A stretch of DNA of 64,000 bases from Felis catus. Its lineage: Eukaryota. The notes under the pieces were generated by a model. The model was not told the origin of the DNA, made no database searches, and saw nothing but the letters and a program-made list of their open reading frames with translations. Made by a program: the position numbers and the translations under genes. The stretch spans positions 82,400,001-82,464,000 of the forward strand of contig NC_058368.1 in assembly GCF_018350175.1 (NCBI RefSeq). Reading direction: 5' to 3'. Below are positions 1 through 64,000 of the stretch, in pieces (positions within the stretch are counted from its first letter, which is position 1; every line of letters starts with the position of its first letter).

Positions 1-284
1 CACGTGACGTGAGGGCCTCCTCCCCACAGCCTCCCTCGCACACTCCTGCTCATTTATTCCTTAGCTCGGTTTTCTGCCTTCCTCTGGCTGCACACGGCCA
101 GCGTCTGAGGGCCGGCCCGTCCCCACTCACGGGGCATGTGCACCGGGGAAGACGTGAACAAGGGTATGAAGGAGCTGAGTTTCCAGGTTGAAAATGTCCA
201 GCCTGACTCTGCAGGGTGGAGAGTGATTGTCTAACAGGCTAACAGGTGAAAAAACCAATTCACCAAAGGCTCTTTCCTACCCGC

Positions 285-466
285 TTTTTTTTTTTTTTTT
301 TGAGAGAGAGAGAGGGCATGTGCATTGGTGGGGGAAGGGCAGAGAGAGAGAGAGAGAGAGAGAGAATCCTAAGCGGGCTCCACACCAAGCCTGATTTGGG
401 GCTCGAACCCACGACCATGGGATCGTGGACTGAGCTGAAATCAAGATGGAGCCCCCAAGGTGCCCC
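285..466 (-). mobile_element. Can-SINE (tRNA-derived, carnivore), internally deleted
   Basis: polyT tail, (GA)n, ggggctcgaaccc B-box complement; flanking ctctttccta duplicated at 270-279 and 466-475. Confidence 0.85.
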
Positions 467-1397
467 TCTTTCCTAGAAACTTGTAACCGGCTTCCAGCAC
501 TTCTCAAAATTATGATTTTGAGATGCCAACACTGGGGGACAAAATGTGGGGAAAACGTGACCAGGATGACAGGACGTGGTGCCGGGTGTGGTGCAGAGGC
601 CCAGCGACACTAGGCCTGCAGGACTCACCTGGTCGCTGTGGCTCCTCCGCGTGGCACACGTCTGGTCTGACACACATATGAACAGTGACCGTGTGACTGG
701 ACCTTGGGGACTGGTGTCACCACCAGGTCGGACCCAGCCTCACCTCGGTCCACGTCTGGCTCATGTTCTCTGTTGCAGGCTCCCTCCCTGTGCACTCGCT
801 CTTGCTCCTGAGCTGAGCCCCTAGGGCTTGGGGGCGGGAGATGGCTTCTGGAACCCCGGTTTCCGAGTGAAAATCCCAGCCCTGCCGTGTGCATGGGAGT
901 CTCCCGGCCTTGCCTCCCACTCGGCACTCATTGGAGAGAAAGTCCTTTCAAAACCACTTGCTTCCCAAGGGGAGCTCTCTATGCAGCTGCAGGCGTGAGC
1001 AGAGAAGGCATGTCCTCCCTCGGTCTCTGTCTTTCTCAGATGAGTGGGACTTCTGGAAGGTCGCCCCTGGCAGGACATCTGTCAGCTGTCAGCCCACCTG
1101 TTTCCACCCAGAGGGGCCTCCGGCAGGTCTTCTGGGCTGCTGGACTCATGGCTCTGGTCCACCACGGGGGCCATGGCAGATAATGGGGTCAAGACAGACT
1201 TCTCTCTAGCACAACCACTTTGCGGTTGCCCCAGAGTGTTTAGTTTAGTGCTGGTTTGGGACACCTGCAGGGACTGGACACACTGCGCTGATGGTAGGGG
1301 GCGTGGTGTCCTTCTCCTCCTGCTGGCCCCGGTGCCTCTGTTCACAGCTGCTCACCAAAGTCCTGCCCTGCCAGGCATGCTAGAGGCTGGGGCGGCA

Positions 1398-1570
1398 CAT
1401 TAGGTCTGTGGCCATGTGGCCTCTGCCATGGCTACTGAGTTCAGCTGCTACAGCACAGAAGCAGCCACAGACGATATGCAGACAAATGTGCATGGCTGTG
1501 TGCCAATAAAACTTTATTTACAAAATCGGGTGGTGGGCCAGTCATGGCCTGAAGGCCACTGTGTCCCCCT
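1398..1570 (-). mobile_element. MER58A-like hAT-Charlie DNA transposon fragment
   Basis: ggctgtgtgccaataaaactttatttacaaaa resembles recalled MER58A reverse complement. Confidence 0.7.
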
Positions 1571-1692
1571 ACAGGAGACACACGGGGTTTTAACTGAACT
1601 TTAGTGACTTAGAGTCTCATGTTAGTATGTGGAGGGTCTTAACACTAATTTACGTAGAATGGTCAAGAAATAAAAACCGTGTCATAGTGGTC

Positions 1693-1722
1693 TTTTTTGG
1701 TTTTTAAAGTTTACTCATTTAT

Positions 1723-1759
<37 letters not shown>

Positions 1760-1882
1760 CCCAAGCAGATTCCACACTATTAGCACAGAGCCCGACGTGG
1801 GGCTCAAACTCATGAACCGTGAGATTATGACCTGAGCTGAAATCAAGAGTCGGATGCTCAACCAACAGCCACCCGGCGCCTC
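1693..1882 (-). mobile_element. Can-SINE (feliform type)
   Basis: polyT/(GA)n tail, cacagagcccgacgtggggctcaaactc, gagattatgacctgagctgaa. Confidence 0.9.
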
Positions 1883-3872
1883 TCAGTGGTCTTCCTGAAC
1901 ACCCACTGCCCCTTTTCCTGGGCCAGAATGACGCTGACTCCGGGCTCTGGCCCCAGAGAAATGCTATTTCCAGTGTGATCGTAAATTCGGAGAAGTCTTT
2001 GTGGCAGGTGGAACTAAAATGGTCGCAGTTGTATTTAATTTGAACTATTAAGAATTTTTTCACCCTGATTGGACACTGAAGGTCAGACAGGAAATGAAAC
2101 CAGCCACTGGTGCTTCTGTGTTAGCAAGAGGATTTGCGGCCAACTCCAAGTCTCACACCAGCTCTCCGTGTCTGTCTTAATGAGGTGCGGAGCCAGGAGC
2201 CACCGCGGCCTGGGAGTCTGTGCCCCTGGAGCCCTTGTGCGTGGCGGCCTCAGTAGGCGGCCTTCGGGAGGTGATCAGGGCCAGGTGAGGCCCCCCTTGT
2301 GGGATTCCTGTCTGTAGAGAGAGACCAGAGCCCACGGCCTGCCCGGTGAGGACAGGGTGGGAAGAGGCTGCCACCACGAGGGCTGTCAGAAAAAATGTCT
2401 GCTGTTCAAGCCTCTGCGACTTGCTACTGGGCCCAGCCGACTGAAGCAGGAGCAATGGTGGGATGTCCCCAGGCCGGCGGCCAGGCCTCGAGGGGGCTGG
2501 ACTGGGACCTGGACAGGGTAGCCCATGTGTCTGACCCTTCCAGACTCAGAAAGGGCGTTTCCCTGTGGTTGTCGGCGGGAGGAAGGGCACCAGTCTAGCA
2601 GAGCCAGCAGGATGCCACTGTCACTCGGTGCTGCCGGTGCTGAGAGTCACTGGGACACTGAGCCAAAGCTGCTGGAATGAGGCCCTGTTGGCATGACATC
2701 CCAAAGGGAGGGGCCAAGCAGAATCGGCAGGTGCCTGGGGGTGAGGGGGGCTCAGGGGCTGCAGGCCCATCACCGCTGCTCACCGCGGGGCCTCAGGGCA
2801 CCAGCCCCTCTACCCTGCCCCCTGCACAGCCCCATTGTCCGCCCGGCCCCCATCTGCTGTGCTCTGTGTCTGTCTCCCTTGGGCTGCTCAGCGCGTCCAG
2901 ACGGGCCTAGTGTGCGGGCCCCATCCTCATCTGTTGCCTGCAGTATGGTCCCTGGTGGTTTCTACGCTCATCTTGGGTCAGAGATGGGAGTGCACTGGGA
3001 AGTAAGAACGGGTGTGAGGCCCTAACTGTGCACCTCACCAGTCGCACAGGCTCCCGGGCCTCACCGGTCTCTGCCACAGCGGGTACAGGTGCCTTGTCAC
3101 CTGGAGGGTGTGTCTCCTCCAGCAGTCAGCTGGGGACGGGGCCTGTATCTAACCCCAGTACCATCAGAGTCTGGCTCCGCATCTGCTCTGTGAATGCTGG
3201 GCACAGACTTGTGGATGGAAAATTGAACAGGGCCATAGGTAGGCGTGTATGCAGTGGTTGGTGGATGGAGGAAAGGATGGAGGGACAGAGAGAAGAAGCA
3301 GGGAGGGGGAGCGGGAGGGCAGGGAGGAGGAAGGGTGGGGTGGAAGAGGGCAGGGAGAAGGAGGGAAGAGTGGAGGGAGGGCGGGGAGAAGGGGGTGGGG
3401 TGGTGGCAGGAATGGTTGAATGGATGGTCAGGTCAAGGACTGGGTGGGTAAGTGAATTAACAAGAATCCTTTTTTCTCCCTTCCTAATAGAAAACAAATG
3501 TTTTGTTTTAGAGAAAGAGGCAGGCACCAAGGAGTGTCCTTGTTCAGGGCAGAGGACTGCACCTCAAAATGTCCGGCAGCCGCCTCCTCTCGGCTGCCCG
3601 TGCGATGCTGGTGGTGGGGGGAGGGGGACGTGTCAGCCCAGCCTTCCGGGCAGGTGTGTGCCCCCCAAGGCATCTACTCTGGTGTCCTGGACACAGTGGC
3701 CCAGCTGCCCTGCAAGAAGCCGTGGCATCTCCCACTCTGTGGCCCCTGCCTGGCAGACTCCAGTGGCTTCCTTAGGCTCAGAGCCTGGGGCGGATGGGTC
3801 TGAAATAGCCAATGGCCACCCCTGGCCCAGGGATGAACCTCCTCTATTGCTCTCGTGTGTCTTTGTGTCTAG

Positions 3873-3953
3873 GAGCCCAGGCCGCTGGCTGCGGGAAGAT
3901 GCCAGTTTTTCGCCAGTGAGGTGGGTTATGTGCACGACGCCTACCAGACAGAG
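3873..3953 (+). CDS. TMEM255B: TMEM255B internal coding exon (human-equivalent exon 5), [27 protein letters not shown]
   Basis: 81 nt between tctag| acceptor and |gtatgt donor; translation resembles recalled TMEM255B [27 protein letters not shown]; phase 0/0. Confidence 0.9.
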
Positions 3954-4921
3954 GTATGTAAGGCAGGGGTCCGTGAGCTTTCGCTGTGCTAATCCGGGTC
4001 CCCCAGGCATTCTGTGCCCCAGGCCGGGGTCTGGATGCACAGCCTCCTGACTGCCACTCTCTGTGAGCACCCGCGCTCTGTTCCAGCCAGCGCTGGCATT
4101 TCATGCATCGCACCCCTGGGGGGGGTCGCAGCTGCTGGCCATCTCGTGCAGGACGCACAGCAAGCTAGCAGCCCTGTCTGGGCGGGTGTGGCACTGTTAA
4201 CAGCTGCAAAGCACAGTTGGGTCGGCTGCATTTACCTTGGCTGAGAGGCTGGTCCCTGGGCCACTCCCCATGCATGAGACACCAGGAACAAGAGTGCAGG
4301 ATGGACGGCATGCCCTCCCTCTCAGGCCAGCCCCGGCAGCCGTCTTGCCCCAGCTCTGCATGAATGCATCAGCTGCACTGAGCACGGCCTCCCAAACTGT
4401 GCAAATGTCCAGGAGGAGCTGAGAGCCTGGACCACACACCTGGCCAGGCCCCCACGTGGCTTGTGCAGGCTCCTCGACCTCGGGGCCTGGAGGGTCCCTG
4501 CTGCCCCTCCAAGGGGACAGCATTTTTCTCCAAAGGCTGACCCCAGCCTTCCTGGCCTTTTGCCTGGCGGGGGAAGCCCAGGGACTCATCCTGTCCGAGG
4601 GCATCATGGGGCTCTCCAGGCCCTACCCGTGCACCCCACCCATCCACAGACACTTCAGCCGGCCGCCCTTCCTGCTCCCTTCTACTCCTGGCGTCAGGGA
4701 GAGGCAGGACCCCTTCCTGAATCCCATCAGTCAGGCTTCTGAGGACAGGCCCACGTGTCCGGGGCTTGCCCCTTGCTCCCGACCCTCTGTCTCTTAGAAC
4801 CAGCCCAGGGGCTTGAGCAAATCCTGACTCTGGGTCCTGCCTCAGGTTGTTGATTCAGTAGACACAGGATTTGCAAAGCTCCCTGAGGACTCAGGGACCC
4901 ACGCTGCCCGCACGGCTCTAA

Positions 4922-5135
4922 ACCAGGGCCGGCAGCTTGCCCCATAAAGGGTCAGTAATATTTCAGGGTTTATAGGCCAAGTGGTCTCTGTCCCAGCTAC
5001 TCGACCCTGTCTCTCTGGTGTGACAGTGGCCACGGGCAAGGTGTTGTCAGAGAAGCGTGGCTATATGGAGCTTCACCTGCAAAGCAGGCAGTGGGCCAGG
5101 CTGGGCTGGAGACCCTTACTGGCTGACCAGTTCTA
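4922..5135 (-). mobile_element. Degraded MER58A-like element
   Basis: taaagggtcagtaatatttcagggtttataggcca...gtctctgtcccagctactcgaccctg. Confidence 0.55.
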
Positions 5136-5828
5136 ACCCCCGTCCCATGTGGTTGCACACTTCTTGGGAGGGGACACTTAGGGTCAGGCCTCTTGACCTC
5201 CAGATCCCCAGCCTGTGGTGCTAACCTTCCCACCAGGCACGTGCAGCCCTCCCTCCTCCCCATCAGCCTCCAGCCCTGCCCCTCCCAGGGCCCTTTTTCA
5301 TTTCCAGTGAGCCTCCCTCCTGCCCTTGCTTGCACACACCAGAGCGTCCTGTGGCCTGCAGCCACAGGACCCTGAAAGGAAGTCCACAAGTCCAGTGGTT
5401 CTGGAGGTGTGGCCAAAGAGGGGCCGGGGCACCGGGGACGGTCCGAGGGCCTCTGGGGTGGGGCCCCGCTCCCTCACCTGTCCTGGGCCAGCTGAATCCT
5501 TGATGAGAGCCTGGCCCACCAGCCCTCAGCACACCATCCTCCCTCAGAAGCGTCTCCTCCCCAGATGGCACCATCTTCCCTCTGAAGGGGGGTGGTCTCC
5601 ACCCCGGTTACCTCCCACGTGTGGGCGGCATGGCTGTGTCACGTGTTGAAAGCCCTGGGGGAGGGAGGAAGGCACATGGTTTTGCCTAATTTTGCTCTTT
5701 TAACATCAAGTCTCCCAACCACTTGCCATGTCTTTGCAGCAGGTGCCCAAGGGGAGGCCTCCACATGGCTTACACAGGGCTGGCGTGGCAAGGTCGGGCT
5801 GCTGGGAGCTTGTGGCCCTATGTGTGGT

Positions 5829-5937
5829 CACCTGGAGGTGTCCCCACCTGTCCCACCTGTCCCCACCTGGAGACGTTCCCACTTGTCCCCACCTGGAGCC
5901 GACCCACCTGTCCCCACCTGGGGTTGTCCCCACCTGT
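5829..5937. repeat. ~10-bp minisatellite (TGTCCCCACC)n
   Basis: Read directly; 8 CACCTG hexamers. Confidence 0.85.
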
Positions 5938-6205
5938 AGGCACAGAGCCTAGAGCCCTCTCTCTCTCCTTGTCCACCAGACGTTGGCTGCCTGGACTCCC
6001 TGGTGGCCAAGCCTGGTCCTCTGACCCTCCAGCAGGGGAGGGTCCTGCCACCTGCAAGCATGTGGAGGGTCAGGAAATCTGGCTCGGGAGGAGGAGATCC
6101 TGACTGACCCAGGCGCAGTGGCCGGGCCCTGGCCGCCGGGGAGGCAGCCCTGCCCACTCCAGGTCAAGGAAGGGCAGACACCTGACAAGGTCTCTCTGCT
6201 GGCAG

Positions 6206-6291
6206 GTCACCTGTCACTCCTTTAACGGCCAGTGCCTGCTGAAGGTGAAAAGCAGCACCTGTTACTGCTGTGACCTCTACAATTGTCAGAG
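6206..6291 (+). CDS. TMEM255B: TMEM255B exon 6, [28 protein letters not shown](S)
   Basis: 86 nt, ggcag| ... |gtgagg; Cys-rich TCYCCDLY motif typical of TMEM255A/B. Confidence 0.93.
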
Positions 6292-7413
6292 GTGAGGGCT
6301 GGGGCCCAACTGGGCGGCAAGCAGTCCCTCTCCTGGCCCCTGCCCCACGCCTGTGTGAGGGAGGGGTTCTCATCTCACAGATGGGAAACTGAAGCTGCGT
6401 GGGGGGGGGGGGGAGGGACAGGGAGGGACACGGCCTCCTGCCCCATGGTTGTAGCTCTTCCTCGAGCCTGTGTGTCTGGACGCCCAAGTTCCTTAGTGCT
6501 TCCTCCCTGCTTGGCTGGGGCAGGCAGCCGGGGCGGGCTGCAGAAGGTCCCCCTTCTCTTCATCTGCGGGCAGTGGAGGACACTCATCTGTGATGTGGAC
6601 TGTGAGAGCCTCCTCAGGACAGGCCCTGGGTTCTTGGCGCTCAGGCTCGCTCACATGGAGCCGCCGGTGTCCATCCTTAAGGGTCAGGCTTCCTACTAAG
6701 GCCCTGGGCACCGGTTTTGTGTTAATAGCTTGAACACCTACATTAAAACCAGCAGGCTTTCACGTCTGCTCCTTGGGGATGCCTCTCTTGAATTGCTGAA
6801 AACTCCGGGGCTTTAAGCTACAACCTTCTTCCCCCAAAGATGGTTCCCTCCCATTTCCAAGCAAGAGCGGCTAAAGCAGCACGTGTGTGGGTCACCGTCT
6901 CCACGCAGTCCTGAGGGCCCGGCTGCAGGCCCTCGGCCACAGCACCGTGGTCCAGCTACGCACAGATGGCCACAGTCCCGTGTGGGGAGGGCCAGGATGA
7001 ATCCCCTGTGGGCTCACCTTCCTGTGCTCCCTGCCAAGGCAGCCGGGTACAGAGAGCTCCGTGTCAGGCCTGCTCGCTCCGAGGGTGCCCTTCTGTCTGC
7101 GCTTGTGTTTGGGGAGTGGACTTGGGTGGTCCTTCCTGCTCTTTGGGGGCCTTCCTGCTCTTTTGGGGGCCAGGCCTGCTCTTGGGAGGCCTGGGCTCTT
7201 TCCCTGGAGGGATGTCCAGATGCCCTGGGGAACAGCCTTCTCGCCATGAACTCAGGGTGCAGCTGGGCTGGTTCATGAGGGGCGGTGTCCCCCAACCCGT
7301 CCCCTGCAGCACCAACAGAGCCCGCGGGACCTTTACGGCCAAAGACTACAGCCTGTCCGGGAGCAACTCACAGGCTGTGGCACTGGCTGTGACCTGTTCC
7401 CCTCCACCTGCAG

Positions 7414-7573
7414 CACTGAACCTTCTCCCACCTACTACGAGTTCGTGGGCGTGAGCAGCTGTCAGGACGTGCTTCACCTGTACCGGCTACTCTGGGCCTC
7501 AGCAGTGCTGAATGTCCTGGGTGTGTTCCTGGGCATCCTCACGGCAGCTGTCCTGGGGGCCTTCAAGGACATG
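7414..7573 (+). CDS. TMEM255B: TMEM255B exon 7, [53 protein letters not shown] (last TM helix)
   Basis: 160 nt, ctgcag| ... |gtgagt; frame continuous with exon 6; overlaps ORF 7445..7717. Confidence 0.95.
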
Positions 7574-10192
7574 GTGAGTAGGGCCCCCTGGTGCTGGCCC
7601 TACGGACAGGTCGGGGCTCTGGGGCCTGTGTCCTCTGAGGTGGGCAAGGCGGGCCTCCTTATCGTCACTAACAAAGGAGGAAACGGAGGCTCATGGAAAC
7701 TGCCAACTGTCTGTTAGGGCGACAGCAAGCCTTCACTGGTCGCGTCCAGAAGCAGCTACTCTAGGACATGTGCTGCCATCTAGGCAGCCTCTAGGGTGTG
7801 TGGGGACATGCCATTGGACAGCTGTAGGGCTGGGCACTAGGGTGGGCGGGGGCGGGGGCGGGGGTGGGGGCGTGCCATCCAGGAGCTGTAGGGCCGGGTG
7901 CTCCCGGCAGGGATGGGGAAGTGTGATGGGAGAGCTTTAGGGCTGGGCGCTCTGGCAGGGGTGGGGAGCCTCCCCGCAGGAAGCAGCTTACACGTGGGGC
8001 TGGGCAGTGCAGGACCCTTGTCCCCTCTTCTCCCTGAGACTGCTTGTTCCAAACTAGAATTCCTGCGCTGCTCGGCTGGCCCCTCCTGGGGCGGGTCGTC
8101 CTTGGTCGTGGAGGCATGCCATGGGGTCGCCCCCACCTCAGGTCATGGACTCCAGAGAGCACCCAACACTCATTTGAGTTGGGAAAGGGTTCCGTGCCTT
8201 CCATGCTGGCAGGAAGTGGTCTGCACAAGGTCATGGATGTTTCTATGGAAGCCCACTGAATCCCAGTGTAGCCGGTTCAAAGTGTTCAGTCTTGCCGGTT
8301 TCTGGCTAAAGAGGGCTAGATCATAGACAGGAGGTGGGGTGTGTCCACTTAGACCTTTGTCATTCCCGCAAACCTGGTGAAGGTTGATGGGCCGCCCCAG
8401 GAGGGATGTCAGCCCTGTGGGTTTTATGAAAGGGACTGGAGTTCATCAGAGTCTACAATAAAGCTGCTGGAGTGTTTTGTCGAGAATAAAATGATGCCTC
8501 GGAAGGGCCACCAGTCACAATGGGCCACAGAGCTGTGTCTACACTCCGGACAGTTCTCTCGTGCGCACCCACAGCTCTGGGGCATTGACTGAAAGAGGGG
8601 AGGTGATTCCTTAGAGGTTTACACCTACTGAGTAGTCTTATACGTCTAGTGGATTTTATAGCTTAGAAATCATCTTGAGGAATGCAGGAGCTTCATGAGC
8701 AGCCCAGGCGGCAAGTCCTCACACACGGCCGGCCCGGGCAAGAGGGTGGACCCGCCGGGGCCAGACCGGCACGCACGGGAGAGAGAGCAAGGCCAGGCTG
8801 GGCCCCCAGCGTCCCCCGCAGAGGGCTGCCCATGCCAACCCCAACCTGCCCACCCTCCCGAACCCCGAAATGGCACAAGCACAGAGTAAGGTCCAGCGAG
8901 CCCCACTCCAGCCCACGGCATCATCTGCACCCCTTACCCTGTGACCAGCCCTGTGGGCCCAAGCCCCCAGGCCACCAGGGGCAGCTGTTCCTCCTACCGG
9001 ATGTCCCCCACCCCTGCACACCAGGCCTTTGTCCCGGGATGCTCTGCGCACACCCTCTCCCCCCAGCACACCAAGCCTCCATCCCGTGATGCTCTGCGCT
9101 GCCCCCCGCCCCCCTTAAACACCAGGCCTGGGTCCTGTGATGCTCTGCGTGCCCCTCGGCATGCACAGCTCCGGTCTGCCCCGACAGCCCTTAGCTCAAC
9201 CTGGCACACACAGTAGGCACGCAGTAGGGTTTGTTCATGGACGTGGCAGCAGAGCGGTCAGGCCCTCGAACCTAGCCCTGAGTTTTCTGTCTTCCTTCTG
9301 CACCCTTATTCGCCCCTCAGAGTGTGCAGAGGTGGCCTGGGCGGGCGGGGCCAGGAGGTGGCAGGTGCCAGACCTTGGAGCTCCACCTCCAGGGGCCTGC
9401 AGGTGCGGGCAGACCTGGGTGCCCTCTCTGCTTCCAACTGCTCCCTCCCCTCTGCTCGTGCCCTGCACTCCCACTGCTCAGGACCTACCTCCGCTCCCCA
9501 TCAGTGGGGGTGGTGAGTTTCCAGATACGCTGTCGGCAACCGAGGCCCCTTCCTGAAGCATGGGGCCTGCCTGTGGTGTCAGATGGGAATCCAGGTCTGT
9601 CCTGGTGGGAGGGATGCACCTCAGGTCCGGGAGCCCTTGAGCCACCTTCTGGGGAGGGGTCTGTCCTACGGCCCCCCCTTGGGGCCACAGGTGGTGGATG
9701 GCCCAAGTCCTGTTTTCCTCTGGAGAGTTGGAACCATCTGGGTGAGCTAACAAGAGCAGGGCCCTGAGGGGCTGGGACGCTCTGGTGTTATTTGCACATC
9801 TCTGGAAATCCCCACGACCATGCGGTCTAACCCTGTGCTGTGCTGCCTGGGGAGCACATGTGGGGGGTCAGCCCTCCTGCCGCTGCAGCTGGGCAGAGAC
9901 TCCTGGGACACGAGGTCTCTGGAGAGGAGAAGCCAGCATTTTCCTTGCCTTTTCAAATAGAAACCAAAGAGATCCTGGCCTCATCTGGCATCTTGGTGGG
10001 TCCCTGGGACAAATAGAAAGGAAAAATAAGCCCTACTTTTAGGTGTTTAGTTTTGATCTGAGGGCATGGTCTCTCACTTGCAGGTGTCAGATGGGGATGG
10101 TATGTGGATGGGGCTCTGCAGGCTTGAAGCCAGGGGCGCCCACCTTCCGGAGGGCCGCTGACACGTGTCCGTTCTCTCCATTCTTTCGGCAG

Positions 10193-10336
10193 GTCCCTCT
10201 GTCCCAGCTGGCCTACAGCCTCTCCGCTGCACCCCAGATCCTCTGCAACCCTGCCCAGCAGGTCCTGGCCTACACGGGCTTCTGCCCGCCATCCGCACCC
10301 CTCCCCACCTGCTCATCCTACCCTCTGCCTCTGCAG
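10193..10336 (+). CDS. TMEM255B: TMEM255B exon 8, [48 protein letters not shown]
   Basis: 144 nt, polypyrimidine tract plus ggcag| ... |gtaggc; within ORF 10043..10423. Confidence 0.93.
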
Positions 10337-12696
10337 GTAGGCTCAGTATCTCCTGGAGGAAGCCCGTGTGCTCACATTGTGGGCAGTGGTCATCTAGGAC
10401 AGCCGTGGTCAGATGAGACATGAATGGGGGCTCAGGTTGAGGGAAGATGGGGGCCCACAGCCTTCCCTGCCCCCAGTTTAGTAACGGGGTGGCGAAGCCA
10501 GCCTGGACTGGTGAGAGGGCTGGGAACGATGTGAGGGGGGCATGGTGGACAACTCCAACTGTCCCCACCCTTCCTGACGTTTGGGGCTCCTTTGCTCCTT
10601 GTGGCCCTGGTGACCCAGACTTTGGTGTTGCCCGGGCTGTGAGCCTTTTCTGAGCCAGGTCTGGGTCCTGCAGAAGTTCCCACCATGTCCTAGCCAGCCG
10701 CGGAGGCCTGTGAGTACTTATTTAGGGGGAGCCGTGAGCCTTGCCCCCAGCCACACCTCACCCCCAGAAGTGGCCACCTCATAGGGCAAACCCAGCAGGA
10801 CATGCGGGCCTTGGGGCTGTGTGGTGGGGGTGAGCCCTTGTCCCCGGATGGGTGCTCCCCTGGGGCTCCAGTCTTGGCTTTGTTGGGGAGCCCACGTGCC
10901 TGCCAGCTGGCCACCCTGGGGCACAGAGGCCTCACCAGTCTGCCAGCATGAGCAGCTGGGCGTGGGTGCGGGGGGCTCTCTGGAGCCCAGGACGTGGGGT
11001 GCATCACGCAGAGGAAGGGCCGGCTGGGGCAAGCTGAGTGGTGTTCGGGCCTCCTGGTCCAGCAGGATGGGCCCCTGTTCCACGTGCCTTGACCATGAGG
11101 CTGGTGGCTGTGCTCTCTGGGAGTGGGTGTGTGTAGCCTTCGAATCCCGAAGGTGACCCGACCCAGCAGTATCCCCAAAGCCCAGCCCCCTCTGGTCTCT
11201 GCAGGGACAAGCCATGTGGCACCCCCTCCCTCCCAGAAATCATCGGCCGGGTCCTGAGTGATGCCAGGCCCTGGTCCTATGGGGACACTAGGGTGCTCGC
11301 TGCTGCGTCCATGTGAGGCCCTCCTCGAGGGGTCCAGAGAGTCTTCTCCACATCTGTGACACGGGGAGGGATGAGATCAGGGCTCAGGAAATGACAGTGT
11401 TTGCTCACAACCCTATAGCGCTCACCCCCAAGGACAGGCACCGCCCTGAGGCACCGGACACCGCCTTCCCAGATGCCCAGGTGGCCACATGTGGCAGCAT
11501 TATCTTCCCAGGAGCATCGCCCACATCTGCCCTTGGGTATCCCCTCTGGTCCCCACCATGGTGAGGACCACGTGGCCTTGGCCGTGGCCTGTGTCCTGAA
11601 GGCTCTGCTCTGCCTCCCCATCCCCTTAGTCTGCCAAACCCAGAGCGTGAGACCCACAGCTGTAGGGAGACTGGATCCGTGGGCGCTGGGCCCCCTTTGG
11701 TGACCAACCACAGTGCCGTGTCACCCACCCGAGTGTAGGCAGGACTGGCCCAGGTGTGGCTCATCCGCTCCAGGGAGGGGAGGCGTGGCCCTGAGCTGTG
11801 GTGCGTGCTGTAGGGTGGGAGGCAGTCCTGCCAGGGCCCTGGCCCACGTCCGACGTCTCCCACAAGCTTGGCCCCGGGTGCACCCCAAATGCCAGGCCTG
11901 ACTTGCCCTGGCGGCCTGCCGGTCTTTGGGGCAGGCAGCTGCGGGGGGCCCTTGCCGAGTCTGTGTCCTGACCTCAGGCCCCGGGGCCTGTGTCCTGCTC
12001 TTACAGGTTACGGTGCGTCTCCTCAGCAGACGTGCTCCTTGTGGAGGTGGGCATGGCGGGGGCCTTCCACGTGTGGCAGTGGCCTTCCACGTGTCGGCTT
12101 TATTCCTGTGCCACATTCCACCCCCAGTCACCTTCAAGGCCTCTGGCTTGTCGCAAACACAGATGCTCTCTCTTTGCCCCGGGGGGCCTGGGTCCTCCCC
12201 TGCCTCTCTAGCCTCCATCTGCAGCATGCACGGGGGCGTAATTACATACGTGTCCACGCCGAGATCTGGGGAGATGACCGGTCAGGGGCCTCCAGGTGTC
12301 CCCCGGGGAGAGAAGCAGAGCCAAAGCGGTCTCTGTGACCAATGGAGAGGGAAACGGGGTGCTCCAAGTGCCGTCATTGGCAGCAAAGTATACCCCACGC
12401 AGTAGCAGGGAGTAGACGGTGGTCAGGAGCAGCGGTAGTCAGGGCTGTTTGGAGCCATTCGTCAAAAGGAAGACCTTAAAGGGACCTCACCTCCCTGCTC
12501 CCCAGGTTGCCTGGCCAGGACAAGCAGGATGGCTCGTCTGCTTCCCTGATGGGGCTGCCTGTGTGGACAGAGCTGTCCCAGTGGGGCCTGTCTGCCAGTG
12601 GGGTCTGTCTGCCAGAGCTGTCCCAGTGGGGCCTGTCTGCCAGTGGCCCCAGTGGGGCCTGTCTGCCAATTGCTTCCTCATAGCAATTTCCTTGGT

Positions 12697-13150
12697 GATC
12701 TGTAGTGGTTTAGTCTGTGGTTCATGGTGGTTTAGTCTGTGGTCTGTGCTTACTCTGTTGTTGGTGGTGGTTTTCTCTGTGGTCTGTGGTGCTTTAGTCT
12801 GTGGTTCATGGTGGTTTAGTCTGTGGCCTGTGGTGGTTTTGTCTGTGGTCTGTGGTGCTTTATTCTGTCCTCTGTGGTGGTTTATTCCATGGTCTGTGGT
12901 GGTTTAGTCTGTGGTTCATGATGGTTTAGTCTGTGGCCTGTGGTGGTTTATTCCATGGTCTAAGGTGGTTTAGTCTGTGGTTCATGATGGTTTAGTCTGT
13001 GGTGGTTTTGTCTGTGCTCTGTGGTGGTTTATTCCATGGTCTACGGTGGTTTAGTCTGTGGTTCATGGTGGTTTAGTCTGTGGTCTGTGGTGGTTTAGTC
13101 TGTGGTCTGTGATGGTTTTGTCTGTGGCTTGTGGTGATTTACTCTGTGGT
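12697..13150. repeat. ~19-bp GT-rich minisatellite (GTGGTTTAGTCTGTGGTCT-like)
   Basis: Read directly; about 20 degenerate units. Confidence 0.92.
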
Positions 13151-13587
13151 CTCTGAGCTGCTCATTTCCAGTGGAGGGCAAGTGGATATAGGCATGGGAG
13201 AGACTGGGAGCTACCGGCAGAACACAGGGAATGTTCTCTAGAAGTTTGCTTTGTCCCCCCACAGTCAGAAGGGAGAAACAGAGGTGGGCAGGTCCCTGAC
13301 CATTGGATTCTGAAGCCCATGCTGTCGACTCTGAGCAGGGTGGTATTCCTGGGTTCATCTATGGCCTGTGAGGGCATTCTTCTTCCAGAATCCTGAGATC
13401 CCAGGGCCCCTGGGGAAGGGGAGCCACAGTCCAGGAGGCTGACCTCTCAAGAGCCCCTGGCACTGGTGGGTGGGGAGTAGAGGGGCCACAGCAGGGCCAG
13501 GAGATCAGGGCTCTTACACACCCTGGGTATTTCATAGAGGGGACTTCTAGCTTTATTTATTTACATACTTGTTTTAAGTAGACACTC

Positions 13588-13803
13588 CTTTTCTTTTGTT
13601 TTTAAGGTTTATTAATTTATTTTGAGAAAGAGAGAGAAAGTGAGAGGGACAGATAGAGAGGGAAAGAGAGCGAATCTCAAGCAGGCTCCACTCTGTCACA
13701 TGGAGCCCAGTGCGGGGCTGGAACTCACAAACTGTGAGATAATGACTTGAGCTGAAACCAAGAGTCGGACACTTAACCTCCTGAGCACCCCCCAAGGTGC
13801 CCC
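13588..13803 (-). mobile_element. Can-SINE
   Basis: polyT, (GA)n, gagataatgacttgagctgaaaccaagagtcggacacttaacc. Confidence 0.88.
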
Positions 13804-13951
13804 TTAAGAAGGCATTTCTAACCATTAGAATTCAAGGGGGAAAATTTAAGAGCTTTGTTGGTAGGTGGAGAAAAACTGGAAATTTTATTGATTTAAAATA
13901 TGCGCCATACCCAACATTTTTGTTCTCAGAATCACTTTTACTTGAGTCTGT

Positions 13952-14351
13952 GTGTTAGTAGAGGTTCCTCAGGGAAACAGAACGGATAGGATTGTGTGCA
14001 TATACAGATGATACAGATATTGATACACAGAAAGAGGCAGAGAGACAGAGACAGACAGAGACTGAGAGACAGACACAGGCAGAGAGACAGAGCCCTGAAC
14101 GTCCAGGCCAGGACAGATGTAGGCTGCAGACCAGGGAAAACAGATCTTGCACGTCTGGTCAGTCTGGAGGCCGAGCCCCTCTTCCCAGGGAATTCAGTCT
14201 TTCTCTCTTATGAGGGAAATTCAGCCTTCAACCGATTGGACTGATGTAAATGTCAATCACATCTGGAAATACCTTCGTAACAACATCCAGACTGGTGTTT
14301 GAGCATCTGTGCACGAAGGCCTGACCAAGTGGACACCTGAAATTAACCATT
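13952..14351 (-). mobile_element. MLT2-type (ERVL) LTR remnant with internal (GAGACA)n
   Basis: tgtgttagtagaggttcctcagggaaacagaac at one end and aagtggacacctgaaattaaccat at the other resemble recalled MLT2 termini. Confidence 0.65.
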
Positions 14352-14686
14352 GGGCTATGATGAAAATGTTGATGTCTTATATTTTCCTTCAAATACGAAG
14401 TGCTGGGGAGCCCAGAGCACTGCCCACCCCCCCCCCAGATGCTCTAGGCAGCATCTTCCTTGGACGTTGCGTGGCCAGGAGCTAGGAATTCGGGAGATGG
14501 GCACCCCTGTAGGCGCTGCAGGCTCAGAGTGTGTGCCCGGGAGGCCCCTGTGGTCCGATCAGGGGGCCTGCGTAAGGCGGATGGCCCTGGGTGTGGAAGG
14601 AGCCCAGGCCCCAGGAAGGCTCTGTGTAGACTGTGTGTGGGGCTGGCCCCTCCGCCGACTGAGGACGCCTTTCTGTTCTGTTACAG

Positions 14687-14821
14687 CGCTGTGGCCATCT
14701 CCCAGCCTCGACTCCCAGGGACCCTCCTCTGTCTGAGGATTTGCAGCCTCCCAACGACCCCCCTCTCTGTGCTCTAGCCCACTTCCTTCCAGGAGAGAAG
14801 CCTCCCCCCTACACTCCCTGA
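14687..14821 (+). CDS. TMEM255B: TMEM255B terminal coding exon 9, RCGHLPASTPRDPPLSEDLQPPNDPPLCALAHFLPGEKPPPYTP*
   Basis: ttctgttctgttacag| acceptor, 45 codons ending TGA; SEDLQPP and PGEKPPPY match the recalled TMEM255B C-terminus. Confidence 0.9.
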   Translation, partial: RCGHLPASTPRDPPLSEDLQPPNDPPLCALAHFLPGEKPPPYTP

Positions 14822-17284
14822 CACACAGGGGGTAGATTGAAAAATAGGTTTTTGGTTAAAAAAACAGCCGCTACAAACCCTGCTTCTGTGGCCAACCTCC
14901 TAGAGACGTCAGGGGAATGTTCCAGAAGTCCACACCCTCTCTCCCCTCCTGGGTGAATCCATGGGCAGAGAGGCCAGGACCAGTGGTGGGGACGGAACCC
15001 CAGGTGACTGAGACCCCCCAGGCTGCACCTCTGTTCGGCCACCCAGCCCAGAGTGTAAGCTGGACACTAGACAGATCCAGCGTGTCCACCTGGAGCCCCC
15101 TTGCTCTGGTCCTCTGTCATCGCTCGCTAAAAAGCTGCTTCCTCACTGTCCTCTTAATGAGTTAGTTATTATTTTGCAAAGGGAATACGGCTCAGCATAC
15201 CCTGTGTGAGGATCATGTTTCAAGGACATGTGTTGTATGTTCACATGTTTATATGGTGTCCTCAAGAAGTGCATGGTCTCCATGCTCAGAGCTGTGCTCT
15301 CTCGGCATTTACTTGCTGGGGATAAAAAGATGCTTTGGCTCAAATTCCAGCACTGCTTGTAAAGTGTGTGTTCGCTGAGGTCTGTGCACGCTGTGTCCAA
15401 ACCTGCCGTCCCACCTGCAGAAAGGCTTGCTATCCCAGGCCACCTGTTTCCTACTCAAGGCATCTGGACTTCCAGCTGCCGCATGTGGGGTCCCCCTTGC
15501 CTGCAGGGCAGATGCCTCTAACTCCAGCCTCTGTGTTCCGAGTGACCCCTGGGGTGCGCAGCTCCTGAGGCCCTTCCACAGAGCCTGGAGTGAGCTCTGA
15601 CTTACGGACCAGCACTAGTGACCTAGGCACCTGGTGCAGCCGGTGGGCACACCCCTGGGAAATGACCAAATCCTGGTTGAGTGACAGGCCCGAGTCCTAA
15701 AGTACAGTCCTGGGTCACTGGGGAAAAGAGATAAGTCAGTGGGAGGGGGGTGTGTGGGAGGGGCGACAGGAGGGGGAGGGCGAGGGGGAGGGAAGAAAGG
15801 AAAAAAAAGGAGAGGCTGGTAAGGAGCCACGGTCTCAGGCCCCCCCTGCTGGCTGAGAACGCAATTCCAACAGACCTTATCCTCAGCCTGGTGCAGAAAC
15901 GCCTCATCCTGTTGTCTGAGGACACGGAAAGCTTTCTCTGCAGAAGGTGCCACCTGTGTGGCGTGCGGGCGACACGGTGGGCCAGGCCACGGAGCTGGCT
16001 CGTTGGCTTGGTTAGAACAGCAGTTTGCTCGGAGCCGCCTTTGGCTACCGTGAAGTGAGGCTCCTGCACCCTGACGGGGTGGTGGCCCCGCACAGCCCTG
16101 CGCAGACTTCCTCCTGGAGGGGGGAGGCGGTGCCCACCCTCGGGGTTTGCACCCCGGAAACAACAGCTTTGTCCTTCAAAGGAAGTCCCGCTTATTAGTG
16201 GCAGGCAGGAAACAGGGCCGTGTCCTGGCCCGCAGGCAGCCTGCGCTGGGGGATCTGAGGAACGGACACAGAAGGGGGGCCCGGGCACCAAGGCCTGAAC
16301 CCCAGGCCTCTGTCTGCAGCTGCTGCATCTGGAGCCCCCCTCATCTGCCTGGAGTTTAGGAGCCAGCACGGTCTGGCCAAGTCGGGGGGCCTTGGCAGTC
16401 TGAGGGGTTGGACCCACTTGGTGAATTCTCTGCCGTGTGGGTGCCTGCACGGGGAAGAGAGGCTGGCCCCCAGCCCTGCCCTCCTCCCCCCCAGCACCCA
16501 CTGGGCCTGTGGGCTCATGTGCGCCTCCCTGGGCCTGGGGCTCCTGCCTCATCAGGACCTGCCCTGCTTGGAGGCCGCAGAGCCACTGGGCGGCCCACGT
16601 GGCCGCAGGCCGCTGTCGACTGGAGCCGGGCCGCCAGCTCCAGACGGCATCCAGGTGCCATGAGACACAGGGACAGCGTGTGACCTCTGCGCTCGACCCG
16701 GTTAGAGCCATGTGGCTGTGTCACTGGTTCCCAATATTGTTGATGCCAGCGTCACCCAAACAGCTTCTATCTGCCCTGTGAGCCTTAAACTGATAAAATC
16801 TATCAACTCCGGGGCCAGCGGTCTGGCTTTTGCCCACAGGAATGTCTTCATCCTGGGCCCTGGCCACAAAGAATGTGAACAATTCAACTCCCAGCCTGGT
16901 GGTGGCTTCAGGCTGCCCCTCAGTCCCCAGGACAGCACCTCACCCCTGCACGCTGAATGTGTCCCCACCTGACACCCCCCCCCCCCCCCGCCAGTCCCCA
17001 GGACACCTCCTCAACCCTGCACATGCCTGCCGGTGCCTGGCCTGCAGTGCATTCTGGGTACCATCCCCTGAGAGAACCCACCTCTGCCAAAGTCTTTCCC
17101 TTTACGTGGACAGACCCTGGCCAGTCTCTGCCTGAGCGTAGATGCTTCGTGGGACCTGGCCTGGCAGCTCTGATGGGGTGGGTGTTGCTGGGGCCTCTCC
17201 CTCAGCCCCTCCCTCTACTGAGCTACCACACTTTCTTGAACACTGACTGCTGTTGGCACTCAGCAGACCCCAGCTGGAGGCTGG

Positions 17285-17430
17285 GTACAGGGCTCCCTGT
17301 TGGTGTGATGGAAACGTTCTGGAACCAGATGGTAGTGATGGTTGCATAGTCTTGTTAATGTATAAAACCCACTGACATGTACGTTGGTGAAGGGGGAGTA
17401 TTATGGCATGTGACTTGTATTTCAGTGAAA
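17285..17430 (+). mobile_element. Old L1 (L1M) 3'-end fragment
   Basis: gtgatggaaacgttctggaaccagatggtagtgatggttgcatag...cactga. Confidence 0.65.
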
Positions 17431-17854
17431 AGGGGGCAGAAAAGTACGGTATCAACCCACGCGAAGCACGCGGAGCAGAGCCAGGAGTGTGGCACGTGCC
17501 TGGTTCACAAGAACAAAACCCTCATCACCGTGAAGAACGACTCTTGGCTGAGCAGATGCCCTCCGAGCTGCAGGGGAAATGCTCGGCCGAGCTGCCATCT
17601 GCCCTACAGAAAGAGGAAAAGGTCTAGGAGCAGAGGCCTCGTTCAAGTCGTGGCTTCCCAGGTGCCCATGTTACATGTGCAGGTGTGTCCTCTTCCTGTG
17701 TCCTACCTAAAGCCATTGAATTATGGAATTTAATATACACGAAAGAATGCTTAACACACAGGCGGTGCTGCTGACACAGAAGGGATAATGAGACGGGCCA
17801 GGAGTTCAGGCGCCCCAGAGCCCAGTCGCTCCCTCCTCTGCCCCAGTGCGGGAT

Positions 17855-18850
17855 TTTGTGTGGACATGTTTCCAACTCCTTTGGGTCAATGCCAAGGAGC
17901 GTGACTGCTGGACCGGGTGCTAAGAGCGTGTTTGGCTTTGTGAGAAGCCCCTGGACAGTCTGGCGAGGCGGCCGCACCGTTCCGCACTCCCAGCAACACA
18001 GAGCAGGGCTCCTCAGGGCGCTGTGTGTGCAGCGGGGTCCCCGTGGGTGTGTGGCAGGGTCTCCTGGTCATGTCCGTGTGCCGTCCCTGTCCCCGGACAG
18101 CGAGGAACGCTACTCGTGTGCTCAGCTGTCAGCTGCGTGCCTTTTGGGGTGTCTGTTAGGGTCTTTGACCCATTTTTTAACGAGTTGTTTTATTGTTGAG
18201 TTTTGAGAGTTCTTTGTATATTCTGGATCTCAGTCCCCTACCATATGTGTCTTTTGCAAATACCTTCTTCCCAACTATGCTTGTCTCCTCCTTCTTCTGA
18301 TGCTGTCTTCTTCAGAAGTCTTTGCTCTGTTGGAGTCCAGCTTGTCCATTGTCTTTCACGGATGGTGCCTTTGGTGCTGTGTCTACAAAGTCATCGCCGT
18401 GCCCAGGCCACCCAGGCTGTCTCCTGTGCCCCCATCTGGGGCGCTATACTTTTGTCTTTTCCGTGTAGGTATGTGATCCACTCTGAGTTGTGAAGGTGTA
18501 AGGTCTGTGTCTGGATTCATTTCTCGGCGCGTGGACGTCCAGACGCTCCCGTGCCATTTGTGGAGGGGACTGTCTATATGTCTATATGGATTCCTTTGCT
18601 CCTTTGTCAAAGACCAGTGACTGTGCTGTTGTGGGTCTGTCCACGGGCTCTCTGTTCGCTCCACTGACCTGTCTGTTCTTTCGGCAGACCCAGCCTGTAC
18701 TGACCGCTGCAGCTTTGCACAGGTTTTGAAGTCAGATAGCCTTGGCCTTCTAACTTGCTTCTTCAAGTTCTTGATTTTTAGTGTAGCTGAAGTTTTACAT
18801 CTTTTCCTGTTATTGGAGCATTTTGTGTTTTATTTAAGAAATAGTTCTCT
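17855..18850 (-). mobile_element. Old L1 ORF2/3' fragment, antisense
   Basis: ttattgttgagttttgagagttctttgtatattctggat and related L1 motifs; minus-strand ORF 18383..18766 shows decayed ORF2-like text. Confidence 0.8.
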
Positions 18851-18879
18851 ACTTCAGGTCATGGTAATTCTCTTCTGTC

Positions 18880-19075
18880 ACAAGGCTCAGACTAGTCCGT
18901 GTAAACGGCCACAGAGTAAACATTGCTGGTTTAGGGGGCCAGGAGGTGTGTGGCAACCACTCGGCAGTGCCATTGGGGAGCAAAAGCAGGTGTAGACATG
19001 TGGCTGTGTTCCAGTGAGCTTTATTAACAGAGAGAGAGGGGTGGACCACACTGGGCCCACAGGCTGTAGTTTCAC
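18880..19075 (-). mobile_element. MER58A-like element
   Basis: gtaaacggccacagagtaaacattgctgg...ggctgtgttccagtgagctttatt...ggcccacaggctgtagttt. Confidence 0.6.
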
Positions 19076-19170
19076 ATTTTTAAGTGCTTTATAAATTACT
19101 TTTAGATTTAAATATATTCTCTACCTTGTGTTATGTGAGATGGAGGTAAAAATTTCCTTTATCTTTAATG

Positions 19171-19360
19171 CAGTGGTTTCAACAGGGATGATTTTGCACC
19201 TGGGGGACATGTGGCAGTGTCTGGGAGGGTTTTGATGGTCATGAGTGCTGTGGCCAGGCCGGGGGGTGCAGCCAGCTCCCAGACGGCAGGGATGCCACTA
19301 AATGACCCAGAATAGCCCTGCTCGTAAATAAGACTCCCAATCAATAGTATCCTAAACACA
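19171..19360 (+). mobile_element. MER20-like hAT element
   Basis: cagtggtttcaacagggatgattttgcacctgggggacatgtggcagtgtctgg resembles recalled MER20 5' end. Confidence 0.7.
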
Positions 19361-19518
19361 CAGAACAAAAAACAAAATTATTGTGGCTCTTCTCATTAAA
19401 AGCAAAAAAGCACCTTAGACCATAAATGTGTAGACAGCATAATCCATTCCTCACTCTATCTCCATGGTGCAAAATCAAGTGTGTCCTATCCTCCTCCATG
19501 AGGCAGATTCAGGCTCAT

Positions 19519-19619
19519 CCAGCCCCACGTCCATGGCCCACAGTCAGGGTCCCCCCAGCCCTGCGTCCACGGCCCACAGTCAGGGTCCCCCCAGCCCCGT
19601 GTCGGTGGCGCACAGTCAG
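19519..19619. repeat. 36-bp tandem repeat, ~2.8 copies
   Basis: ccagccccacgtccatggcccacagtcagggtcccc repeated. Confidence 0.85.
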
Positions 19620-21913
19620 AAGGATGGAGCTCCGTATGCTGCAGACCCCTCAGCAGCTGGCCCCCCTGGACTGGGCAGAGGTGAGGACACCAGTCTGCCG
19701 GCACAGCTGGGGAATGCACCCTGCCCTCAGCTCCGTGCTGCTACCTATGGGCTTGTTCTCGGCAGCAGGGGTTCTGCTGGTGTAGTCTCAGGAGACACAT
19801 TTGTGCCCATGTCTCCCTGGACAGAAGAGGACTCCATGGTGGTCAGAATCCCCCTGAGCCATGGCCTCTGTTGTGCGTGTGCTCTCAGCTCTGGCTGCCC
19901 TGGTCTTCTCAAGAGTTTGGGGCTGGCTTGGGAAGCATTCCACAGGAACATTCCAGAGCTGCCTCCACAGTGAGGGAAGCCAGACAGCACCAGGGGAACG
20001 GTGCAGTGACAAGCCGATCCGGCCCCAAAGCTGCTTTGGGCTCCCAGGGCCTCATGAGACCAGCTGGTGGGCAGTACGGGCTCTCCTGGGGGCGACAGGC
20101 AGAACTCGTTTTCCACACTGAGAGTCGCTGGTGCTGGGGTAGTCTGGCTTGCAGGGGTGGTGGTGGTGGGGGCCTTCCTGCCTGTTGAGCAGGCAGCGTC
20201 CAAGCCTTGGTTGTCCTGGTCAATGCCAAACCCCCAGGAACTGAACTCTCACCCCCCAGATGGACAGTGTCTCCAAGTCCTGGCCTGACCAGCTCAGCCC
20301 CACCCGACCACCTGCCCGTTCCAGAGCCCGTGGATGGACTTGGGGTCCCCATATGGTGCAAGCTGGCATGCCTGTCCACCCTGGTCACAGACCACAGAGC
20401 AGCCCGTGGACACGTGGCCTTCAAGGTCATGGTTCCCCCGCATCCCTTGTTTCCCGTGTGGAAACCTAACTGAAGAGTCTCAGACTAGTTTTTTCAAGTC
20501 CTGAGTCAACAGAACTTGCGCCCTGATGCTGCCACTCAGGAAAACAACAGAAAGGACGCAGCCGGGAGGGCAGTGGTGGTTGGGCCGGGGAGTCCCAGGG
20601 ACACAGTGAATGTGCTGGGACTAGTGGCCACCCTACGTGGCCAGGCCTGCCTGCCAGAGCCTGTGGGCCTTGCCGCGTCCTTGCCCTGGACCTGCGGCCT
20701 TCTGCAGTTACCTCCAAGGTGAGCTTGGTCCGGGGAGGGGTCCCTGCGGGCAGGTGTCTGTGATGGCCATCAGCTCCCTCACTGAGTCCTGGAGAGCCCT
20801 CCAAGGGCAGGCCAGCTGTGGGTGCACAGGGATACTCCCCCCGCCCTCACCAGGGTGCAGTGGGGGGGTCACCCGGCTTGCCGGTCCATCAGGGACTCCT
20901 GGCACAGTGCTCGAGGCCATAACGTTTTCTAGAAATCTGGAAAGAGGCCTCTCTGCTTCCAGTGGTGCACGGCTCACTTTGCCTCTCGTGTGAGGATCAC
21001 TGAGCCCTGCTTCCTCCGGCTTCTCTTGCTTCTCTCTGGGTCAGGTGGTGACTTAGACTCATTCAGCACAAGAGACCGTTCGGTGCTCGGCTGATAGAGC
21101 TTTCAGGGATCACTCTGTCCCGGGGAATGACAGGCTGGGGGACCCTCGGCCGCCATCTGCAGGGCAACATGTAAAAGGAAACCCAGAACCTGCCCCGCAG
21201 CCCAGAACATTCTCTGGTGTTCGGTGTTTGAAGAAAAAAAATCTCAGTCTTGAGGAGACTGTCATTGAGCACGACGCCCAGCGGACACTGAAAACGTCCC
21301 TGGCACATTCTGCATGAACACCACATGGCCACCGGCCACGGGGCGGGCGCCCTCCGGTGACCATGGCGTTGGGCAGACAGACATGCTGTAGCCCTAACCT
21401 TGGCGCTACTCTCCGCACCCCCACCCCCCGCCAGGCCTCGGTGACTTTGGTGCGTGCTGACAGCTCTGGGGCCCCAAGTGTGTTTTCCAGGGGGGGTCTT
21501 CCTGGGCTCAGTGGGCTAGGGGTCATCGCCTCCACTCCATCTCCTGGTGCCGATTCCAGCAGCCCCACCGCAGAGCAGCGACCTCCCGGAATAGAGAAAA
21601 CAGGGATTCCCTTTACATACAGAGAAAGAGGGAGGCTCAGAGGTGAATGGGTTTGTCTGGGGGAAAAGCAGCAGGTGCTGGCCGGCCTTGATGCTGGAGG
21701 AGTGGCCAGGGCCCCCTGCCTCTGCCTGGGTTGCACCCACGGCACAGAGAGCAAGGTGGCAGCTCCCAGAGCCAGGGGCGGTTGAGGGGTGGTGGAGAGG
21801 GCACCTGGGGCAGAGGCTGGCACTCGGGACCCTGTGCTGCTGATGCCGGCTGCCAGGCACTAATGGGCAAAGACTGGAGCTGGCAGCACAGTTAGAAACG
21901 GTTCTGTAGATGT

Positions 21914-21919
21914 TTTATT
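21914..21919 (-). terminator. GAS6: GAS6 polyadenylation signal AATAAA
   Basis: tttatt on + strand about 290 nt downstream of the GAS6 stop. Confidence 0.8.
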
Positions 21920-22207
21920 TTTCCATGTTTTCAGGCAAGAAAGAAGCATTTGGTAATAAAAATAACAGAATTATTTTCCTGGGTCTGCTCCGGTGAGCAC
22001 CAGCCTCCTGCCTCCGGCCTCCTGCTAGGAGGCTTTGGGGGTTGGGGCTGAGGCTTCGGGTCACTAATACTAGTCCCCTCAACTATTTACACGTATGTTA
22101 CAAGGCAAAGAACAGTCTCGGAGAAAGCGGCCTGCAGGGGTGCGGGGTCCGGAGAGGCTCACGGGGGCAGGTGGGTGGGGTCACTGCGGCCTTCTCTTCC
22201 TGCTGCT

Positions 22208-22393
<186 letters not shown>

Positions 22394-23393
22394 TTAGCAG
22401 GCGAGCCACCCGTCCATCTGGAGCCTGGGCGGCCCACCCACCACGTCCCCCGCCTCGCTGCTGCTCCCAGGCACCCCTGGGCCCCTCTCCGTCCTGGCCT
22501 TTTGTCCTCAAGGGCACGGATTCCTTTCTGTCCAGAACAGCACCAGCTCGGCCAATGCCCACAGGCACCACTGAACACCCGGACAGGTCCCCAGGAAGTG
22601 CACACGAACAGTCACATCAGTAAATCAGTGTTATCTCCTTCTTGGCCCAAATGAGTCACTCAGACTGCGGGGTTCCCAGTCCATCGTCTTCAAGAGCTTG
22701 TTTGTTAAAACTAAATGGAGTGTGTGTTTGGCAGCCAAGGCAGGAATCGTGCGTTCTGCACAAAGGAGAAGCTGCACTGGGCTGTGCGGGGGCACACGTC
22801 AGCCTTTCCACCACCTTTCTACCACTTTGTCCCGATCACTTGGCTCACGGCCACGGGCAGTCACGTTCTGCCTGGTCAGGAATGGGTCCCCAGTCTGCAG
22901 GAGGTGGCCGTATGCCAGCACTTCCTGGGGCACAGAGGACTCTGTCCCCAGAAGCTGCATGTTAGGACAAGGAGGCGGGTTGGTGAGGGCCTTGGCCAGA
23001 GCCTCTGTCTGACACATGCTCAGGTGGGCGCTCTTGGAGGACACAGGTGCAGCATGTTCAGGCTGACACCCGTCCCCACTAAGCATGGTCTCAGACTCAA
23101 CCCCTGAACTGCCCAGCTGGTGCTGATAAACACAGAGCCACCACAACGCCCGTCAAGAGGTGCACCTGCATTTTTCTCTTCCTCTAAAACACAAGTTCTT
23201 TCTGGACAGAAATGCCCTGGCCCAGTCTAGAGCCAGCACGTTGAGGACGGTCAGACAGCTGGTGTTCCTCCCCCTCCCCACCGAGCACCCCTCCTTCACC
23301 AAGTGCCCCTCCCCCCAGCACCCCTCCCTCCCAGAGCACCCCTTCCCCCCCTCCCAGTGCCCCTTCCCAGGTGTGCAGCCCCAGGAGCCCTAC

Positions 23394-23622
23394 CTGGAAG
23401 TCCGCCAACAAAGGTGAGCACAGAGCCCTGTAGGTGCCTCTCGAGCACGGCCAGGCTCTCCTGCAGCCCCGCGGCGCTCACTTCGCTCTGGCCCCTGGTG
23501 CCGTCCACCTCCAGGGTGGCCTCACCCTTCTGCACAGAGACGGCCACTCGGTGCTCCTGGCCGTCACAGACCTTGATCTCCATCAGGGCCAGGGTGACTC
23601 CCTCCACAGCCAGGACGACCAG
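23394..23622 (-). CDS. GAS6: GAS6 exon 14, LG2 [48 protein letters not shown]...TFVGGLP
   Basis: 229 nt, tctccccacag| ... |gtaggg. Confidence 0.96.
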
Positions 23623-23994
23623 CTGTGGGGAGACATGCACCTGAGCAGGCCGGCCTCCTGCCCCGTCTCCCATCATTCGAGCCCTGGGGCAGGGGGGCGG
23701 GGGGGAGGCAGTGTCCCTGCAGCCTGCACTCTGCGGCCCACTGGTGCAGGACTCAGTTTCCAAGTGTGTAAGATGGGGGCGGGGGGGGCGCCACACCCTC
23801 CAGTCATCCAAGTGGGGGTGCTGCCAGTGTGGCCATGATCTGGAAGTGGGACGTGGCCACTTCCTCGACGTGAAACTGCCCCATAGGCCACAACGCAGTG
23901 GTGGGAGGTGCGGGGCAGTAAGTGCAAGCATCCCAGAAGGCAGCTGGCCCTATGCATATGGGGATGCTCTCACCAGACAGAACAGCCTACAACA

Positions 23995-24445
23995 GCCGGG
24001 AACAGAAACATGCTCCCACAGCAGGGAACAGAAACACACACTCCGGTAACGGTTCCGGAACAGAAACACACTTGGAACGGACATGCTCCAAAAGCAAGGA
24101 ACAGAAACACGCTCTGAAAGCAGGGAACAGAAACACACCCGGAACAGACATGCTCCAAAAGCAGGGAACAGAAACACACACTCTAGTAACGTGGAACAGA
24201 AACACACTCTGACAGCAGGGAACAGAAACACACTTGGAACAGCCACGTTCCAAAATCAGGGAACAGAAACACGCTCTGTAATCAGGGAACAGAAACACGC
24301 TCTGACAGCAGGGAACAGAAACACATTTGGAACAGACACACTCCGAAAGCGGGGAAGAGAAACATGCTCTGACAGCAGGGAACAGAAACACACTTGGAAC
24401 AGACACGCTCCGAAAGCAGGGAACAGAAACATGCTGTGACAGCAG
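23995..24445. repeat. Compound minisatellite (CAGGGAACAGAAACACACTCTGACAG / GGAACAGACACGCTCCAAAAG) in GAS6 intron 13
   Basis: Read directly; many GGAACAGAAAC cores. Confidence 0.93.
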
Positions 24446-25162
24446 AGTTTGGCCTGGTGTCTCTCATTCTGCACCCCGGACAGTGAGCACTATTGTGTGG
24501 GAGCGCCAAGCTGTTTGCAGGCAGGCTGGGGAAGGAGGTCTGGTGTGTGGACTGGTGTTCAGTGGTGGTGGGTCTGGATGTGGCCCTGCTACTGCCCGGT
24601 CCTGGGAGCCTAGGGCTGGACCATCTGGGGAGGCAGGCTGGCTCGGTGCGCATGCACCCTCCTGGTCAGCCGGGTCCTCATGCTTTAGATAGAGGCAAGA
24701 GCATAAAAGCTCCTTCCACAGCCTCCTCGCTGTTCCCTAGGAAACAGTGGGTCCCACATGGCAAGAGTCAGCGTGGCTGGGTGTGAAGGGTTGGCTGAAC
24801 CCGGGGCTTGGCCTGCATCCCCCAGAGTTTTGGGCGGGCCTGCACATCTGAGCTGGCAAGGGAAAGTGGAAGCCTGAGTTTGTTAGTGAAGTGGTCACAA
24901 GTGTGAGTGACTGATGCACATCGTCCTAAATGGCCAAGTCGGCCGAGTGTCTGGTGGGAAGTGGCCCCGCCACACAAGTGCTCCCAGGCCGCGGCCCACA
25001 CGGTTCTGACCACAGGTTGTGTCGGGTGACCTCGGGTCAACAGCGTCCCCGGCCGTGTGGCCGTTGGACTCGCGAGGGCCGCGTGACGCCGGGGCAGGGC
25101 TTCCCGAGACAGGAGCAGGGGACCCGCCCAGGAGGGGAGGCCTGGGCAGCAGTGAGTGGTAC

Positions 25163-25335
25163 CTGCTTCTTGAGCTTCTTGGTGGAGTGGTAGTCAACCA
25201 GGGCCACGGAGAGGGCGACCACGCGGTCGCCGCCCACCAGCGCGAGCAGCACCCCTGTGTCAGTGGCGGGGCGGATCCAAGCCACGACCTCTATTTCCCA
25301 GGCTGCCTCGGTGCCAACGGCCGCGGACGTCCGAG
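25163..25335 (-). CDS. GAS6: GAS6 exon 13, (T)[57 protein letters not shown]
   Basis: 173 nt, caccgcag| ... |gtacca; phase 1/0. Confidence 0.93.
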
Positions 25336-27557
25336 CTGCGGTGAGGGCGGCACATCAGAAGGCGATCCGGGTGGGGCAGGACGCGGTGAGTGGGGGTGGC
25401 CGCGGAGGGTAGGCGGGGTGACCGTGAGAGGGCCGTCCCCGTGGGGGGTTCCTGACCTGGGCTCTGGGCCCCTGAGGAGCGGCTCCTGCCCCTCCCTGCC
25501 CGCTTTCCCCCCCCAGGATGGGCCAGAGCATCACCCGCAACCCCACCGCGCCCCGCCTGTGTCCCTCAGGCGGTTTGACAAGGTCGGAGGTGCTTGGAAG
25601 ACGCTGCACCGAGCTCCATCCCCACAGACCACACGGTTTCGCGTGAGGCGAAGCATTGCTGCCATTCTACCACCTCAGCCGAGTGGCTCCTCACTTAGGC
25701 GCCTTATGTATACACGGCCTACGTGACGTCGTACGTGTGCTAAGTGTGTGGTGCAGAAACGATGCACGGGGGCCTGAGCCAAGGCGTGTCGAATGTCCCC
25801 ACGTGTCCTGCGTGGACAGTTCCAGAAGACATATTTTGGTAGAAAGGGCTGGACTGTGGTTGTGTGAGGACAAATATTTCCTCCCTACACTTGAATCATC
25901 TGACGACCAGAAGCCCCTTTGCTCCGTGGTTGTAAGCGCCTTTGTCTCAGAAGATCTTCCAAGTCCTGACGAAGGAGCCCGTTCGGGCCTCTGGTGCCAC
26001 AGCAGGGGCCGTATCCGTCGGAGCTCGGGCGCCCTGGCCACAGGCCGGCTGGCACCACAGTGAACCATGACCTGGCTCCTGGCTGCTTCCACTGGACTAC
26101 AAGCACTGCAAATCATCTGTGCGTCCCCCGACCCTAAGTGGGGCTTGTTACAGTCTGTTCCTGATAATCATTCACTGAATCCAATGGGCGCAAAACTGGA
26201 AAAAGCAGCCAAAAAACAAAAACAAAAACCAGAGATCTTCTCCGTGGCCAAGTTTCACCTTTACTCTTGATGGAAGAGAGGAGTGTTTCCTGGCCCTGAA
26301 TTTTCACCGAGACGGGACCGGTGCACTGGGGGGGGGGGGGGGGGGGGGGGCGGAATCTTCCAAGGCACTGGAGCCATGGCTGTGCTGAGAAGCCTTGGGG
26401 AAGAGGGTCTCCCCCTGAACTGCTGCTTGGTGCAGAGGCTGTGACTCTCAGGGAGGCTTCTCTGTTCTAAGATGCGACTGTCTGAGGTTATGAGAGACGC
26501 ATCGAGTTCTAAGTGCCATCTGGCCTTTGCTGTCATAGAACTGACTGCCCCAAACCAGTCCGTGTGGACAGTGCACAGACCGTGGTATGCACAGGTCTGT
26601 GTTACAACAGAAAACGTCTGTGATACTCAGAAGAAAAGTAATGAAATGTTTTGTGATACCAGATTTTACCCTGAACATTATGATGATGTTCTACATCTTC
26701 CTGTTTAACAATGAGACCAAAGGAATAACGTGTATGTTGTTACCGGCTGGTTCTTTCCTCAGAAACACCTAGTACTTTTGACAATGAAAGCAAAGATACA
26801 GGTGGGGGGTGACCCAAGGTCCTGAGAGGACAGCCTGCCTCACTGAGGGTAGAGGAGTGGGCCCCCGTAGCCTCCCAGTGGGAGGGGTCATGTGGTCTGT
26901 GGTGGGGGTGGCAGATGGGAGCCTAACATAACCAGCTCGCCATCTGGGGAGAGAGGGTCTGCAGGTGGCCCGTGGAGACAGGGAGGACAGAGCCAGATCC
27001 AGATCCCAGGAAGGAGCCAGGGTGCACTGGGGGGGGGGGGGCCGCCTGGACCGCAGTGTTGGCTGGGAGCAGGGAGGCACCTGTGAGGCCACCAGACACA
27101 CAGGCTGTGGATGTGGGGTGGGCGGGGGGGGGGCACCTGGGCCCGTGAACCCGCCAACAGGGTCCACACAGTCACGTGCATGTGCATTTTCCTGGGCCTG
27201 GTACCTGGCTCTCCTGATTCTCTGGGCATAGTGACAATAATTTAGGGCTCCAGGTCGCATGTGCTCAGGAAACAAGGTTAATTTTAAACCTAAGTAAGAG
27301 AGAGGAGGGAAAATCCCTTGGTCCCAGGGTCAAACAGAACCACTCAGCGGTCACCACTGGCCCACGCTGTTCATGCCGGCACCCTGAACTCTTTTCCCAC
27401 CAGCTGGCGATCGAGAACGCACAGGATTTAGAACTTCAGTCCCAGGTAAAGTCTGTTTCTGAGACTGTTCCTCTGTCAGTATGAGCGGGTTGTTCGTTGT
27501 GTTGTGGACCTCCAAGGTGGCTGTGCCGCTCTTCTCTCCTTTAACACTAGAGTTCTC

Positions 27558-27688
27558 CAGGGGCCCTGAGATGGCCCCTGTGACTCCAGGGTGCTGCCCC
27601 TCAGGGTCCCCGGGATGGCCCCTGTGACCTCGGGGTGCTGCCCCTCGGGGTCCCTGGATGGTCCCTGTGACTGGGGTGCTGCCCCTCA
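27558..27688. repeat. ~44-bp tandem repeat x3
   Basis: gatggcccctgtgactccagggtgctgcccctc repeated. Confidence 0.8.
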
Positions 27689-27986
27689 TCCGCTCCTCAG
27701 GATGCTCTGACTGCAGAGTCAGCCATGTTCCCCACAGCCGGCGTGGACACACCTTCACTCATCTCGTCCAAGAACCGTCTGTAGGCATCCTCTCAGATCC
27801 TTCATGTCCTCCTGCCTGCCCCGGTACCAGCACGGCCGCAGTCTTCTCCCATCTGTCCCGTCCTCCTCACTGGCTGACATGAGACCCAGAGTGGGAGCAG
27901 CCACCTGCGAGGTGGCTTCCCGCCTCGTGTGTTTCTCACTGCCTGTTGTCTGGAGGCCCAGCCCCAGCCCAGGAGCCCACACTTAC

Positions 27987-28155
27987 TGTAATCGAGGCTG
28001 TAGAAGGCAAAGCCGGTCCCGGGGTAGAAGGACCCTCTCTCCGTCACGGAGAAACACTGCATCTTGGAGTTTGCTTTCACCGTTTCTTGGATGGTGGTGT
28101 CCTCGCCACTCAGCCAGTTCCAGCTCCTCATACAGCCATCTAGACGGGGGTTTAT
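27987..28155 (-). CDS. GAS6: GAS6 exon 12, [56 protein letters not shown]
   Basis: 169 nt, tcttcccag| ... |gtaagt. Confidence 0.96.
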
Positions 28156-28859
28156 CTGGGAAGACAGAGAAATCCACGTGGCTTCCTGGGACCACAGAGA
28201 CTCCCAGATACCATGACGAGGGGCCACGTGGTCAGAGCGTGGGATGCCCTCTGGGCTCAGGCATGTGGAAATCTGCCAAAAGATGAACAATTCCTACTTG
28301 TAAAGATGACTTATTTCCCTAAAGGGCTCCACACTGGACACGATGACTCCTTGCAGGAGGCCCAGCACTCGCGGCGGGTCCTCCTGCCGTGCGTCGTGCA
28401 CGGATGCCCACCTTCTGTGGTTGCACGCTCACTCCCAGAGCAGAGCACTGGCCACCCCCGGGAGGACGTGGGACGAGGTGATGTGAGCAGTGGTACCTGG
28501 TACCTATGGAACTGAGTCCAGGGGCTGGGAGTGCCAATTCCAGTGCACCAGGCATGTGCTACACGCTTTGGAGCAAATCGGGTCACCCCTGCCTGTATCT
28601 GCAAAGTGAGGAGGCGTAAGCAACTGTGGGACCCCCTGGAATGGAGACTGGCACCCCCTACCGGGATTCCGACCACTGACGTCCACGCGCTGGGTGACGG
28701 GGAGATATCTACCAACCAGGGTGTGGGCTGTGGTGCAGGAAGGGTGAGGTCGGGCAGAGCTTCGAAGTGGACTAGTACTTACCTCTTCCACTTGGGTGGA
28801 AGTCCCAGCAGGACTAACAACCCAAATGTTCTTGGAAATTGTCAAAAAAGTTGACTGTG

Positions 28860-29073
28860 TTTTTTAATTAGAAAAAAGTTTTTTTTTAATGTTCATTTTT
28901 GAGAGAGACAGCGCACAAGCAGGGGAGGGGCAGAGAAAGGGAGACACAGAATCGGAAGCAGGCTCCAGGCTCCAAGCTGTCAGCACAAAGCCCAACGCGG
29001 GGCTCCAACCCACGAACCGTGAGATCTGAGCCAAAGTCGGATGCTTAACCAACTGAGGCACCCAAGGCACCCC
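28860..29073 (-). mobile_element. SINEC_Fc-like Can-SINE in GAS6 intron 11
   Basis: gagacacagaatcggaagcaggctccaggctc...agccaaagtcggatgcttaacc. Confidence 0.92.
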
Positions 29074-29316
29074 TTGAGCGTTCTTTTTGCTCAAAAATAA
29101 TTTCATTGTGTCTCATTTTTCATGCGAAATAGGCATTTTTATCATCACTTTAGATGAAAACTAAAGCTACTCTCACAGGGAGAGGTGGTGCACGCATGCT
29201 TGCTGACTTCTGGGAAGCCACCGCCTAAGCCTGGGAAGCACTAAACACAGCAGCTCGCGGGCTCGCCTGTCCTGATGGGTCCTGCACTCCGACTCCAGGC
29301 TGATGATGGTACTTAC

Positions 29317-29481
29317 TGGCTGGACCAGGTCCTTCTCCTTGAAGGGAATGCCTCCCACGGTCAGGTTCAGATGATACAGTCCTCTGTCAAGCTGAAACAG
29401 GTCCCCGGCCACCGCGATCTTCATCACGGCATCCTTGTTCACCTTGATGACCAGATTCCGGTCCAGCTCCTCCACAGAGAT
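29317..29481 (-). CDS. GAS6: GAS6 exon 11, [55 protein letters not shown]
   Basis: 165 nt, ttccttcag| ... |gtaagt; NLT sequon. Confidence 0.96.
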
Positions 29482-30774
29482 CTGAAGGAAACCAGGGCCG
29501 GAGAGGCGGGGTGCACCTTCACCCGGGACCCCCGGCCCCGGGGCTCACCCGCACACCTCCCTGTCGCCGTGTGCCAACACAACCTCCCTCCAGCCGGGGT
29601 GAGGCTCCAGTTCCCAAAAGGCCCCCAGCACTGGCTTCTCCCTTTGCTCCTCCTCCTCCAAGTGAAGCCCCTCGAGCCGCGTCCCTTGCCCCATCCTGGC
29701 GCCTCTATAAGCCCTGCCGGGAGCTGCCTCCTGGGAGCAGGAACCCCGCCTGACATCACTGTTTTGGTGCCTCACTTCTCCCACCCGCAGGGGCCCCATC
29801 AAAGGCAGGGGGCACGTTTTTAACTCCCAGCAGGTAACTAAGTGTCTGGCACGGACCGGATGCTGTGCGTGAATTCACATGGACTCCAGAAGTTTGCATC
29901 TTTCCTCCTTTCCAAGCAGGAGAATGTAGAAACCTCTCTCTACACTCTGTGTTCTCCTAACCCTCCAGAGGTCCATCAGTTTCCTTTTTGGTTAAAACGG
30001 GAAACTTGTCGGTACTTGGGTCAGAGTGTGGTCAGGAGGACACGGTGTCCGTGAGGGGGCTGCAGGGGCAAAAGCAGGTCAGGAGGGGTGGCTGCAGGGG
30101 CTGCCAATGAGCCGACCCCGCTGACCCCACCCTGAGCGGCCAGTTCATGCACCGGGCGGGGGCAGCTGTGCCAGTCACCCGTCACAGGCCCTGCGTGCCC
30201 CAGCTTTCTCACCTGGGCGCCGCCCACCCCCCTGGACCCCACACGCCCCATGACCACAGGGGCCAGGCTGCCCGTTTGGAGCACGTGCCTCCCTGGGCCC
30301 TGAAGGAGGCCGCGTCCCTCTGGCTCCACGGTCTTATCTGGGCTTTGCTGTCGGCACCCCTCCCGCAGCTCCAGAGACCCTTGTGCTGAGAGCTTGGGAA
30401 AGAAGGAAGGTGGCCTTACTTAATAGGGTGGACGCCTTAGCAGATGACCCCAGTGTTTTTATTCAGAAAGTCCTATTTTAACATAGCTTTTAAAGGGCAA
30501 AAGGATGCTCTTCTCTCCCAGGTGCTTACTAAGAGCCCACTTCCAACCAGGGCCCTCCAAACTTCAGGAAGGGTCCTGTGTGTCAGGCTGCTGTGCAGGG
30601 GGGTGCAGGCAGGGCAGTGGTGGGACACCTGCCTCTGGGGCTCTGGGTGCTCAGGGCACTCTCCAGAGGGAGGTACCCGTATGTGAGTGCGCCTGGGTCT
30701 GGGCGGGAAGGGCGCAGGTCCCGGGATGCTGCGGACACTTGGGCAGGAGCCGTGCCTAGATTTCGGCCTTGGAC

Positions 30775-30935
30775 CCCCAGCTTCAGCGCCACGGACATCC
30801 TGAGCTGGACAGTTTTCTGAGGTGGGGTGTCCTGTGCACTGCAGGGTGACCGGCAGCCCCTGGCCCCACCAGGAGCTGCTGTAATGGACAGAATGGTCTC
30901 GGGGACACAGCCAGGTGTCCCAGGAGGAATGGCCC
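30775..30935 (-). mobile_element. Degraded MER20-like element
   Basis: gacatcctgagctggacagtttt...gtcctgtgcactgcagg...gacacagccaggtgtccc. Confidence 0.5.
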
Positions 30936-31170
30936 ATAGAGTGTGAACTTCCCAGGGGCCGGGGCCCATGCCACTATGTGTAGTGTTCACCAACTGTCGG
31001 GTGCCTAAGCGCACGAGCAAACCCCAGGCCCTCCCCAGGAGTCCCTATGCTGGCCAGGCTGTTTCCCAGGAGTCCCATACGCCGGCTGGGCTGGGGGCAC
31101 GAGCAAACCCCAGGCCCTCCCCAGGAGTTCCTACGCCGCCCGGGCCAGGGGCGGGGGTGGCCACGCTCAC

Positions 31171-31360
31171 CGTCTGCCATGTGCCATGGTTGATGACAGG
31201 CCCGCTGCTGGTGACTCGGCCGACACCACCGTAGCGGAGCTGCAGTTCCAGCCGGCCAGCCCGCAGGCCCAGCACGATCCAGGCGCTGTCTTGATGACCT
31301 CCAGCAAAGAACAGGACCCCTTCGGGGTCAAAGGTCCTGAAGTCGAATTCAGCGAGCAGC
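31171..31360 (-). CDS. GAS6: GAS6 exon 10, LG1 (R)[63 protein letters not shown]
   Basis: 190 nt, ccctcag| ... |gtgagc; [10 protein letters not shown] laminin-G motif. Confidence 0.97.
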
Positions 31361-31385
31361 CTGAGGGCCAGCATGAGAATCATCA

Positions 31386-32015
<630 letters not shown>

Positions 32016-32077
32016 TCACCAGCCCTCCTCCCTGAGAACGGTCTTCCCGAAGGGGGCGGCCGCCCCGAGGACACTAC

Positions 32078-32199
32078 CTCGCAGGTGTTCATGTCCGGGG
32101 ACAGCTTGAGGCCCCCACGCCCGTCACAGTGGCAGGTGTAGCCCCCTGGGGAGTTGACACAGGCCTGCTCACAGCGCCCCTCAGCACACTCGTCCACAT
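32078..32199 (-). CDS. GAS6: GAS6 exon 8, cbEGF4 (D)[40 protein letters not shown]
   Basis: 122 nt, ccacag| ... |gtagtg. Confidence 0.95.
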
Positions 32200-32731
32200 C
32201 TGTGGCCACAAGGGAGATGGGCAAGCCTCACCTGTCTGGTCACACGTGCGGCGTGTTCTCTACGGGCTCCACAGCACGTGACTCAGGAGGCACCCACCCC
32301 CCACTGCGCCCACAGTGCTTCCCGGCAGGTCCAAGGAGCCGCTGGAATAAGCCAGCTGGTCAGCCACAAAGCACATCCTCGTCTGAAGGGTCCACTGCCA
32401 TTGGCAGGCACCCCCGGGGCACGGAGGGTGTGAGCGGCTGCACATCCCCAGCTGTCCCCAGACACAGTAGCTGGAACTGAGGGCCACACACAAGCCCATC
32501 TGCTACGGCGGCACAGGGCGTATGGTCTGGGGCAGGTCAGAGAAGGTGCCGAGCTGCACTCAGAGGCAGCACAAATGCATGTGTGTATTGCACGCGCACA
32601 TGTGTGCACACACGGCATGCACACTCATGTGTACACGAGCACACGTGCTCACAGGTGGGTGCGGTGTGTTGTGTGTGCACGCCTGCACGTGTGTGTGCGC
32701 CTGGTGCCGGTGGGCGGCTGGGAAGAGGTAC

Positions 32732-32854
32732 CTTGACAGGTCTTCTCCTGGGGACTGAATGCGTAGCCCTCATCACAGAGGCAGGCGTAGGAGCCCGGCA
32801 GGTTGCTGCAGCGCGCCTCCCCACAGGCCCTGCCGTCTGCGCACTCGTCCACGT
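32732..32854 (-). CDS. GAS6: GAS6 exon 7, cbEGF3 (D)[40 protein letters not shown]
   Basis: 123 nt, ttcttgcag| ... |gtacct. Confidence 0.95.
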
Positions 32855-35691
32855 CTGCAAGAAAACCAGCATGCTGGACCAGGGGGTTTCTGACCGCCAT
32901 GGGGAGATGCTGTGGCAGGAGCACCGCGCATCGGGGGCGCAGCCCCCGGGGCAGACTAGGCCCACGCCCCCTCCGCCCAGCCACCGACTCTGCAGCCCCA
33001 GGCCCAGGCATTGGGGCCATGGGGGGCAGTTCCAATTGGTGTCCTGGACACTGGACAGGGCTCTGAGCACTGGAGCACAGGAGCAAAACCCCAGGGGCCT
33101 TCTGAACGGAGGGTACCCTGCATCCCTGGAGCAACTCCCCCCCAATGCCCCCGGGATGCCACCTGCATCTCCCAACTCGGCCTCCACTCACACCCTGGGT
33201 CTCTCCACCGGAATTCAAACACCACAGTATTGACAAGTTATCAAGGCTCTTCTTGAGGTTCCATCCATCTTGCCCCTCCAGCAAACGACCAGCACGAAAC
33301 TTCTGCAGTTAAAAACCCATTTCCTCCAGAGTCAGAAGGAACAGGTGGCTCGTGTCATTGCTACTTCAAACACCATGGGTCCTTACACAGCAACACGACA
33401 CATGTGTCTCCGAGCCCCACGCCATTCACGACTCCTCACGAGGGCAGCTAAACGCAGGCTTGCAGGTGCAGAATGAGGAAGACGTCACTCACCGACCCCA
33501 AGAACGAGCCAGCAACCGCCCACGTCCCCCGAGAGACGGCGTGTGAAACTGCCAGGTTGCACCTGATCCGTTTCCAGCTGTGTGGACGCTTCTGAGCCTG
33601 GACTTCATTTCAGGAGCCAGGCAGGGCCAACCCCACGTCCAGAACCTTAGGAACCTGGCTCCCCCTAGTACGTGGGGCGTGCCGGCCGCACCAGGGAGGA
33701 CACCGCGCTCCCTGCTCTGCACTCACACTTGGCTGCAGGGCCCCGGGCCGCTCCGCACACAGGATGCCTCGTTGGCACAGGCTCTCTCTGAACACGGCCC
33801 ATGAGGCCCTACCATGGTACCAAGGAAACCACAGGGAACCCCCACAGCCTCCGCAGCCTCTGTTGCTCTACAGAAGCTCATGACCTGGGCTTCAAGGTGT
33901 GCAGAGTCCCTGCGGGGCCTGTGACAGCGGAGGGGCCGGGGCGGGAGGACCCGAGAGCCCACCGCAGCATCGGGAAAGGGCTCCCCTGTCCTGTCCCTGT
34001 GCCCGCACACCAGCACTCCCCAGGCCGGGAAGCCTCCCCATGGGAAACAGCGGACAAAGCTCCAGACCCCACGCGTCCACGTGGCCCCTTGCCACCTTGC
34101 TTTCTTCTCCCACAGTGCCCATTGGCCACAGCCACAGAGCCTCTGGCAGTACTGTGGGCCGGGCTGGGGGCCCAGACAGCTGAGCTCCAGCCTCTGGGCC
34201 CCTCCTCCCTACACCTCACATCCTGCCAACACTCTGCCCATTGGAGATGCCACTGTTGGGCAGTTGGTCACAGAGCACGGTGACTGGGAGCCAAAGCAGG
34301 TGAACAGTGTGCAGCATTGGCACAGGGGGGCAGAGAGCCTAGGCCCAACCATACTGTGTGCACTGCGGCCAAGAGGTCCTTGGGCCCAAAACAGGCTCTT
34401 ATCGCCCTCCCCCTGCGGGGGCCCCCGGCCCACCTCCCAGCCATGCAGGCTGGGGACCCCTCCTTGCAGCCAAGGACAGATGATGGAGAGGCCTGGGTCC
34501 CATTCCCTATGCTGCTGGGCGGCCCTTGAAGTGGGGTGCAGCGACCCCACTCCCTCCTTCCCAGTATCTCGGGTTCTGACTGAGTAGAACAAGATGGAAA
34601 GTCCAGGCTCCACAGTGATAAGGCTCCCCATTCCCCACAGCCTCCCTTGCCTGCATCTGGGGGTCCCAAGGTCCCCAAAGAAATAGTTGATGGCCAAGAG
34701 AAAGGGAGGTATGTGAGGACCGGACTCGGCAGGCACACCCTGAAACCTGGCAGCAGAGGTGGGGTGCCTGCCATCATGCTAATCATTACTCAGTCATGCT
34801 GAGGACAGCACCTTGCAGCTCGCTGACCCAGCAGGTGCAGAGTCCCGTCCCACTACCCTGTTTGCTGTTCTGGGGCAAAGGCAAGGATGCAGGGAATCTC
34901 TGGGACCCCTAGAATCCTCACACATCATAGACTTGGCGAGCAGGTGGGAGGGAGATTCTGGTCACTCAGGGACTTCTGAGGAGGCTAATGCAGGACGTCC
35001 CTCATAGCACACGGCACATTTCCTGGGGGCGTCCAAATAGACCATCTGCCCGCGGCCCTGAGAACCCTGCCCCTCGGCCCCAGCAGGTAGAGGTGCGCGG
35101 GCCATGGAGGGGCCCTTGCTCCGGAGGCTGCTTCCCCCTCAGTACCTCCATCTTGTTCCGGGGCAAGCCAGCAGCACTCAAGAAACGTCCCAGATTCCCA
35201 GGGACATGCCAGTGACAGACATCAGCAGGTCCGAGTTGGAGGGTGGGGTGGGGGTGGGCGGAGAGCTGCCCCTGTGAAGTGGGGTGCCCCTGTTGTGCAG
35301 TAGGCTGGCCACAGCTTGCAGGATGCTGGGCCGCAGGGGGCCCGAGACAGAAGGGACGAGAGTTGCCTTCGGCTTGAGCCTTTGCCAGAGGGAAGCAAGC
35401 CGGGTGGGTGTGGATGGGGGCCGCCCCTGGGTCAGAGGGAGTGGCTGAGAGCCCGGTGACTCATCCCGGGTTGGATGCTGGGGCAGCTCCCGTGGCCGCT
35501 GACATGCCCGGGCATGTGCTCTGTGGAGGCCCCTCCCCCTCCTCCCGCCTTTGCAGGGACCCACAGCCTCTCGCGAGGTGACCACCAGCCTCAGCCATCT
35601 GGCCATCGTGCCGACTCTGGCAATTTGGCAGCTGCACAGACCGACGGGGAGGGCACGGGGAGGGCTCGGGGAGGCTCGGCCCGGGCGTTAC

Positions 35692-35814
35692 CTTGGCAGG
35701 TCCTGCTGTCCACCGTGAGCGCATAGCCACTGTAGCAGGCGCAATGGAAGCTGCCGGGCTTGTTGAGGCATATTTGGTTGCAGCCCCCATTCTGCTGGCT
35801 GCACTCGTTGACAT
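35692..35814 (-). CDS. GAS6: GAS6 exon 6, Ca-binding EGF2 (D)[40 protein letters not shown]
   Basis: 123 nt, cccag| ... |gtaacg; cbEGF consensus. Confidence 0.96.
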
Positions 35815-36383
35815 CTGGGCACAGAGCAAAGAGAGGCTGGGGAGCATGCAGAGGTGACACACAAGCACCTGCACGCCTGTCCCCACAGGAGACCCCGCTG
35901 TGCCGAGGGTGGTGCCCGTCTACTGCAAGTGCGCACTGGAGGAGGGCAGGGCCCCGGGGTGGCTTGGAGCAGCAGTGAAGGGGCCCCCGAGGTCACCAGG
36001 TCTTGGGGCGTTTTTCCTGCGGCTTCTTTGCTGACCCCCCAAAACTGCAGACAGGGAGGTTGGACAAGGCCCCACCCAGGGTCCCCAGGGGTAGCCTTAC
36101 GGTGGCTTTTCTTCCAGTCCTGCCTGAGCCAGGCCACTGCCAGCACCTGATAGCTTCTCGAAGGTTGGACAGCGCCCTGTCCTTGGAGGCGAAAGCAGTG
36201 CCTCTCCATGTTCTTGGGGGACGTGAGGGGCCAAGGGGCCCCTCCTCTCCTTTCTCCTCTGAGCCGGAGGGAGGTAGACCGGCCATGAAGGGCCAGGTAC
36301 CCAGACAGTCTGGGGCTCCTGCTTCCTTTGGAACAGGCCCTGCACATCCCCGGATGGGCTGGGGGCACAGGGAGGGGCCTCAC

Positions 36384-36506
36384 CTCTGTCACAGAGCCGC
36401 CCGCCCCAGCCAGCTCTGCACTGGCAATAGAAGTTGCCCATGAGGTCTTGGCAGACTTGAGTCCCCTCCTTGTTGCAGGGGTTTGGGGAGCACTGGTCAG
36501 GCAAGT
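36384..36506 (-). CDS. GAS6: GAS6 exon 5, EGF1 (N)[40 protein letters not shown]
   Basis: 123 nt, catag| ... |gtgagg; six-Cys EGF pattern. Confidence 0.96.
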
Positions 36507-37699
36507 CTATGTTGAGAAAAAGGAGAAAACATTCAGCTGGGAGGGAACGGCCCGGGGCAGGCCCACCGAGGCGGGCCCAGACTAGAGGCATGGACCCCAG
36601 TTCTGGGCAGGAGAACAGTCATGGAGCAGGTGGGCCAGGCCCTCGTCTGTTCCAGGGAGATCTGGGTCAGCTTGTAGGGAGTGTCCACCTGCCCGCTGGG
36701 CCAAGGGCAGCAGAGGAGGACGGGGTGGGCCTGGCTGGGCCCCTTGTGCTCTGGCCTCCCAGGGAGCAGGCCCACAGACCCCTGGCTGACCTTAAGGGTC
36801 ACATGAGGAACCCCCATCCCGGCCGACATCTCCACCGTCCGCGGCCAGGCACCCCATCCACTCAAACCCCAGCATGCTCCCTGCAGGGCTTGGCAGCCAC
36901 AGGAGCACCCCCACACCACCTGGCTGGATGCGGGACTGCCCAGGCCCAGGCTGCCTTGGCTCTCCCAGAGAGGGGTGCCGGCCGGCCCCTGCTCAGGGGG
37001 CGGTCTGCCAGCCAAGACTGTCAATCACCACCTGCTTTACAGGCTAGTTGAGACAGTCGCAGGGAGTGCCTTCCAACGACTTGGCATGTGAGCAACTTCT
37101 CACAGGCTTCTGAAGCCCAGCTCCAAGGTGCCGTAGCTGCAGGGCCCGCCCACAAGCAGCCTGGCTTGCCTGGGTGCCCGTGCTGTGTGGGAGGGGCTGG
37201 CCAGGGGTCTCCAGGGGATCTCAGCACTGAGGCCCAGGCTGATCTCTGCTGCTCTCACTGTGCCCATGCTCGGCAGGCCCAGGAGATTTCCGGCCCTGCA
37301 GCCCTTGTGTGGGTCAGCTCTCGCCTTGGTTCCTTAACATACCTTGGCCAGCCTTCCCCTCCCCTCTTCCAGCATGGACACCTGCCTCTTCCGGCCTGGG
37401 GACAGCACTGGGCCTGTGGCTGAGGTCCAAACCCAGGGCCAGGGCTGGTAGATGGGGCGGGAGATGCCCAGAGTGCCCACAGCAAACTCGTTGTCCCTCA
37501 GGCAGGTATCCTTCAGCGGTGTGGACAAAATCTTGCTGCTCTGGACCGCTTCCCTGTGGCCCTGGGGACTGTGGGCTCCAGGCTAGCCAGCTGACAGCCA
37601 TCCCCAGGCCCGCAGGGGAGAGCAGGTCACTGTGTCACCCTTCCCAGGGCCATGCACCCCACAACTCTCTGATCAGGTCAATCACTTCTCTTGTATTTA

Positions 37700-37935
37700 C
37701 ATGTATATACATATTTTATAATGTTTTTAATGTTATACATATATAACATTTATTTGTGTTGGAAAGACAGCACGAGCAGGGGAGGGGCAGAGAGAGGGAG
37801 ACACAGAATCTGAAGCAGGCTCCAGGCTCCAAGCTGTCAGCACAAAGCCCGATGTCGAGCTTGAACCCGCGAACCGTGAGATCATGACCTGAGATGACAT
37901 CGGACGCTTAACCGACTGAGCCACCCAGGTGCCCC
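37700..37935 (-). mobile_element. SINEC_Fc-like Can-SINE in GAS6 intron 4
   Basis: Full body ending gagccacccaggtgcccc; AT-rich tail. Confidence 0.92.
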
Positions 37936-38149
37936 ACTTCTCATTATTTATGGAGAGAGTAGCCCACACAACGTGGCGGCTGGGCAGGTGGAGAGGCTCG
38001 TCAGACTCCCGAGTTTTCCAGCCTCTTCTCTGCACGAGCCAACAGGGCCCCCAAGAGCCGAGAGCTCAGGTGTCTGTCCTGCTGGGAGACTGACCAGGTG
38101 GGCACAGGCCACTGTTTATCACTTCTTCCTTAAAATGACTGACATTTCA

Positions 38150-38365
38150 GGGGCGCCTGGGTGGCTCAGTGGGTTAAGCAGCCGACTTCGGCTCAGGTCA
38201 TGATCTCGCAGTCCATGAGTTCGAGCCCCACGTCGGGCTCTGTGCTAACAGCTCAGAGCCTGGAGCCTGTTTCAGATTCTGTGTCTCCCTCTCTCTGACC
38301 CTCCCCCATTCAGGCTTTGTCTCTCTCTGTCTCAAAAATAAACATTAAAAAAAAATTAAAAAAAA
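38150..38365 (+). mobile_element. Young SINEC_Fc-like Can-SINE with perfect 17-bp TSD
   Basis: ggggcgcctgggtggctcag head, intact B box gagttcgagccc, A tail; TSD aaaatgactgacatttc at 38132-38148 and 38366-38382. Confidence 0.96.
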
Positions 38366-40456
38366 AAAATGACTGACATTTCCAGCCCAACGCCAGGTTT
38401 GGGGACAGCATTTCTGCCCCAGGCCTTGCTTGTGGTCACCAGCAATGAATTCCTAGTAGAGTCCTTCTCTGCCTCACCAGCCTGGGGCTCAAGTGACCCC
38501 CAGCCCATTTGGGCCTCCTGTCAGCCCTCACTGGCAGGACTCCTGACTCCGCCAAGCTGCGTCCCTTTGTCCCATGCAGGTCTGTGACCTTGTCACCAGG
38601 GCCCCACTTCTTGGGGAATCCGCATAATTGTGTGCAAATAACTGGGGCCTGAGTCTGGCATTGGGCTCCTCCTGTGGCCCTGCCACACTCACTGGCAAGT
38701 GTTGACCGGACACAGCACCCCCAAATGCTTTGTGACACTTGCACAGTTGTTTTTGGCAGGGAAGGTAAATGCCTTCTCCCCGTAAGCAAGCAAGAATCGG
38801 GTCCAGAAATGAGGAAACGGGGCCTGGGAACGGCGTGTCCCACAGCCACCAGGAGCTGGCAGGTCAGCCCTGCGGACCCCATGCTGCTCGTGGGGAGGGG
38901 CAGGAGGCTGGGGAGGGCAAGGCCCAACACCAGCCCCAGAGATGGCAGATAGGGCAGGAGGGTTGTGTGCCATGTGCCAGGGCCTGGCCTGCCTGCTCAC
39001 AGCACAAGCCCAATGGGGCCCCCAAAGGCAGAAGGGTGTCTCCACTTGACGCATTTGGTTCAAGATTCAGTTATTTCAGAAGTGTGTATTTGACACGTGG
39101 AACTGCCTGAAATGGCTAAAGCTCCTTGAATACAAACGCCTCAGGGACCCACAGTCCAGGGTGGAGACAGACTTCCCCAGGGGACACCGCAGCAGGGCTC
39201 CCACAGGACACCCACAACAGCGGCCCCAGGACCCAAGGAAGGGGGAGGGGTGGTATCTGAGCATCTGACACCGGGCAGGGGCCCAGTGAACTCCCGTGGG
39301 ATCGAGGGCGTGCACCTGAGAGCACGGGTGAGGATAAGCCTCTGCAGGCACCCAGGGCACCCGCTTCCCTGTGGCCGGGCCTCCAGCGAGAAGGAGCCTT
39401 GAGAACATGGGGTTCCCCTCGCCCCCACGCGGCCCTGCTGCTCTGAGCAGCCGTGTGATCCCTCGACAGGAGGCCTTTCTCTCCATCTCGGAATGAAGGT
39501 AAAGATGAGTTATAAGCTGGACGACACACTCAGTGCAGGGCCCACTGTGGCCAAAGGGAAGGGGCCCTTCGGACACAGCGGGCGGAAGGTGGAGACGTCG
39601 GCGGGAAGAAAGCCCCAGGCCCGGAGCGCAGCAGGGCTGGACACGGGCACCTGGGCAAACCGAGACATGGGCTCTTGGGGGACATTGCTTCGATTCTGAC
39701 AATAATGGACAGTCAAGCACTCAGCTCTGCTGCCTCACGGCCACCAAATGAGACAGCTGTCGGGAAGGAACCATGAAAACAGCCTAAAGTTGCCCGAACT
39801 GTGCTGCGGGTGGAGAGGCCTGCAGGAGCCACTCCGGGGGCGCAGGGGGTGGGGGTGCAGGTGCGGGCAGGGCGTGTGTCCTTCCCGAGTGACAGGCCTT
39901 GGGTCCTTGTTCCCAGCTGCCTTCATACACACCCCAATAAGGACGCACTGTATTTGCAGGTTGCCCCAGACTTCGGAAAATTTAGAGGCACAGATGGTGT
40001 GCAGTCAGGCACCCACGGAGGACAACACATTTGACCATAGCGCACAGTCCAGAGAGACTGGGCATGGGGGGGGGGGGCGTAGCGCCACCACTGCATGAGA
40101 TCTGACCCTGGTGCCAGCTCAGGAAGCCCCCCTTCCTTCCTCACCCAGCCGCCACCAGAGCCCAGAGCCTCAAGCCCATTCAGAACGCATCTTTGCTATT
40201 CAAACAATTCCGGTCCCTCTAAGGCCACAAAATCTCTCATGTGGTACAACATGGCCCAGGACTCAATGACTTTAAATAAATGCTGTTGGAACAAGGGTGC
40301 ACCTCTCTGGAAACAATGATCTTCACGCTGTGTCAGGACGCATGGATAACTAGGTAACTTTTTATGATTTCCAGAAAAGGGAGCCTGAACCCAGGAATTA
40401 AATACTTATGGGGGTGCCGGGGGGCTCGGCCTAAAACCCAGGAATTAAACATCTAC

Positions 40457-40660
40457 GGGGATGTACAGTGGCTCAGTGAGTTAAGCGTCCAACTTCAGCT
40501 CAGGTCATGATCTTGCGGTTTGTGGGTTTGAGCCCCGTGTCGGGCTCTGTCCTGACAGCTCAGAGCCTGGAACCTGCTTCTGTGTCTCCCTCTCTCTCTG
40601 CCCCTCCCCCATTCATGCTCAGTCTCTCTCAAAAATAAAAATAAACATTAAAAAAATAAA
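40457..40660 (+). mobile_element. SINEC_Fc-like Can-SINE
   Basis: gtggctcagtgagttaagcgtccaacttcagctcaggtcatgatc...aaaataaacattaaaaaa. Confidence 0.9.
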
Positions 40661-40790
40661 GCAATCTCATCAATTTGGAGACATAATTTAAAAGAAAAAA
40701 TTGGTTTAGCAAATTAACAATAAAAAAATTGCTAAAAACAAAAAGCCAACATGACATGAAACTAAAACTGCAATGACCACGCCCCTTGGA

Positions 40791-41175
40791 GAGGCCAAGG
40801 TCATGGGCTGACCCCAGAGAGGCTGAGGTCACGGGCTGACCCCAGGGAGGCCGAGGTCATGGGCTGACCCCTGGGAGGCTGAGATCATGGGCTGACCCTA
40901 GGGAGGCCGAGGTCACAGGTTGATCCCAGGGAGGCCGAGGTCACGGTTGACCCCAGGGAGGCTGAGGTCACGGGTTGACCCCCAGGAGGCCAAGGTCATG
41001 GGCTGATCCCAGGAAATAGGCTGACCCCCAGGAGGCCGAGGTCACAAGCTGACCCCAGGGAGGCCGAGGTCACGGGTTGACCCCAGGGAGGCTGAGGTCA
41101 CAGGCTGACCCCCGGGAGGCTGAGGTCACGGGCTGACCCCTAGGAGGCCGAGGTCATGAGCTGACCCCAGGGGGC
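40791..41175. repeat. 28-bp VNTR (GAGGCCGAGGTCACGGGCTGACCCCAGG), ~13 copies, GAS6 intron 4
   Basis: Units start at 40791, 40819, 40847...; one truncated unit near 41010. Confidence 0.95.
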
Positions 41176-42595
41176 CAAGGGAGGGAGCCTGCTCCAGGTT
41201 GCCAATGATGCATGGGCATGGATTTTGACCACCCTGAGTTAACAGGCACTTGTACCCAAAATGACAGAAGCCAGTCTGCTCTGCACCTGCTATTGTGCCG
41301 CTGTCCTGGGGTCAGAGGGGAGCAGGGGCCACGTGGCCTCACCACCCTTCCCTCACCTTCCTGAGTTAAATCAATCATTTCTTCTGCTCCCCTGGACCAG
41401 GGCTTGGGCCTGTTACCCAGGCCAGGCGAGTGGGGTGAGGCCCTTGGCCGGCACACGGACAGGTGGGTGGCTGGACACAGCAGCACCACAAGCCAGGCCA
41501 GCCAGTCCATGAGCAGCTCTGGGTCCTCCCCTCCTGGGCTCCCCGGGGGCGGCAGGCCTGGCCTCAGGTGCAGGGGTTGCACGCCCCGAGCCCAACTGCC
41601 CAGCACGTGCGGCGAACACACAGACACCTGGGCTTAGGGTCAACCAGCCAGCTCGCCGTGAGGAGCTCAGACCTGAGCCGGGCCCAGAGTCAGTCCCAGC
41701 TGAGGTGGCTACAGCGTTCCTCGCCAGCGAAAAGTCAGTGTTACTGAGTGATCACTTACATGATGTTAATAAGAATATAAAAGATGCATGATAAGCAGAG
41801 GGAAAATTGTGCGAACGGCTAACACATAAAGCTCAGCTTGACTCGGTGAGAAAAACATAAACACAAAGACTGGGAGTCACCCTTCATCGTTTATACTGGG
41901 TGAAACCAAAAAGTTAGAAAAAAATGCACCAGCTTGGCAGAGATAAGTGGGTGGGCCTCCTGCTCGTGCTCGCTCGCTCCTGGCGTAATTCAGGCCCGAA
42001 ATGAGAAATGACACTGGGCTTGGTGCTGTAGGTCCCGCCCTGGGATTCTGTCCTGCAGACACCGTCAGATGCATGTGAGATTTTGTTTGTACTTGTCAAA
42101 AACCGGAGGTAGCCTAGAAGTCCCCAGTTCACAGTTAATGCTACCTACCCGAGCCGGTGTTGCCGTGAACGTGCATGTGTGCCGAGCTGCACTCAGGGCA
42201 GAGAGAGGTTGGCACGCCCGTGTGGTAAGCTGGCATTTGTGCAAAACAAGAGACTGTGCGTATGTGTTTACGGGCCCCAGGATATTCTCAGATCTGGTAA
42301 CCGGGGCCTCTGGAGCCTCACCGGTTGACCAGGAGGCACAGCCGGGGACGAAGTGCTCGCTCCTCACACCCAGGAAAGGCTTGGATTTTAAACCGCGTGC
42401 ACTGCTTGCTTATTTAGAAAAACGAACCTCACTTGCTGCAAAGGGCAAGTTCAGTGGAAAAGGAGCAGAGCTCAGGCCGGGGCTGCAGCTCCTTAAGGTA
42501 ATGGGGCTAGTCAAGGTCCCTGGAAAACCACAGCAGAGCCTGAAGTTACCCAAACCCGTGGGGCTTTGAGGGAAACAGCAGGGAGGCAGACTTAC

Positions 42596-42658
42596 TCTGA
42601 ACGCAGGCGGCGAAAGCGGGGCTCTTGCTGTGCGGAGGCCCATGCCTACTGACGCAGT
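42596..42658 (-). CDS. GAS6: GAS6 exon 4, disulfide loop (D)CVSRHGPPHSKSPAFAACVQ
   Basis: 63 nt, tcttacag| ... |gtaagt; phase 1/1; both loop Cys present. Confidence 0.88.
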
Positions 42659-44029
42659 CTGTAAGACAGATGGAAAGCAGGTCAGTCATTCTTGTCACAG
42701 GTGACAGACGACAGGACAGACCTCAGAACTCGTGAGTCGTCTCTGAGCCACCTCTGGAAGAGGAGATTATTCACACTCCCTAGGTGCTCCAGCTTTTGTT
42801 ATTAGAGATTTTAACGCTGGCAAGCAAGAAAAGGCCTCCCACAAAAAGGCTGAACTGTGTCCAAAGGTCTGTCTGCGGCCTCTCTGGTGGCATGAAGGAC
42901 CAGGAACAGTCACTGGCTTTTCTGGCCACAGTCAGAGAGGTGAACCTTATTTCAAGTTGGTCTCCAACAGAACCCCCGTTGGACCCTGAATGTGGAAGTC
43001 ATGATTTGAGTGTCCCCCTCCCCGAGCTGTCTGACAGGTTGGTTCACACGGGAGCTGGAGGAGGGGACCAGACACTGAAACTCATGCAGAACGGGTGTTG
43101 AGCCACTCCTGGACCTTCAGTAGGTCCCTGGCGCTTGGTCATGCCCAGGAGGACTGGGGCCCAGACGACCTGGAGGCAGCTCCCGGGACAGCTGGTCACC
43201 CTCTGCCCCTGGAAACAAATCCCAGACACCTAGGAGCGAGGCCTGCGGAGGCCAACAGGGAGCCCGGGAGTGGGCAGGTCCCCAGCTCTTCAGGGTCCGC
43301 TATGGCACAGACCCAGAGAATACCGCTAAGAGGACATAAGGCCAACAGGAAATTCACCAAACTTAAGAAGGAACAGACCCTGGTGTAGGTCTGTCTCATA
43401 ATGATGTACATCTTAGAAAAATCTTAGAACAGCATCAATTAAAGGAGTAGTTCAGGGAAAGTCCAGAGCCTCTTTCTGACGGTCCCTGGTCACTTGGCTG
43501 TCACGTGTCTTACTTTCTCTCCCAAGTACACTCGGGAGCTTTCTGGGGGCCACGCTGCCCGGTGACACCCCTGCTGGGCAGCCAGGAGCACCTGCCTGTC
43601 CGTTCCTCTTGTTCAAATTAAACAAAAACATCTCTTACTGGGCTCAGTTCTGTTAAAAAACACGGCAAATACCAACCACCATAGTCCACAGAGCAAAAGC
43701 TCTTTGGCATCTTCAGTAACTTCAGGAGTGCACACACCCCGAGACCAACAGGTCTGAGACTCACTAAATCAGCCACATTCCCAAACAGCAAGCTAGCGGA
43801 GTCAGAACAGAGAAGCGGTTTGCAAATAACGGCACTGGATCGCGGTTGATGCGGATCGTGCTGCCGTGAAAGACACAGGCGCTGTGACCGCGTGCTCCAA
43901 GAGTCCCAAGCTCACCGTGTGAGTAAAGCAACCTCCCCAGGAGCACCTGCGGGATGGGCTGGCCCAGCTGACAGGTGACATGTCCACCTCTGTTCCTCTA
44001 CAACTACAGAAGCAGCGATGCAAACTTAC

Positions 44030-44054
44030 CTAAGTATCTTGGGTAAAAATAGTC
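44030..44054 (-). CDS. GAS6: GAS6 exon 3, 25-nt aromatic-stack micro-exon DYFYPRYL
   Basis: cttctttttctttttccacag|GACTATTTTTACCCAAGATACTTAG|gtaagt; 25-nt exon typical of Gla-family genes. Confidence 0.95.
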
Positions 44055-44834
44055 CTGTGGAAAAAGAAAAAGAAGGGGCGACAGTTTACTGGCGTGGCCT
44101 GCACTCCCCACACAGTGCCCACAGCAGCTGGCGGAGGGCCTCGCCTTCCTCCCCAGTGGGCACAGACAGGCACCTGGGCAGGGCAGGTGCGTGAGGAAGG
44201 CAGGGAACTCTCCACAGCTGGCTCAGTGACAGCAGGGCAGAACCACCCAGAAAGCCACTTTACGCCTCAAGGACCATGGCGTGAGGAAGAAGAGGGAGGG
44301 TGCGGCCCAGGCCGCTGTCTCGGCCGCTGCAGAATGATGTCCGCCTGGACCTTCTGTAAGCGGCAACGGGGATGTCATTTAAGGGACCCAGTGTCTCATA
44401 GGAGGCGGAGGGCCGGGAGGAAGATTGTCTGGACCCTCGCTGACACTGGGCTCCTCCCAGAAGCATGCAGACCCCGCGGGGCCATCCACACGCAGGCACT
44501 GACTTGCACCGACTGTGTTTGTACAAGGAACTGGTGCTGGGCGAGGTGTGGAGGATGCAAGGGAAGCAAAGGTCCTTTCCGTCCGTGACCGTGAACTAAG
44601 AGCTCTGCACCATACCAGCTGTCTGCCAAATACTAGGACCACTTGCCCTGTCTTGGCCAGCAGCAGAGAGCAGCTGGAATTGTCCCCAGGGTCCTTGGCC
44701 CCACCCGTCCACCATCATCTCTCACTGAGGGTCAGTCACAGCGTGGCTTAGCCCTAGATGCTCCCCTGGACGGGACCAGGTCGCTACACAGCAGCACCCA
44801 CCGAGGAGGGGTGCCCGCTACAGGTGCTGTGATT

Positions 44835-44990
44835 GTATGTCCTTCCATCTGACCCTCACAACCGCTCCAAGGTCTTTTCAATTAACCCCGTCATCAGAGA
44901 GGAGGAAACCGAGGCTCATGACGGGTCGTGGAGTTCAACCAAGGTTAGGAAGCCAGGTCGGGCTCCTGACAGCACACTGGGATCCAAAAC
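44835..44990 (-). mobile_element. MIR remnant
   Basis: ccctcacaac...attaaccccgtcatcagagaggaggaaaccgaggctca core. Confidence 0.5.
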
Positions 44991-45614
44991 CACGCTGAAA
45001 GGAGCTGGTGTGTCATCTGCAGTGATGGGCCCCCACAGTTAGCTGGCCTCACGCCATGGTCTGGCACCTCACCTGTCCCCTTCCCTCGCTGTTTACAACA
45101 CTTTGCTAAGACGCCCATCAGAAAGTCATGTTCTGATAAAGACGTGGCTTAGACTCTTAACTCCTTTAAAAGAAAAGTAATGGTCAGAGCAAGTTTGTAT
45201 TTCAGCTTGTATCACGGTTGTGAAGGTGACATTCAGGCAGGTGTGACAGGGGCCAGGTCTGGCAGGCAGAGCCACACAGCCAGGGTGGGGACACCCCTCC
45301 CCACCAGCATCCAGAGGGCCCTGACGGCCTGGTTTCACTTCTCCGTGCTTTCAGTCATGGAGTGGCCACTCCCAGACAGGAAAGGCAAGCGAGGCCAGGC
45401 GCACTCAGACGAAGCCCCCAGAGCTGAGGGCAAGCAGACAGGGACATCTGCCGGGTTTAGAGGGAGAGCAAAGGCCACAGACTTTGTCACAAAGGGAGGG
45501 GCTCTGGCTCTGAAAGAAAAGACTTAGGATGCACGATGTGTCCACTCACAAAACCAAGAATTAGACTACGAAGGAACTAAAGACACTGAGGATCTGTGAG
45601 CAGAGTTCCCAGTT

Positions 45615-45740
45615 GTCATAGACGTGGCACCTGCCACAGGAAAGCTATTCTGTATGGTCATAAATGTGGCACCTGCCACAAGAAAGCTGTTCTGTATGGT
45701 CATAAACTTGGTACTGCCACAGGAAAGCTGTTCTATATGT
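45615..45740. repeat. 42-bp tandem repeat x3
   Basis: gtcata...gtggcacctgccacaggaaagctattctgtatg units at 45615, 45657, 45699. Confidence 0.88.
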
Positions 45741-46624
45741 TATCCAGAAAGCTGTATTATATTTTTCAAAGCCCTATTACTAGCTATGTGTCATGTGTTT
45801 TAACAGCGATTGTATTGTTCTGGAAGAGCCTCGCTGACTGAAAAGCCATGTGCCCTTCCCTTAAGTTAATCACACCCATGGGAATGTGGTTTCCAAAACC
45901 ATTGGGCCATAGGCTGGTGACAATTTATCTTAATTTGTGTGCTTGATTTATTTGGGGTGAGAGGGGTGCTCATTTGGCTGGCAATCTAGGACAGAGATGA
46001 TTAACCCCAAGTAACAGCAAAGCTAAGACAGATGCACCTAAAACCACTATGCGCTCTCCCAAGAGAAAGAGACATTTCTAATTGTCCTTCAATGTTCTGA
46101 CCAAAGAGGAAGACCTATGGAAATCTCAGTGAATGAAGGGCACTGGACACAGAACAGAGAGCCGGCCCCACCTGCACCACAAGTTGGCCACACATAAACT
46201 GTGGCCTGAGGCTCAGGAGCTGGGCTGACTCCCATGAGCATCACCCTCCCAGTGATCCACGGAGCAGAGGCCACAGTTCAGATGGCCAGATTCAGAACCA
46301 GGGATCGGTTGCCTACAAACTTACCCTTTCTTTTTGACCACACAAGGAGGCACGTGAGGGCCTGGCTGGGATCAGGAGCAGGGAATGGGCAGACCAGCCA
46401 GCAGGAGGCCAGGGCCACCCAGGTTGGAAATGAAGCCGTCTGTCACCTGGCAATCATTTTTCTCAGGAGTTTGCTTCTGCTTTACTTAAACAGCTAAAGA
46501 TACAAAGAAGTGAGCAAAACTGCAGGCCACTAAACTGTGAGCTGAAGATCCCAGAGGGGAAGGTATATGCCCGATACCTGGCTTGGTGCTGACTATCCCT
46601 CAGACGGCCCTCAGGAGCCATTGC

Positions 46625-46775
46625 TAAATGGGTGAATGAATGATAGATGAATGGATAGATGAATGGAAGAATGAGTAAATCGATGGGTGGTTGGATGGGT
46701 GGCTAGCTGGCTGGCTGACAGATGGATGGATCAAAGGAAGAATGCATGGATGGCTGGGTGTATGAATGAATGAAC
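46625..46775. repeat. (TGAA/TGGA)n simple repeat, probably an L2 tail
   Basis: tgaatgaatgatagatgaatggatag...gatggatgga. Confidence 0.7.
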
Positions 46776-49700
46776 AGGCAAACGTAGAGTCCTACAATTT
46801 TCACTGAGTTGTTTTTATTTACAACAAAGCTAAGCACACCGGGAGAAATACCTAAATCGGTGCTCTCAGCTTGTGTCTTCCAAAACTCAGAAATATCAGT
46901 ACTACGTTTCCTCGAGCTTACAAACTGCCAATGCATTTTTGAACTTAGATCCTTAGATGAACTGCCATTTGCCAACCTCTTCTTCCACCATTCATTCCAA
47001 GGACCCTACTCTCTGAGGAGGCGATGAGACATGGTGCATGTGTGATTCAACAACTGAGTCGTCACTCCTACTAGTAGGGACTGCCCGTGAGTGAAGTGGC
47101 CCCGTGTGGAGCTCACACCCCACCTACGGGGAGCACCTGGTTCTGGGAGGATCAGTGTGCTGGTCTTGGCCAAGAGCCCACTGGCCTCACACCCTCACGT
47201 AAATGGAGTTGGGTGCTCCAACAAACCCGGCCTTCCCTGGGACGCATTCTCCCATGCTCCTGTTCCCTGCAGGTTTGTAAACACAGGAACCTGTGCCCAA
47301 AGCACCTTCAAGGCCTGAACCCAACGACAGGCTCGGTCCACTTGCATCTAACGTGAGGCCTAGCAGTTTGCTCTGAAACCACAGGACGATGTTTCTGTGA
47401 GACGGTCTCTTCCACGTCTGCTCCTTAATCGTGCCGTCACCCATCTGGCCCCTTCGCTAAGAAGGGGAGCACCAGAAAGGACAGCAAATAGGTGGCTGGT
47501 GAAATCCTCGACAAGTCCCATCTGCAGACAGAACCTCCCACCTGCCTCTGCCCCATGCTGACCACCGGAACCCTGGTCTGCCACACGGGGTCTGTGCCTC
47601 CAGAGTCTCCCATGTGGCAACAGTCAAGAGCATCAGGGAGTTGCCCACCCTCCCCGTGGGGCAAGGTTGCGTGTGGGCTGTCCACCTGCCACTCGCCCCT
47701 CTCCTACCGCGGGACAGTCAGTTCTGGGGTTGGAACTCCAGAAGCTGTGACCACGACGAGCTCCTTGCCCGGCAGCCTGCCCAGCCTGCTGAAATGCCCT
47801 CCAAGCACCCAGCCTGTGCACCTCTTCCCCGGGGCCTTCTGAGGCTTGGTGGGGTTTTTAGTGGTCTCTCTATAAACTTGACGCTCTGAGAGCAAATCTG
47901 CCTTCCAAAAATGGTCAAAAACCACACAAGCCTAGTGGGTTAAAATGCACATTATTAAGACAGAAACATCACCTGGGCTCACAGTGTGAACTGAGCACAG
48001 TTGCCCTCTTGTAGCTCATGAACAGGACCACATGCAGCTGGGAAGGTTCTAGAATTTGGCAACTGACACCTCGTACATGCCTTCATGTCCAAACTACTTT
48101 AACTCTTCGAGCTCCTCCCAGGCTGGCGCAGTCCCTGCAGGGACAGGGTAAGCCAGGGGGACCCAGACAGCTTCCGGCCCTGATGCTGCGGCTCACCTTC
48201 AGGGCAGTTGCCTTCTTCCTGCCCTCTGACGAATATGCAGGTTAATGGGAGGCTCACTGCCAGGAGGGCCGAGACACCAGCGTGTTAATGGACGTGGAAA
48301 CTGCTTTGCAAACACATCAGCATCAGCAGTGCATAAGTCTTTTTGGCGTGGAGTACCCAGCACTTTGATCTAGTTCACACGACATAATAGGAGGCACACA
48401 TCACAGCATAACAAATGGTCGTTACTTTTCAAACAGGAAATTAAGAATTTCTTACTTCCTTTAATAAATAACTGCCCGAAATTTTGTTTCCAAAACTCCT
48501 TACGCTATTTGACAAAGTGGGCTGAGACACAAGCGTCACAATAACTGCTTATTTACGTGATACAAATACAAGGTGTCTTCCTGAAAAGCGGTCCACAACA
48601 CTGACTAATCCTTTAACCTTAATGTTGTCTTGCTAGCAAACTTGACTTCTAAGGGAAATACTGTCCAAGTCACATCAACTTGAATCATCATTACGGAGGC
48701 TTCTGCTTTGCGGTAGCTGGAGGAAGTCACAACAACGGTCTCACAGTTTTTACGACGGCTCCCGGAGAGATTCCCAGGAGAGATTCCCAGCTATCGACGG
48801 GCAAGCTTTGGCCCCTCAGCCTGCAGGGACCCTGACAGGTTCTCAGTCCCCCAGGCCAGCATCACTCAGTCTGTGCATGTTTTTCTAAGCGTGGTTCACA
48901 CAAAATCCCTCTGTCGTCTTCCCAAGTTCATCTCCTCTAAGATTCTCCAAACCAGGGGTCTGTTTAAGCACTCCATGAGACCAAAGGAAACACGGACACC
49001 CCCTACCTACCCTTGCCAGGCCCACAGGGCCTCCAGGTCAGCCCTGCAAGGAGGGGAGCAGGCCCCAGAAACACCCCCAAGGCCACAGCGCTCCCCTCCT
49101 TCCTGAGACGCTAATGTGCACGTGTGTTATTAAAAATTCCTGTGGGGACAACACGCAGGTGCACAGATAAAAGCTGGGGACTGCAGCTCTGTGGATCTGT
49201 GCAGTGGGATTCCTGCAGCCGCACGCACCCCCATGCCCCCAGAACCAGCCCCTGGCGCCCAGCACATACCAGCGAGATAAGCACAGGGGCTGAGCCAGCC
49301 GAGTCCCGGGGAGTGGTGAGAACCAGCTGGAAAGCTGGGTTCTCTGGGCCCTTTTCATAACCAGCTTTAGGATGAATCAGTGCCCATGTGCGCGTCACCA
49401 CGTAGCAGGCTGTGTAGACACTTCTCGCCTCGGAAGGTCAATCACTTCAGAGTTAACATGCTGACCTTGGAGGCCGGGACCTGAGTTTCCATCTGTGTCC
49501 TCCCAGTGAAGAGTGAACTTGGGCAAGTCCCCACATAGATACCTGAGCCTCAGTTCACAAACATCTGGAATAAGGGCCACCACGTCCTATGACCTTGTGA
49601 CGAACACTACTGCAATGTTCTCATCTGTTTCTGGCTTAGGGAAAGGAATTTTAAGTGCATTTTGATGCCCCTCCGGACATGCTACATCATGGCATGCACG

Positions 49701-52700
49701 TGAGGTGCACGTGAGATGTTCCACGCGTATCTGGCACGGGGTAAGCCTGGGGTGTGCGTGGGACAACCCAGAACCTGCATCTGAGGAATGCAGCCGCAGC
49801 AATCATTCGGGGCGGGCCCAAGGTGACTCTTCCATCACAAATGGCTGGTCTGCTACGAGACAGGGCAGGTGGGAAGCACCCTCTCCTACTCCCGGCCCCT
49901 GGCAACTGCCAAGAGCAACCTGCCAACAGGATCTTCCGTTTCAATCTGAAGCATCGTACTATAGAGGCATGTGTCCAAACCAGTCACCCAGGCGGCTGCA
50001 CCTGCAGCCACATCATGCCAGTCCTGGAGGATGCCCCAGCACAGCCTCAGTGGCCCCCGGGTGGAAGCAGAGGCCCGCCCCCAGGGGCTGGCTGATTCCA
50101 GCTGTGTGATTTTCATGGAGAGCAGTGTTTCAAGAAAAGCCCTGCGCAAACCAGGTCTATGTGGCAGGTTTGGGGGATAGATGTGGAAAACTGTGTGTTA
50201 CCATGGGCACTGATACCAGAAAGAAACAATTCTCAAATCTGACAAAAGAAGTCTGAGGAAACAAGTATGATAGTATGGGGTTCAAACTATCTCATTTGAA
50301 CAACACATCTGTCATCGTGCGATCACTGGGAGCAGGCCGGATATTGTTTTGGAACTTCAAGTCCTCTTGAAAAGTTATTATAAAACTTCCAATGAACTGC
50401 ACCCCATCAAGGTCCAAGTTCACAAGAACACGGCTCACAGTGGGCCCCCCGGACCAGCACTGCAGAGGCACAGAGCATTCCCGACGTCAGACACTAACCC
50501 CTGAGCCTCAACAGATGCTGCATCACAGAAACAGCCCCCAGTGCCAACCCACTGACCCCAGGGAAGAGGGGCATCGAGTGTGAAGACAGTGGGTCACCTG
50601 TCAGCATGACTGGAACACAGGGATGACCCGGGAAGTGTCTGGAAAATCCTGGCCCCAGCTACTTGGAATCTCAAGCAACAGGCCATAAGCATCAGAGTCT
50701 TAGAAGGCTGTTTTGCTTCTACAGCGTTTTCCAAAACGTCTTTAATTGGCTTTCGGCAGATGTTGAGCCCACTGGCAAGGACCAAGTGTCATCCACTGGG
50801 CCTGGTCTGTAGAGGCTGAACAGCACAGCTGAAGTGCCTGCAGATGCCCAGGAGAGAACCCAGTGTGGGACAGCCAAGTAGGGCCGGTCCTGCCTCAGTG
50901 GCACCCGTGCTCCAGGCCTTTCAGCTCAGCAGCAGCCACCTCAAGACAAAGCAGAACCAGCCCCACAACGGCGAATCCAGCCCGTGACCAGCTTCCCTGC
51001 GGCCCCTAGGGGCGAAAGCCCAAGAAGGAGAGGGTCCAGGAGGGGAGGCCACGGTCTGCAGGAGCTGCTTCCCTTGAGAACCCCAAGAAAGGAGATGGGC
51101 AGTGTGTGCGTGGGGCAGCATATGCAGGCCACCTGCAAGGCAGCGGTGGGGTGGTGGTGGGGGCAGGTGGGCAGCCGGTGGCTGTCCTGGAGGTCACAGC
51201 CGGTATGTCACCTCCCCAGCCAGGGCACCCGCATTGCAGAGGCAAGTTGTGGCAGGGGTTGGGGGCAGTGGTGACCAGGTGCCCTCTTCCTCTCTCCCAC
51301 CCTCCTGCTGGGGTCTTCGTGAGACCCCTTAGGCCTTAGGCTGGAAGGTAAGACTTTCATCTCTGTAGGGGTACCTGTCCCCAAGCTGTCCTGAAAGAAA
51401 CAGGGATCTCAGGAAGACAGTGTCCTTGGAGGCCAGCAGCACTGCAGGGCTTTGAAGCTGACTGTACCCATAAAACCCTCCACCAGCACCACCGGGCTCC
51501 CCCACATCCAAGAGACATGGAGGAGGTGGGAGGGGGAGACATGGAGAGAGACGGACAAGGAGGACACATGTGAGCTCAAGCACTGGCCGGCGGTCATGCA
51601 CCTGTGATGTGAAGCCCTCCAGGTGCGCTGCTGGCCGTGCTGCGAATACTGTCTGCCCTCGAATTAACGAAGTGCTGGGTCAAGGCCAGGGCCTGGAGTT
51701 TCTTTCCTAGCACCAGGTTGTGGCTGCCAAGAGCGGGTTCCCAAGAGGGGAGGGCTCCCAGGAGCTGGGAGGCAGGTAGGGTGGGGCTGGCTAAGTCTTT
51801 TGTCCAGAACCCTTTCCGGAAGCGAAGGCCGATTACTGAGACGGCCTCCGGCGTCTGGATTTAAGTGGAAGGCGACTCTGCTGGGCTGGCCAGCGGTGAG
51901 CTTAGGAGAATCCCAGCACAGAAGGGGTCTTGTGAATGGGAAGCGATACTGAGGACAAGCAAGGAGAGGGCGAGCCAGCGGGGAGCGTAGCATGTGAGAG
52001 GAAACAGATAGGGAGGGAATCAACTGTCCCTGAGCCCTGCAGAGGAACGTTAGCCCTGGCAACAATGGGGAGCCTGGGACACTCCCCAGGGGCCTGAGGC
52101 GTGAGGGGGAGGACTGTCTGCTCCCAGGAGGGAAGCAGGAGGGTGACCAGGATGTCAGGAAGCCCCCCACCCCAGGCCCCCTTCCTTTCCAGCACAGGTG
52201 TGTGATAAGGCTGGAATCAGGAAGGAACCATTGTGCTAGCAGCTACCTGCTGTGAAGGTCACTTCCCTTCCCAAGAGAAAGACAGCCTAGTCAGGAACAA
52301 TCCGGATCAGGCAGGAACAGCCCACCCAGCTAGCAGTCAGCACTCCAGCACAAGCCTCCAAACACCAGAAAGTACATCTGCAGCCCAGAGCTGGCCCTCC
52401 AGGTGCTCAAGCCCGCCCAACCTGGGGGGCAGGGCCCCACTCCCGCACGCCCTCCCTGGGGCTCGCTCACTAGTGCGCCCCCAGAACCGCAGGATCAGAA
52501 CCGGAGGGCAGTGGTGCCCTCTCTGCAAGCAGGCCAGAGCAGGACCAGGTGGCTGTGTATGCCTGCCACTGAGCCCGACCCTGGAAGGGTCTGGGGCCCC
52601 TTCCAGAGTGCCCCCATGGTGGTGAGGGTGACTCCTAACCCTAGCCTGGCTCCTCCCAGCATGCAACAAGCCAACGGCCAAACAGTCTTCACTACGGTCT

Positions 52701-54680
52701 ACACAAGATGCAAGGTACAGGTTCAGGTGAAGGGTTTGCAACCCAGCTGACCTTGAGGGACGACCCCGAAGTAGCTGGTGTAACCTGGGAAACTGGCAAA
52801 TGAAGAGAAGGATGTAGTTACTATTGCCGCCAGGGACTGGCGAGGAGGACAGGATCCTGGAAAACCACGGACTGCTTTCCTATGAAAGAAGTTCACAAGT
52901 CTCTGCTGTAGGGACGAGGACCCCTGGAGGCTGGGACGGCCATGACCTCCCTTGCAGGAATGCGCCCAGAGAGCACTGGCTGAGTTAAAATCATGGGTCC
53001 TGAGCAAACACACTTTTCCTTCTCTTGCCTTTGTGTCAGATGTTTATAAATAAAGTTACGATTAAAACATAAAAGCAATTAAAATCAGCGAGGGGATTAA
53101 TGCTCTGGGAAGAAGGATACTGTGGCTAACACACAGTGTGTCCAGGCAGCAAGGAAAAGCCAGGTCAGGCCCTGTCGTTCTGGGCAAGCACAGCCGGGAG
53201 TGGCCCCGGGGGTGGACAGTAGCTTCAACTCTTCTCACCTGTGAGCCCCCTCCCAGGGTCTCTGTACAAGGTCTGGGGGCTGGGGAGCCCCACTGCACCT
53301 GTCACACAGTCCTGCAACCGGGCAGGGACCTGCTGGCCAGGCACATGGCCCTGTTGCTAGGCCTTCAGAAATCCTCTGCAGGGGATGACTCATTGGGCCA
53401 CCAGGTTCGTCATTAAAGAAACCGGAAAACAGGCCAGAAAAGACCAGCAGTGCTGCCCTTACAGGAAGATTGAACCGGTGCTGCTATTGACGTGGAAAGC
53501 AACGGCCCTGGAGAAAACAACCTTCTTAGGCCCACCCCACGGCAGCAACTCGCACAAGAATTGCTGGGGGCCGGCCATCTCCTCAAAGCTCGCTTCACAA
53601 CGGCCTGGAAAGGGTTGTCAGGTCAAATGATGAGAAATACCAGGGAAGACAAAGCCTCTGTGGGCCCCACAGAGCTATCCATTTATTGCACAGTGTTTAT
53701 TTTATCCCAGAATTCTTTAGAAGAAACATTCCGGTAGAACCAAAAACGTCTGTGAAGTCACCCTGACCTCATGGTATAAAGCCCATCCGATTTGCACACT
53801 GGCACTCTCCAAGGGCATCTGCCCCAGGACCGATACACACGCAGGGTCCCGTGGGTCCCCTCCCGGGGAGGGCAGAGCTCCTGCACAGATGCTGAGTCCA
53901 CACGGGCTGTTCCCTGCTGTTGGCTGCCTGCCGCCCCACACCCCCCAAGGACGTTATTAATAGAGTCACGTCCTGAGCCAGCACAGCCAGGCTCCCAAAG
54001 TCACCAGCTGCTTGTAAAGAGCACCTTGCTGAAGGAGGCCTCCACAGGGCACCCTGGCGGGGGGGCCCCCTGACCCCAGCCCTCCTGCCCACCCCTCCCA
54101 CAGATGTCCTGGTCCTATTTCCGTTTTGGCTTTCGGGACCTGCTGTGGCAAGCGATCCCAGAGGCCACGTCTTTCATTTCCTCTTTCAGGCACACAGTCC
54201 ATACCCCTTGGTGAAGATCTAGGGGCTGCGGGCAGCCCACGCCTCACTTCCGGTCCATCTAAGGGGGGAGGCAGGAAGCCCTTTAGGCTTTTACCCACTG
54301 TATTCCTCTTAAATCTTAAACACTGAGGAGGTGTTGCCTATTGCACATTTCCCTGAAGGCTGCTGCCTTCAGAGGCCTGCTGACCAAGGTCATGGGGTCT
54401 CAAGAGGACCCATTCACGCACCTGCTTACAGCTGTGGGAGCACCTGGGGTAACCAGGAGAGATGGGGCCCAAAAGGTGTGCAGGAACCTTGACGGTGGGA
54501 CCCAGGGCCCCCCGCCCCCCCCCCCCCCCAGCACTCCTGACTGGGAGACCTGACTGCAGCCCCGGCACCCCTAACACCAAGGCTGTCTGCGCAGCGGGGA
54601 AGGAGCGACCCCGTGAGGCTCCCCAGCAGCGCGCACGGAGGATGTTCCCAGACCCCAGCAGCGGGACTGCGCGCGCTCAC

Positions 54681-54847
54681 CGTCTCGGGGTCGTTCTCGA
54701 ACACCTCCCGGGCCTCCTCCTGGCTGCACAGCTCCTCAATGCATTCCCTCTCCAGGTGGCCCTGCTTGGCCTCCTCGAAGACCTGGTAGGCGCGTCGCTG
54801 CCGGGGCCGCAGGAACTGCGCCGCCTCTCGCGCCCGCAGCATCACAG
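54681..54847 (-). CDS. GAS6: GAS6 exon 2, propeptide (RQRR furin site) and Gla domain [37 protein letters not shown]
   Basis: 167 nt, gggcag| ... |gtgagc; Gla signature with 11 Glu residues in the mature part. Confidence 0.97.
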
Positions 54848-55099
54848 CTGCCCGGACGCGGGCGGGAGGACGACGCCGGGAGAGAGCGGGGACGGAACGG
54901 GGACACGCCGTCAACCCCGCCCCGCACGCGCCGTCCTCTCGGCCGCCAGCCCCCCGGGGACGCGGCTGCGGCGTGCGGGGCCCGGGGGCGCGGGGAGCAG
55001 GCGCCCGGGGCGTGGGGGGAGAGCGGAGGCGCGGGGAGCAGGCGCCCGCGGGGAGGGGGGGCTCTGGGGGGGGGCCCGGGGGTCCTGCCCGGTACTCAC

Positions 55100-55178
55100 T
55101 GTGCGCGGACTCGGAGGCCAGCAGGAGCACAAGCAGCGCGGTGCCCAGGGCGGCGGCGAGCGCGGGCGGCGGCGGCAT
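55100..55178 (-). CDS. GAS6: GAS6 exon 1 coding part, signal peptide [26 protein letters not shown]
   Basis: ATG in ccgccATG context, hydrophobic core, donor |gtgagt; 79 nt, phase 1. Confidence 0.93.
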
Positions 55179-55337
55179 GGCGGGGCCGGGCCGGGGCGAG
55201 CGCGGGGCGAGGGCCGGGGACGGCGACCGGGCCGGGAGCGCGCGCTCTCAGAGCGCCCGGGAGGCCGTGGCGAGCCGCGGGCGCCGCGGGGCGGTGGCTC
55301 CGCTCATCCCGTGCAGGCGGCTCTGAAGGTCACATCC

Positions 55338-55371
55338 CGGCGACGGCGGCGGCGGCGGCGGCGGCGGCGGC
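55338..55371. repeat. CGG-CGA-(CGG)9 trinucleotide repeat at the GAS6 5' end
   Basis: Read directly; pure run 55344-55370. Confidence 0.92.
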
Positions 55372-57990
55372 ACCTCGGCGCTCGCGGCCGGGGCCGGGGC
55401 GGGGCGCGCGGGCAGGACCCGGCTCGGGGCCGCGCGGGGGCGGGGCGCGCGTGTTCCCAGCACCCACCCCCCGCCCCCCCGCCCCCCCGCCGGCTCCCAG
55501 CACCACCCCCCGCGCCTTCCAGCACCCCCACCCCACCCCGCCCCGCCAGCTCCCAGCACCCGCCCACCCAACCCACGCCAGCTCCCAGCACCCCCCTCCC
55601 CCCACCCCAGCCCCGCGGAGATCAAAGACCCCGGGGAGACCCGTCACCCCACCCGGACGACGTGGCCACTTAGAGCGGCGGGTGCGTCCAGGAGAAGGAG
55701 ATTCAAGTCGATGGCCGAGCCTGACCTGGTCGCGGGTAAAAGGAAGCAGCAAACAGCCAGGTGCCAGGTGACCAGGTGCCGCCTGACCGCTCACCAGACT
55801 GAACCCTCGTCCCGCCCCACCACCGCCACCCGCACCCCAAATCTACCGCACCCTTTTTGGATTCCCCATTCCCGAGCATATTTTCTCAAGACTTAAAACC
55901 CCCAAAGAAAGGATAAACTGAGGCCAGACCAAATCCCAGCGAGGTCCAGGGAGCGAGAGGAGATTATTTCCTTTTGTAACCTCTGTCTTCCATAATGATG
56001 AATGACATTGAGGTTTCCCAGTAAATACTCAGGCTGAAAGCAACATTGTGCTTCTTCTCAGAGACCAAGACTTTCTGTCTCTCTCTCCGGAGTATTTCGC
56101 AAATTCAGGGGCCAAAAACACACAAACAAACAAAACCAAAACGAAGCGGAGGGCTCCCCTGGGGGACTGAAGCGGCAGCGAGGCTGGCAGGGGCCTGGAC
56201 ACAGCCCCCCCAACCCCCACCCCGCACGGTGGGTCACTGTGGTCGTCGTGCCGCGGGCTCTAGGCCCGAGTCCTGACCTCAGATTCCCCTGGCCTGCTGT
56301 AGTGGGAGAATGAAGCGTTGATGCTGGTCGATTCCCTGAGGTCGTGGTTTGAAGGTGGGGTTAATGAGCATTAACACGTTAAAGTCCGGGGAATGAACAC
56401 TGGTGAGAAAGCTCTTCAAAGGGAATGCGCGATTTAATAGGTAAGTCCTCTGCACCTGTGATCTGCAGTTGAGCTGCTCTCCCACCTCAGCCAGCAACGG
56501 ATGAAAGCAGCCTGGACGCCTTGGGCTTGGAAAGAGCATTTACTACATTAATTTTCCTGCTTGTTGTTCTTAAGGAGAACCTGTTTCAAGAACCTGGGTG
56601 GGGCAGTAAATTCTTCAGTGTGTATTTACACAGATCCTGAATTAATTAATCGTGCGTCTCTTATTTCCTAGGATTCTGAACCAGGTGGCCCGCGGATGCA
56701 TTTCAGGAAGTATGCAAACTCCTACACATTGTTTGCAGTGGCTTTCTTCTTTCCTATTTGTGTGTGTTTGGCCAAGAGAGTTTACAGAGTTCATGGGACT
56801 CTCAGAGTTGGATCCCAGTAAGAGTGAGTGTCATGGCCTCTTCCTGTCCCTCTGGGAGGGTCCGTGCTGAGTATGGGCTCAGTGCTTCAGCTGACCAGGC
56901 GTTAGCATGATCCCAACTGGAAGGAGGCTTTCAGGCCCCCTGACCTGTCAGCCTGGACCTCAAGCCCCTCGCTGCTTTTCCCGGTTTATCCTTTCTGTTG
57001 ACTTGGTATCACAATAACCCCAACAGCACCCATTATGAAGAGACTTGCTTTAATAAAATGCATTCACACACACTTGCTCACCTGAATAACTGTAGAATAC
57101 AGGAAGCAAATATAGGGAGCGAGGGAGGGTGTCTGACCCAAGCTAACCCGAAGACCAATGCAGAAACTTTGCTTTAAGGCAGAGAAAGAAAATGGATAAG
57201 CAACAATTTGGATAATGCTTTCTGAAATTGGGGAGAGTCGTCAGGCACTGTGTTATACACCTCGAAGTAACCACGATTAAGTAGCTCATTTTTACAAGGG
57301 GCAGGTTAGACCTAGTGCTGTGGACACCTCGTACGGACTGTCAGCCAGGCTGTAGTCAGGGGCTTGTCTTGCCAAGGCCAAGTGGGATGAAAGTGTGGGG
57401 GTTAGGGTCAAAGTGCGGGTGTCAGAAATGAGGTGTTGGTGGGGAGAGAAAAATTCTGCCTTTCCTTCCACCATCTCTTCTGTGGGTGATGATTTCAAGG
57501 TGCTGAGGCTGTTCATTTATGAATCTGCTCAATAAATCGATAAATGTGAGTTGAGTACTTGCTGTGTTGTCTTAAAAGGCAGTGTGCTGGGCGCTGACCA
57601 AGCCAGTCATATTGGGTTTTCTTTGTTTTTAAAGCAGGTTTATTGAGGCATAATGGAAATATAATAAGCTAGATAATAAGTTTTGTGGTATCTATGATGA
57701 ACGTACAGACCTGTAAACCCACCACCACATTCCTCTAGAGCATACCCATACTTTGAAAACACTTCCTCATGCCCTTTGTTAATCCCTCCCTCTTGAGTGT
57801 CCCTGCCCCACCCTCACTCCATCCCAGGCAAAATCACTGGCCCACTTTGTCACTATAGACTAGTTTGCTCTTTTTGGAATGTTGCATAAAAGGAATCCTA
57901 CAGAATGTGCTTTTTTGTCTGGCTTCTTTCACTAGGCAAATTCACTTTCAGATTCACCTACATTGTTGCACATAGTTTATTCTTTTTTTA

Positions 57991-58123
57991 TTCCTTTTTC
58001 TCCTCCTCCTCCTCCTCCTCCTCCTCCTCCTCCTCCTCCTCCCCCTCCCCCTCCCCCTCCCCCTCCTCCTCCTCCCCTTCTTCTTCTTCTTCTTCTTCTT
58101 CTTCTTCTTCTTCTTCTTCTTTT
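57991..58123. repeat. Compound polypyrimidine microsatellite (TCC)n-(TCCCCC)n-(TTC)~14
   Basis: Read directly; ~133 nt without a purine. Confidence 0.95.
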
Positions 58124-58442
58124 GCTCACCAGTATTCTGTCATGTGGATATGCCACAGTCTTTTTAGCATTCACCTGTTGATGGACATTGGCTTGTTTCC
58201 AGTTACTGGTTATTACCAACAAAGGGACTATGAGCATTCATGTATAAGTTATTGTATGCACATAAGCTTTTGCTTCTCTTGAGGAAATATGTAAGAAATA
58301 ACACTGGACTGTATGGTAGGTATTTGACTTTTTAAGAAACTCACAAACTTTTTCAAAGTGAATTTCCATTTTATGTTTCCACCATCAGTATATGAAAGTT
58401 TCAAGTTGTTGCGTATCCCACCCACACTTGCTACGGTTAGTC

Positions 58443-58453
58443 TTTTTTTTTTT

Positions 58454-58490
<37 letters not shown>

Positions 58491-58668
58491 ACGTGCATGT
58501 GCACATGGGCATGAGTAGGGGAGGATCAGAGAGAAAGGGAGAGAAAGAGAAGCAGGCCTTGAGCTGTCAAAGCAGAGCTGGACACAGGGCTCGATCTCAC
58601 AACCCTGAGACCATGACCAGAGCCAAAATCAAGTGGGGTGCTCAACCGACTGATCCACCAAGGTGCCC
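58443..58668 (-). mobile_element. Can-SINE inserted in L1
   Basis: polyT, (GA)n, agggctcgatctcacaaccctgagaccatgacc. Confidence 0.88.
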
Positions 58669-59755
58669 TAGTCTTCTTAATTTTAGCCATTCTGGTAGGT
58701 GTTTGGTGGTATTTCCTTGTGACTTGAATTTGCGTTTTTCTAGGACTATGATGCTGAGCAGATTTTAATGTGCTCTTTGCCATCCAAATATATTCTTTGG
58801 TGAAATGTCTGTTTTAATTTTATCATCTTTTTTTCCCTTTTACTTGGGCTCTGTACTTTTCCAATTATTGAATTATTTGTTGAGTTTTAAGAGTTCTTTA
58901 AATCTTCTGGACACAAGACCTGTTTCAGACTGTGATTTGCAAATATTTAGTCCAGTCTGTGACTTGGTTTTTCATTATTTTAAACAATGAAACACTACTC
59001 TTTACCCTCTTAATTTTGAAGTACAATTTATTATTTATCTTTTAATGAATTCTGCTTTGGAATTATATTTGCCTACTCCGAGGTCACGATATTTTCTTTC
59101 AGACGTTTTATAGATTTACATTTTACATTTAGAACTATGACCCACTTTGAATTCATTCCCACATATTTTACATTTCTTTGTTTTATTGTAAATCTTTTTA
59201 ATTTCAATTTCTGAGTATTTAAATATTTGGGTTTTTGTACATTTATCTTTTATTCTACAACTGTGCTTAACTAAACTACTAGTTTCAATTTTTTTTAATA
59301 GATTCAGTAGAATTTTTTACATAGATGGTCATGTTGTCTGTAAATACAGCAAATCTCCTTTCAGAGCTGTGCACTTTTTGCTTCTTTCCTTGACTTATTG
59401 ACTGTCTAGTGACCTCCACAACAATGTTGGCTGGAAATGGTGACAGTGGATCCCTGTGTTAGCCCTGATCCCACATGGAAACAACTCAGTCTTTCACCAT
59501 TAAGTATAATGGTAGCTACAGGGCTTTCATAGATGCTTTTTATCAAGATGAGGTTCTAGTTTTAATTTTCTGTGAGTTCTTTTCATTAGAAATGGATGTT
59601 GGATTCTGTCAAATGCTTTTTCTGCATCTGTTGAGACAATCATTTTTTTTCCTTTTTCCATTCATTAATATGTAATTACCTTGATTGATTTTCAAATGTG
59701 GGAAGAACCTCGCCTCGTCATGGTGTAGTATTTTGTTAAGAATCTTTGCAACCAT

Positions 59756-59973
59756 GGGGCCCCTGGGTGGCTCAGTCGGTTGGGTGTCCGACTTTGGCTC
59801 AGGTCATAATCTCATGGTTCACGAGCTCAAGCCCTGAGTTGGGCTCTGTGCTGACCGCTCAGAGCCTGGAGCCTGCTTCAGATTCTGTGTCTCCCTCTCT
59901 CTCTGCCCCTTCCCCACTTCATGCTCTGTCCCTCATTGTCTCAAAAATAAATAAACGTTTAGAAAAGTTAAAA
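59756..59973 (+). mobile_element. SINEC_Fc-like Can-SINE with 18-bp TSD
   Basis: TSD aagaatctttgcaaccat at 59738-59755 and 59974-59991. Confidence 0.95.
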
Positions 59974-60026
59974 AAGAATCTTTGCAACCATGTTAATGAG
60001 GGTATTTTCTTCTTGTATTGTCTTTA

Positions 60027-60242
60027 AAAAAAATTTTTTTTTTAACATTTATTTATTTTTGAGAGTGACAGAGAGAGAGCATGAGCAGGGGAGGGGCAGA
60101 GAGGGAGACACACAACGTGAAGCGGGCTCCAGGCTCTAAGCTGTCAGCATAGAGCTCGACACGGGACTTGAACCCATGAACCTTGAGATCATGACCTGAG
60201 CCGAAGTCGGATGCTTAACCTACTGAGCCACCCGGGTGCCCC
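60027..60242 (-). mobile_element. SINEC_Fc-like Can-SINE
   Basis: Full body; imperfect TSD tcttgtattgtcttta / tcttgaattgccttta. Confidence 0.93.
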
Positions 60243-60875
60243 TCTTGAATTGCCTTTATCTGGTTTGGCACCCAAGATAGGCTGGTCTCATCGAATGAGT
60301 TGTTAAGTGCTTCCTTCTACTCCGTATAATGGAAGAGTTGGTATGGAATTTGTGTTATTTTTCCCTTAAATGGCTGACAAATGCTGTCCGTGATGCCATA
60401 CACACCTGGGATTGTCTTTGTGGGAAGGTTCTCACCTATAAATTCAGTTTCTTTCACAGATATAAATAAGGTCGTTCAGGTTGTTTCTTTGTGAGTAAAC
60501 TTTCGCAGTCTGTGTCTTTGAGGACTTTTGCCTTTTCATCTAAGGTATTGAACATATTGGCAGGAAGTTATTCATAATATTCCTTTATATTTGTAGGTCT
60601 GTAGTGATGACACCTCTCATTCGTAGTATTGATAATTTGTGTCTTCTCTCTTTTTGTCTGAATCCTTCTGGCTAGAGATTCAACAAGTGTTTCTATTTCA
60701 AGTAACCAGCTTTTGGTTTAATGATATTTCTCTATTTTTTTTTCTATTTTATCATTATCCATCTAATTTTTATAATTTTCTTTCTTCTGTTTACACTGCA
60801 TTTCATTTTCTCTTCTTCATCTAGTTTCTTAGGATAGAAACTGAGGTCATTGACGAGGTCTTATGTCTTTTTAAT

Positions 60876-61000
60876 ACAAACATTCCTTGACTTATGATGC
60901 AGTTACATCCTGATAAACCCAGCATAAATCGAGAGTATGGTAAGTTAAAAGTGCATTTAATATACCTAACCTATCGAACATCATAGCTTCGTCTTGCCCT
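60876..61000 (+). mobile_element. MER47A-like (TcMar-Tigger) 5' fragment
   Basis: gacttatgatgcagttacatcctgataaaccc...gcatttaatatacctaacctatcgaacatcatagctt matches recalled consensus. Confidence 0.7.
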
Positions 61001-61664
61001 TTGTCTCCTTGTGATGATCAGCTGACCGGAGGGGGTCTCTGCAGGTCTCTGAAGTTCTTTCTCTGCATCGCCCTCTCCTACTTGGGCAGTTGGCTCTGCG
61101 TGTGTCCTCCACGCATGGCAACCTCGTGTCTCCCTCTAGGCAGTGACCTTGGCAATCCTAGGGCCACTTCACTTATTTCCTGTCCCCCAGGGTTCACTCC
61201 TTTGTTGCCTAATGTCCAGTGTGTTGAAAACTGTTATTTTGTATATATGTCTGCTTGCTCAGTTGTTCTAGGTGGGGAGGTAAATCTGGTCTCTGCTGCT
61301 GTCTTTTGTCCAGAAGCAGAAACCCCCAGTCACACTTTAATGAAGGTTTTTGGTGTTTTTTTTTTTTTTAAGAGCATGTTTTGCAACCCACTGGTTTAGT
61401 CGGGTTTTTAATTTTGCAAAAGTTAGTGTTTTGTTAAACAGTGGTTTTTAATGATGTGGGTTAGAACAGAGGAAAATATCAGAGTTTTATTGGCTGTGAG
61501 TTCCTTATTTCTCCAATATCTATTTTTGTGAATGTGGTCTGGGTTGTGATGTAAAATACGTTTATTACTGTGGGTTGTGCTCAGAAAGTTTGAAGAACAC
61601 TACTTACTGTCGTGAATGAAGGTGGTGGGACCTCATTAAGGTGAAAGTCCTTCCATGGATAAGT

Positions 61665-61772
61665 CCTCTGGGCTCCTCCCTAGCTTTGCAAGGATGTTCC
61701 CAGTTTTAAAATCAAAAGTCCCAGATCCTAGACCCCCTCAGCTGGGGGCTACCGAGATGGTTACTTCCCCTG
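61665..61772. mobile_element. MER81-like hAT MITE remnant
   Basis: gttcccagtttt...aaagtcccagatcctagaccccctcag. Confidence 0.4.
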
Positions 61773-62106
61773 CTTGGCCCCCTAGGGGAGCACCTTTGCA
61801 GCCTGTGACTTACAAGGGGTGTTGTGCCAAACACCCCCATATAAATGGTTTTGTGGAATACTGTAGGGATCTTTACGTAGAACAGTGTCTGCTTCCGGTC
61901 AAGGGTGCCTACCCTAGCCAGGTTAACTCCTCCTTCATCTGAAAGGAGTTATACTCACCTGAGTCCAAGGCCCTGGTCTTCTTGAGTTTGCAGTGAAGAC
62001 AGACGGGGAGGTGGGAAGAGGGACCTTGAGCCGGACAGATACATTTACCTCCTCCACTTAGAGCGATTTTCGGCCACTTTTCTCCACCACAAATTTCCTT
62101 CTCTGT

Positions 62107-62202
62107 GGCACGCCCGGCTGGCTCAGTCTGGAGAGCGTGTGACTCGATCTCAGGGTTGTGGGCTCAAGCCCCATGTTGGGTACAGAGATTACTTTTAAGA
62201 AA
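62107..62202 (+). mobile_element. Short tRNA-Lys-derived Can-SINE / tRNA pseudogene
   Basis: gcccggctggctcagtctggagagcgtgtgactcgatctcagggttgtgggctcaagccccatgttggg resembles tRNA-Lys(CTT) with a broken anticodon loop, followed by a gagattactt tail. Confidence 0.8.
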
Positions 62203-63951
62203 TTTTTCCTCATCTGCAAGCAGCATAGACTTCCTGACTCTTGGTGCCTAGTGTGACAGGGAAGTGAGATGGTGGGTGGGAGCCCCTCGGCAGGTCCTAA
62301 CTGACGGCCTGCCTGTGTGCCCTGGCCCTGCTCCAGCCCTGCCGCTGCCACTCCAGACTCCCTCCTGGCCTTAGGAGGGGAGAGAGGAACAACACTCTCT
62401 GTTAGCTGTCTGCTGCTACAGGGGCGACTGCGGTCCAGGCAAGTGGGCCCAGCTCAGGAGAACTGCTGTATAAGTGGCGTTGATGGGGGAGCCTTGGAGC
62501 TGAGGACCACCTGGGAAGGGTGTGGGTGCAGCTGGACAGACAGGGGGGTGTCATGCCCAGGACAGCCAAGTGGGATCTCCTCCGTGACTTGCGGGCCCAG
62601 GGAGGCCCTGAAAGCAAGCATGACCGAGGTAGCCCGATGCACCTGCATTTGGGACAGAGCACCAGCCCTGTAATGTCATTGCCCAGGGACTGCCCAGAGA
62701 CTTGTTCATTTCAGTGCTGTGTTCGTCAGGGCTGGTCCTGCACATACAGACGCCCTGCAAACAGGAACGTCCTGGTTTCAGTCACTGGTCGGTTCAGACC
62801 TGTGCTGGCCTCAGGGTCTGGCCACATCATGACTGGGCCTTTCGCTCTCCTGCATGCAGTAAACGCTTCCTGTGTGAGTGGCTGGGACAGAGCGCTGCCA
62901 GTGCAGGTGACGTCCTCACACCAGGGGCTCGGCAGGCGGGCTCAGCCCTACTCCTGACCGTGTGTGTGCACAGCTCCAGCGGGGAACGTGCTGTGGGATT
63001 CTCAGCCCTTCCGGGCAGGGCAGGGCTCCAAAAAGGCAAAGCGCCAGGCAGACAACATGCAACAGATGACCCTTTTCTAGAAGAAAAGCTTTTTGTGTTG
63101 GAGGTGTAGATAAGTGTACATAATATGGAAGGTTACCTTTTAGGGCGTCTGGAACTGTAACTATTTCAGAAAACATTTTCCTCTCCGGCCGATAAAACAT
63201 TTGCTGGGCAAGTCCTAGAGTTGGCTCAGACGTATGTTTTCACAACGGGAAACGCTGCCGTTACTTTGTGGGGTTTGCTCTGCGCTTCACGGCAGTGACC
63301 GCTCCGTGGGATGACCGTTGATGCACACTTCCTCGGCCTGCCGCCAGCTTCTGATTCTCATCCATTGCCCCACACGACTACGTGTCAAAGAGACATTTTG
63401 CAAAGCCTACTAGAAGATGTTCTCCTTTCCATTTAGTGGCTCAGATAACTTATTCGCTAAGGAACTGAACACACTTCAAATGGATTTGGGGTGGAAGGAA
63501 AGTCAACACAAATAGCAGCCAGAGGCTTCCTTCTGTTTGGGTCCTTCATCAGTGTGGCTGCAGGGAGGCTCCCGGAGGGGCCGGCGTCTGAGGCAGAGCG
63601 GGGACAGCCCCGGGAGATGGCGGTAGGACGCAGGGAGGCGGGGAGGGGGCCCGCGTGGCTGCCAGCTTCTCTTCACCGTGTGCTGTCGTGAGAACGGGAA
63701 CAGTGAGTGCAGACGGAGCTCTCGGCCAAGGGCCTGGGCACAGCGGCCCCACCAGCTGTGTCCGCGACCACTGGCCTCACCGCTGTCACCACAGTGGCCT
63801 GCTGGGCCCGCTCATTAGCAGTGGTAGCTTTCGAGATTTGGTTACTGTGACAATAAAGGCGAACAATGGTGAAGGTAGCGCAACGCCAGGTTTCCAGAGG
63901 GAGCCTCAGTCTCTGGCTCTGAAGGAAACCCTTTTGGAAACTTAATGTGCA

Positions 63952-64000
63952 GGGGCGCCTGGATGGCTCAGTCGGTTGAGTGTCTGGCTTCGGCTCAGGT
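63952..64000 (+). mobile_element. Can-SINE 5' end, cut by window edge
   Basis: ggggcgcctggatggctcagtcggttgagtgtctggcttcggctcaggt. Confidence 0.88.

Follow-up and report, generated by a model that had tools for sequence, protein, structure and literature searches.

What do two upstream AUG codons do in the leader of GAS6: do they switch translation under stress, encode a peptide that matters, extend the protein by read-through, ride along on promoter DNA that is kept for other reasons, or simply hold GAS6 synthesis down? GAS6 is the ligand of the TAM receptors AXL, TYRO3 and MERTK and has roles in the clearance of dead cells and in tumour drug resistance; roles in myelination (PMC5770689) and vascular calcification (PMC12504744) have been described as well. 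The reading that we favour, with rather better than even confidence, is that the two elements act as a constitutive, peptide-independent brake on GAS6 output via leaky scanning and re-initiation.

The analysis covers a stretch of 64,000 nucleotides of the Felis catus genome, referred to below as the window, whose minus strand carries a GAS6 locus of cat-family type. GAS6 entries are the named best matches, the N-terminus with its signal peptide is the same as that of Felis catus P0036 and Leopardus geoffroyi P0022, exon 2 (starting at 54847) codes for the Gla domain, and later exons can be located by tblastn as far as about 22,200. Within 55868-55179 (minus strand), the only ATGs are the two considered here, uATG1 and uATG2, and the leader around them is laid out as follows.

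55338..55371, minus strand: (GCC)11 repeat abutting the start-stop on its upstream side (Tandem Repeats Finder: period 3, 11.3 copies, 93% matches)

55330..55335, minus strand: start-stop ATG-TGA (uATG1), read from the sequence, with the human counterpart ENST00000327773_1_40

55308..55329, minus strand: gap of 22 nt between the start-stop and uATG2 (28 nt from ATG to ATG)

55248..55307, minus strand: upstream open reading frame (uORF) of 19 codons plus TGA (uATG2), orthologue of the human c13norep74

55179..55247, minus strand: C/G-rich spacer of 69 nt from the uORF stop to the main ATG (41 C, 22 G, 5 T, 1 A)

55100..55178, minus strand: GAS6 coding exon 1, with the main ATG and the signal peptide, up to the splice donor (N-terminus match and tblastn)

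The uORF opened by the ATG at 55307 encodes MSGATAPRRPRLATASRAL, and its TGA ends at 55248. The main ATG at 55178 lies 129 nt downstream of uATG2, whose frame it shares, and 151 nt after the start-stop, which is in frame +1 relative to the CDS. For the start-stop, the uORF, the main ATG and their frame, the coordinates given in the initial annotation are all exact. Each of the three AUGs has a G at -3 and none has a G at +4, the base there being T at uATG1 (55335) and A at uATG2. Without its TGA, the start-stop would open a frame of 115 codons that runs, out of frame, across the main GAS6 start. Length variation of the adjoining (GCC)11 repeat is possible. Further downstream, intron 1 (54426-55178, minus strand) is open in frame, such that unspliced RNA would hold an ORF of 250 codons, and the Logan protein P0010 reads into GAS6 intron 1 likewise; this openness is probably an effect of the high GC content. 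Exon 2 opens with an in-frame ATG at 54842.

How much of this layout does composition explain? In 20,000 dinucleotide shuffles of the leader, two ATGs arose in 11-12% and a start-stop in 0.1-0.2%, the latter being a post-hoc test; genome-wide, start-stops are carried by 1417 of about 19,000 human genes, according to PMC13338717. That the uORF falls into the CDS frame is a 1-in-3 event. The spacer lacks stops, as the initial annotation had pointed out, and this is true on the sequence though forced by composition alone: with one A in 69 nt, all of 20,000 shuffled spacers were free of stops in any frame, so that the stop-free spacer is no signal. The elements stand above chance through their conservation and through human ribosome footprints, not through their frame.

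Human catalogues already contain both elements, and the uORF is on record for mouse too. Bohlen et al. 2020 list the human ATG-TGA as uORF number 1 of ENST00000327773, with a length of 1; it is one of 9982 uORF stops at which 40S footprints were recorded in HeLa cells (PMC7494916). It starts at nt 40 of this transcript, i.e. within the annotated mRNA. The human uORF corresponds to the Ribo-seq ORF c13norep74 of Sandmann et al. 2023 (PMC10032668), and Ji et al. 2015 report it as translated based on RibORF and 3-nt periodicity (GAS6:NM_000820:73:132), paired with a mouse Gas6 uORF of equal length (NM_019521:93:152; PMC4739776). Compared with c13norep74, the window peptide is identical at 16 of 19 residues. 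Presumably, c13norep74 and the entry of Ji et al. may go back to one detection, GENCODE having pooled the 2015 data. The human ATGTGA and a human uORF peptide had been put forward in the initial annotation; the former is listed for ENST00000327773 and the latter agrees letter for letter with the catalogue entry. Ribosome occupancy at both uATGs, initially named as a check, is found in human data (40S footprints and RibORF periodicity, respectively), and human is the only species for which footprint data on the start-stop and the uORF were found. The start-stop ranks 6475 of 9982 and is no DENR-dependent hit in DENR knockout cells, and GAS6 is missing from the 15,725-row translation efficiency (TE) table of the same study (PMC7494916). 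Among the articles listed by searches of the open-access literature, there was no functional study of either GAS6 element and no mutational reporter of uATG1 or uATG2. GAS6 is unnamed in the main text of PMC13338717 and in that of a CRISPR screen of 978 uORFs (bioRxiv 2025.07.07.663426).

Sandmann et al. label c13norep74 ‘primatomorpha - young’, with 0 mass-spectrometry studies and PhyloCSF scores of 1.31 in primates and -140.82 in mammals, a measure that is weak on short ORFs (PMC10032668). Yet, judged from the sequences compared here, the uORF is older than this label implies, as it is intact in cat, whale, mouse and a further mammal; the label was assigned by BLAST significance, a threshold that a peptide of 19 residues may fail to reach. 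The additional orthologues come from a phmmer search with 31 codons ending at the uORF stop, which required neither the Met nor the end point and, as a similarity search, favours similar sequences. It returned four matches, two of which are orthologous: P0124 from gray whale and P0125, a Logan protein from a further mammal. The other two, P0122 and P0123, are unrelated repeat proteins, and P0076, whose start looked uORF-like at first sight, is an unrelated gene-model start. P0124 and P0125 end exactly on the last uORF codon, with the Met and the 10 preceding codons in register and free of indels, and the locus tag of P0124 neighbours that of the whale GAS6 piece P0007. P0124 (J1605_009325) is annotated as a gray whale hypothetical protein of 407 residues; from its sequence, it looks like an artefact of gene modelling, with a reading frame that crosses the GAS6 promoter and finishes in the uORF. 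The codons over the start-stop read GCDLQ in both proteins, which fits ATG-TGA but is no proof of it, meaning that in whale the start-stop is implied by the peptide only; it is otherwise common to cat and human. Stop and length of the uORF are kept in all five species seen (window, human, mouse, whale and P0125). The conservation of the uORF ATG and stop that the initial annotation had asked about is thus present in human, mouse, whale and P0125.

Is it the peptide that is being kept? A sequence-dependent arrest peptide or functional micropeptide, with repression depending on the amino acids, would agree with the fixed length of 19 codons, with the nature of the cat-human differences—three of three are Ser/Thr swaps, the chance of all being BLOSUM-positive amounting to 0.4-0.7% in a post-hoc test—and with a human-mouse Ka of 0.144, Ks of 0.325 and Ka/Ks of 0.444 (PMC4739776). 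However, the Ser/Thr-only pattern was lost, being outweighed once whale and P0125 were added: five of six differences between these and the window are BLOSUM-negative (Thr-Ile, Ser-Pro, Arg-Ser). The Ka/Ks of 0.44 corresponds to about 5 synonymous versus 5 non-synonymous changes and is not significant (p about 0.16, back-calculated), and neither the mammalian PhyloCSF score nor the mass-spectrometry count given above favours a selected peptide. Identity to the window is 16/19 in the uORF of both P0124 and P0125, and 9/10 and 7/10, respectively, in the 10 untranslated codons before it; a flank as conserved as the uORF itself points to constraint at the nucleotide level. The initial annotation had proposed an Arg/Pro-rich stalling peptide, an idea that finds no footing here: Arg and Pro make up 6 of 18 codons versus 7.6 expected from GC, another frame of the same DNA is richer in them, and peptide-specific conservation is not seen. 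A short-protein search yielded no candidate, and a metagenome scan with the uORF motif returned four loci that all match over 26 bases only, in GC-rich DNA, and were dismissed as chance. On the sequences at hand, then, start, stop, length and spacing of the uORF are conserved and the peptide is not singled out, which leaves an amino acid-dependent function highly improbable.

The shared frame had also suggested that read-through of the uORF stop could give rise to a GAS6 protein with 43 extra N-terminal residues. The cat genome does have the in-frame layout and the open spacer, although the latter follows from base composition. The classical leaky read-through context is TGA-CTAG, whereas the uORF stop reads TGA-GAG, and this stop is kept in all species seen. 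An extended GAS6 occurs in 0 of 68 homologues with an orthologous start among the matches listed (two of the 68 carry one stray extra residue), the uORF motif in 0 of the best 120 of 460, and a dedicated read-through query retrieved only three ordinary felid GAS6 entries (E 0.09-1.2). Moreover, human uATG2 would lie at -80, out of frame and with 20 nt from stop to start, when a published oestrogen response element (ERE) is used as a ruler: with its 13-base core assumed to be centred, the right half-site starts at -79 (PMC12504744). This half-site fits the Met-Thr start of the human uORF. It cannot be the TGA of the start-stop because that would make the uORF run into the CDS, contrary to the human records. 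An extension of GAS6 by read-through is therefore extremely improbable, and the in-frame layout in cat is, from this comparison, most likely a lineage accident.

The main rival to the brake is that the region is kept as DNA—as a CpG-island core promoter with nuclear-receptor sites—and that the start-stop and the uORF are translated by-products with little effect on output. The features that bear on it are the following.

55379..55399, minus strand: projected 5′ end of the GAS6 mRNA, inferred from the uORF positions in human and mouse RefSeq transcripts (nt 73 and nt 93)

55324..55332, minus strand: TGACCTTCA, putative motif of the nuclear-receptor extended half-site type, which begins on, and thereby overlaps, the TGA of the start-stop

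55302-55314, minus strand: degenerate ERE-like palindrome over uATG2, with 4 mismatches of 10

The consensus behind TGACCTTCA is, we take it, the ERR/NR5A-type extended half-site; motifs of this kind number 6 in the window versus 2.4 expected. The projected mRNA 5′ end falls in a TATA-less CpG island, with a CpG o/e of 0.75-1.16 across 54601-55600, and with GC boxes present and TATA absent in 55336-55700. The GAS6 ERE is said to go back to work by Mo and colleagues in 2007. One later article locates it between -89 and -72 relative to the GAS6 start codon and reports ER-alpha ChIP for human smooth-muscle cells (PMC12504744); another confirms that GAS6 has an ERE (PMC10779100). By position and sequence, the palindrome at 55302-55314 likely corresponds to this human element, whose right half-site would be the ATG-Thr junction of human uATG2. 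Promoter-level conservation would also agree with flanking codons that are as conserved as the uORF, and with the absence of GAS6 from the 1466 uORFs translated >3-fold above their CDS in the table of Ji et al. (PMC4739776). Against it, the ERE-like site of the window is a poor match, as its mismatches show, and its TGAC core requires Met-Thr, whereas the window has Met-Ser and P0125 Met-Pro, yet the ATG is kept in both. A uORF stop 60 nt downstream and a uORF length that are both kept in five of five species are further points against it, and upstream AUGs generally lower output when the leader is scanned (PMC4739776 and PMC13338717). Nuclear-receptor motifs over both AUG regions could thus explain part of the conservation, while by-products of little consequence seem unlikely. 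As a corollary, promoter-reporter mutants of the GAS6 uATGs would be confounded by the overlapping nuclear-receptor motifs.

Other observations concern the sequence further upstream and the comparison with mouse. Five clusters of G-runs of the G-quadruplex type, together with GC boxes, lie in 55474-55654 (minus strand). A block at 56303-56416 (minus strand), some 1.1 kb before the start codon, aligns with residues 240-277 of gray whale P0124 (45% identity, E 3e-5) and is probably a conserved non-coding element. Primers for the mouse leader have no clear counterpart in the window, the best agreements being 13/21 and 15/19 at several sites.

RNA structure offers little in the way of an explanation. 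Compared with shuffles, the leader as a whole is no more stable (z +1.59) and 0 of 20 overlapping 50-nt windows fell below z -1.7; a start assisted by a hairpin is accordingly unsupported. Three of the 20 windows, around the start-stop in 55311-55380 (minus strand), are less stable than shuffles (z +2.7 to +3.0, uncorrected), and uATG1 may sit in an open RNA stretch according to this folding.

For the favoured brake, leaky scanning plus re-initiation would be the natural mechanism. Scanning ribosomes would be diverted by both elements, lowering GAS6 synthesis whatever the sequence of the peptide. With contexts that are middling at uATG1 and uATG2 (G at -3, no G at +4), leak past each would be partial. 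Subunits leaving the start-stop would have 22 nt before uATG2, which is likely too little for initiator tRNA to be reloaded; most of them would therefore pass over the uORF and start again at the main AUG, 151 nt on. Complexes that leak past the start-stop could be caught by uATG2 and would then re-initiate more poorly at the close main AUG, 69 nt from the uORF stop in the window and about 20 nt as inferred for human. The remainder would leak past both uATGs, and the sum would be a steady reduction and no switch. Both stops may have been kept since their loss would create frames that run into the CDS. As the skip would be independent of stress, no ATF4-type induction is predicted.

Published work is consistent with several of these steps. 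In reporters, start-stops repress, leak via a U at +4 and respond little to stress (Rendleman et al. 2026, PMC13338717); re-initiation after start-stops depends on distance, and the start-stop of ATF4 raises bypass of its downstream uORF (PMC13338717). According to a review, the 40S subunit is blind to AUGs until the ternary complex has been reloaded, and DENR-MCTS1 might, as its authors speculate, make a minimum distance unnecessary for re-initiation after start-stops (PMC5972666); this would weaken the skip step. The absence of GAS6 from the >3-fold uORFs would, on this account, mean that the brake may be weak.

Does the leader respond to stress? The initial annotation had suggested leaky scanning or re-initiation loosely like ATF4. 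Its mechanistic core has stood in so far as the elements are real and occupied in human, while the ATF4-like switch, the stalling peptide and the read-through have fallen away. In HEK293T data of Sidrauski et al. 2015 (PMC4341466), normalised with 27 of the first 59 rows of the source data chosen for their higher counts, GAS6 TE under tunicamycin relative to untreated cells was 0.95 (Poisson 95% range 0.57-1.48), versus 6.4 for ATF4; with 13-56 footprint reads per sample, these low counts are compatible with a rise of up to about 1.5x. ISRIB left GAS6 TE at 1.01 of untreated cells, with footprint counts in the same range of 13-56 per sample, and the article's lists of changed genes do not include GAS6. 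Basal GAS6 TE was 0.39 compared with a median of 0.67 for the 27 reference genes, five of which are lower, in a set picked for high counts.

A chronic condition points the other way. In eIF2B-epsilon R191H astrocytes, newly made GAS6 was up (-log p 2.05; Wisse et al. 2017, PMC5770689), with a mean ratio of 0.98 which, read as log2, is about 2-fold, and only Fndc3c1 mRNA changed in a qPCR primer panel that included Gas6. This rise without mRNA change is not predicted by an always-on brake and is the main argument for regarding the pair as a low-ternary-complex sensor, through which GAS6 synthesis rises as eIF2B activity falls, loosely like ATF4 or like single-uORF stress-resistant mRNAs. However, Gas6 reporters with promoter plus leader or with the leader only were not increased in the mutant cells, in an assay that the authors call insensitive (PMC5770689). 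Their leader construct was designed from NM_019521 and probably contained the uORF, because the latter starts at nt 93 of that transcript. Furthermore, of the 72 up-regulated proteins, 38 pass through the secretory pathway, and PROS1 was up too (PMC5770689), so that an ER effect may lie behind the rise of astrocyte GAS6. Together with the flat tunicamycin and ISRIB ratios and a uORF that, unlike ATF4 uORF2, does not overlap the CDS, this makes a sensor function very unlikely. Quite unlikely, too, is a composite in which the start-stop lets subunits bypass the uORF as on a skip lane, the pair adjusts GAS6 to chronically low eIF2B activity, and the same bases are nuclear-receptor DNA sites. If it were true, this arrangement would account for the roughly twofold GAS6 synthesis seen in vanishing-white-matter astrocytes, and the dual-coded element—an ERE on uATG2 and an extended half-site on the start-stop—would date back at least to the split of cat, whale, rodents and primates.

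Comparison with known systems helps to place the steady brake. The closest relatives are the human c13norep74 and mouse NM_019521 uORFs, which belong to the same gene and, as in the window, have 19 codons, start with AUG and end before the CDS; the window differs from the human uORF in being in frame with a 69-nt spacer, the human one probably being out of frame with about 20 nt. Start-stops paired with a longer uORF, as in PSPC1, share the AUG-UGA, the G at -3, the GC-rich flanks, the downstream uORF and the association with a signalling gene (PMC13338717). DENR-MCTS1-dependent short uORFs are unlike the human GAS6 start-stop, which, as noted, was not a hit (PMC7494916). Like the ATF4 leader, that of GAS6 has a start-stop upstream of a longer uORF, and in both the main AUG is probably reached by re-initiation; it differs in that ATF4 has a separate short uORF1, after which comes a uORF2 that runs out of frame into the CDS, whereas the GAS6 uORF ends upstream of the CDS and follows its start-stop after 22 nt. 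Conserved-peptide and arrest uORFs are exemplified by AMD1, with its MAGDIS peptide, and by the CHOP uORF. The GAS6 uORF resembles them in being short and of fixed length across mammals and differs from them in showing no peptide-specific constraint. The GAS6 leader thus likely fits a start-stop plus an ordinary uORF brake, the tests of an ATF4 switch, an arrest peptide and read-through having failed as far as they were run.

The layout is a common one, considering the 1417 human genes with start-stops, most of which have a further uORF (PMC13338717). What is added here is modest: the orthologues in gray whale and P0125, an age of the uORF beyond that implied by its catalogue label, and a reading of GAS6 that speaks against read-through, a selected peptide and an acute stress response. 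If both upstream AUGs do cap GAS6 output, they would offer a handle for raising GAS6, and variants of its 5′ UTR could matter there.
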